DNA from: Candidatus Bathyarchaeia archaeon
Lineage (GTDB): Archaea; Thermoproteota; Bathyarchaeia; Bathyarchaeales; Bathycorpusculaceae
Assembly: GCA_038883795.1 (NCBI GenBank)
Contig: JAVZLK010000001.1
Location: 1 to 64,000, forward strand
Length of the DNA stretch: 64,000 bases
Direction of reading: 5' to 3'
This document shows, piece by piece, positions 1 through 64,000 of this stretch. Within the stretch, counting starts at the first letter, position 1. Every line of letters begins with the position of its first letter. The notes under the pieces are model-generated. The model was not told the origin of the DNA. It saw only the letters and a list, made by a program, of their open reading frames with translations, and ran no database searches. Position numbers and translations under genes: made by a program.

Positions 1-159
1 GTTTTCCCATGGGAGATAAAGGAAACAGTTCATAAAATCGTTAAAAAATGTAAGGAGAAGGGAAAACCCATCGAGAATGAGACTGCAAAACTCATTAAGG
101 CTGGAATACCCAAAGAGCTGGTTGATAGGTTTTTGAAAGAAATCGTTGGGGAAAAATGA
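1..159 (+). CDS. 3' end of a hypothetical protein (truncated by window edge)
   Basis: Frame 1 is open from base 1 (VFPWEIKETV...KEIVGEK) to TGA at 157-159, abutting the cgi121 start. Confidence 0.6.
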   Translation, partial: VFPWEIKETVHKIVKKCKEKGKPIENETAKLIKAGIPKELVDRFLKEIVGEK

Positions 160-726
160 TTGCTTAAAGAAATAAAAGAATATGGAAAATACCTTTTAAT
201 AACAGGCTTTAAAAATGTCAAAATTGGAAATCCAGAAGAATTTTTAAAAATGATAAACAAAGAAAAGCCTTCAAATGTTGAAATCCAATTTTTCGATGCA
301 AAACTTATTGCTACATGGCAACACCTATACTTTGCAGCCATAAACGCTTTAACGACATTCAAAAACAAAACGAACATTTCAAAAAGCCTTGCCATGGAAA
401 CTCTGCTTTACGCTTCTGCCCAACACCAAATCAGAAAATCCATGGAAATTTTGGGAATTAAGGCTGACACCTCGGAAATGGCGGTTTTAATAATTGGAGA
501 AAAACCTGACACGATGAAAGCAGCTTTACAAATGGTTTTAAAACATGCCAATGCAAAAGAGGATGAGTCTGTTGTCGAATTGTCAAAAAGAAAAATAGAG
601 CTCATCAAAAAAACCTTTGAAATTTCGGAATTAGAGCTTAAAACTGTGATGAAGAAGGATAATTTGGAAGATGCTCTGATAAGTCTTGTCATTGAAAGGA
701 TGGCGCTTTTGGCAACCCAGCGCTAA
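160..726 (+). CDS. cgi121: KEOPS complex subunit Cgi121
   Basis: QFFDAKLIA..HL..A..NA and SKSLAMETLLYASAQHQI motifs; C-terminal LVIERMAL. Confidence 0.85.
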   Translation: MLKEIKEYGKYLLITGFKNVKIGNPEEFLKMINKEKPSNVEIQFFDAKLIATWQHLYFAAINALTTFKNKTNISKSLAMETLLYASAQHQIRKSMEILGIKADTSEMAVLIIGEKPDTMKAALQMVLKHANAKEDESVVELSKRKIELIKKTFEISELELKTVMKKDNLEDALISLVIERMALLATQR

Positions 727-783
727 TTTGTTTAACGAAAATTTAACTTTAATAAAAACGTCAGTTAGTATTGAAATTCAAAA

Positions 784-1212
784 GTGATGCCCATGAGTGA
801 ATATTGCATTTTCTGTAAAATAGTAAAAGGATTAGAACCTTCATGGACAGTTTATGAAGATAAATTGGTCAAAGCCTTTTTAGACATTAATCCAGCCAAC
901 GAAGGACACACATTAATTATACCAAAAAAGCACTATGAAAACATCTACGAAATTCCTGACAAAGAGCTTAAAAGAATAATCATAGTTGCCAAAGAACTTG
1001 CAAAGCTTTACAAAAGGGCTCTATCTGCCAACGCTATTAACATTCTCCATGCAAGCGGCAAAGAAGCCCAACAAGATGTTTTTCACTTTCACATACACCT
1101 CGTTCCCAGATACGAGAGAGATGGATTAAACTTATGGTATAGGTTAAAGCCAAAGGTAAAAGCGGATTTCGATGAAACTTTACAGAAAATAAAACAACAC
1201 ATTAAAGAATAG
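784..1212 (+). CDS. HIT family hydrolase
   Basis: CIFCKI, FLDINP..GHTLIIPK, histidine triad HFHIH. Confidence 0.93.
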   Translation: MMPMSEYCIFCKIVKGLEPSWTVYEDKLVKAFLDINPANEGHTLIIPKKHYENIYEIPDKELKRIIIVAKELAKLYKRALSANAINILHASGKEAQQDVFHFHIHLVPRYERDGLNLWYRLKPKVKADFDETLQKIKQHIKE

Positions 1213-1225
1213 AGCTCAGCGTTGA

Positions 1226-1759
1226 TTATAGCACTTTTTCTTTCATGATTGCCAAAATCTCGTCAGGCTTTATTACGGATAATCCAGTTAATCCGCCCAC
1301 AACCTCCACTAAAAGGATTTTGTCTGGATTGTTTAGGTTAACTTCTCTTTCAATGTTTGCCGCAGCCGCTTCTATAATGTCTCTTGTGGATGTTTCTGTA
1401 AAACGCTTCTCAACAGTAACGCGGAAGGCTTCGTTTTTCCAAATTTTTGAGCCGAGTTCTGTAGCGGCACGCTGAATTTCGCCCAAATCTGTGCGGACAA
1501 CCCTTTCAATTGGAATTATTCTTAAAATATAACGAAACTCGTAGGGGCGTTCTTGAAGAATTTCCCGAAACTTTTTAATGACTTCGAAGGGGTCGAAAGC
1601 CGTTTTTGCAGCTATTAAACCCGCCACGCCAGTCTTATCAACGGTAGGCGCAGAATCGCCTATTTCTCCAAGCAAATACCACAATTCTGAACATGCCTCG
1701 TCTTCATTTCCACGGGATGTGGTTGCTAAAAGATTAAAATCTCTAAGCATAACTCGCAC
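1226..1759 (-). CDS. THUMP domain RNA-binding protein (Tan1-like)
   Basis: FRVTVEKR and VNLNNPDKILLVEV THUMP motifs. Confidence 0.85.
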   Translation of the reverse strand: MRVMLRDFNLLATTSRGNEDEACSELWYLLGEIGDSAPTVDKTGVAGLIAAKTAFDPFEVIKKFREILQERPYEFRYILRIIPIERVVRTDLGEIQRAATELGSKIWKNEAFRVTVEKRFTETSTRDIIEAAAANIEREVNLNNPDKILLVEVVGGLTGLSVIKPDEILAIMKEKVL

Positions 1760-1822
1760 CTCTTTCCGTGAGAGTCTAATTAATTATTATTTTGTTTTTA
1801 GTAAATTTAACGTTTCAATAAT

Positions 1823-1888
1823 TGGTCAGCGCAGGTTAGTGGCTTTTTCACAGCTTTTGGCTCCCAGCCGTCGCCTCACATCATCCCC
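1823..1888 (-). ncRNA. candidate C/D box sRNA
   Basis: GC-rich intergenic stretch reading gg-AUGAUGU-10nt-CUGG-hairpin-GUGAAA-~15nt-CUGA-cc; ~60 nt, typical archaeal C/D spacing, but C, D' and C' boxes are degenerate. Confidence 0.45.
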
Positions 1889-2017
1889 TTGATTCAAGGG
1901 TTATTCATGTGATTTAAGGATTTCTCTTCGAAGGGTATAGAGTGGGGTTAAAATGTCTTTGGTTAAAATAGATGCTTAACCATAAGCCTATTAAAAAATA
2001 TGATATCTTAAAACAAG

Positions 2018-4165
2018 CTATTCCCTTATACATGGGACAAGCACTTTGAATATTATTATACCTAGCGCAGCAAACAGCAAAGTTGCAATTATAGCGACAA
2101 ATGTAAACTCCGGAATTTCGGTGCTGTTTATAGTGACAGAGTTTGCTTGACCTGCATATGTTATCCAATAATTATTTGTTAGTGGTTCTTGTTCAACGCT
2201 TAGTTGAGTGTAATTGCAATTCTTATAGTTTATCTCCACGATGTCGCTTACATTCAAGATTTTCAAAATTGGCAATTCGTTTATTGGTTTTAAAGCATCA
2301 GAGGTGTTTGTACTTGCACTCAACAACTGCTGATGACCTAAAGGATGTTCAAGAACCCTGAATCTGAGTATACAATTTATGGTATCATGAAAAACATCGG
2401 TTACGTAGACTGGTGTAACGTAAATAGCGTCATCTTCTATGTGGATAGCACTAATATAGAGAATTTTATATGTTTTTGAGAAATATGAGTGGTACAGATT
2501 TAAAATTTCATCATCACTTAGAGCATAACTATAAATTCTAACATCGTCAATTTTTCCCATGAAAAATTCAGGGTAATCTCTTTTACCTATGTTTAGAGGA
2601 GCATTTCCGTCTTCTGGTATTATGATGCCTGTGTAGTTACGACTTGCATTTTTCAAAACTCCATTTTTATAGATTTTTAATACATCATCTTGAATAACAC
2701 CCGTTATGAAAATCCATTCATTAATGGTAATAACCTCTCTAATGTATGCTCCAATTCCATAGCCACCAGTTCTGTTATGAATGTAGAAACAGATGTCATT
2801 AGGTCTGTTAACGGAATTTTCTGCATTGTATATTACAAAATTCCATTCGTATTCGTTTGGCATGCCTTTACCAAAAAAGCGGATATAACCATACTCATTT
2901 GCCGTAGGGTATTGAAGGGTAGCAGGAGATATCCAGAAAGAAATTGTTAAACCATTGGGGTTATTGACAATACTGAATTCTGGCTTATCAGGAACACTTA
3001 CATAATCGTCAATTCCATCCAAATAAAGAGCCTTTCCGCTAATCCCGTCTTCAAATTTTAATGGTGTGCAAAAACTTTGTGCATGATAGGCATTTTTTGA
3101 AGAATCCATCAAATTTCCATCAAATTTTAGCCATAAAATCAAATTATCGTAAAATGGAGTGAAGGGGTCTAAATATCCATTTCTGAATAAAACCCATCCA
3201 TTAAAACCGTAATTTATAACCATTTTTATTTGATTCTCAAAAATCTCTTTAGCGTTTTCTTTGTCATGATAAGCATAGATACCAACTCCTATTAATAGAG
3301 GGATTTTGAGGCTCCATCTTTGCTTTATATTGTCCAACATTCCTCGAAATTCGTTCATGTCTGCTGTATAAGCCATGCCAACCAAGAAATCAACCATATT
3401 GAAATTTTCCCAATAAACCCAATCTTGCAATTCGCCTTCTGGTTCTGGAAAAACCGCACATGATAACTCTTTATTTAAATCGAAAGATTTTATCATAATA
3501 TATGTTTGATTAACAAAATCGGTCACTTGCTGCTTTCTCCACTCTTTCCATTCTGGAGCGTTAGCGTTATCTATTGGGTCAAATCCATAAATTTTCTCAA
3601 AAACTGTTCTAGAATATGGGTCATAAGAATAGTAGGAAGGATAACGTATGTAATCTAAATGGATGCCTTTAACAGCATAATTTTGGATTATCTCACTCAT
3701 AATATTGAAATAATAGGTTTTAACTTCTGGAAGGGCAAAATTAACCCAATCTGAAGTTTGCCCATTCACATCGCACATCGCATAAGAGGAGTTTTGATTA
3801 ACTAGATAATAATCTCTCCCCACGCAAATCCATGCATGGATTAAAAGGTTAAATTGGTTCGCAATCTCGCAAGCTAATTTTAAGGGGTCCCATTCAAAAT
3901 AGTGATTATTTGAAATATTGGAGTTGTAGAAAATGTAACCTTCGCTTGATTTTGTCAAAACGAATATTTCATTGATGCCTATTTGATGATAATGTTCAAA
4001 CTCGTCTAACAATTGAATCCGAGCTGATGTATAATTCGCGTTCAAATCCCCCAAACTATACCAAATGCCATGCCTTAAAACTTCAGTATTACTTAAAGAT
4101 GGAATAAAAGTTAGAAAGAGTGAAAATATTATTAGGATTAACATTATGATTTTAACCTTGTTCAT
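2018..4165 (-). CDS. secreted glycoside hydrolase (GHL10/DUF187-like TIM barrel) + LamG/ConA domain + PEF-CTERM anchor
   Basis: Signal peptide; IHAWI and GIHLDYIRYP motifs; LamG motifs LYLDGIDDYV and GKIDDVRIYSYALS; C-terminal IPEF+TM; SD GAGGTG upstream of ATG 4165. Confidence 0.8.
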   Translation of the reverse strand: MNKVKIIMLILIIFSLFLTFIPSLSNTEVLRHGIWYSLGDLNANYTSARIQLLDEFEHYHQIGINEIFVLTKSSEGYIFYNSNISNNHYFEWDPLKLACEIANQFNLLIHAWICVGRDYYLVNQNSSYAMCDVNGQTSDWVNFALPEVKTYYFNIMSEIIQNYAVKGIHLDYIRYPSYYSYDPYSRTVFEKIYGFDPIDNANAPEWKEWRKQQVTDFVNQTYIMIKSFDLNKELSCAVFPEPEGELQDWVYWENFNMVDFLVGMAYTADMNEFRGMLDNIKQRWSLKIPLLIGVGIYAYHDKENAKEIFENQIKMVINYGFNGWVLFRNGYLDPFTPFYDNLILWLKFDGNLMDSSKNAYHAQSFCTPLKFEDGISGKALYLDGIDDYVSVPDKPEFSIVNNPNGLTISFWISPATLQYPTANEYGYIRFFGKGMPNEYEWNFVIYNAENSVNRPNDICFYIHNRTGGYGIGAYIREVITINEWIFITGVIQDDVLKIYKNGVLKNASRNYTGIIIPEDGNAPLNIGKRDYPEFFMGKIDDVRIYSYALSDDEILNLYHSYFSKTYKILYISAIHIEDDAIYVTPVYVTDVFHDTINCILRFRVLEHPLGHQQLLSASTNTSDALKPINELPILKILNVSDIVEINYKNCNYTQLSVEQEPLTNNYWITYAGQANSVTINSTEIPEFTFVAIIATLLFAALGIIIFKVLVPCIRE

Positions 4166-4394
4166 TGGGTACACCTCATTAATAATAGAAACCCAAGTCC
4201 AAATGTTTGTATATTGCAAGCATAACTCACGTTATGCCCAGCAAGGTAGTTACAACGATTGCACGCGCGCATCATCCTATAATCAATGGTTTATCACACA
4301 AATTTATCCATTTTGAAAATTTTAAAGCAACATGCTTAAATTTTGGCAATAAAACTTCACTAATCTAAAACGAGAAGGGAGAAGGCGAAACGTT

Positions 4395-5351
4395 ATGCAA
4401 AGAAAACCAGCCATAGCAGTTCACGGGGGAGCAGGAACTTGGCAGCTGGAAAGAAGCCAGTCTGGTTTAGAAGGCGTTAAAAAAGCTGCGCTAAAGGGCT
4501 TTGAAATTTTGAAAAATGACGGAACCGCCTTAGACAGCGTCACAGAAGCTGTTGCAGTCTTAGAAGATGAAGGCGCTTTCAATGCTGGTTATGGCTCGAG
4601 CCTAAACATAGAGAAAGGAATAGAGATGGAAGCATCCATCATGGATGGGAAAACGCTGCGGGCGGGCGCTGCTGGACTTTTAAAAGACATTAAGAACCCA
4701 GTTCGTTTGGCAAGGATTGTTATGGAAAAAACAGACCACGTGCTCGTAGTCGGCGAAGGCGCAGAAAAACTTGCAAAAATCTATAATTTGGAGAGAAGAA
4801 ACCCAATAACTGAGCTTAGGTTGAAATATTATGAACAACAGAAAAAGGCTTTGCTTGAGGGAAAATTTGAGCTTCCAAAACTCGCCGAGCTGATAAAGGA
4901 GCATCCGGAAATTTTTGAGCTTGAAACTGTGGGGGCGGTTGCCATAGACAAAGATGGAAATGTCGCAGCCGCCACATCCACCGGTGGATTCCCATTAAAA
5001 CTTCCTGGAAGAATTGGCGATTCTCCACTGATCGGATGCGGCACCTACGCTGATAATCAAGCTGGAGCATGCTCAGCCACCGGCGTAGGCGAAATAGCAA
5101 TAAGGCTTGTTTTGGCGAAGACTGTTTGCAATTATATGGAAAGTGGAAAAACAGCGCAGGAAGCGGCTGAAATGGCAATAAACCTTGTCAACAAAAGATT
5201 ATCATCCACATACAATAGTATGGGTTTGATTGCCATAGACACTTATGGAAGAATTGGCGCAGCCCACAATTCGTCAAACTTGTGCTGGGCGTATATAACA
5301 TCAGAAATGAAGGAGCCTATGGCTTCTTTAACAGCCAAAATAGTAAAATAG
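4395..5351 (+). CDS. isoaspartyl peptidase/L-asparaginase (Ntn hydrolase)
   Basis: HGGAG, E|TVGAVA autoproteolysis site, TSTGG, GRIGDSP. Confidence 0.95.
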   Translation: MQRKPAIAVHGGAGTWQLERSQSGLEGVKKAALKGFEILKNDGTALDSVTEAVAVLEDEGAFNAGYGSSLNIEKGIEMEASIMDGKTLRAGAAGLLKDIKNPVRLARIVMEKTDHVLVVGEGAEKLAKIYNLERRNPITELRLKYYEQQKKALLEGKFELPKLAELIKEHPEIFELETVGAVAIDKDGNVAAATSTGGFPLKLPGRIGDSPLIGCGTYADNQAGACSATGVGEIAIRLVLAKTVCNYMESGKTAQEAAEMAINLVNKRLSSTYNSMGLIAIDTYGRIGAAHNSSNLCWAYITSEMKEPMASLTAKIVK

Positions 5352-5475
5352 CGTCTAAAGGCATGATAAAAACAGGACTTATTGGTTTTTATTCTCGACG
5401 TTTGCCGAACAAAAATGTTTAAAATGTTGTTAAGCATGCTTCCTAAAGCACCAAAACTGGTAAGGAGGTGAAAAA

Positions 5476-5553
5476 GTGCGAGAGGAAGAGGAATGGGAAG
5501 AAGAGGAATGGGAAGAAGGCGAAGAGGAAGAGTGGGAAGAGGAAGAATGGTGA
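5476..5553 (+). CDS. 25-aa ultra-acidic Trp-repeat peptide MREEEEWEEEEWEEGEEEEWEEEEW
   Basis: SD AAGGAGGTGA at 5462-5471, GTG 5476, TGA 5551-5553; Glu codons alternate GAA/GAG; T-rich tract downstream. Confidence 0.7.
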   Translation: MREEEEWEEEEWEEGEEEEWEEEEW

Positions 5554-5673
5554 GAAATTACAAGCCTGTAAAAGTTTTTGCAACTTTTCTTTATCAATAT
5601 TTTGTGAATAATTGTTGATAAAAAGAGTTAAACAGAAGTAAAAGAAGTATTATTCTTAGCATGTGATTAAGGG

Positions 5674-5940
5674 ATGATTACAAACAAGATAAAGAAACGC
5701 CACTTGTTGCTCTTTAGCCTTCTCGTGATTGGTCTTATCGTATCTCTTATCGGTGTTGCTTTTTTCAGAGGTGAACAAAATCCACAACCCGAAGAATTTC
5801 GTTTAATCTTTTACCTTTCCATACTTGGAACGATTATCTTTGCTATTCTTTTAGCACTTGGAATAATGTATTTGGGAAGATTAAGGATATCACTAAAAGG
5901 AAGCAAACGAAACATTTTTTATTCTTTGAGCATTCATTAG
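5674..5940 (+). CDS. small two-TM membrane protein
   Basis: Two hydrophobic segments; fills the gap upstream of the ABCE1 gene. Confidence 0.55.
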   Translation: MITNKIKKRHLLLFSLLVIGLIVSLIGVAFFRGEQNPQPEEFRLIFYLSILGTIIFAILLALGIMYLGRLRISLKGSKRNIFYSLSIH

Positions 5941-5950
5941 CGGTTTAACC

Positions 5951-7738
5951 ATGACAAGAGTTGCCGTATTAGACGCTTACAAGTGCAAACCAAAACGTTG
6001 CGGTAGACTATGCCATCGCTTCTGTCCTATAGTCCGCACTCGTGTGGAAGCCATAAGATTCGAAAAAGACAAACCCGTAATAGTGGAGTCTCTCTGCACT
6101 GGATGCGGAATATGCGTAAAGAAATGTCCCTTCAAAGCCATATCCATAGTAAACCTTCCAGACGAATTAGAAAGGGAGTGCAGCCACCGCTTTGGAGAAA
6201 ACACCTTCAAACTCTACAGACTTCCAACACCTTCGCCTGGTACAGTTTTGGGATTGCTTGGACAGAACGGAATAGGCAAAACAACAACCCTCAAAATATT
6301 CTCAAACGAAATCAAAATAAACCTTGGAAACTACAAGGAACCGCCAAGCTGGGACGAAATCATCCGCCATTTTAGAGGCTCAACCCTTCAAGAGTATTTC
6401 CAAAAAATGGCTGAAGGCAAACTCAAAGTTTCACACAAACCCCAGTATGTGGACAAAATTCCGAAAGTTGTTTCCGGAAACGTTGGAGAACTACTGGAAA
6501 AAGTGGATGAGAGGAAGAAACTGGAAAAATTTGCAGAGCAGCTTGAACTTAAACAGCTCTGGAGCCGACCCCTTGAAGTTTTAAGCGGCGGCGAACTGCA
6601 GCGTGTAGCGGTTGCCGCAGCCATTTGCCGCGAAGCCGACGTTTACCTTTTCGATGAACCATCAAGCTATTTGGATGTAAAGCAAAGGTTGGAAGTTGCA
6701 AAAGCCATAAGAAGCCTAAAAAACGATGAAAAATCAGTAATTGTGGCAGAACACGATTTGGCAATACTGGATTATTTGTCAGACCAAATCTGCATCTTCT
6801 ACGGAGAACCAGGCGTTTACGGCGTCGTCTCAAACGTTCACGGCATCAGAACTGGCATAAACATTTACCTTCAAGGTTACATTCCAGACGAAAACGTCCG
6901 TTTTAGAAAAGAAGCAGTGATATTCCATGAAAAACCGCCAACCGTGAGTTTTGGCGCCGGCGAAACCTTGCTGAAATGGGGAAAAATGACAAAATCATAT
7001 GAAGGGTTTAAGCTTCATGTTCAAGCTGGGGAAATAAAAAGAGGGGATATAATCGGAATTTTGGGACCTAACGGTATAGGAAAAACCACCTTTGTAAAAA
7101 TTTTGGCTGGAGTAGAAAAAGCCGATGGTGGAGTGAAATTTGGCGAATTAGAAGTAAGCTATAAGCCTCAGTACATATCTGCAGAATATGAGGGCACAGT
7201 TCAAGAACTTTTAATGAGCGTTGCAAAAGAAAATTTCTCTTTAAGCTGGTATAGAACGGAGATTCTCCAACCATTAAAGATAGATTTGCTTTTGGACAGA
7301 AAGGTCATGGAACTTAGCGGCGGCGAACTCCAAAAAGTCGCCATAGCCGCATGCCTATCTCGCAAAGCTGAAATTTACCTACTAGACGAGCCAAGCGCCT
7401 ATTTGGATGTGGAAGAAAGGTTAAACATGGCAAGAGCCATCCGAAGGGTTGTTGAAACCCACAACGTAGCAGCCTTTGTTGTTGAACATGATGTGGTTGC
7501 ACAGGATTTCATAGCTGATCGTCTTATGGTTTTTACTGGAACCCCGGGAATCGAGGGCACGGCAAATTCGCCCACAAGCCTAAGAGATGGAATGAACATG
7601 TTTTTGAAGGAAATGGAAGTCACCTTCAGAAGAGACCCAACAACGAAAAGACCAAGAGTTAATAAAGAAGGCTCGAAGCTTGACAAGTTTCAAAAGGAAA
7701 TTGGAGAATATTATTATGTTCGTTCACTCCACCAATGA
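5951..7738 (+). CDS. rli: ribosome recycling ATPase ABCE1/Rli1
   Basis: N-terminal 2x[4Fe-4S] Cys motifs; two ABC domains (GQNGIGKTT, GPNGIGKTT, LSGGELQ). Confidence 0.97.
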   Translation: MTRVAVLDAYKCKPKRCGRLCHRFCPIVRTRVEAIRFEKDKPVIVESLCTGCGICVKKCPFKAISIVNLPDELERECSHRFGENTFKLYRLPTPSPGTVLGLLGQNGIGKTTTLKIFSNEIKINLGNYKEPPSWDEIIRHFRGSTLQEYFQKMAEGKLKVSHKPQYVDKIPKVVSGNVGELLEKVDERKKLEKFAEQLELKQLWSRPLEVLSGGELQRVAVAAAICREADVYLFDEPSSYLDVKQRLEVAKAIRSLKNDEKSVIVAEHDLAILDYLSDQICIFYGEPGVYGVVSNVHGIRTGINIYLQGYIPDENVRFRKEAVIFHEKPPTVSFGAGETLLKWGKMTKSYEGFKLHVQAGEIKRGDIIGILGPNGIGKTTFVKILAGVEKADGGVKFGELEVSYKPQYISAEYEGTVQELLMSVAKENFSLSWYRTEILQPLKIDLLLDRKVMELSGGELQKVAIAACLSRKAEIYLLDEPSAYLDVEERLNMARAIRRVVETHNVAAFVVEHDVVAQDFIADRLMVFTGTPGIEGTANSPTSLRDGMNMFLKEMEVTFRRDPTTKRPRVNKEGSKLDKFQKEIGEYYYVRSLHQ

Positions 7739-7754
7739 AGCGGCTTGGTAAAAC

Positions 7755-8177
7755 ATGGAGAAAATAGAAGAAAGCGAAAAGAAATTGTTGGAAGCGGCTT
7801 CTAAAGCGATGGATAAGGCTTACGTGCTTTGGGGCTTCAAGGTTGGCGCCGCCGTACTTGCGGAAGATGGCAAAATTTATGAAGGATGCAATGTTGAAAG
7901 CTGGATTTCTGGACTTGGAACATGCGCTGAAAGATGCGCCATCGACCACGCCATCCTCCACGGCAACCGAAAAATCAAAGAAATAGCCATAGTCATGGAT
8001 AAAGAAAACAAAAATGAAACTGCACCATGTGGTGCTTGCCTCCAATACATCAACGATTTCGCAAAAAACAACAAAATTAAAATTGTCACGGCAAAAACAG
8101 AAAAGGGCAAAATCCTGTTTGAAACCGTTAAAGTAAAGAGTCTCAGAGAACTTCTGCCTAACCCCTTCAGAAAATGA
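7755..8177 (+). CDS. cdd: cytidine deaminase
   Basis: GCNVE, CAE and PCGAC zinc motifs. Confidence 0.88.
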   Translation: MEKIEESEKKLLEAASKAMDKAYVLWGFKVGAAVLAEDGKIYEGCNVESWISGLGTCAERCAIDHAILHGNRKIKEIAIVMDKENKNETAPCGACLQYINDFAKNNKIKIVTAKTEKGKILFETVKVKSLRELLPNPFRK

Positions 8178-8269
8178 ACAGAAACAACCGAAAACCGTAG
8201 TTAAATTAAATAGATGGCTGAACCATAACCATAAAATGTTGCTATTATAAGAGTGCCGGTGAAAGACAA

Positions 8270-9799
8270 GTGGTGGCTCAAACAACCTTTGAAGAAATTA
8301 GCGCTTCCGACTTCTTTTACCGTAATAGGGACATTGCTGGCTTTACCAACCCATCCAGAGCCATTTTTGCAGCCATAAGAGAGCTGGTGGAAAACTCTTT
8401 GGATGCTGCGGAAAGCCTAAAAATACCGCCGGACATTTATGTTAGGCTCTCTTATGAGGGGGAAGCCAGCAAAGAAACCCAAATTTATCGGCTGAGGGTT
8501 GAGGATAATGGTATTGGTGTTCCTCCTAGGCATATTCCTTCCGCCTTTGGACAGGTGCTTTACGGCTCAAAATATAAGCTGAAGCAGCAAAGGGGAACTT
8601 TTGGTTTAGGCGGGAAAATGGCGCTTTTGTATGGGCAAATTACGACTCATCAGCCAGCCACCATAATTTCAAGCACTGGCATAACAAAGATTTACATGTA
8701 TAAGCTCATGATTGACATTCAAAGGAATCGCCCCATAATTCTTGACAGAAAAATCTTGTTAAACAAGGAGGGGTGGCGGGGAACCATCGTTGAATTCACA
8801 TTGGAAGGCGACTATTTCAGGGCTATGCCAAAAATCCTTGATTATTTTAAACAGACGGCTATGGTGAACCCATACGCAAATTTGACTTTTGTTGACCCTA
8901 AAGGAAGGCTTTACAAGTTCACGAGAGTAACAAAGGAAATGCCGGAACCACCTAAAGAGACTAAGCCGCATCCTTACGGTGTTGATGTGGAACTTCTTCA
9001 GAGGCTTATACAGATAACCCCCCACAAAAACATGCTTGATTTTTTGAAAAACCATTTCCACAGAGTTGGAGAAGTAACAGCCCAAAAGTTTTTGGAGTTC
9101 AGCAACATAAGCCCATCAAAAAACCCAAAGAAACTTACTCATGAGGAAATTGTTAGATTAATGCACATGCTTAAAAGGTTCAAGGATTTCTTGGCGCCGG
9201 ATGCAAGCTGCCTTTCACCTTTGGGCGAAGAACTATTAAAAGCTGGAATAATGAAAGAGCTTAAACCAGAATTTGTGGCTGTTCACCAACGCAAACCAGC
9301 AACTTATGCTGGTCATCCTTTCATTGTTGAGGTTGGAATAGCTTACGGTGGAGAAATTCCAAAGAAGGATGGATTCCTGATTTACCGTTTTGCTAATAGG
9401 ATTCCGTTGCTTTATGATGAAGCTAGTGATGTTTCAGTTAAAGTGATAGAGGCTATGAACTGGCGCAGGTATAAGGTTACGCCAGACATGCCCATCGCCA
9501 TAATGGTTCACATTTGCAGCACAAAGGTTCCATACAAAACAGTTGGCAAAGAATTCGTCGCTGACAGACCAGAAGTTAGAAGGGAAATAGCCAATGGGCT
9601 TAGGGAGGTTGCCCGCCAACTTCAACACTTCTTAACCAGAATAGAGCATGTGGATAGAGAGAAGAAAAGGTTGGGCGTTTTTAGTAAGTATTTGCCAAAA
9701 ATAGCCCAGTTTTCAGCAAAATTAGCGGGTAAAGAGAAACTTCCAGATATTGATAAGTTGTTGAGGAGTGTGAGACGTTTTGGAGCAGAAGAAACATAA
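8270..9799 (+). CDS. top6B: DNA topoisomerase VI subunit B
   Basis: GHKL motifs ELVENSLDA and DNGIG; RFANRIPLLY. Confidence 0.97.
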   Translation: MVAQTTFEEISASDFFYRNRDIAGFTNPSRAIFAAIRELVENSLDAAESLKIPPDIYVRLSYEGEASKETQIYRLRVEDNGIGVPPRHIPSAFGQVLYGSKYKLKQQRGTFGLGGKMALLYGQITTHQPATIISSTGITKIYMYKLMIDIQRNRPIILDRKILLNKEGWRGTIVEFTLEGDYFRAMPKILDYFKQTAMVNPYANLTFVDPKGRLYKFTRVTKEMPEPPKETKPHPYGVDVELLQRLIQITPHKNMLDFLKNHFHRVGEVTAQKFLEFSNISPSKNPKKLTHEEIVRLMHMLKRFKDFLAPDASCLSPLGEELLKAGIMKELKPEFVAVHQRKPATYAGHPFIVEVGIAYGGEIPKKDGFLIYRFANRIPLLYDEASDVSVKVIEAMNWRRYKVTPDMPIAIMVHICSTKVPYKTVGKEFVADRPEVRREIANGLREVARQLQHFLTRIEHVDREKKRLGVFSKYLPKIAQFSAKLAGKEKLPDIDKLLRSVRRFGAEET

Positions 9800-9806
9800 A
9801 ATTAGT

Positions 9807-10871
9807 ATGATGGAAAAAAGAAAAGAAGTTTTATCAAGCTTGGAAAATCTTGGACTTAAAACGTATGAACAGCTTGACAGCGGATACTTTCCATCAATAA
9901 CAATGCCAAGCCGCTCCACAGAAAACATCCACTACGACCCACAACTAAGACAATACATTTTGGGGAATAAGACTGTTCGGAGAAGCGCCCGCAACATCCG
10001 CCACTTAAAACCATTCACACAGCTCATTTGGGCGGCGCTCTTCTCTCATGAGCTCACTTCGCAGAGAAAAACTTCAACTCTAAGGGACGTTTACTATTCA
10101 GCCCAAGCCTATGAGATGACATTCACAGACCAAGAAGAATCAAACAACATAATAACAGATTTAGAAACCGTCTTGGGATTTTCAAGGGAGGACTTCAGCA
10201 TTTTTCCAGAAGAACGCTCAGCAGTTTTCGGGGACTTAACGATAGAATATACGGTGCCAGGCTATGAGGGGAGAACCCTAAACTTGACTTCCCATCCAGA
10301 CGGCGTCCTCATTGGACCAGCGTTAACCTCGGCGGAATTTGTGAAAACAACAGCAGACAAAGTTATAGCCATAGAGAAGGGTGGCTTATTCACACGCTTT
10401 ATAGAGGAGAGTGTGCACAAAAAGTTTAACGCCATCCTCGTTTTGACGGCTGGACAAGCGCCAAGAGCCACAAGACACTTTATAAGAAGATTAAATCAGG
10501 AACTGAATCTTCCAGTGTATATTTTCACAGACGGCGACCCATGGGGAATGCACATCGCCATGGTAATAATTTCAGGTTCAGCCAACGCAGCCCACCTACG
10601 CGAGTTAAATACGCCAGACGCCAAATGGAGTGGCGTTTGGGCAACAGACATAGTCAATTATAAATTGCCAACAGACCCCTTGGATGAGGTGGATATGAAG
10701 AGGCTTTATGAGTTGCAGCGAGACCCCCGTTACAAAGACCCGTTGTGGCAGAGGGAAATTAAGACTTTTGTGAAGATTAAGAGGAAGGCTGAACAGGAAG
10801 CCTTCAGCAGATACGGCTTAACATACATAGTTGATGAGTATTTGCCAGAAAAACTTGAGGCAAAAAAGTGA
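9807..10871 (+). CDS. top6A: DNA topoisomerase VI subunit A
   Basis: STLRDVYY catalytic Tyr; TOPRIM IEK and DGDPWG; follows top6B. Confidence 0.96.
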   Translation: MMEKRKEVLSSLENLGLKTYEQLDSGYFPSITMPSRSTENIHYDPQLRQYILGNKTVRRSARNIRHLKPFTQLIWAALFSHELTSQRKTSTLRDVYYSAQAYEMTFTDQEESNNIITDLETVLGFSREDFSIFPEERSAVFGDLTIEYTVPGYEGRTLNLTSHPDGVLIGPALTSAEFVKTTADKVIAIEKGGLFTRFIEESVHKKFNAILVLTAGQAPRATRHFIRRLNQELNLPVYIFTDGDPWGMHIAMVIISGSANAAHLRELNTPDAKWSGVWATDIVNYKLPTDPLDEVDMKRLYELQRDPRYKDPLWQREIKTFVKIKRKAEQEAFSRYGLTYIVDEYLPEKLEAKK

Positions 10872-10944
10872 AGCCAAGGGAAATTTAAAATAACCGTTTA
10901 TGTCTTTATGTAAAAGCACATCTAAACGAAGAAGGAGTTAAAGT

Positions 10945-11145
10945 ATGAGCGAAGGAGAAGCTGGTTTCGGAATAGCATTGGCTGAAAAATTCTTCGGCTT
11001 GTTAATCATGATTGTTGGCGCCTTAGCCACATACTTCACATTTACAAGCTTTAATGATTTGGGAGCCTACACTGGATTTTTCGGATTCCTAAGCATTGTT
11101 TTATTAGTTTTGGGAATTTTCATGTTAACTGCAAAAACAGAATAG
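10945..11145 (+). CDS. small two-TM membrane protein
   Basis: SD AAGGAG; two hydrophobic helices. Confidence 0.7.
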   Translation: MSEGEAGFGIALAEKFFGLLIMIVGALATYFTFTSFNDLGAYTGFFGFLSIVLLVLGIFMLTAKTE

Positions 11146-11241
11146 CCTTAAGCCACGTGTTTGTTGGGAATGGTTTATTTATTATTGAATGCGTATTAAA
11201 CCGTTAGTTTGTTCACTGCTAGAAAAGAGGATGCTGTGGAA

Positions 11242-13023
11242 ATGTCTATTCGTCAGCCTATCGTTTGTGTTCTGGGTCATGTGGATACTGGTAAGACTTT
11301 GCTTTTGGACAAAATCCGCAAGACAAGCGTTCAAGCCCGCGAAGCGGGTGGAATAACACAGCATATTGGCGCAAGCTTCTTTCCGGTTGACACGCTTAAA
11401 CAGCTTGTTGGTCCGCTTTTATCCATGGTTAAGGGTGAGCTGGAAATTCCTGGCTTGCTTGTTATTGACACTCCTGGACATGAGGCTTTTACTAATTTGC
11501 GTAAACGGGGCGGAAGCGTTGCTGACATAGCCATTCTTGTCATTGACATTTTGAGGGGTTTTGAGGCTCAAACTTACGAGTGTATTGAGATACTGAAAGC
11601 TCGGAAGACGCCTTTTCTTGTGGCTGCCAACAAGATAGACCGCATTCCAGGATGGAATTCTTATCCGGACACGCCTTTCATGAAAGCTTATCAGATGCAG
11701 GATGCTTATGTGAAGCAGGATTTGGATAATAGAATATACGACATTATTGGGGTTTTTTCGCGTTTGGGTTTTAGGGCGGACCGTTTTGACCGCATAAGAG
11801 ATTTTACGAAAACTGTGGCTATTGTGCCCACAAGCGCAAAGACTGGCGAGGGCATAACAGAGCTTCTCATGGTTTTGGTTGGTTTGACACAGCAGTACTT
11901 GAAGAAGGAACTGCAGACAACAAGGGGACCAGCGAAAGGCACGGTTTTGGAGGTTAAGGAAGAGCCTGGTTTGGGTTTGACGCTTAACACCATTGTTTAT
12001 GATGGAACGCTGCGAAAGGATGATTTGATTGTTGTTGGCGGTAAGGAAAAGCCGATTGTGACGCGGATTAGGGCTATTTTGGTGCCTAAGCCTTTGGATG
12101 AGATTAGGGATCCGCGGGACCGTTTTTCTTCTGTGGATTCTGTTTCTGCTGCTGCTGGAGTGAAGATTGTGGCGCCAGATTTAGAAGGAGCCTTAGCTGG
12201 GGCGCCTTTGTATGCTGTTGGCGAGGGCGAAAAGGTGGATGATTATGTTAAGGCGGTTTCCGAAGAGATTGAGCGGATTAGGATTGCGACTGATGTTGAG
12301 GGGGTTGTTTTGAAGGCTGACACGCTTGGCTCTTTAGAGGCTATTGCTGAAAACCTAAAGCGTAATAATGTGCCTGTTCGGCTTGCGGATGTGGGGGATG
12401 TTTCAAAGCGGGATGTTACTGAAGCGTCTGTTGTTAGAGAGCACGAGCCATATTATGGGGTTGTTTTGGCTTTTAACGTCAAAGTTTTGCCAGACGCCCA
12501 AGAAGAAGCAAATGCCAAAGGTGTTCAAATTTTTCAGGAAAAAATAATTTACCATTTGATAGATAATTATTTGTCTTGGCTTAAGAGCCAACGGGAAGCA
12601 AAGATTGAGCAGGAATTTGCGAATCTGGTTAAACCCGCAAAGATTCAGATTATGGAAGGCTATGTTTTCAGAAGGGCGAAGCCAGCAATAGTGGGCGTGG
12701 AAGTTTTAGCGGGAAAGATTAAGCCTAAACTTGCGCTTATAAGGGCTGAGGACGGCGAAGAAGTTGGCGAGATACAGCAAATCCAAGAGAAAGGTAAAGC
12801 CTTACCAGAAGCCGGTAAGGGTATGCAAGTAGCCATAAGCCTTGACAAGCCCATAGTTGGTAGGCACATTTTTGAGAAGGATATTTTGTATGTGAAGGTG
12901 CCAGAACAACACGCGAAGGCTTTGCAAACAATGTTTATGGACAAGTTGAGTGTGGAGGAGCAGGAAGCATTAAACGAGTATGTAAACGTAATGAAAAAGA
13001 AAACACCATACTGGACAGCATGA
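11242..13023 (+). CDS. infB: translation initiation factor aIF5B (IF-2)
   Basis: RQPIV..LGHVDTGKT, DTPGHEAF, NKID; no intein. Confidence 0.97.
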   Translation: MSIRQPIVCVLGHVDTGKTLLLDKIRKTSVQAREAGGITQHIGASFFPVDTLKQLVGPLLSMVKGELEIPGLLVIDTPGHEAFTNLRKRGGSVADIAILVIDILRGFEAQTYECIEILKARKTPFLVAANKIDRIPGWNSYPDTPFMKAYQMQDAYVKQDLDNRIYDIIGVFSRLGFRADRFDRIRDFTKTVAIVPTSAKTGEGITELLMVLVGLTQQYLKKELQTTRGPAKGTVLEVKEEPGLGLTLNTIVYDGTLRKDDLIVVGGKEKPIVTRIRAILVPKPLDEIRDPRDRFSSVDSVSAAAGVKIVAPDLEGALAGAPLYAVGEGEKVDDYVKAVSEEIERIRIATDVEGVVLKADTLGSLEAIAENLKRNNVPVRLADVGDVSKRDVTEASVVREHEPYYGVVLAFNVKVLPDAQEEANAKGVQIFQEKIIYHLIDNYLSWLKSQREAKIEQEFANLVKPAKIQIMEGYVFRRAKPAIVGVEVLAGKIKPKLALIRAEDGEEVGEIQQIQEKGKALPEAGKGMQVAISLDKPIVGRHIFEKDILYVKVPEQHAKALQTMFMDKLSVEEQEALNEYVNVMKKKTPYWTA

Positions 13024-13074
13024 AATGTTAATAAGAGAAATTAAAAAAATCAAAATTATGGAGAAAACACTATA

Positions 13075-14073
13075 ATGTGCCTTAAAATGGTTACAAAAAT
13101 GGGTCCAACCATATTTTTTGATAAATACCAAAAGCTAGATGGCGCTGAAGCAATCATGGTAAGAAAAATTGGGGACGGTTCCGTTATAGAAAGATTTGCC
13201 AAGATCCCCGTTCCGCGCTCACCAATAGACATAGTATGCCCAACTTTTTTGGAACTTAGATGGGCATATGGATGCCCATTTAATTGTTCTTATTGTTACC
13301 TTCAAGGAACATTACGTTTCTTGCCAACAGAAAAACAACCACGTCCCAAACTGGAAAGTAAAGTGAAAATGCATATTTTAACATTTTTAACAAAAGTAGC
13401 TGACAACATGAAGGAAATCCTTAATACAGGTGAACTAGCGGATTCATTGATGTTTGAAGGAACAAGAAAGGCTATTTCTCATGTGGTTTTACCACTCTTC
13501 AAGGAGCGAAATCCATACGGACATAAGGCATTACTTCTCACCAAATCTGACAAAATAGAAGAATTATTAAAAGGAGAATTTCAGAGAAGCGTTATTGCCA
13601 GTTTCAGCATAAATACCGAAACAGTAGCACGTAGATGGGAAAAGGGCACAGCCCTACCGAAAGATCGAATTACCGCTGCATCAAAATTATTTGAAGAAGG
13701 GTATGAAGTTAGGGTTCGCCTTGATCCTATGATACCTTATCCTGAAGATAATTGGAAGGAAGAATATATGGATTTAATTGATGAAATTTTTGATGTGATA
13801 ATACCCGAGCGAATAACGATAGGTTCATTGAGAGGGTTACAAACAACCATAAACCATGCGAGTGATACTTCTTGGGTTTTATATTTAGAGGAAAATTCAA
13901 AATGGGGAAAGAGAATTTTAACTAAAACTAGGCTTAACATGTATGCTACGGTTATCGACTATCTTCGGAAGAAATATGACTATGATAAAGTTGCACTATG
14001 CAAAGAACCAGTTTTTATATGGGAAAAACTTCAATTGAATTGGAAAAAATGTAGTTGCAACTGCGTGTGGTAA
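13075..14073 (+). CDS. spore-photoproduct-lyase-like radical SAM protein
   Basis: CPFNCSYCYLQ (CxxxCxxC), GELADSL, LLTKS, SFSIN, RLDPMI, ALCKE. Confidence 0.8.
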   Translation: MCLKMVTKMGPTIFFDKYQKLDGAEAIMVRKIGDGSVIERFAKIPVPRSPIDIVCPTFLELRWAYGCPFNCSYCYLQGTLRFLPTEKQPRPKLESKVKMHILTFLTKVADNMKEILNTGELADSLMFEGTRKAISHVVLPLFKERNPYGHKALLLTKSDKIEELLKGEFQRSVIASFSINTETVARRWEKGTALPKDRITAASKLFEEGYEVRVRLDPMIPYPEDNWKEEYMDLIDEIFDVIIPERITIGSLRGLQTTINHASDTSWVLYLEENSKWGKRILTKTRLNMYATVIDYLRKKYDYDKVALCKEPVFIWEKLQLNWKKCSCNCVW

Positions 14074-14999
14074 ACTTGGGTAAACGGAAAACACACTTTG
14101 AGTGGTGGATGGAAAGAATCGAGAAGTTAAAAGGTTATCAAGAAGAAGCAAAACATTTGTATGAAATTACAAAAACAGCTTATCCTGCTCATTCTTGGAC
14201 CATACTTAAACTTTCAATTTTAGCTTATTACGTGGATCTTTATACTGTCATAATAAAGTCCCACTACGAATCTGCCTTCTACCTCGATTTATGCGCTGGA
14301 TGTGGGTTAAATCATATACAAGAAACGGGCGACATTGTTCTAGGTTCAGCTGTTATTGCAGATCGTATACCACGAGGTAACAAAAAATTTGACCAGCTAA
14401 TCCTAATTGAACAAGACCAAAAGAAGGCAGAAGCACTTAAAGGGATTCTTCCAAATGCGCAAATTATCCACGGCGATTCAAATAGCAGCATACTTACTGA
14501 AATTTTGAGCGAAATAGACAACAGACCACGCAGTCACTTCCTTGCTTTTATCGATCCAGAAGCAGACGAAATTCACTGGCAGACCATAGAGACGCTATTA
14601 AAAACGCGAGGAGACATAATCATAAATTACATGTGCACAAGCATCAGGCGAATATGGGGGAATGCATGCAGAAGTGCAGAAAAATTCGTTGAAAGAATGG
14701 ATAGATTTTTCGGTGATGAATCTTGGAAAGCATGTTCTCATGCTGAGGATCTTTTTGAGTTGTACCTTAAGAAAGTTAAAAAGTACAAAGAAGTGGTTAT
14801 TCCCATTGAAGTTAAAGGTCCAAAAGGTTTCCACTATCATGTTATAGTTGCTGTGAGAAAAACAAGAGGAACACAGCCATGGATTCAGGTAATTGAGAAG
14901 GCAAAACGGCAAATCGAAAAGGCAAGTCATGAAGATGCGGAACAATTTTTGCGAGTGTTTTCTGGAAAACAAAAAACTCTGGATATGCCCTTTCATTAG
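14055..14999 (+). CDS. tcmP: three-Cys-motif partner protein (TcmP family, SAM methyltransferase fold)
   Basis: WTILKL..L.YY, YLDLCAGCG, GSA, IE.D, GDSN, FIDP, I.WQTI, DIIINY; overlaps the radical SAM gene; exact start uncertain. Confidence 0.8.
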   Translation: MQLRVVNLGKRKTHFEWWMERIEKLKGYQEEAKHLYEITKTAYPAHSWTILKLSILAYYVDLYTVIIKSHYESAFYLDLCAGCGLNHIQETGDIVLGSAVIADRIPRGNKKFDQLILIEQDQKKAEALKGILPNAQIIHGDSNSSILTEILSEIDNRPRSHFLAFIDPEADEIHWQTIETLLKTRGDIIINYMCTSIRRIWGNACRSAEKFVERMDRFFGDESWKACSHAEDLFELYLKKVKKYKEVVIPIEVKGPKGFHYHVIVAVRKTRGTQPWIQVIEKAKRQIEKASHEDAEQFLRVFSGKQKTLDMPFH

Positions 15000-15997
15000 A
15001 ATTTTGAAATATACCATAGAGTAAAATTGGTAGCTCCATATAATGCATTTATTGCTTCTCTATCTGACACTGGAAAACGGCTTCTATGAACGGCTGAAAT
15101 CCGCGCGTCGTTTGCCATTTCTATTGCCCTAACGATATCTGGTGAAAAATCAATTTTTCCCCTTATTTGACGAAATATATCACCTAACGGAACATCGGGA
15201 GCTGGTGTTTTATGTATTTCCTCATATAAATCAGCAAGTACGCTCTCAACACAGATTGCAGATAGAACTATTGATGTTCTCCACTCATTCAAGAAAATGT
15301 ACTGAATCGCACCTTGAAGAAAACTTTTTAGGTCTGACGGAACATTGATACTTGCATCATCTTCAAGCCAAAGTTTAGTAGCTAAAGGATAAGGTCGAAA
15401 CGTGTACCTTGTCGAAAATTGTTTTCTTTCCTTTAATACCTTCATCTGCTCTTTTATAGGTGGTATACATTCCAAATACTTCTTGAAAGCTAAAAGACCA
15501 TCTTCTTTTATAGTTACGATATCAAATAACCATTCCATATCCTTAATATGTTCTTTTTCAATTGCAAATACATCCTTAACTCTGGCATCAACATGAGAAA
15601 CAAAAATATTAAGTGGATGTGGTCTTGGAACTTTTATCTTTCTAATTTTACCTGAGGGAAGCTTCACCTCCCTTTGTCGACATAATAAATTTCCTAAATC
15701 CGTGGGGAATTCGTCTAAGGTAGCGAAAAATTGTAAAGTTCTGGTCAATGTCTCAAAAAAAGTTTCCTCCTCTGCCATTTCGATTTCCTCTTCAAACTCT
15801 TTCAAAATTTCATTTAATCTGGAGATTTTTCTATCAGACGCCCTTCTTAAAATGCCCTTTTTTCCCTCACATGATTCCTTGTATTTATCAATTAGTCCCT
15901 TCAACCAATTATCCATGACGGAAAAGTTCAATATACATTTGTAATTATAGACGCCGACTTCCATGGGATTCCGTAAATACTTAATGATAACTTCCAC
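14996..15997 (-). CDS. hypothetical protein with C-terminal HEPN-like domain
   Basis: WRTSIVLSAICVESVL helix, LG..F, then RISAVH (RxxxxH). Confidence 0.6.
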   Translation of the reverse strand: MEVIIKYLRNPMEVGVYNYKCILNFSVMDNWLKGLIDKYKESCEGKKGILRRASDRKISRLNEILKEFEEEIEMAEEETFFETLTRTLQFFATLDEFPTDLGNLLCRQREVKLPSGKIRKIKVPRPHPLNIFVSHVDARVKDVFAIEKEHIKDMEWLFDIVTIKEDGLLAFKKYLECIPPIKEQMKVLKERKQFSTRYTFRPYPLATKLWLEDDASINVPSDLKSFLQGAIQYIFLNEWRTSIVLSAICVESVLADLYEEIHKTPAPDVPLGDIFRQIRGKIDFSPDIVRAIEMANDARISAVHRSRFPVSDREAINALYGATNFTLWYISKF

Positions 15998-16139
15998 AAT
16001 TTATCCCGATAATAATATCATTAACCAAAAACTAATAAAATTTTGCCGCGTACTATTTCATAGCTCTGATGATTTTCCCTATTGGACATGCATTTATAAG
16101 AGGTATTTAAAAGACGGCAAAATACTGACAAAAATAAGT

Positions 16140-17252
16140 TTATGTTAGTAGGTGTATGTTTCCTATGCGTGTATTGGTTAAGTGTTTTTGTGCTGCTTTT
16201 TGGCATTCCACGGCTTGTTTTTTGGTTGTTGTGGGCAAATCATTCATCACATAGCATGGATAAAAAGCCAAAAGCGTATACGGAATATTCACGTTCACTT
16301 CACTTATGAATTTGGCAATATTCTCCACTTCTTCAGCATCCACGTAACCAGGCACAAGCAAAGTGCTAGCCGTAAGCATTGGCAGTTCCTCCCGCTTACT
16401 ATAATATTTTTCTCCTATTAGGCGAAAATTTTCCAGAGAAGGCTTGTTGGACACTCCGCAAAGCGCCAATGCCAGCTCTTCACTGTAAGCTTTTAAATCA
16501 AATTTTATGTTGCCACCGCTTGCTAAAGCGTATTCCGCCGCCCGTTCAGCCAATTTCGGATTCATATAACCATTTGTTTCCCAGCAAATCCGCAAAATAC
16601 GGTTTTCAGCCCTCGCCTTTTCCAATGCTATGCGACTAACCTCCAATGAATGAGGCATTTGAGGCGAAGGGTCGCCGCCAAAATAGCATATACAAGAAAC
16701 ATGCTTTTCCACCCGGGCGGCAAGGGCTTCAGCGCTCGTAACAGGCTTGTGTTTGGCGGACAGGTTGCGGTAATGCCAATTCTGGCAGAAGAGACAATCG
16801 TAACTGCAGGCGCCATAAAAAACAGCCAAATTCGAATAGCCATACTCTGCAGAAGGCTTGTAGGCATACCGCGGATAGCCAGCGCCAGTGCAGCCAGGAC
16901 AAAACCACCAGCTAACGCAGTTGGTTGGCAAACCATCATAATACCACTCCAAAACGCCCTTATCCGCAGTACCGCCAAAACGAACCAAACGCCCACTCAT
17001 ATTCCAGACCAAACCACAAAAACCGCTGTTGCCAACACCAATAACACAATTGTTAGCACAAACACCACACGCAATTCCACCCTCATCCCTCGGCGGCTTC
17101 GCGGGCAAACCAAAAACAGTCCGACTCTTCGCATGCGCTTCATCAGCAATCACAAGCGCTTCTTCAGGCTTCTTCCGTATACATTTGAGGCAGACGCCCA
17201 AATTCTCTGATATTGTAAGCGAACTTTCACCGCAAACTTTGCATTTTCCCAT
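16140..17252 (-). CDS. radical SAM protein (PFL-activase/AmmeMemoRadiSam-like)
   Basis: CSYDCLFC, GGDP, WETNG, KFDLK; N-terminal Cys clusters. Confidence 0.85.
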   Translation of the reverse strand: MGKCKVCGESSLTISENLGVCLKCIRKKPEEALVIADEAHAKSRTVFGLPAKPPRDEGGIACGVCANNCVIGVGNSGFCGLVWNMSGRLVRFGGTADKGVLEWYYDGLPTNCVSWWFCPGCTGAGYPRYAYKPSAEYGYSNLAVFYGACSYDCLFCQNWHYRNLSAKHKPVTSAEALAARVEKHVSCICYFGGDPSPQMPHSLEVSRIALEKARAENRILRICWETNGYMNPKLAERAAEYALASGGNIKFDLKAYSEELALALCGVSNKPSLENFRLIGEKYYSKREELPMLTASTLLVPGYVDAEEVENIAKFISEVNVNIPYTLLAFYPCYVMNDLPTTTKKQAVECQKAAQKHLTNTRIGNIHLLT

Positions 17253-17287
17253 AACAAACTCAAAAATAAACTAGGCAAACAAGCCTA

Positions 17288-17393
17288 AAAATCTATAGAG
17301 GGGTATCCAATTTGCGAAAGAAAACACTGATAAATTTGACAATAAAACATAGAGGGTGGGGCTACCGTATTGCGATGGAAAAACGCCAAAAAT
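17288..17393. repeat. intergenic dispersed element, copy 1
   Basis: Colinear blocks shared with the reverse complement of 52204-52307. Confidence 0.75.
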
Positions 17394-17394
17394 G

Positions 17395-17688
17395 CTAACC
17401 GCCGCCCACTGGCGGAATTATCGCCAGAACATCCCCATCAGAAAGCTCAGTCTCTAAACCCTTAAGCGTAGAAGCGCTCCTGCCATTAATTAGAAACTGC
17501 AGAAAACCCTTAACTTCGCCCGTCTTACTATCATAAAGATAATCATCAAAATCCTTTCCATAACGCTCACTCAACCGCCTAAGAACACTATCCACAGTAA
17601 CCCTTTCATCATCAGAAAACTCCAAAGTTTCTTCTCGCTTACCAACAATCTCTCTAAGGCTTGTGAAGAAACGCACCGAAACCCGCAT
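17395..17688 (-). CDS. MoaD/SAMP ubiquitin-like sulfur carrier
   Basis: beta-grasp pattern VRFF..LRE...DGDVLAIIPPVGGG with C-terminal GG. Confidence 0.92.
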   Translation of the reverse strand: MRVSVRFFTSLREIVGKREETLEFSDDERVTVDSVLRRLSERYGKDFDDYLYDSKTGEVKGFLQFLINGRSASTLKGLETELSDGDVLAIIPPVGGG

Positions 17689-17845
17689 GGCAAACCACCA
17701 AAGATCAAATTTAGCAAGCCAAAATTTAAACTGTTACCAAGCCAATGGCGCATTCGCAAAAACAAAAGTAAAAGTTTATATTTTAGGGCTTTTTTGCTAT
17801 TCGGAATAGCTAAAAATAACATTCTAACAAAATGGAGGAATTTGT

Positions 17846-19498
17846 ATGGCATACTTAACAACAACCCAGTCTGGACAACCAGTCCTAATCCTAAAAGAAG
17901 GCACAACCCGCAGCCGCGGAAGAGAAGCCCAAAGAAACAATATCATGGCGGCACGCATCATAGGCGAAGTCCTAAAAACCACCCTTGGACCGCGAGGAAT
18001 GGACAAAATGCTCATTGACAGCCTAGGCGACATAACAATAACCAACGACGGCGCAGCCATCCTAGACGAAATAGAAGTGGAACACCCAGCAGCAAAAATG
18101 ATGGTTGAAATAGCAAAAACCCAAGACGACATGGTAGGAGACGGAACAACAACAGCCGTAGTCCTAGCAGGAGAACTCCTCAAAAAAGCAGAAGAACTCC
18201 TAGACCAAAACATTCACCCAACAATAATCGTGAGCGGTTATAGAAAAGCAGCTCAAAAAGCCGTAGAAACAATAAACAAAATCGCCACGCCAGTAGACAT
18301 CGAAGACAGAGAAACTCTAAAGAAAGTGGCATTAACATCCATGGCAAGCAAAGCCGTAGGTCCAGCAAAAGAGCACTTGGCAGAAATAGCCATAGACGCA
18401 GTCAAACAAATAGCAGAAAAACGCGGAGACAAACTGATAGCAGACATAGACAACATACAAATAATAAAGAAAACAGGAAAAAGCCTCCTTGAGTCGCAAC
18501 TAGTAAAAGGCTTAATAATAGACAAAGAAGTTGTCCACCCAGGAATGCCCAAAAAACTAGAAAACGCAAAAATCGCCTTGCTCGACTGCCCACTAGAAAT
18601 TGAAAAAACAGAATTCAGCGCAGAAATCCGCATCCGCGACCCGCTTCAAATGAAAGCCTTCCTAGACCAAGAAACAAAAATGCTCAAAGAAATGGTAGAC
18701 AAAATAAAGGCAGTAGGCGCCAACGTAGTCTTCTGCCAAAAAGGCATCGATGACATGGCGCAACACTTCCTAGCAAAAGAAGGCATACTCGCAGCCAGAC
18801 GCGTAAAACAATCAGACATGGAAAAACTCGCAAGAGCAACGGGCGGAAGAATAATCACAGATTTAGACGACTTAACAGCGCAAGATTTGGGCGAAGCTGG
18901 CATTGTTGAAGAACGCAAAATTGGCGAGGACAAAATGATTTTCGTGGAAAAATGCAAAGACCCGCGGTCTGTGGCTGTGCTTATAAGGGCTGGACTTGAA
19001 AGAATGGTTGACGAAGCAGAAAGAGCCATGACAGACGCCCTATCCGTAGTATCAGACGTAATAGAAAACAACAAAATAGTCGCAGGCGGCGGCGCAGTAG
19101 AAGTAGAAATCGCCAAAGAACTCCGCGACTACGCCACAAAAGTCGGCGGAAGAGAACAACTAGCCATAGAAGCCTTCGCCGACGCCATAGAAATAGTCCC
19201 AAGAACATTAGCTGAAAACGCTGGACTCGAACCAATAGACATAATCGTAGAACTACGAGCAGCCCACGAGAAAAAAGACGGAAACGCTATGGGAGTAAAC
19301 GTTTTCACAGGAAAAGTCGAAAACATGCAGGAAAACGGTGTAGTAGAACCATTAATAGTCAAAGAACAAGCAGTAAAATCCGCCGCAGAATCAGCATCAA
19401 TGATACTCCGCATAGACGACGTAATAGCAGCAACAAAACCAAAAGAAGAAAAAGCACCAGAAAAACCACCAGGCGAAGGCGAAAGCGAAGAATACTAA
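17846..19498 (+). CDS. thermosome (group II chaperonin) subunit
   Basis: [28 protein letters not shown]. Confidence 0.97.
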
Positions 19499-19562
19499 AC
19501 CCATAAACCCCAAATTTTTCTATAAAATCTTTTTAGAACGTATACAGAAAATTTAATCCGTA

Positions 19563-19580
19563 CGAAGAAATATTTATTTA
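19563..19580 (+). promoter_or_regulatory. putative BRE/TATA promoter of the riboswitch operon
   Basis: cGAAGAAA-TATTTATTTA about 30 nt upstream of the aptamer. Confidence 0.45.
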
Positions 19581-19610
19581 CTTTTTTACTATACTTTCCA
19601 GAAATATAAA

Positions 19611-19672
19611 GGCGATGAAGCTCGCCTTCAACCGCCCTTGCTTCTGCAGGTGCAGGGGCTGATAGCTTCTAC
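19611..19672 (+). ncRNA. fluoride (crcB) riboswitch aptamer
   Basis: GGCGAUGAAGCUCGCC..AACCGCCCUUGC..GCAGGGGCUGAUAGCUUCUAC; P1 GGCG/CGCC, P2 19634-41/19652-59, pseudoknot GAAGCU 19617-22/AGCUUC 19664-69. Confidence 0.92.
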
Positions 19673-19703
19673 TCAACAATAAAGCGTAAGAGGGTATGTT
19701 AGA

Positions 19704-20567
19704 TTGCGTGAAGTGGGGCGGTTCGATGATTTAGAACTTGAGCAGTCTGCCAACTTTTTATGGGTTAAACGTGTCATCCAGTACGTAGTGAATCGACAGA
19801 ACGAAGACGGCGGATATACTTTCTGTCAAGGCATCGAATCAAATGCACAAGATACCTATTATGGACTTGCAATCTTAGACTTGTTAAACTTTCCATTTCC
19901 AAATGTTGAAAGGACCGTTAAGTGGTTACACGACTTTGTTCCAGACAATCTTTATTCACATTATTATGTGGCTAAAGCCTTAAAATTGTGCGGTGAAAAA
20001 CCCGAAAAAAATCTTAAAGATTTCATACTTTCTCTACCCAGCGTCAAAGGCGAGTTTGGAACAGTTGATGTTTATGTTGAAGTCGCTTCAGAATTTCTAC
20101 TCACTTTCATGACGACCGAGCTTATTAAAATTGTGGGCTTAGAAATTGAAAGCAAAAAACTCGCAGATTGGTTGTTAAGCTTCAAAAATAAGAACGGTGG
20201 TTTTGGAGCTCACAGACACTCAAATTTGAATTCCACCTATCACGCTGTGGCTTCACTTTTCAACCTTGGCTATCCGATCAAATCTCTCAGGGACACTTTG
20301 AGTTATGTTAGAGCTTGTGAAAAGCCATTTGGAGGCTTCACGGTTGTGCCACATGCTTCTACACCATACATGGAACACATATACTATGGAACGTCAACGC
20401 TTAATATTCTTGGCGAGCGCTTGAGATACCCAAAGCAAACAGCAGAATTCGTTCTTAAATGTCAAAATGCAAACGGCGGATTTGCAAGATCTGACATTGG
20501 GATATCTACTTTCGAAGATACTTTCTACGCCGTTAATGTATTAAAAACAATCAGTGCGCAGTGGTGA
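19704..20567 (+). CDS. prenyltransferase/squalene-oxidase-repeat protein (class II terpene cyclase fold, COG1689-like)
   Basis: Repeated QNEDGGY, KNKNGGF, PFGGF, QNANGGF units each followed by TY/TF.A helices; start uncertain. Confidence 0.82.
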   Translation: MREVGRFDDLELEQSANFLWVKRVIQYVVNRQNEDGGYTFCQGIESNAQDTYYGLAILDLLNFPFPNVERTVKWLHDFVPDNLYSHYYVAKALKLCGEKPEKNLKDFILSLPSVKGEFGTVDVYVEVASEFLLTFMTTELIKIVGLEIESKKLADWLLSFKNKNGGFGAHRHSNLNSTYHAVASLFNLGYPIKSLRDTLSYVRACEKPFGGFTVVPHASTPYMEHIYYGTSTLNILGERLRYPKQTAEFVLKCQNANGGFARSDIGISTFEDTFYAVNVLKTISAQW

Positions 20568-21331
20568 TTTACATGAGCCTTGACGTAACGTATTTCCGTA
20601 TTGAAAGGATGATCAAAAGCGGCGCAGAATGCTTCTTATGCGCACTTGAAGATGAAATTGAAAGAAAATACATAGACGCCTACCTTTCCGAGCTTGTAAT
20701 GGATAGTAAAGCAAGAGAAAAAATCGTCGAGAGCAGAGGATTTTGCAACCACCACTTTTACAGAATGCTGATCGCCGCAGGCAAACCAGAAAGCCCAGAC
20801 GGCCACGGAATAGCCCTAATCAGCCAAGACATCATTGAAAAACTCATTCAAGACTTGCATAAACAAAAGAAAAACCGTGAGAAAAATTTCCATCAAAAAG
20901 AAAGCATAAGAAACTGTCCAGCATGCGTGTATATGGCTAATCTCATGAAAATTTGCAACAAAAAGATCGTGAAGCTTCTTTCATTAAACCAGAAAGAGTT
21001 TCTTATGCTCTTCAAAGATTCTGAAGGACTCTGCATCCCACACTTTACAGCACTAATCAACGCATTAAAAGAGGTTTTGCATAGCAAAAATTGGGAAGCC
21101 GTTGAAACTATTATAGAAATTGAAGAAAAAAATCTTCGACGGTTGGGCTCAGAACTTGCTGAGTATATAAGAAGACAAAGCTACGAGTTTTCAGACCAAG
21201 ACCGCAGAGCAGTAGAAGATGTCCTCTTAAGAAGCGTTCAAAAGATGGTTGGCAGACGAGGATTGAAGCTTAGAAATGTTTCTGTTAACCGTATGAGGAA
21301 AAAGAATGTTCAGCCGCATAGTTTTAAATAA
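20561..21331 (+). CDS. DUF6062-like Cys/His metal-binding protein
   Basis: Two internal repeats: CFLC...GFCNHH and CPAC...GLCIPH. Confidence 0.7.
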   Translation: MVIYMSLDVTYFRIERMIKSGAECFLCALEDEIERKYIDAYLSELVMDSKAREKIVESRGFCNHHFYRMLIAAGKPESPDGHGIALISQDIIEKLIQDLHKQKKNREKNFHQKESIRNCPACVYMANLMKICNKKIVKLLSLNQKEFLMLFKDSEGLCIPHFTALINALKEVLHSKNWEAVETIIEIEEKNLRRLGSELAEYIRRQSYEFSDQDRRAVEDVLLRSVQKMVGRRGLKLRNVSVNRMRKKNVQPHSFK

Positions 21332-21626
21332 AAAAGACAAATCAGCAATAACAGAAGTGTTTCTTGATCATTCAACCTATGAAAAATTCAAAGCGTATAT
21401 GGCTGAGAACAATCTAGACGAAAGCAGTGCACTTGTTAAGGTATTGGAGCGTGGAATGACAAACTATTGGTTACAGGAATTCAAGCAAATGAAGAAAAGT
21501 TACTTGCACATGAAGAAATTGTTCAGAGAATACAAAAAAGACAATGAAACCTTGAAGGCTTTAGAGAAAGAAAACGAGCAACTAAGAAAAATGCTGAATG
21601 AAATGACTACAGAGGATGAAACATGA
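21306..21626 (+). CDS. hypothetical protein (RHH-like N-terminus + coiled coil)
   Basis: Overlaps both neighbours; EVFLDHSTYEKFKAYM..ESSALVKVLERGM pattern. Confidence 0.6.
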   Translation: MFSRIVLNKKDKSAITEVFLDHSTYEKFKAYMAENNLDESSALVKVLERGMTNYWLQEFKQMKKSYLHMKKLFREYKKDNETLKALEKENEQLRKMLNEMTTEDET

Positions 21627-22129
21627 AGATTAACAAGAATTTTTCCAGTAAAGAATGGTCTCCAAAACCTCATCCAAATGACCTTATTGGTGCTTTGGAA
21701 GCTATTGAAAACCGCGAAAAAGTTCACATAAAAGTTACCATTCCATATAAAGCCGCTGAAAAATTAAAGCAGTTTCTAAAAGAGAAAGGAATCCTTGGAA
21801 GCCAAGGCATCCTCCTGCTTATTCAACATGGTCTTTCAAATGAAAGTGAAGAAGAATTGGAGAGCCTAAAAAACGAGATGAAATCAAAAGCTGCTCAAAA
21901 CCTATGGGGAGAATACGCTGTTATGAAATTCAGAACTTATGAGTACTTCATGGAAAACAAAGTCATGACAATGAAACTTTCCAGTATGTTGTATGAAAAT
22001 AAATCATTAAAAAGAACGCTTAAAACAAAAGGCTTGCAAAAGTTTATTTCAGAAGATGAATGGGACAATTGGAACAAATTAAAAATAGATGGCTTCTACC
22101 GCAAATATGTCTTTACAAGTCACCTCTAA
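21623..22129 (+). CDS. hypothetical protein (RHH-like + coiled coil)
   Basis: ATGA-coupled start; IKVTIPYKAAEKLKQFLKEKGI pattern. Confidence 0.6.
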   Translation: MKINKNFSSKEWSPKPHPNDLIGALEAIENREKVHIKVTIPYKAAEKLKQFLKEKGILGSQGILLLIQHGLSNESEEELESLKNEMKSKAAQNLWGEYAVMKFRTYEYFMENKVMTMKLSSMLYENKSLKRTLKTKGLQKFISEDEWDNWNKLKIDGFYRKYVFTSHL

Positions 22130-22212
22130 ATTCCGAAGGCTTTTAATTTATTCCTTATAACGGAAGAAACAATGTGGCTATATACAAGAAATAAAAGTAG
22201 TATAAATTAGAG

Positions 22213-22290
22213 GCTCCGGTAGTATAGTCCGGTCAAGTATTGTGGCCTCTCGAGCCACGGACCCGGGTTCAAATCCCGGCCGGAGCACCA
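22213..22290 (+). tRNA. tRNA-Glu(CTC), intronless, CCA encoded
   Basis: Acceptor GCTCCGG/CCGGAGC, anticodon arm GTGGC-CT-CTC-GA-GCCAC, T-loop GGTTCAAATCC, ends ACCA. Confidence 0.97.
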
Positions 22291-22381
22291 AATTGGTTGT
22301 ATATTGATGGTGTTTGTATTTATTGGTAGATAACAAAATTTATATTAAGTATTGCGATAAAAGACATTTTGGTGTTAACTG

Positions 22382-22702
22382 TTGGGAGGACCTTCCGAAC
22401 GTGAATATGCAGAAAAGCTTGGCAAGATAAAACAGAAATTGAATCAAAAAGTTGGAGACGTCAGAAAGCAGTTTGAAAAGATTGAAAAGGCTAAGGTGGA
22501 TTTGCTGAAGAAAACGAAAGAGATGAAACACGACGCTGAACGTGAAGTGGTGAAAATAGAAAATGACATAGTAAAATCCAAAGATTTAGCGCCAGAATCC
22601 AAAAGAAGACTTCGCTTGGAGATTGATGCACTCAAAAGCGAAATCCGAGAACGCTACGCTGAAATAGAAGCGCGAATTGCTGAAGCCATTGCGCCAGTGT
22701 AA
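22382..22702 (+). CDS. coiled-coil hypothetical protein
   Basis: Charged heptad-rich ORF, TTG start with GGTG SD. Confidence 0.7.
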   Translation: MGGPSEREYAEKLGKIKQKLNQKVGDVRKQFEKIEKAKVDLLKKTKEMKHDAEREVVKIENDIVKSKDLAPESKRRLRLEIDALKSEIRERYAEIEARIAEAIAPV

Positions 22703-22733
22703 CCGAAGATTTGTTGCAAGGGCTAGATTTTGA

Positions 22734-23138
22734 ATGAGGAAAATTCTTCGGAAGCAGAAATCTGCATATGCGCTTAGTTTAATATTTTGTCTATTGGGAA
22801 TAATTGCCTTTTCAGCTGCTTTATGGAAAACGTATCCCTACCTGTCTTCAAGTGAAAATCCGTTTTCAACTTTTTTATCGCTTCTTTGGACAGAAAAAGT
22901 AACTCTAATTTCATGGTTTGAGTTTAGACTCGTCTACCTTTTTATTTTTGGGGATGTGATGCTGGTTGCGGGAGTGATATTGTGGGTTTTGAGTCGGCAA
23001 TGGTTCATTATTCCAGGAAAAACTGTGTGGTATCAGTGTCCTTTCTGCAAAAAGAAGTGGAAGTCAACAGGAGACAAAGCCCTCGTCCATTGTCCTCACT
23101 GCCGTCAACTGGTTCATCCACAAATTGCCGAAAAATAA
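22734..23138 (+). CDS. two-TM membrane protein with C-terminal zinc ribbon
   Basis: Two TM helices, then CPFC...CPHC. Confidence 0.72.
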   Translation: MRKILRKQKSAYALSLIFCLLGIIAFSAALWKTYPYLSSSENPFSTFLSLLWTEKVTLISWFEFRLVYLFIFGDVMLVAGVILWVLSRQWFIIPGKTVWYQCPFCKKKWKSTGDKALVHCPHCRQLVHPQIAEK

Positions 23139-23264
23139 ACTCGCACACTTTTAGTAAATTTCATAGGCGGGCCATTTGCTCAATGGGAAAGTAATATGCA
23201 AATGAAACATGTGTGAAAGTTGAAGTAAACGTAAACGTATAATCTGTTAATTGGTGGTTAGTGT

Positions 23265-24002
23265 TTGAATTCTTTAATTAAGGCTATGTATGAAAGACTG
23301 GCTAACTTTATGGTTAGAAACATTGATTTTCGTAAAATATCCATTATTCTTGAAGCTGGATGCGGAAGTGGACAGTTAACAATTCCATTTGCCAAAAATG
23401 TTAAGGAAATTCTGAAAGAATTCAAATTGATTGCCCTTGATGTTTCGGCTGGACCTTACAAGGGAAACTTGGAAGCGCTGAAAAAGCGGATAACAAAGGG
23501 AGGACTGGAAAAGTTTGTTATGCCTCTTAAGGGCGACGTTAGGAACATAAAAGCTATAGAGAACGAAAGCGTGGATTTAATAATTTCAAACGAGCTTTTC
23601 TGCGACCTTAACAGAAAAGGGCTTGAGAAAGCTCTTAGGGAATTTTATAGGATTTTAAAGCCAAATGGGCAGATGGCGCATGGAGAGCTTAATCCAGTTG
23701 CGGAAAATGCTGCTCAAAAATTGCTTATTGAAGCGGATTCTTATTCTATGGAAACCTTAACTCAAAAATATGAATGGTTTTCACCCTTCTCCGATGAGGT
23801 AGTCACACTTATGCATATAATAGGTTTCAAGGACATCACTGTAAAATATTTCGAAACAAATGTTCACCTGTCTTTCAATGAGGCAGTCAAAAAATTAGAA
23901 GAGTGGAATGTTAGCCCAACTTTTATTGAAAAGCGCATGGAAGAGCTTAAGAAATACGGCTTGGAGTTTCCAATGGAGCATATTATCTTTTGCAAAAAGT
24001 AA
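23265..24002 (+). CDS. class I SAM-dependent methyltransferase
   Basis: ILEAGCGSG, GDVRN..ESVDLIISN, RILKPNG. Confidence 0.88.
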   Translation: MNSLIKAMYERLANFMVRNIDFRKISIILEAGCGSGQLTIPFAKNVKEILKEFKLIALDVSAGPYKGNLEALKKRITKGGLEKFVMPLKGDVRNIKAIENESVDLIISNELFCDLNRKGLEKALREFYRILKPNGQMAHGELNPVAENAAQKLLIEADSYSMETLTQKYEWFSPFSDEVVTLMHIIGFKDITVKYFETNVHLSFNEAVKKLEEWNVSPTFIEKRMEELKKYGLEFPMEHIIFCKK

Positions 24003-24020
24003 GATGTAGAAGCTTTGCCT

Positions 24021-24173
24021 TCAATATCTTACGTAGACTTTGCCGCCTAACTCTTCCATGGCCAACTTCAATTTTTCAATAGCTTGCCTCATTTTCACGG
24101 TTGCAACTTCTTGCCAACCTTTCGAACCGTTTGGAACTTCTACCTCAATAACGCATCGGTACTTCTTACTCAT
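24021..24173 (-). CDS. small 50-aa protein MSKKYRCVIEVEVPNG...GGKVYVRY (below ORF-track cutoff)
   Basis: SD GAGGT upstream of ATG 24173; open to TGA 24021; amphipathic beta-alpha-beta pattern. Confidence 0.6.
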   Translation of the reverse strand: MSKKYRCVIEVEVPNGSKGWQEVATVKMRQAIEKLKLAMEELGGKVYVRY

Positions 24174-24366
24174 GGTTAAACCTCAACAGTCCTCATTTAG
24201 ACTTGTCAAGGAAAGAAGTATTTAATGGGTGTGAATTTTGAGTATGAATCTATTATATTTGAAAGTCAGATTCTGAATTCACATTCACCAAATTGTGTAA
24301 TGTAGCATTGGTGTTAGAAAGCTTTAATTAAATCAGCCTTTGTCATTTGAACTATATGGGAATGTT

Positions 24367-25404
24367 ATGGCGAGGCTTGGTGAGTTAAAACTGGCGATGG
24401 GAACATCTATATTTCTTGTAGCCCTAATCTTCGCCCTATTCCTTTCCGCAATAATGTTTATCATCGGGCTTTCTTTAATTTACGCAGTAATCGGCACAAT
24501 ACTCTTCATACTAATCCAATACCTCATAGGACCAGCCATCGTCAGCGCTTCCACACGTCTACAATATTTAAAGCCCGGCGAAAATCCATGGCTTGAATCC
24601 ACAGTGAAAGAGTTGGCGGACAAAAGCGGCATACCAATGCCAAAACTAGCCATTGTGCCAGACGAAACGCCTAACGCTTTTGTTTTTGGAAGAACCGCCA
24701 ACAGCGCCACCCTAGCGGTTCACGAAGGACTTTTGAAGAAATTGAACCAAGAAGAAGTTAAAGGCGTGATTGGTCACGAGTTGGGGCACATAAAGCATAA
24801 GGATTACATAATAATGACAATTGTTTCCGCCCTGCCATTACTTGCTTACTTAATTGCACGGGGGACATGGGAAGCGGCAAGATGGGCACCAGCATCATCA
24901 AAGAAGAAGGAAGAAAGCAGCATAAAAGCAGCCTTTTTCGCCATTGCAATAATCTCCTATGTAGTTTACATAATTTCACTCTTGTGCGTCATGAGGCTCA
25001 GCAGACTCCGCGAGCATTATGCAGACGCATACTCAGCCTATGTAACTGGTTCGCCTCGAAGTTTACAAAGTGCATTGACAAAAATCACTTATGGATTGTC
25101 CCTTTCGCCAAAACCGCCATCAGGAGCTAGAGCCTTCTACATAGAAGACCCAGCATTGGCAAAACAAGAGATTCAACCAATAATTGAGAAAAAGGCAGAG
25201 TACGATTTGGACAAGGACGGGGTGCTTGATGAGAGAGAATTGGAAATAGCCATGGAGAAAGAGGCCAAATCCACATGGGTGAAAATTAACACCTGGTTTG
25301 CGACACATCCGCCCACGTTTAAGCGCATACTATTGTTACGGGAGATAGAGCGGGAAATGGAAAGCGGAAGATACACGGCAGACCGCATATATGCGCATGT
25401 TTAA
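24367..25404 (+). CDS. htpX: HtpX/M48 zinc metalloprotease with EF-hand-like loop
   Basis: PNAF, HELGH, SRLREHYAD, THPP; DLDKDGVLDERE insert. Confidence 0.92.
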   Translation: MARLGELKLAMGTSIFLVALIFALFLSAIMFIIGLSLIYAVIGTILFILIQYLIGPAIVSASTRLQYLKPGENPWLESTVKELADKSGIPMPKLAIVPDETPNAFVFGRTANSATLAVHEGLLKKLNQEEVKGVIGHELGHIKHKDYIIMTIVSALPLLAYLIARGTWEAARWAPASSKKKEESSIKAAFFAIAIISYVVYIISLLCVMRLSRLREHYADAYSAYVTGSPRSLQSALTKITYGLSLSPKPPSGARAFYIEDPALAKQEIQPIIEKKAEYDLDKDGVLDERELEIAMEKEAKSTWVKINTWFATHPPTFKRILLLREIEREMESGRYTADRIYAHV

Positions 25405-25407
25405 CCT

Positions 25408-26079
25408 TCAACTGAGACGTTTAGAAACATAATCAAGCAAAGCCCTTGTCTCATCCTTTTCAAGGCTTAAGCGGAAAAGTCCATCAACCCAATAATTGGC
25501 TAATTTCAGAAAAACAGAATCTACATCTTTAACCACATAAACAAGGAGACACTTTACTTCGGCATTCCAACGTTTTAAAATTGCAAAAGAAGCCAAAGCC
25601 GTTTTTAACCTTGCAGAGTCAAGCTCCATTTTTGCATCAAAAACAATTTTTGGCTCAATAAAGCCTTTTGCTTTCTTTCCTATGGCAACATCAAACTCCA
25701 TAGAATAGCATTCATCACCCTTTCGCCAAACCAAACATTTTTCTCCCCAAAAAATCTGCAAAGGCTCAGGAAGGCGAATTTTTGTTTTTAGCAAACGATA
25801 AATGTACTCTTCAAAGGCGTAGGCCCGAAATTTTCCGAAAAATTGGGCGACGCCAATTTCTTTCTTGTTTTCTTGAATAATTTTTGTAAAAGTCAAGAAA
25901 TCTTGTAAGTTTAGGGTTTTGGTCCATTTAGCGTATTGAACTGCAAGCTCCTTTCCAAGCAACTGTTTCTTTGTACTGTTGCTTGAACGGAGTTGGTTTA
26001 TGTAGTCAACAGCCTTTTTAATCCTTGACACTTTATGTGCCTCAGCTTTTTCTGGGCAAAACAGATTTATTACTTTCAT
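25408..26079 (-). CDS. PD-(D/E)xK restriction-endonuclease-like protein
   Basis: AFEE helix, EFDVAI..., FDAK motif arrangement. Confidence 0.55.
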   Translation of the reverse strand: MKVINLFCPEKAEAHKVSRIKKAVDYINQLRSSNSTKKQLLGKELAVQYAKWTKTLNLQDFLTFTKIIQENKKEIGVAQFFGKFRAYAFEEYIYRLLKTKIRLPEPLQIFWGEKCLVWRKGDECYSMEFDVAIGKKAKGFIEPKIVFDAKMELDSARLKTALASFAILKRWNAEVKCLLVYVVKDVDSVFLKLANYWVDGLFRLSLEKDETRALLDYVSKRLS

Positions 26080-26104
26080 GCTAAAGTGAAGTGGGGTCTA
26101 ACAG

Positions 26105-26803
26105 TTGAAAGTTAAGCTTCTCCGATATACAGCAGACGCGGAACTCTTATGTGGAACTGCGGCCTTAACATCATCAAAAAGTGGAAGCCCCTCAGAAATT
26201 TTTGAAAAAATGGACCAGGAAACGGCTAAACGCATTATAAAGCGGGTTACTGGTTATGGACATGTTTCAGTCATTGAACACGCGTCTTTCACTTTCAGTA
26301 TTGAAGGTGTTTCAAGAGCCATGACCCACCAGCTTGTCAGACACAGAATAGCCTCATACACGCAACAAAGCCAACGCTATGTCACCTATGATACTTTGGA
26401 AAAGTATGTGACGCCGCCAAGCATAGCAAACAAAGCCGAAGCAAAGAAAGTCTTCGAAGAGACATTAGAAAGAATTTCCGAAGCTTACAAGGAACTTTTG
26501 GCATTGGGAGTTCCAAAGGAGGATGCAAGGTTCATTCTTCCAAACGCAGCCAAAACAAACATAATCGTAACCATGAACGCCCGAGAACTAAGACACTTTT
26601 TCAATTTGCGATGCTGCAGGCGCTCCCAATGGGAAATAAGAGAGGTGGCAACTGAAATGCTCAAACAAGCAAAAAAGGCTGCGCCTATACTGTTTGAGAA
26701 TGCTGGACCATCCTGTGTTGAACTTGGCTACTGTCCAGAAGGAAAAATGAAACCTCCAGAATGCAACGTGGAAGAAATAAAGAAACAATTCCAAGCCCTT
26801 TAA
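26105..26803 (+). CDS. thyX: FAD-dependent thymidylate synthase
   Basis: GH.SV.EH, RHRIASYTQQSQRY, EDARF.LP, QWEIR. Confidence 0.96.
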   Translation: MKVKLLRYTADAELLCGTAALTSSKSGSPSEIFEKMDQETAKRIIKRVTGYGHVSVIEHASFTFSIEGVSRAMTHQLVRHRIASYTQQSQRYVTYDTLEKYVTPPSIANKAEAKKVFEETLERISEAYKELLALGVPKEDARFILPNAAKTNIIVTMNARELRHFFNLRCCRRSQWEIREVATEMLKQAKKAAPILFENAGPSCVELGYCPEGKMKPPECNVEEIKKQFQAL

Positions 26804-26836
26804 GCGTTTACAAAGCTTTTAGATTAGGCATTTAAT

Positions 26837-27679
26837 ATGGTTAAATATAAAGTCTTAGCAATAACTACGAAATATTGGAGACCAAGAGAAAATTATTTAG
26901 AAGAAATTTTGGAAAGTGTTAAGGGTAAAGTGAGTAATGGGGATTTTGTTGTTATATCAGAGAAGGCGATTTCTACAGCCTTAAACAACATCATTGACGA
27001 AAACCGTGTTAAGCCAAATTGGAGTGCAAAGTTAATCGCTAAATGTTGGATGCGCATAGTGTGGGGCTATTTTCTTGGACCATTATGCCATTTTCGCGGA
27101 AAACTGCTCCATTATTTGCGTCATTATCCATTGGAGATGGGAAGCCGCCATAAACAAGTTGCCTTGCAGTATGCTGGGTTTTTGCAAGCTTTAATGTTTG
27201 GTTCCGAAGGCGGCATAGATGGAAGCAATTTGGCTTATTCCTATGTGAGTTTGCCATTAAATAATGCTGCTGGCATAGCTGAGGAAATACGCAAACAAAT
27301 TCGGCTGCGGTTGGGAAAGAAAGTTTCCGTGATGATTGCGGATACTGACAAAACCTTTTCGTTCAAAAATTTTCGTTTCACCCACCGCCCAAAACCGATT
27401 AGTGGTATTCATTCTTTTGGGGGGTTTATGGCTTATGTTGTTGGGCGAATGTTTAAGTTGAGGAAAAGAGCGACGCCCATTGCAGCGGTTGGATGTAAAA
27501 TATCGGTTGAAAAGGCGTTGGAAATAGCTGAAATTGCAAATCGCTCCAGAGGTTTTGGTGCTGGAAGAACGGTTTGGGATATGGCTGAAAAGTTTAAGGT
27601 TGGATTAAATGAGGTAAGCTGGGAGATGCTGGAAACGGTAAAACATAAACCTATAGTTATCGTAAGACCCGAAAGGTGA
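26837..27679 (+). CDS. coenzyme F420-0:L-glutamate ligase-like protein (CofE family)
   Basis: DFVVISEKA, GGIDGSN, V.IADTD, PIVIVR. Confidence 0.72.
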   Translation: MVKYKVLAITTKYWRPRENYLEEILESVKGKVSNGDFVVISEKAISTALNNIIDENRVKPNWSAKLIAKCWMRIVWGYFLGPLCHFRGKLLHYLRHYPLEMGSRHKQVALQYAGFLQALMFGSEGGIDGSNLAYSYVSLPLNNAAGIAEEIRKQIRLRLGKKVSVMIADTDKTFSFKNFRFTHRPKPISGIHSFGGFMAYVVGRMFKLRKRATPIAAVGCKISVEKALEIAEIANRSRGFGAGRTVWDMAEKFKVGLNEVSWEMLETVKHKPIVIVRPER

Positions 27680-27686
27680 AAACGAT

Positions 27687-29192
27687 ATGAAAACAAAAAT
27701 AGAAAACTTGCATGCATTTTTCTCTCCAAAATCCGTCGCCATCGTAGGGGCAACCAAAAAGATAAATAAGGCTGGGCATGTGATTTTCAAAAATTTTGTC
27801 GAAAACAAAAGAAGAGGAGTTTTCAAAGGGGAAGTTTTTCCAGTAAACCCCTACGAGGATTCCATTTTAGGGTTTCAATGTTACCCTTCAGTAACCAAAA
27901 TTCCCGTAGAGTTGGATTTGGTTGTTGTGGTTGTTCCAGCAGAAATTGTGCCAAAAATAATGGAGGATGCTGCCGCTAAAAAGGTGAAGGCAGTTGTCAT
28001 AATCAGTTCTGGTTTCAGCGAAATCGGAAAACATGAACTTGAAAATGAAGTTTTAACCATAGCCAAAAAAGCTGGAATACGCATTTTAGGACCAAATTGC
28101 CTTGGAGTTTATGATTCAAAAACAGGCGTTGACATGCTTTTCTTGCCAGAAACAAAAATTTTAACGACAGGAGAGGAAGTTATTGCAACGCCACGTCCCA
28201 TGCCTGGAAACATAGCGATGGTAACGCAAAGCGGCGCCTTCGGCGTGGCAGCCCTCGATTATTTGGCTGGGCGGCAAATTGGAGTTAGCAAATTCGTGAG
28301 TTTTGGAAACAAATGTGATGTGGACGAGGCAGAAATGCTACGCTATCTTTTGCATGATGAAGAAACCAGAGTCATAATGCTATACATTGAAGACATAAAG
28401 TCGGGGAGAGAGTTCATAAAAATAGCCAAAGAAGTTGCAAAGAAAAAACCCATAGTAGCCCTAAAAGCTGGCAGAACAGAAGCAGGAGCAAGAGCCGCCG
28501 CTTCGCACACTGGAGCCTTGGCTGGCTCGGACCAAATATACGATGCCGTTTTTGCCCAGACCGGCGTTATAAGGGCAAAGGATATGGAAGAATTTTTTGA
28601 CGCTGGAAAAGCTTTGGCTATGCAGTTGCCTGCTTCTGGAAAAAATGTCGGAATAGTTACGGATGCGGGTGGTCCAGGCATAATGGCTGTTGACGAATGC
28701 GAATTGAGAGGTTTAACTGTTAAACGCTTTTCAGAAGCCACCATCCAAAAGTTTGAAAAATTGAAAGAGGAAGGGCGGCTTCCCAAATTTGCAACAAATC
28801 TTAATCCCGTTGACATAACTGGTTCTGGAACATCTGAAATGTTTGAAACCGCAGTGGAGATTCTCTTTCAAGACCCGGAGATTAATGGCATAATATTGCT
28901 TGGTTTACACCACACCCCAGCCCTACAAGAAGACTATATCGACAGAGTAGCAAGAGTAGCAAGCAAATATGACAAGCCAATAGTGGCATGCGACATTGGA
29001 GAAACTGAAATGGCTTTACACACCCGCTTCAGATTTGACAAACTTGGCATACCAGCATACTCATCACCAGAAGACTCTGCCAGAGCCATGAACGCCCTTG
29101 TAAAATACGGCGAATACCTAAAAAAGAAAAACTGCCTAAAAGAGTATATCCAAAACTTTCTCAAAGAAAAACGAAAAGTAAAACCTAGCTAA
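27687..29192 (+). CDS. acdA: ADP-forming acetate/acyl-CoA ligase, alpha subunit
   Basis: PKSVAIVGA, GPNCLG, QSGA, SHTGALAG (phospho-His), NPVDITG. Confidence 0.92.
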   Translation: MKTKIENLHAFFSPKSVAIVGATKKINKAGHVIFKNFVENKRRGVFKGEVFPVNPYEDSILGFQCYPSVTKIPVELDLVVVVVPAEIVPKIMEDAAAKKVKAVVIISSGFSEIGKHELENEVLTIAKKAGIRILGPNCLGVYDSKTGVDMLFLPETKILTTGEEVIATPRPMPGNIAMVTQSGAFGVAALDYLAGRQIGVSKFVSFGNKCDVDEAEMLRYLLHDEETRVIMLYIEDIKSGREFIKIAKEVAKKKPIVALKAGRTEAGARAAASHTGALAGSDQIYDAVFAQTGVIRAKDMEEFFDAGKALAMQLPASGKNVGIVTDAGGPGIMAVDECELRGLTVKRFSEATIQKFEKLKEEGRLPKFATNLNPVDITGSGTSEMFETAVEILFQDPEINGIILLGLHHTPALQEDYIDRVARVASKYDKPIVACDIGETEMALHTRFRFDKLGIPAYSSPEDSARAMNALVKYGEYLKKKNCLKEYIQNFLKEKRKVKPS

Positions 29193-29598
29193 GCAAAATT
29201 TTTACTTTGACCTTGTCACCGTCTTTTAGCTGAAACTTCTCCCTTAAACTTATTGGAGCGACGATTTCGATGACTTCCTCTGGATATCCATTAACTTCTG
29301 GAATGACAACTACACATTCCATTTTGTCCATAAAAACCGCTTTGAAAAGTTTTCCTTGGCAGAACCCTTCTGGTGGCAGTATTTTTATGGCTTTTACTTT
29401 GCTCATGATTTGCCTTTTAAGGGCTAAACCGTTTTTGTTCAGTCTTAGGTTTAAGGTTCCATTGTAAGGGGTGAAGCCCAATTTTTCAGTTATTTGCCTT
29501 TTCACCCATGGAAGACTAACGAATTTTGCTGCTTCTCCGCTTCCCGAAAAAATTTTGCCTTCAAACTGTATTGAGGCTATTTTTGTTCTTTTAGCCAA
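29185..29598 (-). CDS. ribK: CTP-dependent riboflavin kinase
   Basis: G.IFSGSGEA, LGFTPY.GTLNL, EIVAP..LREKF.LKDGD. Confidence 0.9.
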   Translation of the reverse strand: MAKRTKIASIQFEGKIFSGSGEAAKFVSLPWVKRQITEKLGFTPYNGTLNLRLNKNGLALKRQIMSKVKAIKILPPEGFCQGKLFKAVFMDKMECVVVIPEVNGYPEEVIEIVAPISLREKFQLKDGDKVKVKILLS

Positions 29599-29945
29599 CT
29601 TGCAACCTTTCTGAACATAGGGTTAGAAGACATGTCAATAACTGGGACAATAATTTTCTCCTTAGTTTCAATTGTCGATTGGTATTTTGGCATAAGCGCA
29701 TAACCGACAAAAGTCCAGTAAACCCTACCGTTCTCAATTAATTCTTTTGCAGCAATTTCCGTGGATGCGGGAAGGGGGAAATATAGGAATACGACTCCTT
29801 CAGCCCAATATAATCCTGCGGGTTTTCCCCCAGCAACTATAGAGGTGAACCTTGCTATCTCGTCTGGCGTAGAGAAAAAATTGCGTTCCATAACCACAAT
29901 TTCCTTGAAAGGCTCATATTTCACGTCCACTTCACTTTTACCCAT
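29577..29945 (-). CDS. conserved hypothetical protein
   Basis: ATG 29945 with GGAG SD; LYWAEGVVFL; overlaps ribK. Confidence 0.7.
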   Translation of the reverse strand: MGKSEVDVKYEPFKEIVVMERNFFSTPDEIARFTSIVAGGKPAGLYWAEGVVFLYFPLPASTEIAAKELIENGRVYWTFVGYALMPKYQSTIETKEKIIVPVIDMSSNPMFRKVASWLKEQK

Positions 29946-30070
29946 AAATATACGCTCCAAAAACGTGTATAATTTAAGGTTCCCTTTTAATTTTGCTATG
30001 ATTCCAGAAAAAGTTATAGAGCAGACAGCTTCTAAAGCCTTAACAAAGCCTATAAAGGAGAAAACCAAAA

Positions 30071-31150
30071 TTGGCTGAAATTCGTGTAGCAATAGCTGGC
30101 GTGGGCAATAGTGCATCTGCCCTAATTCAAGGAATAGAATATTATAAAGACGCTGAAGAAAAAGAAAATGTGCCTGGGCTGATGCATGTAAACTTCGGCG
30201 GATACCATATAAGGGATATAAAATTTGTCGCCGCTTTTGACGTTAACAAAAATAAGATCGGCAAAGATTTGTCTGAAGCCATATTTGTTGAGCCAAATTG
30301 TGTCGAAAAATTTGCCGATGTGCCACGCTTGGGTGTGGAAGTTTCGCCCGCTCCAATCCTTGACGGCGTAGCAGAACACATGAAAAAACCCTTTAACGTT
30401 TACAATGGTGGTGAAATTAAAACTACGGATATAGCAGAAACTTTGAGAAAAGTTGATGCGGACATACTTATCAACTATTTACCTGTTGGAAGCCGAAACG
30501 CCACACGATTTTATGCTCAAGCAGCTTTGGATGCTGAATGCGCCTTCATAAACTGCATACCAGAATTTATAGCATCAGATCCCTCATGGAGTAAAAAATT
30601 TGAAGAGAAAGGGTTGCCAGTGGCTGGAGACGACGTAAAAAGCCAGTTGGGCGCAACAATTCTCCATCGAAACTTGGTTAAGCTATGCGTTGACAGAGGA
30701 GTAATTGTCGACGAAACTTATCAGTTAAACCTCGGCGGGGATACGGACTTTTTGAATATGACTGTTGAAGAGCGCTTAAAGACTAAGCGCATAAGCAAGA
30801 CAGAAGCCGTCAAAAGCCTCGTCCCATACGATTTGCCAACAAGAATCGGACCATCAGATTATGTGCATTTTCTTGGAAACAAAAAGATTTGTTACATTTG
30901 GCTCAAGGGCAGAAAGTTTGGCGACAGACCATTAACCATAAGCGTCAAACTTGAAGTTGAGGATTCACCGAACAGCGCCGGAGTGGTGATTGACGTTATA
31001 AGAGCTGTGAAAATCGCCTTGGACCGAAAGATAGCTGGACCCCTCATAAGCATATCTTCTTACGCATTTAAGCATCCACCAATACAAGTGCCAGACTTTA
31101 CTGCGAAAGAGTGGGTGGAAGAATACATACAAGGAAAAAGAAAAACATAA
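30071..31150 (+). CDS. ino1: myo-inositol-1-phosphate synthase
   Basis: IAGVGN, NYLPVGS, GDDVKSQLGAT, DSPNSAG. Confidence 0.95.
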   Translation: MAEIRVAIAGVGNSASALIQGIEYYKDAEEKENVPGLMHVNFGGYHIRDIKFVAAFDVNKNKIGKDLSEAIFVEPNCVEKFADVPRLGVEVSPAPILDGVAEHMKKPFNVYNGGEIKTTDIAETLRKVDADILINYLPVGSRNATRFYAQAALDAECAFINCIPEFIASDPSWSKKFEEKGLPVAGDDVKSQLGATILHRNLVKLCVDRGVIVDETYQLNLGGDTDFLNMTVEERLKTKRISKTEAVKSLVPYDLPTRIGPSDYVHFLGNKKICYIWLKGRKFGDRPLTISVKLEVEDSPNSAGVVIDVIRAVKIALDRKIAGPLISISSYAFKHPPIQVPDFTAKEWVEEYIQGKRKT

Positions 31151-31156
31151 ACTGAA

Positions 31157-31693
31157 TTATTTATTGTTTGCTGGGTTCGTTTTTTGTTCAGCTACGACTT
31201 GTTCCTTATAGATTGTTTTGATTTTTTCGAATTCAACGTCTTCGCGACGTCTCTTCCTTAAACCTATGTCAAGTAATAGCATGAAAACGTATGGAGTAGA
31301 AAGATAAAGCGTAGCAAAAATAGGATTCTGAAATAGAAAGCAAAGGCCAAGCAACTGACTTATTGGTTCTATTTCATAAACTTTCAGTAAATCTTGTATT
31401 ATGAAAGCCAGAAACGTCAATGTTAAGCAAACTGCAAACTGAATTAGTACACTTCTCTGTTTTCCCAACAGAACCGATGGAATAGCAGAGGAAAGCAGAA
31501 AAATCCATGCAAAAGCATGAACAAAAACCAACATGTCTATTCGGTAACTCATCCACCACCCTATTTCAGGCAAAACCATAGTAACATAGGATACAACGGT
31601 GGAAACCGCTGTTTGAGTGAAAAGCTGATAACTAACAAGTAATGTCCACGCCACTGAAATGTATAATGGCGTTATTAGGGCTGTTTTCCCCAT
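31157..31693 (-). CDS. four-TM membrane protein
   Basis: Four hydrophobic segments; SD AGGTG. Confidence 0.72.
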   Translation of the reverse strand: MGKTALITPLYISVAWTLLVSYQLFTQTAVSTVVSYVTMVLPEIGWWMSYRIDMLVFVHAFAWIFLLSSAIPSVLLGKQRSVLIQFAVCLTLTFLAFIIQDLLKVYEIEPISQLLGLCFLFQNPIFATLYLSTPYVFMLLLDIGLRKRRREDVEFEKIKTIYKEQVVAEQKTNPANNK

Positions 31694-31939
31694 AACATTT
31701 ACACCTAACGCCTCATGTATAATCAGATTTTCACCTTAAGATTTATGGTTCAAAGATTAATCTTCAACATCTTTAATTGATAAGAAGAGAGCATTTTATT
31801 GCTTATTTAAGTTAAACTTGACGCAAAAATCAGCTTGTAATATAATTTTCTTCGTTTATTATGATAAGTGAACATTGTTTTAACAGTTAATTTTAAACGT
31901 TTAAACGTAAAAGAATTAGCACCAATTAGAGGTGGAAAT

Positions 31940-32350
31940 ATGGTGAAAGTAGACGGATATGAAGTGCCAGAAGGATTGTATTACACAAAAGATTTTGAAT
32001 GGCTAAAAATTGAGGGAGACAAAGTTCGCGTAGGCATAACAGACTACGCCCAAAAACAACTAAGAGAAATCGTTTATGCGGAACTGCCAAGCCCCGGAAC
32101 AATGACAAAACAAAACGAGCCCTATGGAACAGTGGAATCAGTAAAAGCCGTTTCAGACTTGGTCGCGCCAATAAGCGGAGAAATATTAGAGGTAAACACG
32201 GAAGTCCAATCAAAACCTGAATTATTAAACGAGGACCCCTATGGGAAAGGTTGGCTGCTAATAATAAAACCATCAAACCTTCAGGGAGAACTCCCTAATC
32301 TAATGAACTTTAATCAAGCTGTGGAGTGGCATAAGACGCTGATAAAGTAG
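31940..32350 (+). CDS. gcvH: glycine cleavage H (lipoyl carrier) protein
   Basis: VGITDYAQ, VESVK*AVSDL lipoyl-Lys, NEDPYGKGW. Confidence 0.95.
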   Translation: MVKVDGYEVPEGLYYTKDFEWLKIEGDKVRVGITDYAQKQLREIVYAELPSPGTMTKQNEPYGTVESVKAVSDLVAPISGEILEVNTEVQSKPELLNEDPYGKGWLLIIKPSNLQGELPNLMNFNQAVEWHKTLIK

Positions 32351-32362
32351 AGATGGAAACTT

Positions 32363-33709
32363 ATGCCCAGACGCATAGTCATAATAGGGGCTCACGCCGC
32401 TGGAGTAGATGCAGCATCTGCAGCGAGAAAAACAGACCGTACAGCAGAAATAACCCTAATAACAGATGAGAAACATGCTGGTTATTCCCGCTGCGGCTTA
32501 CCTTTCGTCATAGGCGGACACATACCAAGCTTTAATGACCTAATAGTTTTCCCGCCAAGCTACTTCCAAATGATGAAACTCAACCTAAAAACAGAAACAA
32601 AAGTGACAAAGATAGACGCAACCAAAAAAGTTGTTCTGACAACGGATAAAACTGGAAAAACAGAAGAAATTCCTTACGACAGCCTAATAATAGCCGCTGG
32701 CGCCAGCGCCTTCACACCACCAATAAAGGGAAGAGAAAAACCCGGAATTATCCCTCTAAGAACAATAGAGGACGGACAAAAAATAGTTCAAGCAGTCAAA
32801 GAAGGCGCAAAGTCAGCCGTTGTCATGGGCGCAGGACTCATTGGCTTAGAAACTGCTGTTGCCCTGCAGGAGAAAGGGCTGGAAGTAACAGTGGTGGAAA
32901 TGCTGCCCCAAATTTTGCCAGCAATGCTCGACGCAGACATAGCAAAAATGGTTCAAGAAATGCTAGAACAAAAGGGAATAAAGATTCTCACAAACAAGCC
33001 AGTTGAAGAATTTCTCGGCGCAGAAAAGGTTACAGGCATAATAGCAGGAGGAGAGCAGATAAACGCGGATCTTTTCGTCAGCGCCTTCGGCGTTAGGGCA
33101 AACACGCAGCTTGCCGTGGATGCCGGAATAGCCACGGGAGAAACAAGGGCCATCAAAACAAATGCTAGAATGGAAACAAACGTAAAGGATGTTTATGCTG
33201 TTGGCGACTGTGCAGAATCCACCCACATAGTCACACAAAAACCAGCCCTTCAACAACTGGGAACAGTGGCTGTAAGACAAGGAAAAGTTGCTGGAATAAA
33301 TGCCGCTGGAGGCTATGCACTTTTCACAGGTGTTTTAGGCTCTGCTGTGACGCAGCTATATGATACGCAAGTGGGCGTAACGGGTTTGACAGAGGCAGCA
33401 GCCCAAAGGGCACGAATAGAAACCGTTACTGGAACTATATCCTCAAAGACTAAAGCCGATTATTATCCGGGTGCCTTGCCAATAAAAGTGAAATTGGTTG
33501 TTGAAAAAGAATCGCAAAGAATTATTGGCGCTCAAATCATAGGCGGCGAAGAAGTAACCCAACGCATAAACGCCATATCTTTAGCTATACAAAAACAGAT
33601 GACGGTGCGCGAACTTGCTAAGGCGGACACTGCTTATGCGCCGCCGCTCTGCGAAACTTGGGAGCCATTGGTTCTGGCTGCAGAAATGGTTCTGATGAAG
33701 CTACGCTAA
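32363..33709 (+). CDS. CoA-disulfide reductase/NADH oxidase family flavoprotein
   Basis: YSRCGLP redox Cys, GAGLIGLE, VYAVGD, YAPP. Confidence 0.9.
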   Translation: MPRRIVIIGAHAAGVDAASAARKTDRTAEITLITDEKHAGYSRCGLPFVIGGHIPSFNDLIVFPPSYFQMMKLNLKTETKVTKIDATKKVVLTTDKTGKTEEIPYDSLIIAAGASAFTPPIKGREKPGIIPLRTIEDGQKIVQAVKEGAKSAVVMGAGLIGLETAVALQEKGLEVTVVEMLPQILPAMLDADIAKMVQEMLEQKGIKILTNKPVEEFLGAEKVTGIIAGGEQINADLFVSAFGVRANTQLAVDAGIATGETRAIKTNARMETNVKDVYAVGDCAESTHIVTQKPALQQLGTVAVRQGKVAGINAAGGYALFTGVLGSAVTQLYDTQVGVTGLTEAAAQRARIETVTGTISSKTKADYYPGALPIKVKLVVEKESQRIIGAQIIGGEEVTQRINAISLAIQKQMTVRELAKADTAYAPPLCETWEPLVLAAEMVLMKLR

Positions 33710-33805
33710 GCCTAATTCATATTTCCTCCAAAAAGGCGGTCGGAAAATTAATTAGGGGAAAACTTCGATTAGATAATTCAAAATCGGAGAGTAGGTGAAA
33801 AGTAA

Positions 33806-34819
<1,014 letters not shown>

Positions 34820-34860
34820 CCTTAAAACTCCCTCATTTTTCTTTTCAATGAGGTGAAAAA

Positions 34861-36090
34861 ATGGTAAAGTTTCTAACGTTGGATGACGTGGAAGTGAAAG
34901 GTAGAGTCGTGCTTGTACGGGTGGATTTTAACTCCGCAGTAGATCCGGAAACCAAGAAAATCTTGGAAGATGTGAGAATTCGAGCTCACGGCGAGACAAC
35001 CATAAAAGAGTTGGCAGATAAGGGCGCAAAAGTTGTGGTTTTAGCGCATCAAGGAAGAAAGGGCGACCCAGATTTTATACCATTAAAACAGCACGCAGAA
35101 ATCCTCAGTAAAATTTTGGGAAAACCAGTCAAATACGTAGATGATGTTTTCGGAGAAAAAGCCAAAAACGAAATAAAAAATTTGAAGAACGGCGAAATCC
35201 TCGTTTTAGAAAATGTTAGAACATATGCAAATGAAACAAAAGAGGGAACTCCCGAAGAACATGCAACAACGGATTTTGTTAAAAATTTGGCTCCACTAGC
35301 TCAATTGTTTGTGAATGATGCTTTTGCAGCAGCTCACAGGGCCCACGTTTCAATAATAGGTTTTACGGCTGTTTTGCCAAGCGTAGCAGGACGCATAATG
35401 GAAAGGGAGCTAAAATCCCTAAGCAAAGTCTTAGAAAATCCAGAAAAACCATGCGTATTCATTCTTGGAGGAGCAAAGGCAGACGATTCGCTGGAAATAT
35501 CAAGATACGTATTAAACAACAAAATAGTAGATTACGTCTTAACAGGCGGCGTTGTCGGACATGTCTTCCTCGCAGCAAAGGGCATAAATCTTGGCAAACC
35601 AAACATGGAGTTTTTGGAAAAGAAAGCGCTCATGGGCTTGGTGCCAGGCATAAAAGAGCTTATGCAAAAATATCCAGATAAAATTAAAACTCCGAAGGAT
35701 TTGGCTGTAGAAGTTGATGGAAAAAGAAAAGAAGTTTCCATTAATGAATTACCAGTGAACTATCAAATCTTTGACATTGGAGCGAAAACTGTTGAGGATT
35801 ACGCCACCACGATAAAGGCGGCAAAATCCATTGTTGTCAGCGGACCTATGGGAGTTTTCGAAAACAGTGAATTCATTTATGGAACGAAGAGGGTTTTTGA
35901 AGAAATAGCCAAATCAAAAGCTTTCTCGCTTGCTGGAGGCGGCCACACAATCTCAGCCCTAGAAAAGCTTGGGTTATCAAACAAAATTTCCTATGTTAGC
36001 ACAGCAGGCGGAGCACTAATAGAGTTTTTGATGGGTAAAAAGTTGCCTGGCGTTGTAGCCTTAGAAAAGGCGGCAGCTAGAAAAACCTAA
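34861..36090 (+). CDS. pgk: phosphoglycerate kinase
   Basis: RVDFN, LENVR, VNDAF..AHR, GGAK, STAGGA. Confidence 0.96.
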   Translation: MVKFLTLDDVEVKGRVVLVRVDFNSAVDPETKKILEDVRIRAHGETTIKELADKGAKVVVLAHQGRKGDPDFIPLKQHAEILSKILGKPVKYVDDVFGEKAKNEIKNLKNGEILVLENVRTYANETKEGTPEEHATTDFVKNLAPLAQLFVNDAFAAAHRAHVSIIGFTAVLPSVAGRIMERELKSLSKVLENPEKPCVFILGGAKADDSLEISRYVLNNKIVDYVLTGGVVGHVFLAAKGINLGKPNMEFLEKKALMGLVPGIKELMQKYPDKIKTPKDLAVEVDGKRKEVSINELPVNYQIFDIGAKTVEDYATTIKAAKSIVVSGPMGVFENSEFIYGTKRVFEEIAKSKAFSLAGGGHTISALEKLGLSNKISYVSTAGGALIEFLMGKKLPGVVALEKAAARKT

Positions 36091-36103
36091 ACTTTCCCCC
36101 TTT

Positions 36104-37402
36104 TTATGTCTTTGTCAATTTCTCCATCAAATCTACGACTTTTGGCTCTCCTTCCTCTTGCGGGTGCTGGAGCGAATGGTATATTTGTAGAGTTTGCTCT
36201 GCAACCTTTTTCCATGTAAAGTACTGCAGCACTCGCTTTCTGCCATTTTCTCCCCACCTTTTAGCCCTTTCAGAATCACATAAGACTTCTTTTATGCCCC
36301 ATGCAATGTCAGCCGCGTTTCCGCCGTTTACGTGAACACCGTTTTGGTCTGGTCCACAAGAGATGACTTGTTCCCTGAAGCCGACAACGCCTTGGGCTCC
36401 TACGACTAATGGTTTAGCCATAGCCATGGCTTCTAAGCTTACTATTCCGAAGGGCTCGTATGTGGATGGGAAGATACAGACGTCAGCCGCTGCATAGTGT
36501 AAGATGCGTTCTTTTTCTGGCACGAAGTCGAATCTGTAGGCAACTTTGTTGCTTATTCCAAGCCTGTTTGCAGTTTCAATTATGTCGTTTTGCTGTTCGC
36601 CCTTTCCTAAGACCACAAGTTTGGCTTTTGGATATTCCTCCAGAACCATGGGCATTGCTTGAATTAGGTTTCCAACCCCCTTAACCCAAGTTAGCCTTCC
36701 AAGGAACAGTAACATTTTTTCGTCGGGTTTAATGCCATACCTGTTCCGAATAGCTTCCACTTCTTCGGGTTTGCAGTTTTTCGGATTATAACGGACTGGG
36801 TCAACCCCGTTCCAGACAACGCTTATTTTTGATTTTGGCCAGCCATGCCTCACTAAGTCTTCTTGCATGGCATGGCTTACAGTTATTATTTTGTCAGCCC
36901 TTTGAGCTGTTGCCCATTCAAGATAGGAAACGACTTCGGAGCCTGTTCCTCCGCTTCTGCCCCATTCTGTGCTGTGGACGTGAAAAACCATGGGAACCTT
37001 TGTCTCATTTTTTATTATGATACCAGCTATGCTGCTGAGCCAGTCATGTACGCAGACTACGTCGTAGTTGCATCCTTCCTTTTTGAGCATGCTGTTTATG
37101 AATTTTGTTGCACTCAATATGTTGTAAATGAAAATGTCGTTGAAGAGGCGAATGTTTGTACCCCACTTTTTCAAGTCATCAATGACGAACATGGGGAAAA
37201 CGTTGCTTGCATTCGCAATTAGGGGTCTGTGAACTTCAACACCCTTAATTATTTCTCTGGTTTTCAAGTTTCCGGGGTTAAGCGTAAAAACAGTTACATC
37301 ATTTCCCATAGAAACAAATTCTCGAGTTATATATTCTGCGTAGGTACCCAAACCACCAACAAGCGCTGGTGGGTATTCCCAGACAAAGAAGCCAATTCTC
37401 AA
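36104..37402 (-). CDS. GT4 glycosyltransferase (glycogen-synthase-like)
   Basis: WEYPP..VGGLG, HDW, HSTE.GR, EPFGIVSLEA. Confidence 0.9.
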   Translation of the reverse strand: MRIGFFVWEYPPALVGGLGTYAEYITREFVSMGNDVTVFTLNPGNLKTREIIKGVEVHRPLIANASNVFPMFVIDDLKKWGTNIRLFNDIFIYNILSATKFINSMLKKEGCNYDVVCVHDWLSSIAGIIIKNETKVPMVFHVHSTEWGRSGGTGSEVVSYLEWATAQRADKIITVSHAMQEDLVRHGWPKSKISVVWNGVDPVRYNPKNCKPEEVEAIRNRYGIKPDEKMLLFLGRLTWVKGVGNLIQAMPMVLEEYPKAKLVVLGKGEQQNDIIETANRLGISNKVAYRFDFVPEKERILHYAAADVCIFPSTYEPFGIVSLEAMAMAKPLVVGAQGVVGFREQVISCGPDQNGVHVNGGNAADIAWGIKEVLCDSERAKRWGENGRKRVLQYFTWKKVAEQTLQIYHSLQHPQEEGEPKVVDLMEKLTKT

Positions 37403-37469
37403 AAAATCACCAGTAAAATTTTGTGCCAGAATTCTTATGGAGCAGATAAAATTTTGGGATGTAGCAGTT

Positions 37470-38171
37470 TTAGAATAGTTTTAGCTTCCTCTTTGGCTCT
37501 TCTTTGGGTGGCATAGGAGACTCTTCTTTTAGTTTTTCCGCTGGTGGTGGAGGCGGTGGAAGCTCCTCCTTCGGTGGCTCTAATGGGGATTTTGGCGGTT
37601 CTGGCTCTTCTTTCTTTTCGCTCGGTTCAGGTTCATGTTCCTTTTTCTTCAAAGGTTTTACTTCACGCTTTTTTTCAGTAGACTTTTCTTCCTTTGGTTT
37701 TTCAATGGGCTTCCATGTAAAAATGGGTTGGAGGCGGAGGCCCTTATGGTCTCCGAGTTTTAGGTATTCCCATTCGTATAAGTCGATGCGTATTCCTTTC
37801 ATGCCCTCAACTGCACGGCGCACGGCATCAGAAAAGCTTGGCGCAATCAAAATCAGTCTTGGTTTTTCTTTGTCATCAATCTTGTGTTTGTTGTATGTGG
37901 CTTTAAGAAATGACTTGAACTTGTCAACATAGTCTACGCTTTGTATTCCATGCAAAAGCATAATGTCATCTTCCTTCACGTCCAACTGAAGAATAACAAG
38001 TTGTCCATTGCTGTCATGACACAAAATGTCTAAGGATGCCTTCTCGTTTATTGGCACATTGCTGCAAATCATCGTCAAACCCTTTTCTATTTGGTTTATC
38101 TCATTCGTTATCATTTGCTCTAGTTCGTGACGACTTTCTACACTAATTTTTTCTATGGACACACGGTTCAC
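37470..38171 (-). CDS. NucS/EndoMS-like domain protein with Pro/Glu/Lys-rich tail
   Basis: HELEQMI, LDILCHD..GQLVILQL, RLILIAPSFS; catalytic ExK replaced by QLD. Confidence 0.6.
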   Translation of the reverse strand: MNRVSIEKISVESRHELEQMITNEINQIEKGLTMICSNVPINEKASLDILCHDSNGQLVILQLDVKEDDIMLLHGIQSVDYVDKFKSFLKATYNKHKIDDKEKPRLILIAPSFSDAVRRAVEGMKGIRIDLYEWEYLKLGDHKGLRLQPIFTWKPIEKPKEEKSTEKKREVKPLKKKEHEPEPSEKKEEPEPPKSPLEPPKEELPPPPPPAEKLKEESPMPPKEEPKRKLKLF

Positions 38172-38321
38172 CTTTGCTTTTAAAGAGCTAATGAAACGGA
38201 TAAATAGATTATGAATTCCAAATTCGAATCTGACCTAAACTTTCCACAACAGCGCTTATCGCATAGCAAATTAGAAATAAACACCAAAAGATAATAGAAG
38301 AAAACAGAGGCGCCAAAACAT

Positions 38322-39869
38322 TTGACAGACATCGTACTCGTATTCGAGGTTCATCAGCCCCACAGATTAAAGCGAAATTTCTTCTGGGAAAACAAAATTT
38401 TCAAACGCCTAAAAAAGAAAGAACTTTTTGATTATTATTTTGACCTTCCAGTAAACAGAGACGTTTTTGACAGAGCATGCAAAAAATGCTATTTTCCATC
38501 AAACCAAATACTGCTCGAACTAATTGATAAACACAAAAGAGAGAAAAAACGGGTAAAAGTTTCCTTTAGCCTTTCAGGAATATTTTTAGAACAGTGTGAA
38601 ATGTTTAACAAAGACCTTTTAGAATCCTTCAAACAACTCGCCGAAACGGGCTGCGTGGAATTTCTATGTCAAACTTATTATCACTCGCTGGCAAGCCTCT
38701 ACCCGGAAAAAGAAGAATTCATCGAGCAGGTGAAATTGCACCAACAAATAACAAAGGACCTTCTAGGGGTTACACCAAAAGTTTTTGAAAATACCGAATT
38801 GCTCTACAACAACGCTGTTGCCAGAACCGTAGAAAAAATGGGGTTTAAGGGAATCTTCACAGAAGGCGCCGAAAGAATCTTACATGAAAAATCGCCAAAT
38901 TACCTTTACGTGCCTAAAGGATGCACAAAAATCAAAATATTACTGCGAAATTACAAACTAACTGATGACATAGGATTCAGATTCTCTGCAAGATGGTGGA
39001 GCGAATGGCCACTAACAGCAGACAAATACGCAAGCTGGTTGGCAGCAACTCCGGGCCAATGTATTAACATTTTTCCAGACTACGAAACCTTCGGTGAACA
39101 CCATTGGCCAGAAACTGGTATACATGACTTCCTAAGACATTTGCCACGTGAAATTTTGAAATGGTGGCATCTGCACATGGCCACACCTTCGGAAGTCGTG
39201 GAAAAATATCAACCCGTGGGAGAAATTGATGTTCCTGAACTTGGCGGAACAGTTTCTTGGGCTGATTTGGAAAGGGATGCCAGTTGTTGGCTTGGAAACA
39301 CCATGCAGTGGGCCTACTACACAAACGTGAGAAAACTTGAAGCCCTTGTGAAAGAAGCAGAAGATAAAGATTTTATGAAAATTTGGAGATACTTCCAAAC
39401 AAGCGACCACCTTTACTACATGTTCACTGCAGGAGGAGCACCAGGAGAAGTCCACTCTTATTTTAGCCCTTTCAACTCTCCAATGGATGCCTTTGTAACC
39501 GCCCAAGCCGCGATACTTGATTTTGAAAATAGGGTGCGCCTTGCAATAGTTGCGGCGGATGAACCTTTTCTGTTCTATACTGGTGTGGGCAAAGAATACT
39601 ATACGGGAATTATGGCATGGAGCCTAAAAGGTTTCATAAAGGCGCTTCAGCGGGTTGACATAAAATCTTTAGAATTTCATAATGCCCGTGAGGATTTTGA
39701 GCGTTGGGCAGAAAAATCGCTTCACGACAAAGAATTGGCAGAACAACTAAAGAAGACAAAGCTTGAAAAGCTGGGAGGAGAAAACCTAAGGAAGACGCTA
39801 ATAAGAATCGCAAAAGAAAGATACAACAGCATGAGTAGGCAAGTGCAAATGGCTACAAAATACTTTTGA
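38322..39869 (+). CDS. GH57 alpha-amylase with C-terminal DUF5752-like domain
   Basis: FEVHQP, TYYHSL, FENTEL, DYETFGEH, QTSDHLYYM; C-terminal SLEFH..REDFERW. Confidence 0.92.
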   Translation: MTDIVLVFEVHQPHRLKRNFFWENKIFKRLKKKELFDYYFDLPVNRDVFDRACKKCYFPSNQILLELIDKHKREKKRVKVSFSLSGIFLEQCEMFNKDLLESFKQLAETGCVEFLCQTYYHSLASLYPEKEEFIEQVKLHQQITKDLLGVTPKVFENTELLYNNAVARTVEKMGFKGIFTEGAERILHEKSPNYLYVPKGCTKIKILLRNYKLTDDIGFRFSARWWSEWPLTADKYASWLAATPGQCINIFPDYETFGEHHWPETGIHDFLRHLPREILKWWHLHMATPSEVVEKYQPVGEIDVPELGGTVSWADLERDASCWLGNTMQWAYYTNVRKLEALVKEAEDKDFMKIWRYFQTSDHLYYMFTAGGAPGEVHSYFSPFNSPMDAFVTAQAAILDFENRVRLAIVAADEPFLFYTGVGKEYYTGIMAWSLKGFIKALQRVDIKSLEFHNAREDFERWAEKSLHDKELAEQLKKTKLEKLGGENLRKTLIRIAKERYNSMSRQVQMATKYF

Positions 39870-39932
39870 TTAACTTGCCTATCCTTTATAAGAAAACACT
39901 ACTAAACTATAGTTGAGATTAGGTTAAGGCGA

Positions 39933-40190
39933 ATGCCTATGAGGGAAGAACTGCCACTCTCGGAAAAAATTCTACAAACATTACATAATCTTTGCGCCAC
40001 CGCCCCAGACCTCGCCAGAAGAAGCGAGGAGGTAGCACAAATTCTGCAAATTAACATAATTGAGGTGGAGAAAACTTTGGACAATTATAAGCTTGAGGGT
40101 TTTGTTGAAAGCTTCTGTGACAATGAAGGCAAAATGCGCTATTACTTGACGGGGAGAGGCATAATAAAAGTTTGTGCACTTTTCACGTAG
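39933..40190 (+). CDS. small winged-helix protein
   Basis: SEEVAQIL..., L..EGFV...YYLT.RG wing pattern. Confidence 0.65.
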   Translation: MPMREELPLSEKILQTLHNLCATAPDLARRSEEVAQILQINIIEVEKTLDNYKLEGFVESFCDNEGKMRYYLTGRGIIKVCALFT

Positions 40191-40198
40191 TGAAAACA

Positions 40199-40825
40199 AT
40201 GCATGTTATAATTTTCTCTTGGGAATATCCGCCGAGAGTTGTGGGACAACTCGCCAATTACGTTAAAGAAGTTGCAGTGCAATTAGCAAAAAACAAGGTA
40301 AAAACCACCGTTGTCACATATCATGATTATTTGACTGGACAATACGAGGAGCCGGAAGGCGTCATAACTTATAGAGTAACAAATCCAGTGCGCACCCACA
40401 TTGGCGTTCTCACATGGGTTCTAACCTTAAATCAGGAAGTTGAAAGGGCAGCCGCAAACATCTACTACAACACGCAAAGGCAAGTGGATTTGATAGATGT
40501 GCATGATTGGCATTTCACGCCAGCAGCAGTCACATTAAAAAAGGCGCTAAATTTGCCCTTTATTTTTTCAGTTGAAAGCCTTGAAGAACACCGTTCCCAC
40601 GGAGCGAATTCGCCTTTTAATATGGCTATTAAAAGCATTGAATGGTTGGGAATGTATGAAGCAGCAAAACTGATTGTTAAGTCTGAATGGATGCGAGACG
40701 AAGTTTATAGATTATACAAGGTTCCATTAGAAAAGATAAGGGTGATTCCACCAAAATCCGCCAACTGGTTTAAGAACATTTTGGAAACCTACAAAAATGT
40801 TACTGGAGGCACGGCTTCCCAATGA
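40199..40825 (+). CDS. GT4 N-terminal domain-only protein
   Basis: WEYPP, HDW; ends before the nucleotide-sugar domain. Confidence 0.75.
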   Translation: MHVIIFSWEYPPRVVGQLANYVKEVAVQLAKNKVKTTVVTYHDYLTGQYEEPEGVITYRVTNPVRTHIGVLTWVLTLNQEVERAAANIYYNTQRQVDLIDVHDWHFTPAAVTLKKALNLPFIFSVESLEEHRSHGANSPFNMAIKSIEWLGMYEAAKLIVKSEWMRDEVYRLYKVPLEKIRVIPPKSANWFKNILETYKNVTGGTASQ

Positions 40826-42030
40826 GTAAGGAATTGACTGTTATGATGCTTACGTGGGAGTTCCCACCAAGAATCATTGGTGGAATATCCCCCCACGTTT
40901 ATTATTTATCAAGAAATTTGGCGAAAAATGGCGTCAAAGTCTATGTGGTTACATGCGATTTTCCCGGGGCGCCCCAACATGAGGTTATTGATGGTGTAGA
41001 AGTTTTTAGAGTTGATTCTTATAAGAATCCTTCGCCGGATTTTGCTACATGGGTTTATTTGATGAATGTTAACATGCAAAGGGAAGCAGCAGCCCTAGTT
41101 AACAGCCTCGGTGGAAAAGTTGACATTTTTCATGCTCACGATTGGCTTGTGGCAAACGCTGGAATAGGCTTAAAACATGTCTTTAGAAAACCCCTTTTAG
41201 CGACTATTCATTCTACGGAAATTGGTCGGCGAAACGGAATTCACTTTGATTACGAAAGAATGATTCACGAAACAGAAGCATGGCTTACATACGAAGCATG
41301 GAAAGTCATATGCTGCAGTGATTATATGGTTTCGCATGTTAAATGGGCATTTGGGCTTCCCACAGACAAATTGATCATGATTCCAAACGGTGTAGAAGCA
41401 GAAGCATACACAAAGATAGAGAATGAAGATTTAAGCAGTTTCAGAAGCAAATTCGCCTTACCAGAAGAAAAAATTGTACTTTTCGTGGGAAGGCTAGTAT
41501 ATGAGAAAGGTGTTCACGTGCTGGTTAACGCTGTTCCAAAGGTTTTGGAGAAAGTTAACGCCAAATTTGTGATAGTAGGTAATGGTTACATGAAAGAACA
41601 ACTCTCAAACATTGTTAAGAACATGGGATTAGCCCACAAAGTTCACTTCACAGGTTTTGTAGACGATGAAACCCTAAGAAAACTGCAGAAATGCGCAGAT
41701 GTTTCTGTTGTGCCATCCCTTTTCGAACCCTTCGGAATAGTTGCTCTGGAAGCTATGGCAGCTAAAAGCCCAGTAGTGGTTTCAGACACGGGTGGTTTAT
41801 CTGAAATAGTTGAGCATGAAGTTACTGGAGTAAAGGTTTATGCAAACAACCCTGAATCCCTAACATGGGGAATAACAAGAGTGTTACTTGACGAAAATTT
41901 TGCAAAAATAATAAGAGAAAATGCGTACAAAAAAATTCAAGAAAAATATAATTGGAGTAGAATAGCCCAACAAACGAAAGCCACTTACGAAACCGTTTTA
42001 GGCGAATATTTAAAAAGCTTCTGGGCTTGA
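40822..42030 (+). CDS. GT4 glycosyltransferase (glycogen-synthase-like)
   Basis: WEFPP..IGG, HAHDW, GRLVYEKG, EPFGIVALEA. Confidence 0.9.
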   Translation: MSKELTVMMLTWEFPPRIIGGISPHVYYLSRNLAKNGVKVYVVTCDFPGAPQHEVIDGVEVFRVDSYKNPSPDFATWVYLMNVNMQREAAALVNSLGGKVDIFHAHDWLVANAGIGLKHVFRKPLLATIHSTEIGRRNGIHFDYERMIHETEAWLTYEAWKVICCSDYMVSHVKWAFGLPTDKLIMIPNGVEAEAYTKIENEDLSSFRSKFALPEEKIVLFVGRLVYEKGVHVLVNAVPKVLEKVNAKFVIVGNGYMKEQLSNIVKNMGLAHKVHFTGFVDDETLRKLQKCADVSVVPSLFEPFGIVALEAMAAKSPVVVSDTGGLSEIVEHEVTGVKVYANNPESLTWGITRVLLDENFAKIIRENAYKKIQEKYNWSRIAQQTKATYETVLGEYLKSFWA

Positions 42031-42042
42031 AAATTGGCGCAA

Positions 42043-42966
42043 CTATGGATATTTCAGCTTAATAGCTTTGTTTGGACAAGCATCCACACATTTTAGGCAG
42101 TAAATGCATTCTGGGTCGTTGAACTTCTCCCATGGCAAATCCAAAATCCGAACACGCATAGGGCAAACTTCAACGCATTGACGACATTCAGCCTTTGCGC
42201 ATTTGGTTAAATCTCTTTTTAAACCAAGAAAGCTGAACCTGTTAAGGATAGCCATGATGGCTCCATGAGGACAGAAATATTTGCACCAACTTCTTGGGAC
42301 ATATGCCGCAAAGACGAGAAAGCTTCCCAAAATGAAAAGCTGAACCCATAAAAGCGGAGGAAAAGCTGCAACACTGGATAAAACGTCCAATAAAGGTTTT
42401 TCTAACAGTGCATTCTTAAAGCTTAAAATTCCGTTAGGCAATGTGGAAAACAAAGTTTCTGCAGGGCTCAATGTGGTAAATGGCATCTGGACGAAAATGC
42501 CAAAAGCACTTTCATAACTGCTATGAGCTCTGAAAACTTTGGCAGCGGAAAATGTTACACTGATAAAAAGAGTAATGCCTAAAATAGCGTATTTAATATA
42601 GACCATGCTTTCATGGGTTCTAGACGAAATTTCACTCTTTTTACGCTTAGCAAAGTCAAGTAAGTCTTGGATGAAACCGAAGGGACAAACCCAACCACAT
42701 AAAGATTTGCCAACCAATATTCCAGTTATTAAGAATGATGCTAACGCGAGCCATGGAAAAACAGTATCATAAAACATAAGTTGCATAGCCGTAAAAGCGT
42801 CGCCAACAACATTTGACTGAAAACCCCACGTCCAAACCACGGGCAATAGTAGAGGTTGGGGAACCATGTTGAAGACCATGGCGCTAAAGAATATGAAAGA
42901 CAGAAATTGAATTATTCTTCGCAAAGTGTTGAATTTGAGTAGGCTTTGCTTAATTTTGGCTTTCAA
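42043..42966 (-). CDS. NapH/MauN-type membrane 4Fe-4S protein
   Basis: CGWVCPFG, WCKYFCPHG, C-terminal ferredoxin motifs. Confidence 0.85.
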   Translation of the reverse strand: MKAKIKQSLLKFNTLRRIIQFLSFIFFSAMVFNMVPQPLLLPVVWTWGFQSNVVGDAFTAMQLMFYDTVFPWLALASFLITGILVGKSLCGWVCPFGFIQDLLDFAKRKKSEISSRTHESMVYIKYAILGITLFISVTFSAAKVFRAHSSYESAFGIFVQMPFTTLSPAETLFSTLPNGILSFKNALLEKPLLDVLSSVAAFPPLLWVQLFILGSFLVFAAYVPRSWCKYFCPHGAIMAILNRFSFLGLKRDLTKCAKAECRQCVEVCPMRVRILDLPWEKFNDPECIYCLKCVDACPNKAIKLKYP

Positions 42967-43009
42967 TCATTTCGCCTCTTTCATTAAACGCATTAGACCT
43001 TTTAGTTAT

Positions 43010-44380
43010 TTATTTTCCTATCACCTTAACGTTTTCTACAAGAACCCAAGGCGCAACCAATTGCCCAATTTTTCTCTCATTATTTGCCAATTCTGAGATA
43101 TTCTTTAACACTTGAAAGACGTTGCCAGCTAACATGGCTCCTTTAACGGCATGAGCAATTTTACCATTCTTGATTTTCCAAGCGGGAGTTGCGACAACAG
43201 AGAATTCTCCGCTGGCTGGATTGCTGCTGTGGGCGCCTTGTAGGGAATATACAAGCAAGCCATCATCCACTTCGCCAATAAGTTCTTCAGGTGATTTCCT
43301 TCCAGGCATCAAGCGAAAGTTTGTGGCTTCTATATTTGGTGTAGATAAATATCCAGCCCTTGTGGCGTTTCCCGTGCTTTCTTTACTTTCTTTTTTGGCT
43401 GTGTAATTGTCATAGAGGAAATTCCGCAATACTCCCTTCTCTATTATGAGGGTTTTTTGTTGGGGAACTCCTTCGCCATCAAACTCCCATGTTCGGATGC
43501 CTCCCCCGAGTAAACCATCATCATAAATTGTTACATTTTCAGAGGCAACTTTTTCTCCGATTTTGCCCTTAAACGCCGATTGATCCCGCTGTACATAATC
43601 CGCCTTAACCGCATTAATAAGAGTGTAATACAAGAGCTCTTGCAATGCAAACTGTGAAAAAATGACATTTGTGCTTTTTGTCTCTACTTTTTTGGCTTTT
43701 AAGGCTGAAACAGCAAGGCGAGCGGCTTCTTTACCAACCCATTCTGGGTCAATAGCATATTTTCTTTCGATATTAAACTCAAAGCATATAGGTGTTACTT
43801 CGCCTGCCTCTTGTCCCAAAGTTGCCAAGCTACATTCAATAATTGTTCCATGATCGAAGGCTGCAATCCCGTTAGAGTTAGCAATTGCCCTGGAAAGGTA
43901 GGATGCGCCTACTCCACCCTCCACAGGAAAAACACGCTTATCCACTTTTTCAGCGGAATCCAACATTAAAGACGCTGCATTAACCAAATCTTCAGAGCGA
44001 AGCTCAACAATTTTGCGGTCATAAGTGTTTTCTACGGATTTTAATGTTTTTTTGGCCGGAAGACCATGCCACTCTTTGTCAGGCTTGCTTGCTTTAGCAG
44101 CACTTAAAGCTTTTAGAACTGTCTCTTCAATTGCGGCTTTGGCGACCACTACATTCGTATAGGAAAAGCCTATTGCCTTCTTTATTATAGTTCGAATTCC
44201 TAATCCTCTGTCAATTATTTTTGTGCTTCTAGTAATTTGTCCTCTCTCAACTATGACGGTTGTTGTTAAACCTTGATAGGCAAAAGCCTCAGCCTCATTC
44301 GCACCTTTCTTGAGAGCAAAATCCACAGCTTTTTCGGCTAAATCCAACATTTCTTCATTTTTAACCGCTACCACCGACAA
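43010..44380 (-). CDS. pmbA: TldE/PmbA family protein
   Basis: FDGEG.P, STGNA.R; no HE..GH; coupled to tldD. Confidence 0.88.
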
Positions 44381-45767
44381 GAACCTCCTTCACCCTAACA
44401 TGGGGTCCACCATCGCATACAAAGGCTGTTTGTCCCTTCCCACATCTTCCAGGCCACAATTCGAAATCCTTTCCAACAGCATCCACCTTAAACAATGTTT
44501 CAAGAGTGTAGCCACTTATAGAAGCGTTCCGAACGGGAACGCCTAATTCGCCCTTAACTATTTCGTAGGCTTCTTGGATGCCAACCTGAAAAGTGCCGTC
44601 CAAATTTGCTTGTCCACCCCTGAAGCTTTTGAAGTAATAGCCAAATTTCACATCCTCGATTAGCTCTTCGAAGGAGTAGTCTTTTGGTTCCATGAATGTG
44701 TTGCGCATACGAATTATGGGTTCCACTCTAAAGTCTTCAGCCCGCATGTTCCCAGTAGGCGTCGTATTGAACTTTTGGGCTGTTTCGCGGCTATGCATTA
44801 AACCAGCAACAACGCCATCCTTTATGAGAAGAGTTTTCTGCGCGGGGATTCCCTCATCATCATATTTGAAAGAACCAAAAGCGCCTTCCACTGTTCCATC
44901 ATCATAGAAAGTCACAAGGTCAGAAGCGATTTTCTTTCCAAGTTTATCTAAAAGCACAGACCCAGACAATGTCAAGTCTGCCTCAGCCAAGTGCCCAAAG
45001 GCTTCGTGAACGAAGACTCCAACTACATTTGGTCCAAGAATTACTGGGAATGTTCCACCTTTAGGCGGTTTAGCCTTCAACTGCTCAACGGCTCGTTTTG
45101 CAACCCTTTCGCCTACAATTTCTGGAGTTTCTACATCAAAGATTTCGTAGCCGGAAGTGGAACCAATTTCTTCACGGCTAAAAGTGAAAATGTCTCCTTC
45201 TTTGGCTGTGGCAGTTATTCTTGACCAAACATAAAGCTTGTCTTGTTCAATGTATGCGCCTTCATTGTTTATGAAATAGCTTGTTCCAGTTAGGTCAAGA
45301 TAGTCTATGGTGCAACTTTTTATCCGGTTATCGTAACCCAAAATTTCCTTGTTCATGGTTAGCGTTGTATTAATTTTGTCTTCTACAGAAACTTTTGAGG
45401 GATCTTTGCGCGGTTTTAGGGTAACTTTGTCCTCAACAGGGTTTGTCGGGATAAGTTTTATGGGCTTTTTAAGTTTTAAGCTTGCGGCTTTCGCCATTTT
45501 ACATGCATCCGAAATAGCCATGGTCAAAGTTTCAACATCGAACGTTCCAACAGATGCAAAACCCCACGCACCATTTACAAGAACCCGCAAAGCGGCGCCA
45601 TTTTCAATTCCTTGCCTTGCCGCTTCTACGCGACCTTCTTTAAGTGTAAGCATAGTCTTAAAGAGCCTTTGACCACGAACTTCGGCGTATTCGGCTCCGT
45701 ACTTTTGGACTGCCACGTTTATAGCCTTAATTAAAATGTCCTTCAAAGACTGCGCTCCTTTTAGCAT
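44361..45767 (-). CDS. tldD: TldD metalloprotease
   Basis: HEAFGH.AEAD, YDDEG, RMRNT, CGKGQ. Confidence 0.92.
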
Positions 45768-45870
45768 CGAGTTAGAAGGGATTATTCAGAGGGCTCTTTT
45801 ATAAAATTGTTATGGTTTCATTCTCTGCTATTCAAAAACAATAGATGAAAAAGAATATCTAAAAAGGAAG

Positions 45871-46185
45871 TTAAGCTCTTTGCTTGAGCAATTTTACTTG
45901 GCTAACAAAATCGCATTCTTCTTGCATTCGCTCTAATTCTAACCTGCGGAGCAAACCATAAGTTGAGTATATGTCCTCTAAAATTTTCTTTTCAACAACA
46001 TATGCGCCAGTGCTCAAAAACTCTTCAAGACCCTTAGCAAAAACCTCTATCTTTTCAGATATCTCATTTGGCTTGACGCCGTGATTCTTCTCCAAATGCT
46101 TATAGATTAGGTAAGTTGCTTCTTCGCCGAAAACTTGTTTCAATACTCTGTCAACGATTTTTAAGATTTTGTCTTCTTTTTCCAT
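45871..46185 (-). CDS. small helical protein (DUF3227-like)
   Basis: VLKQVFGEEAT.LIY.HLE....F.KGLEE.L..GA.VVEK.I pattern. Confidence 0.6.
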   Translation of the reverse strand: MEKEDKILKIVDRVLKQVFGEEATYLIYKHLEKNHGVKPNEISEKIEVFAKGLEEFLSTGAYVVEKKILEDIYSTYGLLRRLELERMQEECDFVSQVKLLKQRA

Positions 46186-46286
46186 TGGGTGTCAAGCCTC
46201 AGAAACTATCGTGCGTATTACGACTTAATAAACTTTGTCGTATACGTGTTTAACACACATACAAGTCAAAGTCCATGAAATAAGCA

Positions 46287-47570
46287 TTACATAAAGTCTG
46301 TAAGATTCAATTGTTGAACTCTTTGGGCTGTTGATTTTTGGGCAATTTCCTCTTCGGAAAGAATAAGTTGTCCATAAACGCCATCGTAACCAGGCAATAC
46401 TTTAACTTGCTCTTCTCTGACTTTGACTATTGCTTCAGCAATTTTTTCATTAACAGAACGTAAATTTTCTTTAGAAGCATCAATTAGCACAGTATATTCG
46501 TCGCCGAATTTTTCAACAAAAGCGTTGTAAATGTTCCACACTTGCTGAGTGGATGGCGAATCCACGCCTAAGACCGTTGCGATGATTTCAGAAAGTGGAA
46601 GCAAATGCATAAAATCTATGGCGCTTGAAGGTTTAAAGCCTGGCGGACGATCAGCTAATTCTTCCACGCGCTGTTCAACACCCTTTGTTAGTTTTTTGCG
46701 GCAGACAGGGCAGATGTTTCCAATTTTTATTGCTTCTGCTGCTGGAAAGGATACATGACAGTTTCTGTGGCCAGTCCAATGGTATTTTCCATAGGCGGGG
46801 TCCGTTTCAATAGTAAACTTAAAACGCTCTTCATCTTTGAATCGAATAGCATCCAAAACTTCCTTGTAGCTTGGCTCCTTAAGTTCAAAAACGTTGGCTT
46901 CCCTCCCCATGCGCCAAGGCCAAAAGCTGTGGCTGTCACTGTTAGAAACTAAGGCGAATTTGTCAAGTTTGCTCAAACGCCAATTCATGGGTGGGTCCGA
47001 GGAGAGCCCGGTTTCCAAAGCGTGAATATGCTTTGTCATGTCTTGGTAACATTCTTCTACGCTGTTGAAACCGCTGAAGGCGCCGAAAATACTGAACCAT
47101 GGCGTCCAAGCGTGAGCTGGGAAAACCATGTTTTCTTTTGAAACTTCCATGACTTCTTCAACCAAATGTGGGGCGTCCATGTTCAGTGTTGGTCTTCCAT
47201 CTATGGCTAAATTGCCATATTTTGCTAATCTGTCATTTATTTGAATAGCGGTTTCTATGTTGGAGGTAAAAATTACATGGTGAATTTTTTTAACTTCGTT
47301 TTCAAAAGTGAATACTGTGCTGACTTCGGTTGTTATCATAAAATAGACTGATGATTCTGGATTCTTTGCAACTTTGTATAAGCCTTTATCCCCTTCTTGA
47401 ACCAAAGTTTCTCGAAGCTCTTTAAGCCATTTTGGATGAGTAAAATCGCCTGTCCCGACCAAGTTTAAACCCTTAATTTTTGCAAAACGAGCAATCTCTT
47501 CAATATGCATTTTATCGCTTGTTGCACGACTATAACGACCATGAATGTGTAAATCGGCTATAATTCTCAT
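46287..47570 (-). CDS. endoQ: endonuclease Q (PHP domain)
   Basis: DLHIHGRYSRATS, GTGDFTHP, PAHAWTPWFS, GKYH..GHR.C, CPVC..GV..RV.ELAD. Confidence 0.9.
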   Translation of the reverse strand: MRIIADLHIHGRYSRATSDKMHIEEIARFAKIKGLNLVGTGDFTHPKWLKELRETLVQEGDKGLYKVAKNPESSVYFMITTEVSTVFTFENEVKKIHHVIFTSNIETAIQINDRLAKYGNLAIDGRPTLNMDAPHLVEEVMEVSKENMVFPAHAWTPWFSIFGAFSGFNSVEECYQDMTKHIHALETGLSSDPPMNWRLSKLDKFALVSNSDSHSFWPWRMGREANVFELKEPSYKEVLDAIRFKDEERFKFTIETDPAYGKYHWTGHRNCHVSFPAAEAIKIGNICPVCRKKLTKGVEQRVEELADRPPGFKPSSAIDFMHLLPLSEIIATVLGVDSPSTQQVWNIYNAFVEKFGDEYTVLIDASKENLRSVNEKIAEAIVKVREEQVKVLPGYDGVYGQLILSEEEIAQKSTAQRVQQLNLTDFM

Positions 47571-47638
47571 GTTTTAGGCCTAATCTCATATTGTCTATTC
47601 TGCTAATTTCATTTGCGCTTTCAAAAGTCTAATGCTTC

Positions 47639-49045
47639 TTACGGAATTTTCCTTTTTACTACTGGCACAGCCCAATTTCCATATCTTATCCAAATAAAGG
47701 AAACGGTTCCGCCTATAATATTGCTTAGGGAAATGGCTAGCCAAGCTCCAATAGAGCCCAATCCAAAAATAAATGCTAAGGAATAGCCTAAGGCTAAGCG
47801 GATTCCCCAAAGCCTCAATATTCCAACAGCCGTTGGAAAAAGCGTATGTCCCGAGCCTCTTCCAGTGGACATGCCCGCTATAAATAAACCAAAAAATGGA
47901 AGCGTTGGCAGCAGTATTGAAAGGAACAAGTCGGTCTCATTTATAATATCAAGATTGTCAGCGAAGACATCGGACAACCCTCTTCTAAAGGGATAAATTA
48001 TGCCAGCACTCACAACCATAAGCGCGAATATTAGAAGGGCTGTTTTGTAAGCAACTTCTCTAGCTCTTTTGGGGTTTTCTGCTCCCAAGTTTTGTCCCAC
48101 CATTATGGCTGTTGCTCCGCTTAAACCCCATAAGGCGGCATCAACTATATCCATGATTACAAAGCCTATGGAAAAAGCCGTAGCTACTACAATGCCTAAC
48201 GCGTTAATGATTCTAAGCTGCATGAGAAAGGCGAAACCATTCGTTAAGCCCAATGCTAAAATGGGTAAGCCTATACGAAGAACCAACCGAACCCAATCCA
48301 AATCTATTTCCTTAGTGAACCTTACCTTAAGCTCGGGATATTTGCTCCTAAGTATGTAGGTTAGGGAGCTTACCGATATTATCTTCCCCATAACATCCGT
48401 GACGGAAGCGCCCACCACACCAAGCCTTGGAAACGGCCCAATGCCTAATACCAAAAATGGGTCTAACAATGCATTAATGCCCACAGCCAATCCATTCACA
48501 ATTGCTGGCCTTTTAGTGTCTCCTATACTTTGCAGTAGCGTTGTGTATGTTAGGGCTAAGTAATTGAAGAATATGTCAAAGGCGATTATGCCAGAATATT
48601 TCATTAAATCCTCAAATATTTCTGGCGGAGTGGATACAACAAAAGTGAAAATTGCGCTTCTAAGCGCTAAAAGTACAAGACTTAATGTTGCTCCTGCAGT
48701 AAAAGAGAACGTGAAGAAGCGTGAAGCCGCTTTGCTGGCGTCATCATAAGCTCTTCTTCCAACATATTGAGAAACAATGCCTAAACAAGCAGCCGTCAAA
48801 GCCATCAAAAGCGCCTGAAAAAGCACTATAACAGGCCACATTTGCCTTGGAACAGCCACGGTTATATCACTGTATACGCTTAGCCAGTAAGCATCCGCTA
48901 GGTTATAGGCTACAACTATAAGTTGATTCACAAGTGGGGGAACCCCCAACCAAAAGAATGTGCGGATAATCGGCCCATTAACAATTTTGTCTCTGTATTT
49001 GCTTATTGAAGGAAGCTCTGACAATTCCTCGGATTCTTCAGCCAT
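47639..49045 (-). CDS. MATE family efflux transporter
   Basis: YNLAD, GDTKRP, N..LDP, GQNLGA; ~12 TM. Confidence 0.93.
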   Translation of the reverse strand: MAEESEELSELPSISKYRDKIVNGPIIRTFFWLGVPPLVNQLIVVAYNLADAYWLSVYSDITVAVPRQMWPVIVLFQALLMALTAACLGIVSQYVGRRAYDDASKAASRFFTFSFTAGATLSLVLLALRSAIFTFVVSTPPEIFEDLMKYSGIIAFDIFFNYLALTYTTLLQSIGDTKRPAIVNGLAVGINALLDPFLVLGIGPFPRLGVVGASVTDVMGKIISVSSLTYILRSKYPELKVRFTKEIDLDWVRLVLRIGLPILALGLTNGFAFLMQLRIINALGIVVATAFSIGFVIMDIVDAALWGLSGATAIMVGQNLGAENPKRAREVAYKTALLIFALMVVSAGIIYPFRRGLSDVFADNLDIINETDLFLSILLPTLPFFGLFIAGMSTGRGSGHTLFPTAVGILRLWGIRLALGYSLAFIFGLGSIGAWLAISLSNIIGGTVSFIWIRYGNWAVPVVKRKIP

Positions 49046-49110
49046 AGCCTTTTTGACTTGATTTTAATCTTAAAAGCTTTTCTTGCAAGTAAAAGCGTTT
49101 AAAATGGGGC

Positions 49111-49674
49111 CTATTTTCTTTTAAGAATTTTCTTTACAATTTCTCCAATGTCAACTTTTAACAAAACCACAGTCACGATTATGGTAAGAACTATTGAAGC
49201 TACCATCAAAAGTTCTTGGCTAATCCAAGGCGTCAAAAGTTGTTGACCAGCCTTTCCTAAATATGCGCCCACAACGGCAATTGAAAGCTTTCCAATAAAG
49301 TATGACGCAAAAAACTTGAGCGGATTATACTTTAAGAGCCCCAATGGCACAACAACTGGCTCGTCCGGAAGTGGTGAAGCCGCAACAATAAATAGTGCCA
49401 AAAAAGCCCAATGCTTAAGTTTCAATCCAGCGGCATCAAGGCGTTTTCTACGTTCTTCGCCGAGAAAACCGCCGACGAAGAAAGTGATAATGTAATGGAT
49501 GGATTTTGCCAAGGCCGAGCCTAAGGCGACGAGGAAGCCTATGGTGAAGGGGTCAGCGTTTACGATTAAGGCAGCGTTTGAGGCAATTAGCATGTTGGAT
49601 GGGCCCATGAAAGGTATAATGTTTAAGACAAAAGAAGTGACCAGAATGCCAAATAGCTCATATAGAGTGGTCAA
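49111..49674 (-). CDS. VTT/DedA family membrane protein
   Basis: N.IPFMGP, SPLPDE...PLGL..Y...FF...FIGK. Confidence 0.8.
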   Translation of the reverse strand: MTTLYELFGILVTSFVLNIIPFMGPSNMLIASNAALIVNADPFTIGFLVALGSALAKSIHYIITFFVGGFLGEERRKRLDAAGLKLKHWAFLALFIVAASPLPDEPVVVPLGLLKYNPLKFFASYFIGKLSIAVVGAYLGKAGQQLLTPWISQELLMVASIVLTIIVTVVLLKVDIGEIVKKILKRK

Positions 49675-49750
49675 CTGCTATGGCCTCTTCTCAACAGAAA
49701 TTACAAACTACCATTTAAAGGTATTATCATAATATCCGTAACACACTTAA

Positions 49751-50329
49751 ATGGGAAATCGGCTTAAAAGAAATTTACAACAATTTGGAGAGAATCTTGA
49801 TTTGCCAACAAAAAAGGAGCCCATATGGATAGCAAGAGAACTTTCAAAATGTAGTGGCTGCAGAAAATGTGAAATTGCATGTTCGCTTTTCCATGAAAAA
49901 CGTATATGGCCAGAAGCTTCAAGAATAAGGGTTTTCATGTTAGTTCCAGGCTTGGATTTTCCGCATTTTTGTGCGCAATGTGAAGATTACCCATGTGTAA
50001 AGGCTTGTCCGGTGGAAGCATTATCCATAAGCAAAGAAACTGGTGCTGTTTTGGTGAATAGGGATAAGTGTATTGGTTGTGGTAAATGCATTGATGCTTG
50101 TCCTGGCAGAATTCCCCATATGCATCCTACTGAAAATTATATTTTAATCTGCGATTTATGCAGGGGAAATCCGCAATGTGTAAAGGTGTGCCAAGAAGGC
50201 GGATGGAACGTTTTAAAAAAAGTTCCAAGAAAGGAGCAGTCTTACAAGCTTTATGCCCGCAAGCCGGAAGAAATCACGCGGGATTTGGCTATCAAAATTT
50301 ATGGAGAAGAGGGGGAGAAGCTGTTATGA
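49751..50329 (+). CDS. 4Fe-4S dicluster subunit (AOR partner)
   Basis: CSGCRKC, CAQC..PC...CP, CIGCGKC...CP, CDLC...C; start may be TTG ~49802. Confidence 0.9.
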   Translation: MGNRLKRNLQQFGENLDLPTKKEPIWIARELSKCSGCRKCEIACSLFHEKRIWPEASRIRVFMLVPGLDFPHFCAQCEDYPCVKACPVEALSISKETGAVLVNRDKCIGCGKCIDACPGRIPHMHPTENYILICDLCRGNPQCVKVCQEGGWNVLKKVPRKEQSYKLYARKPEEITRDLAIKIYGEEGEKLL

Positions 50330-52194
50330 TTTTGGGTTATGCTGGAAAGTTTCTTGAAGTTAACCTTTCCACAAAAAAGGTAAAGGAAACCAAATTTAAT
50401 GATGATATTTTAAAAGATTACATTGGCGGCAGAGGTTTAGCAACAAAAATTCTCTGGGATAGGTTGGGCAGCAAATGGAGCGAAATAGACCCCCTTGGAC
50501 CAGAGAATATACTCCTCTTTTTAACGGGTCCTCTTACGGGATTTTTCCCGGGTGGAAGAATATGCGTTTCTGGAAAGTCTCCCCAAAGCAATGGTGTTGT
50601 AGGTTCCACGGTGGCAGGCGAATTTGGTGTTGAGCTTAAATGTGCTGGTTATGATGGCATAATAGTAACTGGTGCCTCTGAAGAACCTGTTTGCTTGTTT
50701 GTTAAGGATTCTGAAGTGGAAATCAGAAAGGCCAATCACGTTTGGGGAGACGACGCTAAACAGACGGTTTCAAAAATTACAAGGGAGTGCAGAGAACTGC
50801 TGCGAGAGCGCTTTCCGAGAAAGGGCGAATGGAGAGAACCCGCAATACTCTACATAGGTCCAGCTGGAGAAAATAAAGTGCGAACCGCGGTGGTTGCAGC
50901 CAAGTGGACCCATGCGGCTGGTTATGGCGGGTACGGCGCAGTTATGGGTTCAAAAAAGCTTAAAGCCATAGCCGTGAAGGGGACTGGACCGCTGCCAGAA
51001 GTTGCTGACATAAAGAGTGTTAAGAGGCTTATGCAAAGCGTGTGTGAAGATGTTTATGAAAGTGAGTTGTGGAGGCGATGGGGAACTGGGGCTGCTGGTT
51101 ACGAGGTTGGAGCAAAAACAAGCTCCGAACCCGTTAGGAACTGGCAAGAGGAGTGGCATGATGAGAAAAGTTTTGGTGTGGACCAGTTTGAGAATAGGGT
51201 TTGGATAAAGCCCTATTGGGGTGATTTTGGCTGTCCAACAACATGCCTAAAAATTGCCGTAGTTAAAGCTGGGAAGTTTAAAGGCGCAATAACTGATAAC
51301 CCAGACTATGAATTGCAAGCCTATTTGGGTCCAAACCTTGGAATATTCACTCCGGAAGAGAACGTTTTTCTCGCATCACTAATTGATGATTTGGGGTTAT
51401 GTGGAATACAAACGGGAAATGTGCTTGGATTTGCAGCAGAATTGTTCGAGAGGGGAATTTTGACAAAAGAGGATTTAGACGGTTTAGAGCTTCGTTGGGG
51501 TAACACAGAAGCCTTTGCAACATTAGCCAGAAAAATCGCCTTCAGAGAGGGCATAGGCAATTTGTTGGCGGAAGGAACTTATCGTGCTGCGTTGAAAATT
51601 GGCGAAATGAAAAAGAAGGATGTGTTAGCTTATGCGGTTCAAAGCAAGGGCATAGCCATAGGCGCCCACGGAATCCGCAGCGGAAAAGACTATCCAGAAA
51701 CTTATTCTTACGCTTGCTCAGTTCAAGGCGGAGACCACACATCCACAGCATGCTTGCCTTTGCATGATTTCAGAAGCGAGTTAATAATGACTTTTAACGA
51801 TTCAGCAGTATACTGCTACTTCAACATTTTTGGGATTCCGCGCAACTTAAAATTTGAATTTTACAAGGCAGTTACTGGCATAGAATTGACGCAAGAAGAG
51901 TGGCTTAATCCAAAGGCTTTAAGGATACTGCAACTGCAAAGAGCAATGCTGCTGCTGGGTGGACCAGACCTAAAATGGAAACCAAAAATCCACGATGTTA
52001 ACCCACCAAGATTTTACGAACCCCTACCTTCAGGACCATACAAGGGAAAAACTGTTGATAGGGCTGAAGTTGAAGGGGAAATTGCAAAGTATTATGAGGC
52101 TGTCGGCTGGGACGAAAACGGAATTCCAAAAAAAGAAACTCTTAAAAAGCTTGGACTAGAGGACGTTGACAAGGCTTTGGAAAAACTGCGCTGA
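50326..52194 (+). CDS. aor: tungsten aldehyde:ferredoxin oxidoreductase family protein
   Basis: GYAGK.L.VNL, GGRGL, IGPAGEN, GAVMGSKKLKA, LAEG; ATG 50326 coupled to ferredoxin stop. Confidence 0.93.
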   Translation: MILGYAGKFLEVNLSTKKVKETKFNDDILKDYIGGRGLATKILWDRLGSKWSEIDPLGPENILLFLTGPLTGFFPGGRICVSGKSPQSNGVVGSTVAGEFGVELKCAGYDGIIVTGASEEPVCLFVKDSEVEIRKANHVWGDDAKQTVSKITRECRELLRERFPRKGEWREPAILYIGPAGENKVRTAVVAAKWTHAAGYGGYGAVMGSKKLKAIAVKGTGPLPEVADIKSVKRLMQSVCEDVYESELWRRWGTGAAGYEVGAKTSSEPVRNWQEEWHDEKSFGVDQFENRVWIKPYWGDFGCPTTCLKIAVVKAGKFKGAITDNPDYELQAYLGPNLGIFTPEENVFLASLIDDLGLCGIQTGNVLGFAAELFERGILTKEDLDGLELRWGNTEAFATLARKIAFREGIGNLLAEGTYRAALKIGEMKKKDVLAYAVQSKGIAIGAHGIRSGKDYPETYSYACSVQGGDHTSTACLPLHDFRSELIMTFNDSAVYCYFNIFGIPRNLKFEFYKAVTGIELTQEEWLNPKALRILQLQRAMLLLGGPDLKWKPKIHDVNPPRFYEPLPSGPYKGKTVDRAEVEGEIAKYYEAVGWDENGIPKKETLKKLGLEDVDKALEKLR

Positions 52195-52203
52195 AAACCA
52201 TAT

Positions 52204-52307
52204 ATTTTTGGCGCAAAAATCAACCAATACGGACCCTACCCTCTAGGTTTCCAGCCGCCAATTTAAGCTGGTGGATTGTGTTAAATTCGATACCCTCTCT
52301 AGATTTT
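52204..52307. repeat. intergenic dispersed element, copy 2 (inverted relative to copy 1)
   Basis: ATTTTTGGCG..CAATACGG..ACCCTCTA.GTTT..AATTTA..AAATT.GATACCC.CT.TAGATTTT matches the reverse complement of 17288-17393. Confidence 0.75.
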
Positions 52308-52321
52308 CTGCACTGTAAAAT

Positions 52322-52942
52322 TTAGGTGGTTATCCGAATGACTCTTGTGGGCGTAACAATTAGGGATACTTTCTCGTCTCTTTCCTCGAATGGGACAGAC
52401 TCAACCACTTGCATGTCGTGAACGGTTGTTGCTATCGGAATTTTTCCGAACATGTTTTTGAGAAGGTTTATTTCCACATCTCCATAGCCGTGTCCCTTTC
52501 CAAGTCTGTGCCCATGCAGATCAACAGCCACGGAGCCTTCAACTATTAAATCCGGCTTTGGAAAAGAATGCGTTTCTGTTCCAAATTTGAATGCGCCCTT
52601 AATGGTTGAGGCAAAACGCTCTTTTCCTTTCGCTTTGGCTGGGTCAATTAGAATAAAGCCTCTTTTCAGTCTTGGAGAAGCCATTACAAGGATTTTCCCA
52701 TCTAATAGTGCATTTTCTCTAACCTTTTGCTGTGGCGAGTCTGGATTGGCAAATATGACCTTTGCTTTTCGCCATTCTTCCAGTTGGCGCAGTTTTTCGG
52801 CAGCAGCAGATGCTCCAAGAAAATTTGGTATTCTGCCCTTACATGGGAGCGGAAAAACGGCTATTCCAGAGCGTTCCATACTGTTCCAAATTTTCTCTCT
52901 TAACTGCTGCTTTTTTATGGCTATGCTCATGATTCTCTGCAA
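52322..52942 (-). CDS. 5-formyltetrahydrofolate cyclo-ligase family protein
   Basis: GRIPNF.G, NPDSPQ, GSVAVD..G.RLGKG.GYGD.E. Confidence 0.9.
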   Translation of the reverse strand: MQRIMSIAIKKQQLREKIWNSMERSGIAVFPLPCKGRIPNFLGASAAAEKLRQLEEWRKAKVIFANPDSPQQKVRENALLDGKILVMASPRLKRGFILIDPAKAKGKERFASTIKGAFKFGTETHSFPKPDLIVEGSVAVDLHGHRLGKGHGYGDVEINLLKNMFGKIPIATTVHDMQVVESVPFEERDEKVSLIVTPTRVIRITT

Positions 52943-52964
52943 AATAAAATGGGAAGGGGAGGGT

Positions 52965-54176
52965 TTAAATTATTCCGAGTTTTTTGCCGCCTTCTTTGAA
53001 GGCTTCTATGGCTCTATCCAACTGTTCAGTGGTATGTTTTGTGCAAACTTGGACGCGTATTCTGGCTTTGTCCCTCGCCACCATTGGATAAAAGATTGGC
53101 AAGACAAATATTTCCTTTGACCAGAGATAATCAGCCAAATCCTTTGCAGCCTTGCTTCTTCCACACATAACCGGGATTATGGGCGTCTCAGTGTTTCCAG
53201 TGTCAAAGCCAGCATCCTGCAAACCTTCAAGAAGGTGATTGCGGTTCTCCCAAACTTTCCTTACATGCTGCGGTTCTGTTTCCAAAACATCTATAGCCGC
53301 AATACAAGCAGCAGCAACACCAGGCGGAACAGCCCCGCTTAGAAGCCAACTCCGCGCTTTGTTATAGGCAAAGTTGCGCAAATCTTCTCCTCCAGTTATG
53401 TGTCCGCCTATGACTCCGAAAGCTTTTGAGAAAGTCCCCATTTCAACATGGACTTCGTCGCGTGAAAGTTTGTAGTGGTTGACTATGCCTCTTCCGCCCT
53501 CGCCTAATACGCCTTCACCGTGGGCATCATCAACATAGACGCCTGCGCCATGTTCTTTGGCGATTTTTGCAATTTCGGGCAATGGAGCGGTGTCGCCGTC
53601 CATGCTGAAAACGCCGTCCGTGAGAATCCATATGTGCCTGTATGGCGGGTCATGTTTTTCAGCTTCGTCCATAACCCGCGCTAAATCCTCTACATCTTTA
53701 TGTTTGAAAATTGCTCTATCAGCATGGCTTAGCCTTACGCCATCAATTATGGAGCCATGGTTTAATTCGTCTGAAACGAATAAGTCGCCCTTATCAGCGA
53801 GTTGGGGAATGACACCTTCATTAGCCATAAAACCTGTTTGGAATGTCAGCGAGGCTGGAGCGTTTTTGAACTTTGCAAGACGGCGGTCCAATTCCTCGTG
53901 AAGAACCATGTTACCAGAAATCGACCTGTCGCTTCCCGCGCCTGCCCCGTATTTTTGGGTTGCTTCTATCATTGCCTTAACAACTTTTGGATGTGTTGCA
54001 AGGTTTAGGTAGTTGTTTGCACAGAGCATTAGAACCTTTTTTCCATTCACTATGCAGATGGGTTCGCTTGCAGTTTCCAAAACTTTAAGTTCCCAGTTGA
54101 GGTTTTCACGAACCAAACGTTGGTATTCTTCGCCTAAATACTTTGTTGGATGCCGTTTAATAACCAAATTAACCAC
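52965..54176 (-). CDS. kbl: glycine C-acetyltransferase (2-amino-3-ketobutyrate CoA ligase)
   Basis: ANNYLNL, SDELNHGSIIDG, DGVFSMDG, DDAHG, GTFSKA; next to tdh. Confidence 0.9.
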   Translation of the reverse strand: MVNLVIKRHPTKYLGEEYQRLVRENLNWELKVLETASEPICIVNGKKVLMLCANNYLNLATHPKVVKAMIEATQKYGAGAGSDRSISGNMVLHEELDRRLAKFKNAPASLTFQTGFMANEGVIPQLADKGDLFVSDELNHGSIIDGVRLSHADRAIFKHKDVEDLARVMDEAEKHDPPYRHIWILTDGVFSMDGDTAPLPEIAKIAKEHGAGVYVDDAHGEGVLGEGGRGIVNHYKLSRDEVHVEMGTFSKAFGVIGGHITGGEDLRNFAYNKARSWLLSGAVPPGVAAACIAAIDVLETEPQHVRKVWENRNHLLEGLQDAGFDTGNTETPIIPVMCGRSKAAKDLADYLWSKEIFVLPIFYPMVARDKARIRVQVCTKHTTEQLDRAIEAFKEGGKKLGII

Positions 54177-54224
54177 CTTTTAAAACTTATTTTCACCCTT
54201 CTTTTAACATTTCCTATTCCATTT

Positions 54225-55208
54225 TCAAAAAATAAGATTGCCTTCAGCAAACCGTTTCTTCAACTTTTCAATCATGTCCCTTGTCATGGAAGCCAAATCA
54301 TATTGGGGGTTCCATCCCCACTCCCGGCGGGCCACGCTGTCATCTATGGACATAGGCCAAGAATCCGCAATCTGCTGCCTAAAGTCGGGCTTATATTCAC
54401 ATTTGAAATCTGGAATATACTTTCTTATTTCCGCAGCCAACTCTCCCGCAGAAAAACTCATGGCGGTCACATTGTAGCTTGTGCGATGTTTTATCTGTGA
54501 AGAATCAGCCTCCATAAGTTTTAAAGCTGCGTTAAGGCAATCTGGCATATACATCATCGGCAGAACCGTATCCTCCCTCACAAAACATGTATAACGCTTA
54601 TGCTTTATGGCTTCGTAAAAAATCTCAACAGCATAATCCGTTGTACCACCGCCAGGGGGTGTCTCACTGCTTATGATGCCCGGATAACGCACACTTCGAA
54701 CATCCAAACCAAAACGCGTAAAATAATAATTGCACAGCAGTTCGCCAGCCACTTTTGTAACACCATAAATAGTTCTTGGAATAAGGATTGTATCTTGAGG
54801 CGTGTTAATGCGGGGCGCTTCTGGACCAAAAACAGCGATGGAGCTGGGCCAAAAGACTCTAACTAAATCGTGTTCCCTTGCGACTTCAAGCACATTGTAA
54901 AGGCCGTTTATGTTTACATTCCAAGCCAACTGCGGATTTTCTTCGCCAGTGGCAGAGAGAACTGCCGCCAAATGGTAAATGGTGTCGATGTCATACTCTT
55001 TTACCACTTTCTCAATGCTTTCTTTTGATGTGGTGTCAACATACTCAAAGGGGCCAGACTCTAACAATTTTTCGCTCGGTTTTCGTTTATGCCCAGCAGC
55101 AACAACATTTTCTCCACCATACTTTTTCCGAAGCTCCATTGTCAATTCAGAGCCAATTTGTCCGGTGGCGCCAGTCACCAGAATCTTTTTCATGGTTTTC
55201 TTTGACAT
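54225..55208 (-). CDS. tdh: L-threonine 3-dehydrogenase (SDR type)
   Basis: TGATGQIG, PSSIAVFG, YGVTK, PGGGTTDYAV. Confidence 0.92.
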   Translation of the reverse strand: MSKKTMKKILVTGATGQIGSELTMELRKKYGGENVVAAGHKRKPSEKLLESGPFEYVDTTSKESIEKVVKEYDIDTIYHLAAVLSATGEENPQLAWNVNINGLYNVLEVAREHDLVRVFWPSSIAVFGPEAPRINTPQDTILIPRTIYGVTKVAGELLCNYYFTRFGLDVRSVRYPGIISSETPPGGGTTDYAVEIFYEAIKHKRYTCFVREDTVLPMMYMPDCLNAALKLMEADSSQIKHRTSYNVTAMSFSAGELAAEIRKYIPDFKCEYKPDFRQQIADSWPMSIDDSVARREWGWNPQYDLASMTRDMIEKLKKRFAEGNLIF

Positions 55209-55298
55209 TGGATAACCTCATCAGCGTGAGAAAAGGATGTTCAATTTTTAAAGATATAAGAATTTTCAGAAAGAAATCCTCTTCTAACATTGGATACT

Positions 55299-55928
55299 TT
55301 ACTTTTGAGAATTCAGCCTACGAATTAGTTCTTCAATGGGCTGTTCATGCATGCCAACCTTTATTTCAACCTCCACCTTCTCGCTGCTAACTACTATAAG
55401 GGCTGATGATTTTTCACCCCGCTTGTCTCCGCCACTTTTGCTTCCAGCTTGCAGTGCCTTCACTAATCGTGAGGCTAAGCTTCCTCTGGAAGCCTCAAAC
55501 TCTCTTGCCATACTGCTCGCAACATTTTTTGTGGAAAGCAAATTTCCAATAACAATGTAATCTTCACCTACAATTTCTGCATAATATTCTGGAACAGCAC
55601 CGCCAGTGAAAACAGCTTTCCTTCTCTTAAAATCCATCATCGCCACTTGCCTCATGTTTCTTCCAGAATCTTCCATCAAAAGTTTGGCTAAGGCTTGATC
55701 TGGAGACAAACCTTCCCTAAGCAATTCTAACCCTTTAACGCCATAAGCAACATTTGTATAAGCTTGGGTGGCGATGACGCCCACTCCAGGTTTTGCATGA
55801 GAAACTCTGTCGCCCACGTTTGTGGAGCCTGAGGCTGTGGCAACGCCCATAAGAGCGGAGTCTTCGGATATAGCCAATATAGAAAAGGTTCCGAGTGAAA
55901 GTAGCGGTTTTGCCTTCCGTGTAGACAT
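55299..55928 (-). CDS. DUF1028 family Ntn-hydrolase-like protein
   Basis: G|TFSILA, GVIATQA, RQV, GGDKRG..S.AL. Confidence 0.85.
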   Translation of the reverse strand: MSTRKAKPLLSLGTFSILAISEDSALMGVATASGSTNVGDRVSHAKPGVGVIATQAYTNVAYGVKGLELLREGLSPDQALAKLLMEDSGRNMRQVAMMDFKRRKAVFTGGAVPEYYAEIVGEDYIVIGNLLSTKNVASSMAREFEASRGSLASRLVKALQAGSKSGGDKRGEKSSALIVVSSEKVEVEIKVGMHEQPIEELIRRLNSQK

Positions 55929-56011
55929 TGTTTAAACCTATTATTCTATTAGGTGGGAAATGGCTGAAATAGTTTATAGCACGCTTAACAATCATTTTCA
56001 GATGAAGGGCC

Positions 56012-57133
56012 ATGAAGCTTGGTTTCATCGTCAATCCAATAGCTGGAATGGGAGGAAGAGTCGGACTAAAAGGAACAGATGGAGTACTAAAAGAAGCTAT
56101 TGCAAGAGGCGCCAAACCAGTTGCGCCAAAAAGGGCAGTAGAATTTCTGCAAAAACTGAAAGAAAATTTCGCCCAAACAAAAATTGAAGTCCTCACCTGC
56201 CCAGGAATTATGGGCGAAAAAGAGGCAAAGGCTGCAAATTTTCCAGTACAAATATTGCCAATGAAAATTGGAAAGGAGACAAGCGCCGAAGACACAAAAA
56301 CCGCAGTCAAACTCTTAACAGCAGCAAAGGTTGATTTGATAGTCTTTGTCGGCGGAGACGGCACAGCAAAAGATATTTTCGATGCTATGCGAGACTGTAA
56401 AGCGGAAACACCAGTTTTAGGCGTGCCCGCAGGAGTAAAAATGTATAGTGGCATTTTCGCAGTAAACCCCTCAGATGCAGCAGATATCGTTTTGGCTTTT
56501 GCTGAAAACCAAGCAGAAATTACGGAGTTTGAAATAATGGATGCCGACGAAAGCGCCATAAGAAGCGACACCTTCGCAGTAAAACTTCACGGTTTTTTGA
56601 AAGGACCTTTTTTGGCTATGCGAATTCAAGGAAGCAAACAAGTAAGCCCAGAAACAGCCGATGAGAAAGAAAACCAAACAGCAATAGCAAAGTTCATAAT
56701 AGAAGAAATGCAGCCAAACGCCACATACATACTTGGTCCTGGAACAACAGTCAAGCGCATAGCAGACCTTTTGGGCGTTCAAAAAACAGTTTTAGGCGTG
56801 GACATATACAAAAACGGCAAAGTAATGCCTGACGTGAATGAGAAGAAGATTTTGGAAGAAATAAAGGATTGGCAGAAAACTTGGATTATCCTATCACCAA
56901 TCGGGCATCAAGGAATCCTCTTGGGAAGGGGAAACCAGCAGATAAGCCCAGAAATCATTAAGCGAATTGGAAAACAACGCATAATTGTGGCAGCAACAAA
57001 AAGCAAACTCCAAAATATTGAAGGAAACGTTTTAAGAGTTGACACGGGCGATGCCGAAGCAGACGCCATGCTTAAGGGCTATATTAAAGTCATAACAGAT
57101 TATAGAGAATGGAGACTAATGCCAGTCCAATAG
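56012..57133 (+). CDS. ATP-NAD kinase family protein
   Basis: NPIAGMGG.VGLKGTD, GGDGT, GVKMYSG, GRGNQQISP. Confidence 0.88.
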   Translation: MKLGFIVNPIAGMGGRVGLKGTDGVLKEAIARGAKPVAPKRAVEFLQKLKENFAQTKIEVLTCPGIMGEKEAKAANFPVQILPMKIGKETSAEDTKTAVKLLTAAKVDLIVFVGGDGTAKDIFDAMRDCKAETPVLGVPAGVKMYSGIFAVNPSDAADIVLAFAENQAEITEFEIMDADESAIRSDTFAVKLHGFLKGPFLAMRIQGSKQVSPETADEKENQTAIAKFIIEEMQPNATYILGPGTTVKRIADLLGVQKTVLGVDIYKNGKVMPDVNEKKILEEIKDWQKTWIILSPIGHQGILLGRGNQQISPEIIKRIGKQRIIVAATKSKLQNIEGNVLRVDTGDAEADAMLKGYIKVITDYREWRLMPVQ

Positions 57134-58375
57134 CTAAGCTCCAAACTTCCTGGTTTTTCCAAGAAAATTCATTAAGATAGGCATCAAATCCATACCCCTA
57201 ATCCTGTTCAACCCGCCCTTTGCACAGGACCTTTCGCCGAACTCTTTCACATCATCGCAGCGAACATATGGACCAGTTATGGCCACGGGAACGGGGTCGG
57301 CTTCATGCTCGCCAGTTACAAGGGAGGTTGTGTGGTCTGCGGTTACAGCCAAATAAGTTGAACTTGTGTCAACATTGTTAAGCAGATAGCCAACCATTTT
57401 ATCAATTTCTTCAACCACCTTAATCTTTAGCTTAACATTTCTGTCATGACTTGCAACATCCGGCGCCTTCACATGCAAAAGCACAAAATCATAATTAGCC
57501 AGCGCATTAACTGCTGCCTTCGCTTTACCCAAATAATTGGTTTGAGGCAAACCAGTGGCGCCTTCAACCCTTATCAAATCCATTCCAGCAACCTTACAAA
57601 CTCCACCAACTAAAGGCGCAGCGCTTACACAAGCGGCTTTTACGCCATAAATTTTTGTCAAAGGCTCAATTTGAGGAATCGTACCCGCCCCTCGGCATAA
57701 GACAATATTCGCTGGACGCAAACCACGCTTAACTCTTTCTTTATTTAATGGATGAACTTCCAATATTTTATGGAATTCATGGACAAGTTCGTTGACTATT
57801 TTTGATGTTAATTTAGCCTCTGGGCTATCGTCTAATGGTTTCACTTGCCTAACCTTTTCCCCGGTTTTTCCAGGGTCAGCATCACTAACTGCACTTGACA
57901 GTTTGGCTCCGCGAAGAATCAAAACTGCACGATGCTGAAGCGTACTCCTAAACAAGAAATCAACTTTTGCTGGTTTCTTTAGCTTGATTTTCTGGAGACT
58001 TTCAGCCAGTTTCGCCGCTTCTTCATTGGAGATTCTTCCAGCACGCCTATCCAAAACAATAAAATTGTCATCAATTGTCGCAAAATTACATCGGAAACAA
58101 ACATCGCTTGGTGAAACATCTATGCCAGAGCCTATTGCTTCTAAGGCGCCTCTTCCCGAATAAACTTTTAGTGCATCGTAACCCAGCAAGGCAAGGGTAG
58201 CCACATCGCTTCCGGGCGGCGTTCCAGGTGATATTGGGTCCATTATGCCGCAGACGCCCGTTTCAGCTATTTTGTTTAATGATGGTTTTTGGGCTGCTTC
58301 TAAGGGTGTTTTCCAATTCAATTCTTTTATGGGTCTGTCAGCCATTCCATCCCCAATAACTAAAATCGCCTTCAA
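57134..58375 (-). CDS. apgM: 2,3-BPG-independent phosphoglycerate mutase
   Basis: DGMADRP, TPLE.A, PGSD, DRRAGRI, HVKAPD..SHD, TADH. Confidence 0.94.
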   Translation of the reverse strand: MKAILVIGDGMADRPIKELNWKTPLEAAQKPSLNKIAETGVCGIMDPISPGTPPGSDVATLALLGYDALKVYSGRGALEAIGSGIDVSPSDVCFRCNFATIDDNFIVLDRRAGRISNEEAAKLAESLQKIKLKKPAKVDFLFRSTLQHRAVLILRGAKLSSAVSDADPGKTGEKVRQVKPLDDSPEAKLTSKIVNELVHEFHKILEVHPLNKERVKRGLRPANIVLCRGAGTIPQIEPLTKIYGVKAACVSAAPLVGGVCKVAGMDLIRVEGATGLPQTNYLGKAKAAVNALANYDFVLLHVKAPDVASHDRNVKLKIKVVEEIDKMVGYLLNNVDTSSTYLAVTADHTTSLVTGEHEADPVPVAITGPYVRCDDVKEFGERSCAKGGLNRIRGMDLMPILMNFLGKTRKFGA

Positions 58376-58626
58376 TCTTCGTTCACGCCATCCACTTGAA
58401 AGACGAACAAATTCATTTTATGCGGTTGTTCGGTTAAAACACTTGCGCACATACGCAACCAATTTTCACGATAAGAAAATGTTTAATAGCAACTTTTCAT
58501 ATCCTTCTAAGGCGTGGTTGAAATGGGCGATTGCGTTCCACATCACTAAATTTTCGCAACACTTAGCCCACATCAGAATCTGTTCTCCATTAGAATTATA
58601 TTCAACAAAAAAGACAGAAGGGAGAG

Positions 58627-60075
58627 ATGCGCATGTCAGAGATGGGATTGACAGTTAAAAAGGCTGAAGACTTCTCAGAGTGGTACACGCAGGTTGTTGT
58701 AAAGTCTGGATTGGCAGATTATGCACCTGTCAAGGGCTGCATGATATTCCGCGAACTTTCCTACGCCATATGGGAGAAAATCCAAGAAACCTTCAACGAA
58801 AAAATTAAGGCTACGGGACACAATAATGTTTACTTCCCACTGTTTATACCCGAAAGTTTCCTGAAAAAAGAGGCTGAACACTTCAAGGGGTTCGTTCCCC
58901 AAGTTGCATGGGTCACCATCGGCGGAGAAACACCATTAGAGGAAAGACTTGCTATAAGACCCACGTCAGAGACGATAATGTATGCCACATACGCCAAGTG
59001 GATTAGAAGCTGGAGGGACTTACCATTAAAGCTTAATCAGTGGAACAGCGTTGTAAGATGGGAAACAGAAGCCACCAAACTTTTCCTACGCACAAGAGAA
59101 TTCCTCTGGCAAGAAGGTCATACAGCCCACGCAACAAAGGAAGAGGCAGACCAAGAGGTTATGGAAATCCTAAGCATATACAAGGAAATTATAGAAAATT
59201 ACCTAGCCATCCCTGTTCTCGCTGGGAGGAAAACAGAAAATGAAAAGTTCAAAGGCGCATTATACACTACAACCTTAGAGGCTTTAATGCCAGACGGCAA
59301 AGCCCTACAAATGGGAACATCCCACCAGCTTGGCCAAAATTTCTCCAAAGCCTTCAACATAAAATTCCTCGACAAAGACGAAAAGGAAAGATACGTTTGG
59401 CAAACATCCTGGGGTTTTTCAACAAGAATGATAGGCGCCATGGTGATGGTCCACGGCGACGACAAGGGGTTAGTATTACCGCCGAAGGTTGCGCCAATCC
59501 AAGCGGTTATAGTTCCAATACCCTACAAAGACGCTGATTCCACGGCAATACTGGCAAAAGCTAAAGAAATCTATGAAAAACTGAAAAAACATGGCATATC
59601 AGCGGTTCTTGACGACAGAAGCGAATACACGCCTGGATGGAAATTTAACGAGTGGGAACTTAAAGGTGTGCCAATAAGAATAGAAATTGGTCCGAGGGAT
59701 TTAAAACAAAAACAAGCAACATTAGCCAGAAGAGACACATTCGAAAGAATCACCATAAAAGAAGAAGAAATAATTGACGCTGTGGCTAAGCTGCTGGAAG
59801 AAATTCAAAAAAACCTTTTCACCAAAGCCAAAAAATTCTTGGAAGAAAACATAACTACAGTAAACAGTTACGAGGAATTCAAAAAAACCCTAAAAGAAAA
59901 AGGTGGATTTATTAGGGCTTGCTGGTGCGCCGATTCTGCATGTGAAGAAAAAATAAAGGAAGAGACTGGGGCAACCATAAGAATAGTGCCCTTCGAAAGG
60001 GAAAAAATCTTCTCAAAATGCATCTATTGCGAAAAAGAAGCAAAGGAAGTTGTCTACTTCGCCAGAGCCTATTAA
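58627..60075 (+). CDS. proS: proline--tRNA ligase (archaeal/eukaryotic type)
   Basis: RPTSET, RTREFLWQEGH, QTSWG.STR, C-terminal FARAY. Confidence 0.97.
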   Translation: MRMSEMGLTVKKAEDFSEWYTQVVVKSGLADYAPVKGCMIFRELSYAIWEKIQETFNEKIKATGHNNVYFPLFIPESFLKKEAEHFKGFVPQVAWVTIGGETPLEERLAIRPTSETIMYATYAKWIRSWRDLPLKLNQWNSVVRWETEATKLFLRTREFLWQEGHTAHATKEEADQEVMEILSIYKEIIENYLAIPVLAGRKTENEKFKGALYTTTLEALMPDGKALQMGTSHQLGQNFSKAFNIKFLDKDEKERYVWQTSWGFSTRMIGAMVMVHGDDKGLVLPPKVAPIQAVIVPIPYKDADSTAILAKAKEIYEKLKKHGISAVLDDRSEYTPGWKFNEWELKGVPIRIEIGPRDLKQKQATLARRDTFERITIKEEEIIDAVAKLLEEIQKNLFTKAKKFLEENITTVNSYEEFKKTLKEKGGFIRACWCADSACEEKIKEETGATIRIVPFEREKIFSKCIYCEKEAKEVVYFARAY

Positions 60076-60088
60076 CCTATCACTTTAA

Positions 60089-61933
60089 TTAATCAAAGAG
60101 TTTAACACGCTTTTGAAGCTGCTTGGCAATGTCCTCCAATCCCAACTTTTTCAATGCTGTTTTTGTTGGAATCCCCCGTTCATCCCAACCTCGTTTTTTG
60201 TAGTATCTCCGCAACATAACATCATACTTTGTTCTGTCGAGTTTTGCTCCTTTGAAGGAACCCTTAGTTAATGGTTCCTCGAACCATCTTGCTGGCGGAA
60301 AATCCATCTCAGCGCTCCATTTTTTGCCATATTCGCGAATCCAGAAAGCACGAATCAAATTGAAAATCCTATCAGCAATAATATTCAATTCTTCCCAACT
60401 CATCTCCAGTCCAGTGACAGCGTGCAAAAACTTTGTGTACCATTCAAGTTCAAAGCCAAGCTCAATCCATGGAAGCCTACAAACAGTTAACGACTCAAAA
60501 ACCCCTCCACGGATGCGCTGAAACTCTATAACCTTATCAACCTTTTCCTCGCTGTAGCTTTCACGTCCAAACTTAACTTCCCAAGAAATAACCCAAGCAT
60601 CCTTGTGGTGGGCGCCGATGGAGCTTGTTGCATAAGCCAAAGCCATAGCTGGAGTAGTGTGACAATCGTAAGCGGAAATTTCCAAGCCTTTCACATGCAT
60701 AGCCCAGCGACTTGAGTTCTTGCCGATTTTTTCAGCTGCAAAACGAACCCCTTCGGCTAAAAGGTTGCCTAAACCACGTCTGTAGGCTATATCTTCAATC
60801 AAACTTTTAGTTTCCTTAAACTTTCCCCAAGAAACTTTCTCTTCAATCAAACCCTTTTCAGAGGCTTCCATAGCAAAACCAATGACATTTCCTAACGAAA
60901 TCGTGTCTAAGCCAAGTTCGTCTGCAACTCGGTTGAGGGCTGCAACTTGTTTTAAGTTGCCTAACCCAATGTTTGAGCCAAGCATGGCAACATTCTCATA
61001 ATCAAGTTCGCTCGCTCTCCTATCCGAATCCTTTACAACATTGCCGCATGTCATATTACACTGTGGACAGCCACGATTTGATGTTTTAATTTTCTCCATG
61101 CTAAAGCCGCCTATGGTTTCTGCCTCTTCAAAAACGCCTTCACGATAATTATATGTTGGAAGAACACTGTTTTCTTGGCTCCACTCAATAGTCATCATTG
61201 TCCCCTGCCTCTTCCAAAAGGCATAGTTGGGCTTAGTTAAAACTTCTCTGTAAGCGTCCGCGCCCAACTCCTTCATTTCTTTAGGATAGGCAGCAGACAA
61301 CTCGCCAGAACCAACAAAAACCACAGCCTTCAAATTCTTCGAACCCATAACAGCTCCCATTCCAGGTCTTCCACCAGCACGTCCTTCCTGCGAAACTATA
61401 TTCGCAAACTTTACAAGATTTTCTCCGCCAGGCCCTATGCATAGGATTCCAGCCGTAGAACCATAAACCTCTCTAAGCTTTCTCTCAGCCTCAAAGGAGG
61501 ATGCGCCCCAAAGGTCTTTGGCGTCCAAAAACTCTGCTTGAATGTCTTGGACAAGAAGAACTATGGGCTTTTTTGCTTTACCCTCAATGATTACAGCGTC
61601 GTAACCAGCTTTCCGAATTTGAACAGCCGCATAAGTTCCAATGTTTCCATCACCATAACCTCCAGTCAAAGGACTCTTTGAAGCCACGACCATTTTGCCG
61701 CTGCTAGGCAAGGCAAAGCCAGTTAATGGACCAACAGCAAAAACCAGTTTATTTTCAGGAGATAAAGGTTCGATTCCGGGTTTAAGTTCATCCCACAAAA
61801 TCTTGGCGGCAAACCCCCTCCCGCCCAAAAAATTTTTTGCAAAGCTCGCATCATACGGTTTTGCAACTGCCTTGCTTTTACTCAAATTTACATACAAAAG
61901 TTTGCCATTCCATCCATACATATCTAACGCCAC
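60089..61933 (-). CDS. aor: tungsten aldehyde:ferredoxin oxidoreductase family protein
   Basis: GGRGF, SKSPLTG, GRAGGRPGMGAVMGSKNLKA, CPQC...C, DELGLDTIS. Confidence 0.94.
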   Translation of the reverse strand: MALDMYGWNGKLLYVNLSKSKAVAKPYDASFAKNFLGGRGFAAKILWDELKPGIEPLSPENKLVFAVGPLTGFALPSSGKMVVASKSPLTGGYGDGNIGTYAAVQIRKAGYDAVIIEGKAKKPIVLLVQDIQAEFLDAKDLWGASSFEAERKLREVYGSTAGILCIGPGGENLVKFANIVSQEGRAGGRPGMGAVMGSKNLKAVVFVGSGELSAAYPKEMKELGADAYREVLTKPNYAFWKRQGTMMTIEWSQENSVLPTYNYREGVFEEAETIGGFSMEKIKTSNRGCPQCNMTCGNVVKDSDRRASELDYENVAMLGSNIGLGNLKQVAALNRVADELGLDTISLGNVIGFAMEASEKGLIEEKVSWGKFKETKSLIEDIAYRRGLGNLLAEGVRFAAEKIGKNSSRWAMHVKGLEISAYDCHTTPAMALAYATSSIGAHHKDAWVISWEVKFGRESYSEEKVDKVIEFQRIRGGVFESLTVCRLPWIELGFELEWYTKFLHAVTGLEMSWEELNIIADRIFNLIRAFWIREYGKKWSAEMDFPPARWFEEPLTKGSFKGAKLDRTKYDVMLRRYYKKRGWDERGIPTKTALKKLGLEDIAKQLQKRVKLFD

Positions 61934-61991
61934 TCTAAAGTGGTTTATAGTTTCTATTTAAGAGCAAATAAAATTAGTGATGTAAAAAGGG

Positions 61992-63278
61992 CTAAATTAC
62001 CAGTTTTTCTGGCTCCACCCGTCTATTTTTTAAACCTAAATCGCTAACCTTAAACTTTCTATCTCCATAAAGCAGAGCATACTCTTCACCATTGTAAAGC
62101 GCCGCTGCAATCCTACCTATGGCATCAGCCTTCATTATTCCGCTTCCGCTGGCGCCACCCACAACCATCAAACCATTTTCCTCAAAAACTAAAGGCTGCC
62201 CATCCAGAGTGTTAATTTCATACAAGCCAGCAAAAGCCGAAAAAGGTTCACAACCAACAAACTGCGGAAAATATTTCACCGTAACTTGATACAACCCGTA
62301 ACGGTAAAAGTTTTCTTCAGGTTCTGGATTGTCTTCAATCTTAAAGGCTCTTGGAAAATCATCAGCATAAGCCAACCAAAAAGCTTCCTCTTCAGGTGCT
62401 GGACGAATATAAGAAGAGGGTTTTGGAAAGATTGTGAAGGGTAGGCAGCCAGCACTCGTGAATTCTTTTGTGTAAAGAAGCTTTTTGAGGGCATCAGTTT
62501 TTGCTTTAACAGAAAAAACTTGCCTTTTCTTAGCCTTAATAAAACATTCAATTCCAATGGGGTCAAGAAGTTGAGGAATCCAAGCTCCGGCCGCAACTAT
62601 CGTCTTCTTAGCCCTTACAACGCCTTTAGTTGTTTTCGCCCCCACCACAGCGGCATCTTGCCAAAAATATGGTTCGCCAGGCATGCCAAGCGGTTTACAT
62701 GGCTCAACAATAATTTCCTTAACTTCACTATTGTACTGAATTTTGCCGCCTAACCTGAGAAATTCAGACTCATAAAATTTGACGAGGGAATCAACATCAA
62801 GCAAGCCAGCTTTAGGAATTAATATTCCCTTGTAAACATCTCCTAAACCCATCAGCTGCGCCTCTTCATCGCCAGCGAAACTTGTCCGCATATCAAGCTT
62901 TTTAGCCAACTCTTCCACCTCATACTCTTTATACTGAAGACCCCTACCAGCCAAATCTTTCAAAACAGGAAGCATTCTGCCGTATCGTTCCTCGTCAAAA
63001 AGCCACAAATAACCAATCCACCTCATTTTCAAATCAAAACCCAAATCCTTCTCGATATGCTTGTAAAATTCAACAGAAGAATCAGCTAAAGCAAAATTCG
63101 TGCGAGAATAAAAGAAACAACGAAAAGCTGCAGCGCTCTTTGCTGTGCTACCTTGCCCCGCAGCGCCCAGCCTGTCAACTACCAAAACATTTGCTTTAGG
63201 GTTTCTGACTTTGATGTGATAAGCCGTTGCCAAACCCAAAATTCCAGCACCAACAACAAGCGCATCACACTCAACCAT
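61992..63278 (-). CDS. FAD-dependent amino-acid oxidoreductase (sarcosine oxidase/proline dehydrogenase beta-like)
   Basis: VVGAGILG, GST.KSAA, AAGAW, AGLYE.NT.DG.P, SGSGIMK. Confidence 0.85.
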   Translation of the reverse strand: MVECDALVVGAGILGLATAYHIKVRNPKANVLVVDRLGAAGQGSTAKSAAAFRCFFYSRTNFALADSSVEFYKHIEKDLGFDLKMRWIGYLWLFDEERYGRMLPVLKDLAGRGLQYKEYEVEELAKKLDMRTSFAGDEEAQLMGLGDVYKGILIPKAGLLDVDSLVKFYESEFLRLGGKIQYNSEVKEIIVEPCKPLGMPGEPYFWQDAAVVGAKTTKGVVRAKKTIVAAGAWIPQLLDPIGIECFIKAKKRQVFSVKAKTDALKKLLYTKEFTSAGCLPFTIFPKPSSYIRPAPEEEAFWLAYADDFPRAFKIEDNPEPEENFYRYGLYQVTVKYFPQFVGCEPFSAFAGLYEINTLDGQPLVFEENGLMVVGGASGSGIMKADAIGRIAAALYNGEEYALLYGDRKFKVSDLGLKNRRVEPEKLVI

Positions 63279-63436
63279 TACATTTCCCCCGGCAAGGAAA
63301 ATCTAAAAGTGATGCCAACCATTAATAAGCTTAGCTCTTTAAATATCCCATTTTAATGGCATTTGGTAAGAGAACACTTATCTATTTCCACGAAATATGA
63401 GATAGAGCAAAATGTCAAGACTTGGAGGAAACGCAT

Positions 63437-64000
63437 ATGTTCGTTAACAAAAAAGCTCTTTCAACTCTAATTATTATAATTCTTCTCTTATGCTCAGTTG
63501 TTTTTGGAGCCCTTGTATCTTACTTGTGGGTTATGTCAAGTTATTATAACATGCCAGAAAACACCACAATGCTCATAGTGGAAGAAGTTGTCTTCCCAGA
63601 TTTTCCAAATTTGGATTGCACCTATTTTAACGTAACAATTCTTAACCCATCCAACTCCCTTTCTGATGCGAATATTACTGCGATCCAATTAACTGTAAAG
63701 GGTAAAAATGAGGTATGGACTATCAATACAACAGAGCCGGAAATAAATTTCACGATAAGAAGAGGAACAAGGCAAACTTTCAAATGCCTAAAGAATTGGA
63801 GCGACTTTGCTGGACAAACAGTGGAAATTGAACCAGTTGCAGCTAACATATCAGCATTAAGCTATTCATGCCAAACACCAAACGTAAAACTAACGTTACA
63901 ACCAACCTTTAAAGTAGAAGAAAGCGTAGAATACTTCAACTTAACTGTGATAAACTCAGGAGCCCTAAACCTCACAATATCAGACATAATAGTACAAACC
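63437..64000 (+). CDS. archaeal pilin-like secreted glycoprotein (5' part; runs off window)
   Basis: SD GGAGG; MFVNKKA|LSTLIIIILLL class III signal peptide; frame open for 188 codons; many N-x-S/T sequons. Confidence 0.7.
   Translation, partial: MFVNKKALSTLIIIILLLCSVVFGALVSYLWVMSSYYNMPENTTMLIVEEVVFPDFPNLDCTYFNVTILNPSNSLSDANITAIQLTVKGKNEVWTINTTEPEINFTIRRGTRQTFKCLKNWSDFAGQTVEIEPVAANISALSYSCQTPNVKLTLQPTFKVEESVEYFNLTVINSGALNLTISDIIVQT

Follow-up and report, generated by a model that had tools for sequence, protein, structure and literature searches.

In a 64,000-nt stretch of a Bathyarchaeia genome (the window), we found a fluoride riboswitch aptamer upstream of an operon of four conserved genes for soluble proteins, in an assembly with no match to CrcB or CLC. 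The first gene encodes a prenyltransferase-fold alpha/alpha toroid (ORF1), and the same riboswitch-toroid linkage recurs in related genomes. The explanation that we prefer, and to which we give an even chance of being right, is a translational ON switch controlling a cytoplasmic, export-independent fluoride-response module of four soluble proteins, possibly with metal-linked chemistry. Feature coordinates are collected in Table 1.

Aptamer, promoter and candidate expression platform

The Rfam covariance-model search matched RF01734 with 51.0 bits, above the gathering score of 34 (E-value 3.3e-11 for the window and 2.7e-13 for the genome). The match covers model positions 1-64 of 64 and keeps the consensus core nucleotides of the fluoride model. 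Covariation was counted over 10 Rfam-validated related aptamers, with 500 shuffles and slid pairings as controls. Pairing is kept in 98.3% of cells (39-59% in the slid controls) and double changes are found in 7 of 18 pairs (one in P1, five in P2 and one in the pseudoknot, where a pair swaps UA<->CG among the relatives). None of the 500 shuffles matches the observed pairing and covariation values. The sequence-only reading had described a complete crcB aptamer with P1, P2 and pseudoknot, and both the significant match to the Rfam Fluoride model and the covariation bear this out. It was concluded that this RNA is a genuine fluoride riboswitch aptamer, with fluoride binding predicted from its sequence. 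It is the single riboswitch in the whole 2.18-Mb assembly, which is 87% complete.

A TATA box, TTTATTTA, is located ~25 nt 5' of the first aptamer position and follows a BRE-like element. The AA...TTAT core is invariant in 8/8 aligned upstream regions of homologous loci. This is a probable archaeal promoter, from which a transcription start can be predicted. Two sequencing runs of doubtful RNA status have contigs that overlap the stretch in part; of one RNA run searched as raw reads, 0 reads mapped to it.

ORF1 codons 3-7 are complementary to the P2 and pseudoknot strands of the aptamer. The minimum free energy fold of 19595-19760 builds this long-range helix (-48.2 kcal/mol, as compared with -38.7 kcal/mol when the aptamer helices are enforced). 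The motif GGCGGTT is found downstream of the aptamer in 34/56 loci and is missing in 22/56. In 25 loci, picked for carrying the motif, the anti-aptamer pairing holds in 93.5% of cells as compared with 34-45% when slid. Compensatory covariation is absent in this helix (one double change in 400 cells). At synonymous sites, the Gly-Arg motif is encoded as GGG-CGG in 31/31 loci having it; GGG and CGG usage elsewhere in the toroid genes is 13% and 9%, respectively. No T-run is present in the sequence between the aptamer and ORF1, and one relative (locus L048) has ATG at the position of the window's TTG start. The expression platform therefore likely overlaps the aptamer and is of the translational type; we infer the switch mechanism from conservation and folding only.

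Table 1. Features of the riboswitch-operon locus, in window positions
Feature	Position	Strand	Basis
Candidate promoter: BRE-like GAAA, then TATA box TTTATTTA (19573-19580)	19567..19580	+	read from sequence
Fluoride riboswitch aptamer (RF01734)	19602..19678	+	covariance model and covariation count
Aptamer P1	19611-14/19623-26	+	
Aptamer P2	19634-41/19652-59	+	
Aptamer pseudoknot, GAAGCT with AGCTTC	19617-22/19664-69	+	
Candidate translation initiation region and anti-aptamer	19690..19723	+	folding and conservation
SD-like GAGGGT	19690-95	+	
TTG start of ORF1	19704-06	+	
GTGAAGT, complementary to pseudoknot 3' strand	19708-14	+	
GGGGCGGTT, complementary to AACCGCCCT at 19630-38	19715-23	+	
ORF1, 287 aa, single-domain prenyltransferase-fold alpha/alpha toroid	19704..20567	+	PF00432
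ORF2, 252 aa, DUF6062, all-alpha, two Cys-x2-Cys...Cys-x2-His sites	20573..21331	+	PF19538
ORF3, 106 aa, N-terminal RHH, then predicted coiled coil	21306..21626	+	family profile vs PDB
ORF4, 168 aa, conserved small protein, long central helix	21623..22129	+	family alignment
tRNA-Glu(CTC), downstream boundary, outside the system	22213..22290	+	

Four soluble proteins behind the aptamer

Four coupled ORFs are found 3' of the aptamer. The ORF1 TTG start is 25 nt past the aptamer end, which corrects the 30-nt spacing given earlier. ORF3 overlaps ORF2 by 26 nt and ORF3/ORF4 overlap in ATGA, in agreement with the overlapping or coupled arrangement already noted. The dN/dS values are 0.13-0.17 (ORF1), 0.13-0.15 (ORF2), 0.20-0.22 (ORF3) and 0.23-0.28 (ORF4). 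On the strength of this purifying selection on all four genes (0.13-0.28), we reject a pseudogene remnant.

ORF1 shows a PF00432 match of 83.3 bits (Pfam cut-off 26.5) in three stretches, which upholds its assignment as a terpene-cyclase/prenyltransferase-repeat protein. It contains at least four QN-DGGF-type repeats and is soluble, without a membrane segment. The similarity to solved prenyltransferase beta subunits (E 7e-12) is at the repeat level and in several registers, and repeat-level similarity to squalene cyclases is also found. NCBIfam cyclase models score ORF1 at 12-29 bits against cut-offs of 320-850, the sequence has no DxDD motif, and the single 287-aa domain differs from the two-domain beta-gamma architecture of class II terpene cyclases. 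The zinc site of prenyltransferase beta subunits consists of Asp-Cys-His ligands. Across 59 ORF1-family sequences, conservation reaches 90% or more at 76 positions, and a His occupies none of these. HMMER places the RabGGT beta segment DVCYSWW opposite NLNSTYH in one register. No PPTA alpha subunit (PF01239) was matched in the 87%-complete assembly. With no His conserved at 90% or above, no DxDD and no alpha subunit gene, the ORF1 toroid is unlikely to be a canonical enzyme. The inner-helix motifs of the family are conserved and rich in Ser/Thr/Asn/Tyr, and many Tyr and Phe are conserved; these aromatic residues would also be compatible with an isoprenoid-binding pocket. Twenty distant ORF1 representatives were looked up by name and include Methanomethylicia, Methanophagales, Chloroflexota and Thermodesulfobacteriota MAGs, with no Thermococcus among them.

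ORF2 matches PF19538 (Pfam) at 118.8 bits (cut-off 27) over profile positions 2-239 of 243. In a 16-sequence alignment C20, C23, C58, H61 and C115, C118, C154, H157 are invariant. The DUF6062-like protein with a duplicated CxxC..CxxH motif seen in the sequence-only reading is thus well founded, with two invariant Cys3His sites. An AF2 model (pLDDT 79.7) has 11 helices. Foldseek found no PDB match to this model with E <= 0.001 (best 0.21), and in a wider structure search (VIA) the highest Z was 5.3, for helical repeats; neither search yielded a fold assignment. No fused DUF6062 form was found, in a search that is weak evidence.

The last two genes had been read as two RHH/coiled-coil proteins, and this stands for ORF3 only. 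Its family profile (12 sequences) aligns through residues 4-48 with the RHH protein 2kel_A (E 1.7e-5), and 3gxq_A follows at E 0.19. ORF4 is unconfirmed as such, with no sequence match in Pfam, NCBIfam or PDB. Its AF2 monomer model is poor (pLDDT 51.6), and the Atlas gave a NikA-like lead at 0.86 only; we suspect an RHH-like N-terminus. Each of the two families is present in 12/67 toroid loci, and ORF4's family always comes after ORF3's (cluster c2). Using hhalign, the ORF3 family was compared with one alternative small protein (c8; E 0.013, probability 3%) and the ORF4 family with another (c9; E 0.064); these values do not establish homology of the alternative pairs.

Riboswitch-toroid linkage in relatives and missing exporters

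Relatives were examined in 67 loci found via the toroid gene and in 151 Bathyarchaeia genomes. The aptamer lies directly upstream of the toroid gene in 56/67 loci; of the 11 loci without it, 2 are truncated by a contig end. The 151 genomes contain 28 riboswitches at or above threshold, with a toroid gene behind 17, crcB behind 6, MFS behind 3, and DUF6062 alone and another gene behind one each; among Bathyarchaeia, no other gene follows the riboswitch as often as the toroid gene. This gene is single-copy and found in 18/151 genomes, 15 of which have a riboswitch. DUF6062 adjoins the toroid in 10/10 genomes having both and is present in 33/67 toroid loci; in some operons an unrelated 215-227-aa protein takes its place. 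The sequence-only reading had raised the co-occurrence of riboswitch, COG1689 and DUF6062 across genomes; the counts above give it for the riboswitch with the toroid and for the toroid with DUF6062, and COG1689-type genes may recur behind the riboswitch as suggested there. We regard the riboswitch-toroid linkage as general and strong.

Other genes in the toroid operons encode MFS proteins (10/67), NUDIX hydrolases (10/67) and CrcB with DUF190 (8/67). One genus (g38) shows the order RS1-toroid-DUF6062-NUDIX-RS2-CrcB-DUF190. Enolase is located 0.9-1.1 kb 3' of the toroid gene in 2/67 loci, with other ORFs between. In 4 riboswitch-less loci the toroid is followed by a CDF transporter and an ABC-3 metal transporter; these CDF/ABC-3 transporters lie 650-900 nt downstream, in a few related MAGs. 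One genome (G125) has a P-type ATPase ~430 nt behind a riboswitch-controlled MFS gene.

CrcB (PF02537) and CLC (PF00654) had 0 matches in this assembly, and the controls matched in 11 and 12 of 14 genomes. As first read, the operon and the 64,000-nt window contain no Fluc/CrcB, CLC-F or enolase gene; the sole enolase of the assembly is on contig C6. Close homologues of the MFS, NUDIX, CrcB and DUF190 proteins of relatives' operons were not found in this assembly, and a distant MFS (26% identity to the operon MFS) is encoded on contig C4. CrcB is lacking in 5/5 genomes of this genus and is rare in Bathyarchaeia (12/151 genomes). Both CrcB and CLC are missing from 13/18 toroid-carrying Bathyarchaeia genomes, 8 of which are at least 95% complete. 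At 87% completeness an exporter could still be unassembled in this one genome.

If the operon were a decayed remnant, its homologues might be expected always to carry crcB or eriC. CrcB is found within ~5 kb downstream in only 8/67 loci, which speaks against the remnant. The counts of 17/28 riboswitches and 15/18 toroid genomes are more easily explained by a gene dedicated to the fluoride response than by a housekeeping gene or the remains of a decayed operon.

Candidate explanations and known systems

In the preferred explanation, the operon's own BRE/TATA promoter would drive transcription of the riboswitch leader. Without fluoride, the first ORF1 codons would be held in pairing with the 5' strand of P2 and the 3' strand of the pseudoknot, hiding the start region; once fluoride is present, the aptamer would fold with its pseudoknot and the start region would be freed. 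ORF1 would be translated first and ORF2-4 by translational coupling. The toroid, the DUF6062 protein with its two Cys3His sites, the RHH protein and the conserved small partner would form a dedicated cytoplasmic module. For the toroid and DUF6062 proteins, the possible roles are binding or buffering of a metal-fluoride species or a divalent metal, or else shielding of a target that depends on metal; prenyltransferase or cyclase activity would not be expected of them. Transcription may be under feedback control by the RHH protein. Metal binding or shielding is our guess at the protein chemistry, and the two Cys3His sites, together with the neighbouring metal transporters and P-type ATPase, hint weakly at a metal link. 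The cytoplasmic fluoride-response system proposed in the sequence-only reading is supported, and it may act by sequestration or by protection of metal/phosphoryl enzymes, as suggested there.

The presence of MFS and CrcB-DUF190 genes in relatives' operons (10/67 and 8/67, respectively) means that the soluble proteins could be export helpers. They would then serve as regulators, chaperones or gating partners of a real exporter that is unassembled or of an unrecognised family, e.g., the riboswitch-linked MFS. The g38 gene order, the 87% completeness of the assembly and the distant MFS on contig C4 are in keeping with this. However, 13/18 toroid genomes have neither CrcB nor CLC (8 of these 13 being 95% complete or more), and close homologues of the MFS, NUDIX, CrcB and DUF190 proteins are missing from this assembly. 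The g38 CrcB is under its own riboswitch and thus a separate unit there. We consider the accessory role unlikely. Alternatively, ORF1 may be an isoprenoid-handling enzyme or binder that remodels archaeal lipids or makes a terpenoid, lowering HF permeation, with NUDIX and MFS proteins processing and exporting the product in relatives. Such a role agrees with the PF00432 fold, the many conserved Tyr/Phe, the resemblance of the repeats to those of squalene cyclases and prenyltransferase beta subunits, and the NUDIX and MFS genes in relatives' operons. Yet ORF1 is a single 287-aa domain without DxDD, a conserved Zn-site His or a membrane segment, no alpha subunit gene was found in the genome, and solved enzymes align with it at the level of repeats, in several registers; this role appears quite improbable.

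The same fold could also promote nucleophilic attack by fluoride on an allylic diphosphate or a similar substrate, yielding a diffusible organofluorine as detoxification. Support comes solely from the prenyltransferase fold, the Ser/Thr/Asn/Tyr-rich inner-helix motifs and the absence of exporters; the catalytic metal site is not conserved in the ORF1 family, and we know of no precedent for an organofluorine-making toroid, so this route is hardly credible. Compensation by extra or fluoride-resistant copies of fluoride-sensitive enzymes is the explanation given for riboswitch-controlled enolase and pyrophosphatase, and such copies supplement export-based resistance. Mg-dependent pyrophosphohydrolases are fluoride-sensitive, and NUDIX hydrolases (10/67 loci) and enolase past the toroid (2/67) are found in relatives. 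However, neither is in the operon in this window. ORF1 and ORF2 are single-copy, have no housekeeping paralogue and are absent from 133/151 and 138/151 genomes, respectively; there would thus be no essential activity to back up, and compensation is very unlikely. The aptamer could lastly be of the fluoride type but repurposed, or the operon could answer another signal, archaeal expression platforms being little studied. The full-length Rfam match with its core consensus nucleotides kept, and the same aptamer type 5' of CrcB in related genomes, make this highly improbable.

The preferred reading, a cytoplasmic export-independent module, can be extended to other genomes. Bathyarchaeia and some Asgard and Brockarchaeota MAGs may resist fluoride without Fluc/CLC-F, by a cytoplasmic toroid machine, often with DUF6062, that captures, buffers or converts fluoride or metal-fluoride. 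We hold this extension tentatively, as possible but doubtful. To our knowledge, the fluoride resistance systems established so far all work by export through Fluc/CrcB, CLC-F or FEX. If the toroid-machine reading is true, it would be a third, export-independent mechanism of fluoride resistance. In this class of archaea, where few genomes encode CrcB, a fluoride sensor is mostly coupled to uncharacterised soluble proteins. If ORF1-4 confer tolerance, a new fluoride-handling mechanism would be at hand, with functions for DUF6062 and for an orphan prenyltransferase-fold branch, and it may be of use in engineering fluoride-tolerant or defluorinating microbes. The leader would be the second archaeal riboswitch with an explicit translational-control model.

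Full-text literature searches returned nothing on COG1689 or DUF6062 and nothing relevant pairing "fluoride riboswitch" with "prenyltransferase"; gene lists in the Weinberg 2010 and Baker 2012 supplements may name the family. ORF1 shares the alpha/alpha toroid QN-DGGF repeat with RabGGTase/FTase beta subunits (6o60_B, 1d8d_B) and squalene-hopene cyclase. Unlike these proteins, it lacks an alpha subunit gene, the Zn-triad His and DxDD, and its context is a riboswitch, not isoprenoid genes. Residues 4-48 of the ORF3 family profile resemble the RHH regulator "protein 56B" (2kel_A), which we take to be SvtR of a Sulfolobus virus. Unlike 2kel_A, ORF3 has a predicted C-terminal coiled coil and is always paired with the ORF4 family in a riboswitch operon.

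Fluoride riboswitch regulons are said to have been described by Baker et al. in 2012, and the T. kodakarensis fluoride riboswitch reportedly by Speed et al. in 2018. According to passages of the cited papers, the Thermococcus kodakarensis riboswitch is located upstream of TK0513, adjoining crcB TK0514 (PMC4247193), and its control is presumed to be translational (PMC8241225). As in that system, the first gene downstream of this archaeal fluoride riboswitch is other than an annotated crcB; unlike there, where those passages place crcB adjacent, none is found in this assembly. Passages of PMC7266159 and PMC11777429 give export by Fluc/CrcB, CLC-F or FEX as the established fluoride resistance, and crcB/Fluc and eriC-F appear as the fluoride riboswitch regulons of bacteria and archaea in parts of PMC7266159 and PMC2864571. 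The locus resembles the known crcB/eriC-F regulons in aptamer family, 5'-leader position and predicted ON logic, and relatives of this organism place the aptamer before CrcB-DUF190. It differs in that four soluble proteins are controlled here, with no CrcB/CLC in the assembly, and in that the main riboswitch target in Bathyarchaeia is the toroid, not crcB (17 vs 6 of 28).

The fluoride aptamer and its operon

The Rfam Fluoride model (RF01734) matches the window over its full length with a score of 51.0 bits (E 3.3e-11; gathering score 34). This confirms the complete fluoride aptamer of the sequence-only reading, and the two pseudoknot strands have the sequences given in that reading. The element is the only one of its kind in the whole assembly (2.18 Mb, 81 contigs, 87% complete). 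Nine Rfam-validated aptamers of relatives were aligned with it; pairing was found in 98.3% of cells and 7 of the 18 pairs showed changes on both sides, including CG<->UA in P1 and UA<->CG in the pseudoknot. None of 500 shuffles reached the observed values, and when the partner strand was slid by 1-3 columns the share of paired cells was no more than 39-59%. A conserved box about 25 nt upstream of the aptamer, with an AA...TTAT core that is invariant in 8/8 aligned loci, resembles an archaeal BRE/TATA promoter, from which we infer the transcription start. The RNA is a standard RF01734 member, but its regulon is not standard. In contigs of two runs (RNA status doubtful), word depths summed to 174 and 116 for the bin that holds the aptamer (19612-19715) versus approximately 10-25 in flanking bins; the peak may be a mere sum over related organisms sharing the conserved aptamer and then allows no reading.

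Features of the fluoride riboswitch operon in the window
Feature	Position	Strand	Remarks
GAAAT-N-TTTAT box	19567-19580	+	conserved
RF01734 match	19602-19678	+	full model
P1 helix	GGCG 19611-14 / CGCC 19623-26	+	sequence read against Rfam match
Pseudoknot	GAAGCT 19617-22 / AGCTTC 19664-69	+	sequence read against Rfam match
P2 helix	GCCCTTGC 19634-41 / GCAGGGGC 19652-59	+	sequence read against Rfam match
ORF1	19704-20567	+	TTG start, 25 nt past aptamer; PF00432, 83 bits
ORF2	from 20573	+	ATG start, five bases past ORF1 stop; full-length DUF6062, 119 bits
ORF3	21306-21626	+	26-nt overlap with ORF2; RHH protein
ORF4	21623-22129	+	ATGA overlap with ORF3
tRNA-Glu	22213-22290	+	end of unit

ORF1 shows a repeat-level match to prenyltransferase beta subunits in the PDB (E 7e-12). 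In the ORF2 family (16 sequences), the residues C20, C23, C58, C115, C118, C154 and H157 never vary and H61 hardly varies; together they form two Cys-x2-Cys...Cys-x2-His sites. The ribbon-helix-helix (RHH) call for ORF3 was borne out by its family profile, which matches 2kel_A at E 1.7e-5. ORF4 found no family in Pfam, NCBIfam and PDB sequence searches, and its monomer structure model is poor. Purifying selection acts on each of the four ORFs, with dN/dS values of 0.13-0.28 in comparison with two loci of the same genus. The flanking genes look ordinary. The upstream stretch (16140-19498) encodes radical-SAM and ThiS-like proteins on the minus strand, together with a thermosome subunit. The downstream stretch (22382-25404) encodes a small protein with a coiled coil, a membrane protein bearing CxxC pairs, a methyltransferase and an M48 protease, and these genes also follow the operon in G001, a genome of the same genus.

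Association of the riboswitch with the toroid gene in relatives

A protein-side search with an alignment of homologues of ORF1 (prenyltransferase-fold alpha/alpha toroid, hereafter toroid gene) yielded 67 loci, mostly titled as Candidatus Bathyarchaeia or Bathyarchaeota MAGs; the remainder are labelled Frey-, Jord-, Brockarchaeota, Archaeoglobi or other groups. At 56 of these loci covariance model R1, built from the 10 validated aptamers, placed an aptamer immediately 5' of the toroid gene; Rfam also confirmed L055 and L075, which had the weakest scores among these positives. Two of the 11 remaining loci end at a contig edge; the other nine (L043, L046, L065-67, L081, L082, L087 and L090) have no Rfam match either.

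From the riboswitch side, 151 genomes sampled across the class gave 28 matches at or above the Rfam threshold, and 124 genomes carry no fluoride riboswitch at E <= 0.001. The first downstream gene is a toroid gene in 17 cases (one copy, in G034, is frame-broken), CrcB in six, an MFS-type transporter in three, DUF6062 without toroid in one (G061) and an uncharacterised 150-aa protein in one (G129). The toroid gene occurs in 18 of the 151 genomes, 15 of which have the riboswitch; DUF6062 occurs in 13 and adjoins the toroid gene in all 10 genomes having both. The broken toroid gene of G034 is a second copy (L015 2346-3216, G034:C14), split into three frames behind an intact riboswitch of 51 bits.

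Clustering and Pfam annotation of the ORFs that follow the toroid gene within 5 kb showed a modular operon. DUF6062 is present at 33/67 loci, the ORF3/ORF4 families (always as a pair) at 12, another small coiled-coil pair at eight, NUDIX hydrolase and MFS transporter at 10 each, CrcB with DUF190 at eight and enolase at two. CrcB is an occasional, not a usual, neighbour; homologous operons therefore do not always carry crcB/eriC, as they would if the window's operon were a decayed remnant. In genus g38 a second, separate riboswitch stands in front of the CrcB-DUF190 pair. One such locus (L122, G173:C33:120690-123767) reads riboswitch 1, toroid, DUF6062, NUDIX, riboswitch 2, CrcB, DUF190, i.e., two fluoride switches in series, and the layout is repeated in G070 and G153. 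Model R1 reported no second aptamer in L040-L047, which also carry the pair.

Several variants were observed. A conserved, unrelated protein of 215-227 aa with no Pfam family or Cys motifs takes the place of DUF6062 right behind the toroid gene in several genomes, at L018 (2924-3571), L015 (3209-3880), L084 (5846-6529), L086 (5297-5953), L097 and L099. A DUF6062 match beside a riboswitch-less toroid gene (G072:C27:2959-3711) has five TAG and one TAA in frame; pseudogene decay or stop-codon recoding may account for them. In three Bathyarchaeia genomes an above-threshold riboswitch lies directly 5' of an MFS-type transporter (L126 in G125:C26, 160-3799; L115 in G091; L116 in G148), which is thus a candidate fluoride exporter of a family not yet recognised.

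The sequence-only reading saw no exporter gene in the window. Six-frame searches extended this to the whole assembly (87% complete), with zero matches to CrcB (PF02537) or CLC (PF00654); the same searches found CrcB in 11/14 and CLC in 12/14 control genomes. Enolase is single-copy and lies on contig C6, with no riboswitch near it. A tblastn search with the transporter, NUDIX, CrcB and DUF190 genes of related operons found nothing closely homologous in the assembly, the sole match being an MFS protein at 26% identity on contig C4. Class-wide, only 12/151 genomes have CrcB and 38/151 any CLC. Neither is found in 13 of the 18 toroid-carrying genomes, eight of these 13 being 95-100% complete. In the window's genus (five genomes, 87-93% complete), CrcB is found in none and a CLC fragment in one.

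A probable translational switch

No T-run lies between the aptamer and ORF1. In the minimum-energy fold of 19595-19760, AACCGCCCT (19630-38, P2 5' strand) pairs with GGGGCGGTT (19715-23, ORF1 codons 4-7) and GCTTC of the pseudoknot 3' strand pairs with GAAGT (19710-14), enclosing the start codon. The energy of this fold is -48.2 kcal/mol, compared with -38.7 once the aptamer helices are enforced. The motif GGCGGTT occurs at most 130 nt downstream in 34/56 loci, mostly at +33 to +43. At 25 loci picked for carrying it, the two anti-aptamer helices pair in 93.5% of cells versus 34-45% in slid controls, and compensatory changes are virtually absent because the aptamer strand does not vary. All 31 loci with an N-terminal x-Gly-Arg-x motif (related, hence not 31 independent events) encode it with GGG-CGG; in the rest of these genes the share of GGG among Gly codons is 13% and that of CGG among Arg codons 9%. 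Such synonymous-site usage is an independent argument for the predicted anti-aptamer pairing. L048 has ATG at the position of the window's TTG, which supports 19704 as the ORF1 start. Given the lack of a T-run, the alternative fold, the conserved pairing and the GGG-CGG usage, the leader is probably a translational ON switch: fluoride would lock the pseudoknotted aptamer, and the initiation region of ORF1 would then be freed.

Possible function and relation to known fluoride systems

ORF1 is probably neither a canonical protein prenyltransferase (no His conserved at >=90% among 59 members, no alpha subunit in the genome) nor, as a single domain without the DxDD motif, a class II cyclase. Isoprenoid or membrane remodelling by ORF1 appears rather improbable, and C-F chemistry by the toroid is hardly to be expected. 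A housekeeping enzyme needing back-up is also an unlikely identity for ORF1, which is single-copy, missing from most of the class and nearly confined to riboswitch-bearing genomes; that the operon compensates for fluoride-sensitive enzymes is given very little weight. A role of the operon proteins as export accessories is doubtful. Repurposing of the aptamer is most improbable.

DUF6062 is predicted to be all-alpha (pLDDT 79.7), and structure searches with the model found no convincing relative; its pair of invariant Cys3His sites suggests that it binds metal. At four riboswitch-less loci (L065, L066, L067 and L090) genes for a cation-diffusion-facilitator (PF01545/PF16916), an ABC ATPase and an ABC-3 metal permease lie approximately 0.6-1.7 kb behind the toroid gene and share its strand, a weak hint that the toroid family is tied to divalent-metal homeostasis. 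Another weak hint of a metal connection is a P-type (E1-E2) ATPase approximately 430 nt behind the riboswitch-controlled MFS gene of G125. We propose, with low confidence, a cytoplasmic module that would bind or buffer metal or metal-fluoride species, or shield a target, with the RHH protein feeding back on transcription. The uncharacterised cytoplasmic fluoride response put forward from sequence is supported as a hypothesis.

Full-text literature searches, with supplementary gene lists outside their reach, found no paper naming COG1689 or DUF6062 and none that ties a protein of the prenyltransferase fold to the fluoride riboswitch. Baker 2012, Speed 2018 or supplements may already report the plain association of these genes. 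In this variant a known sensor is coupled to effectors that are uncharacterised and are not transporters, in genomes that lack an exporter; the module may prove to be an export-independent mechanism of fluoride resistance. PMC7266159 describes the fluoride super-regulon as centred on CrcB and EriC-F, whereas here the same RF01734 sensor precedes a four-gene operon without CrcB or CLC. The only validated archaeal case in the literature surveyed is that of T. kodakarensis, where control is presumed translational (PMC8241225) and the riboswitch precedes TK0513, which has crcB TK0514 as its neighbour (PMC4247193); in contrast to that adjoining crcB, the window's assembly is without CrcB.
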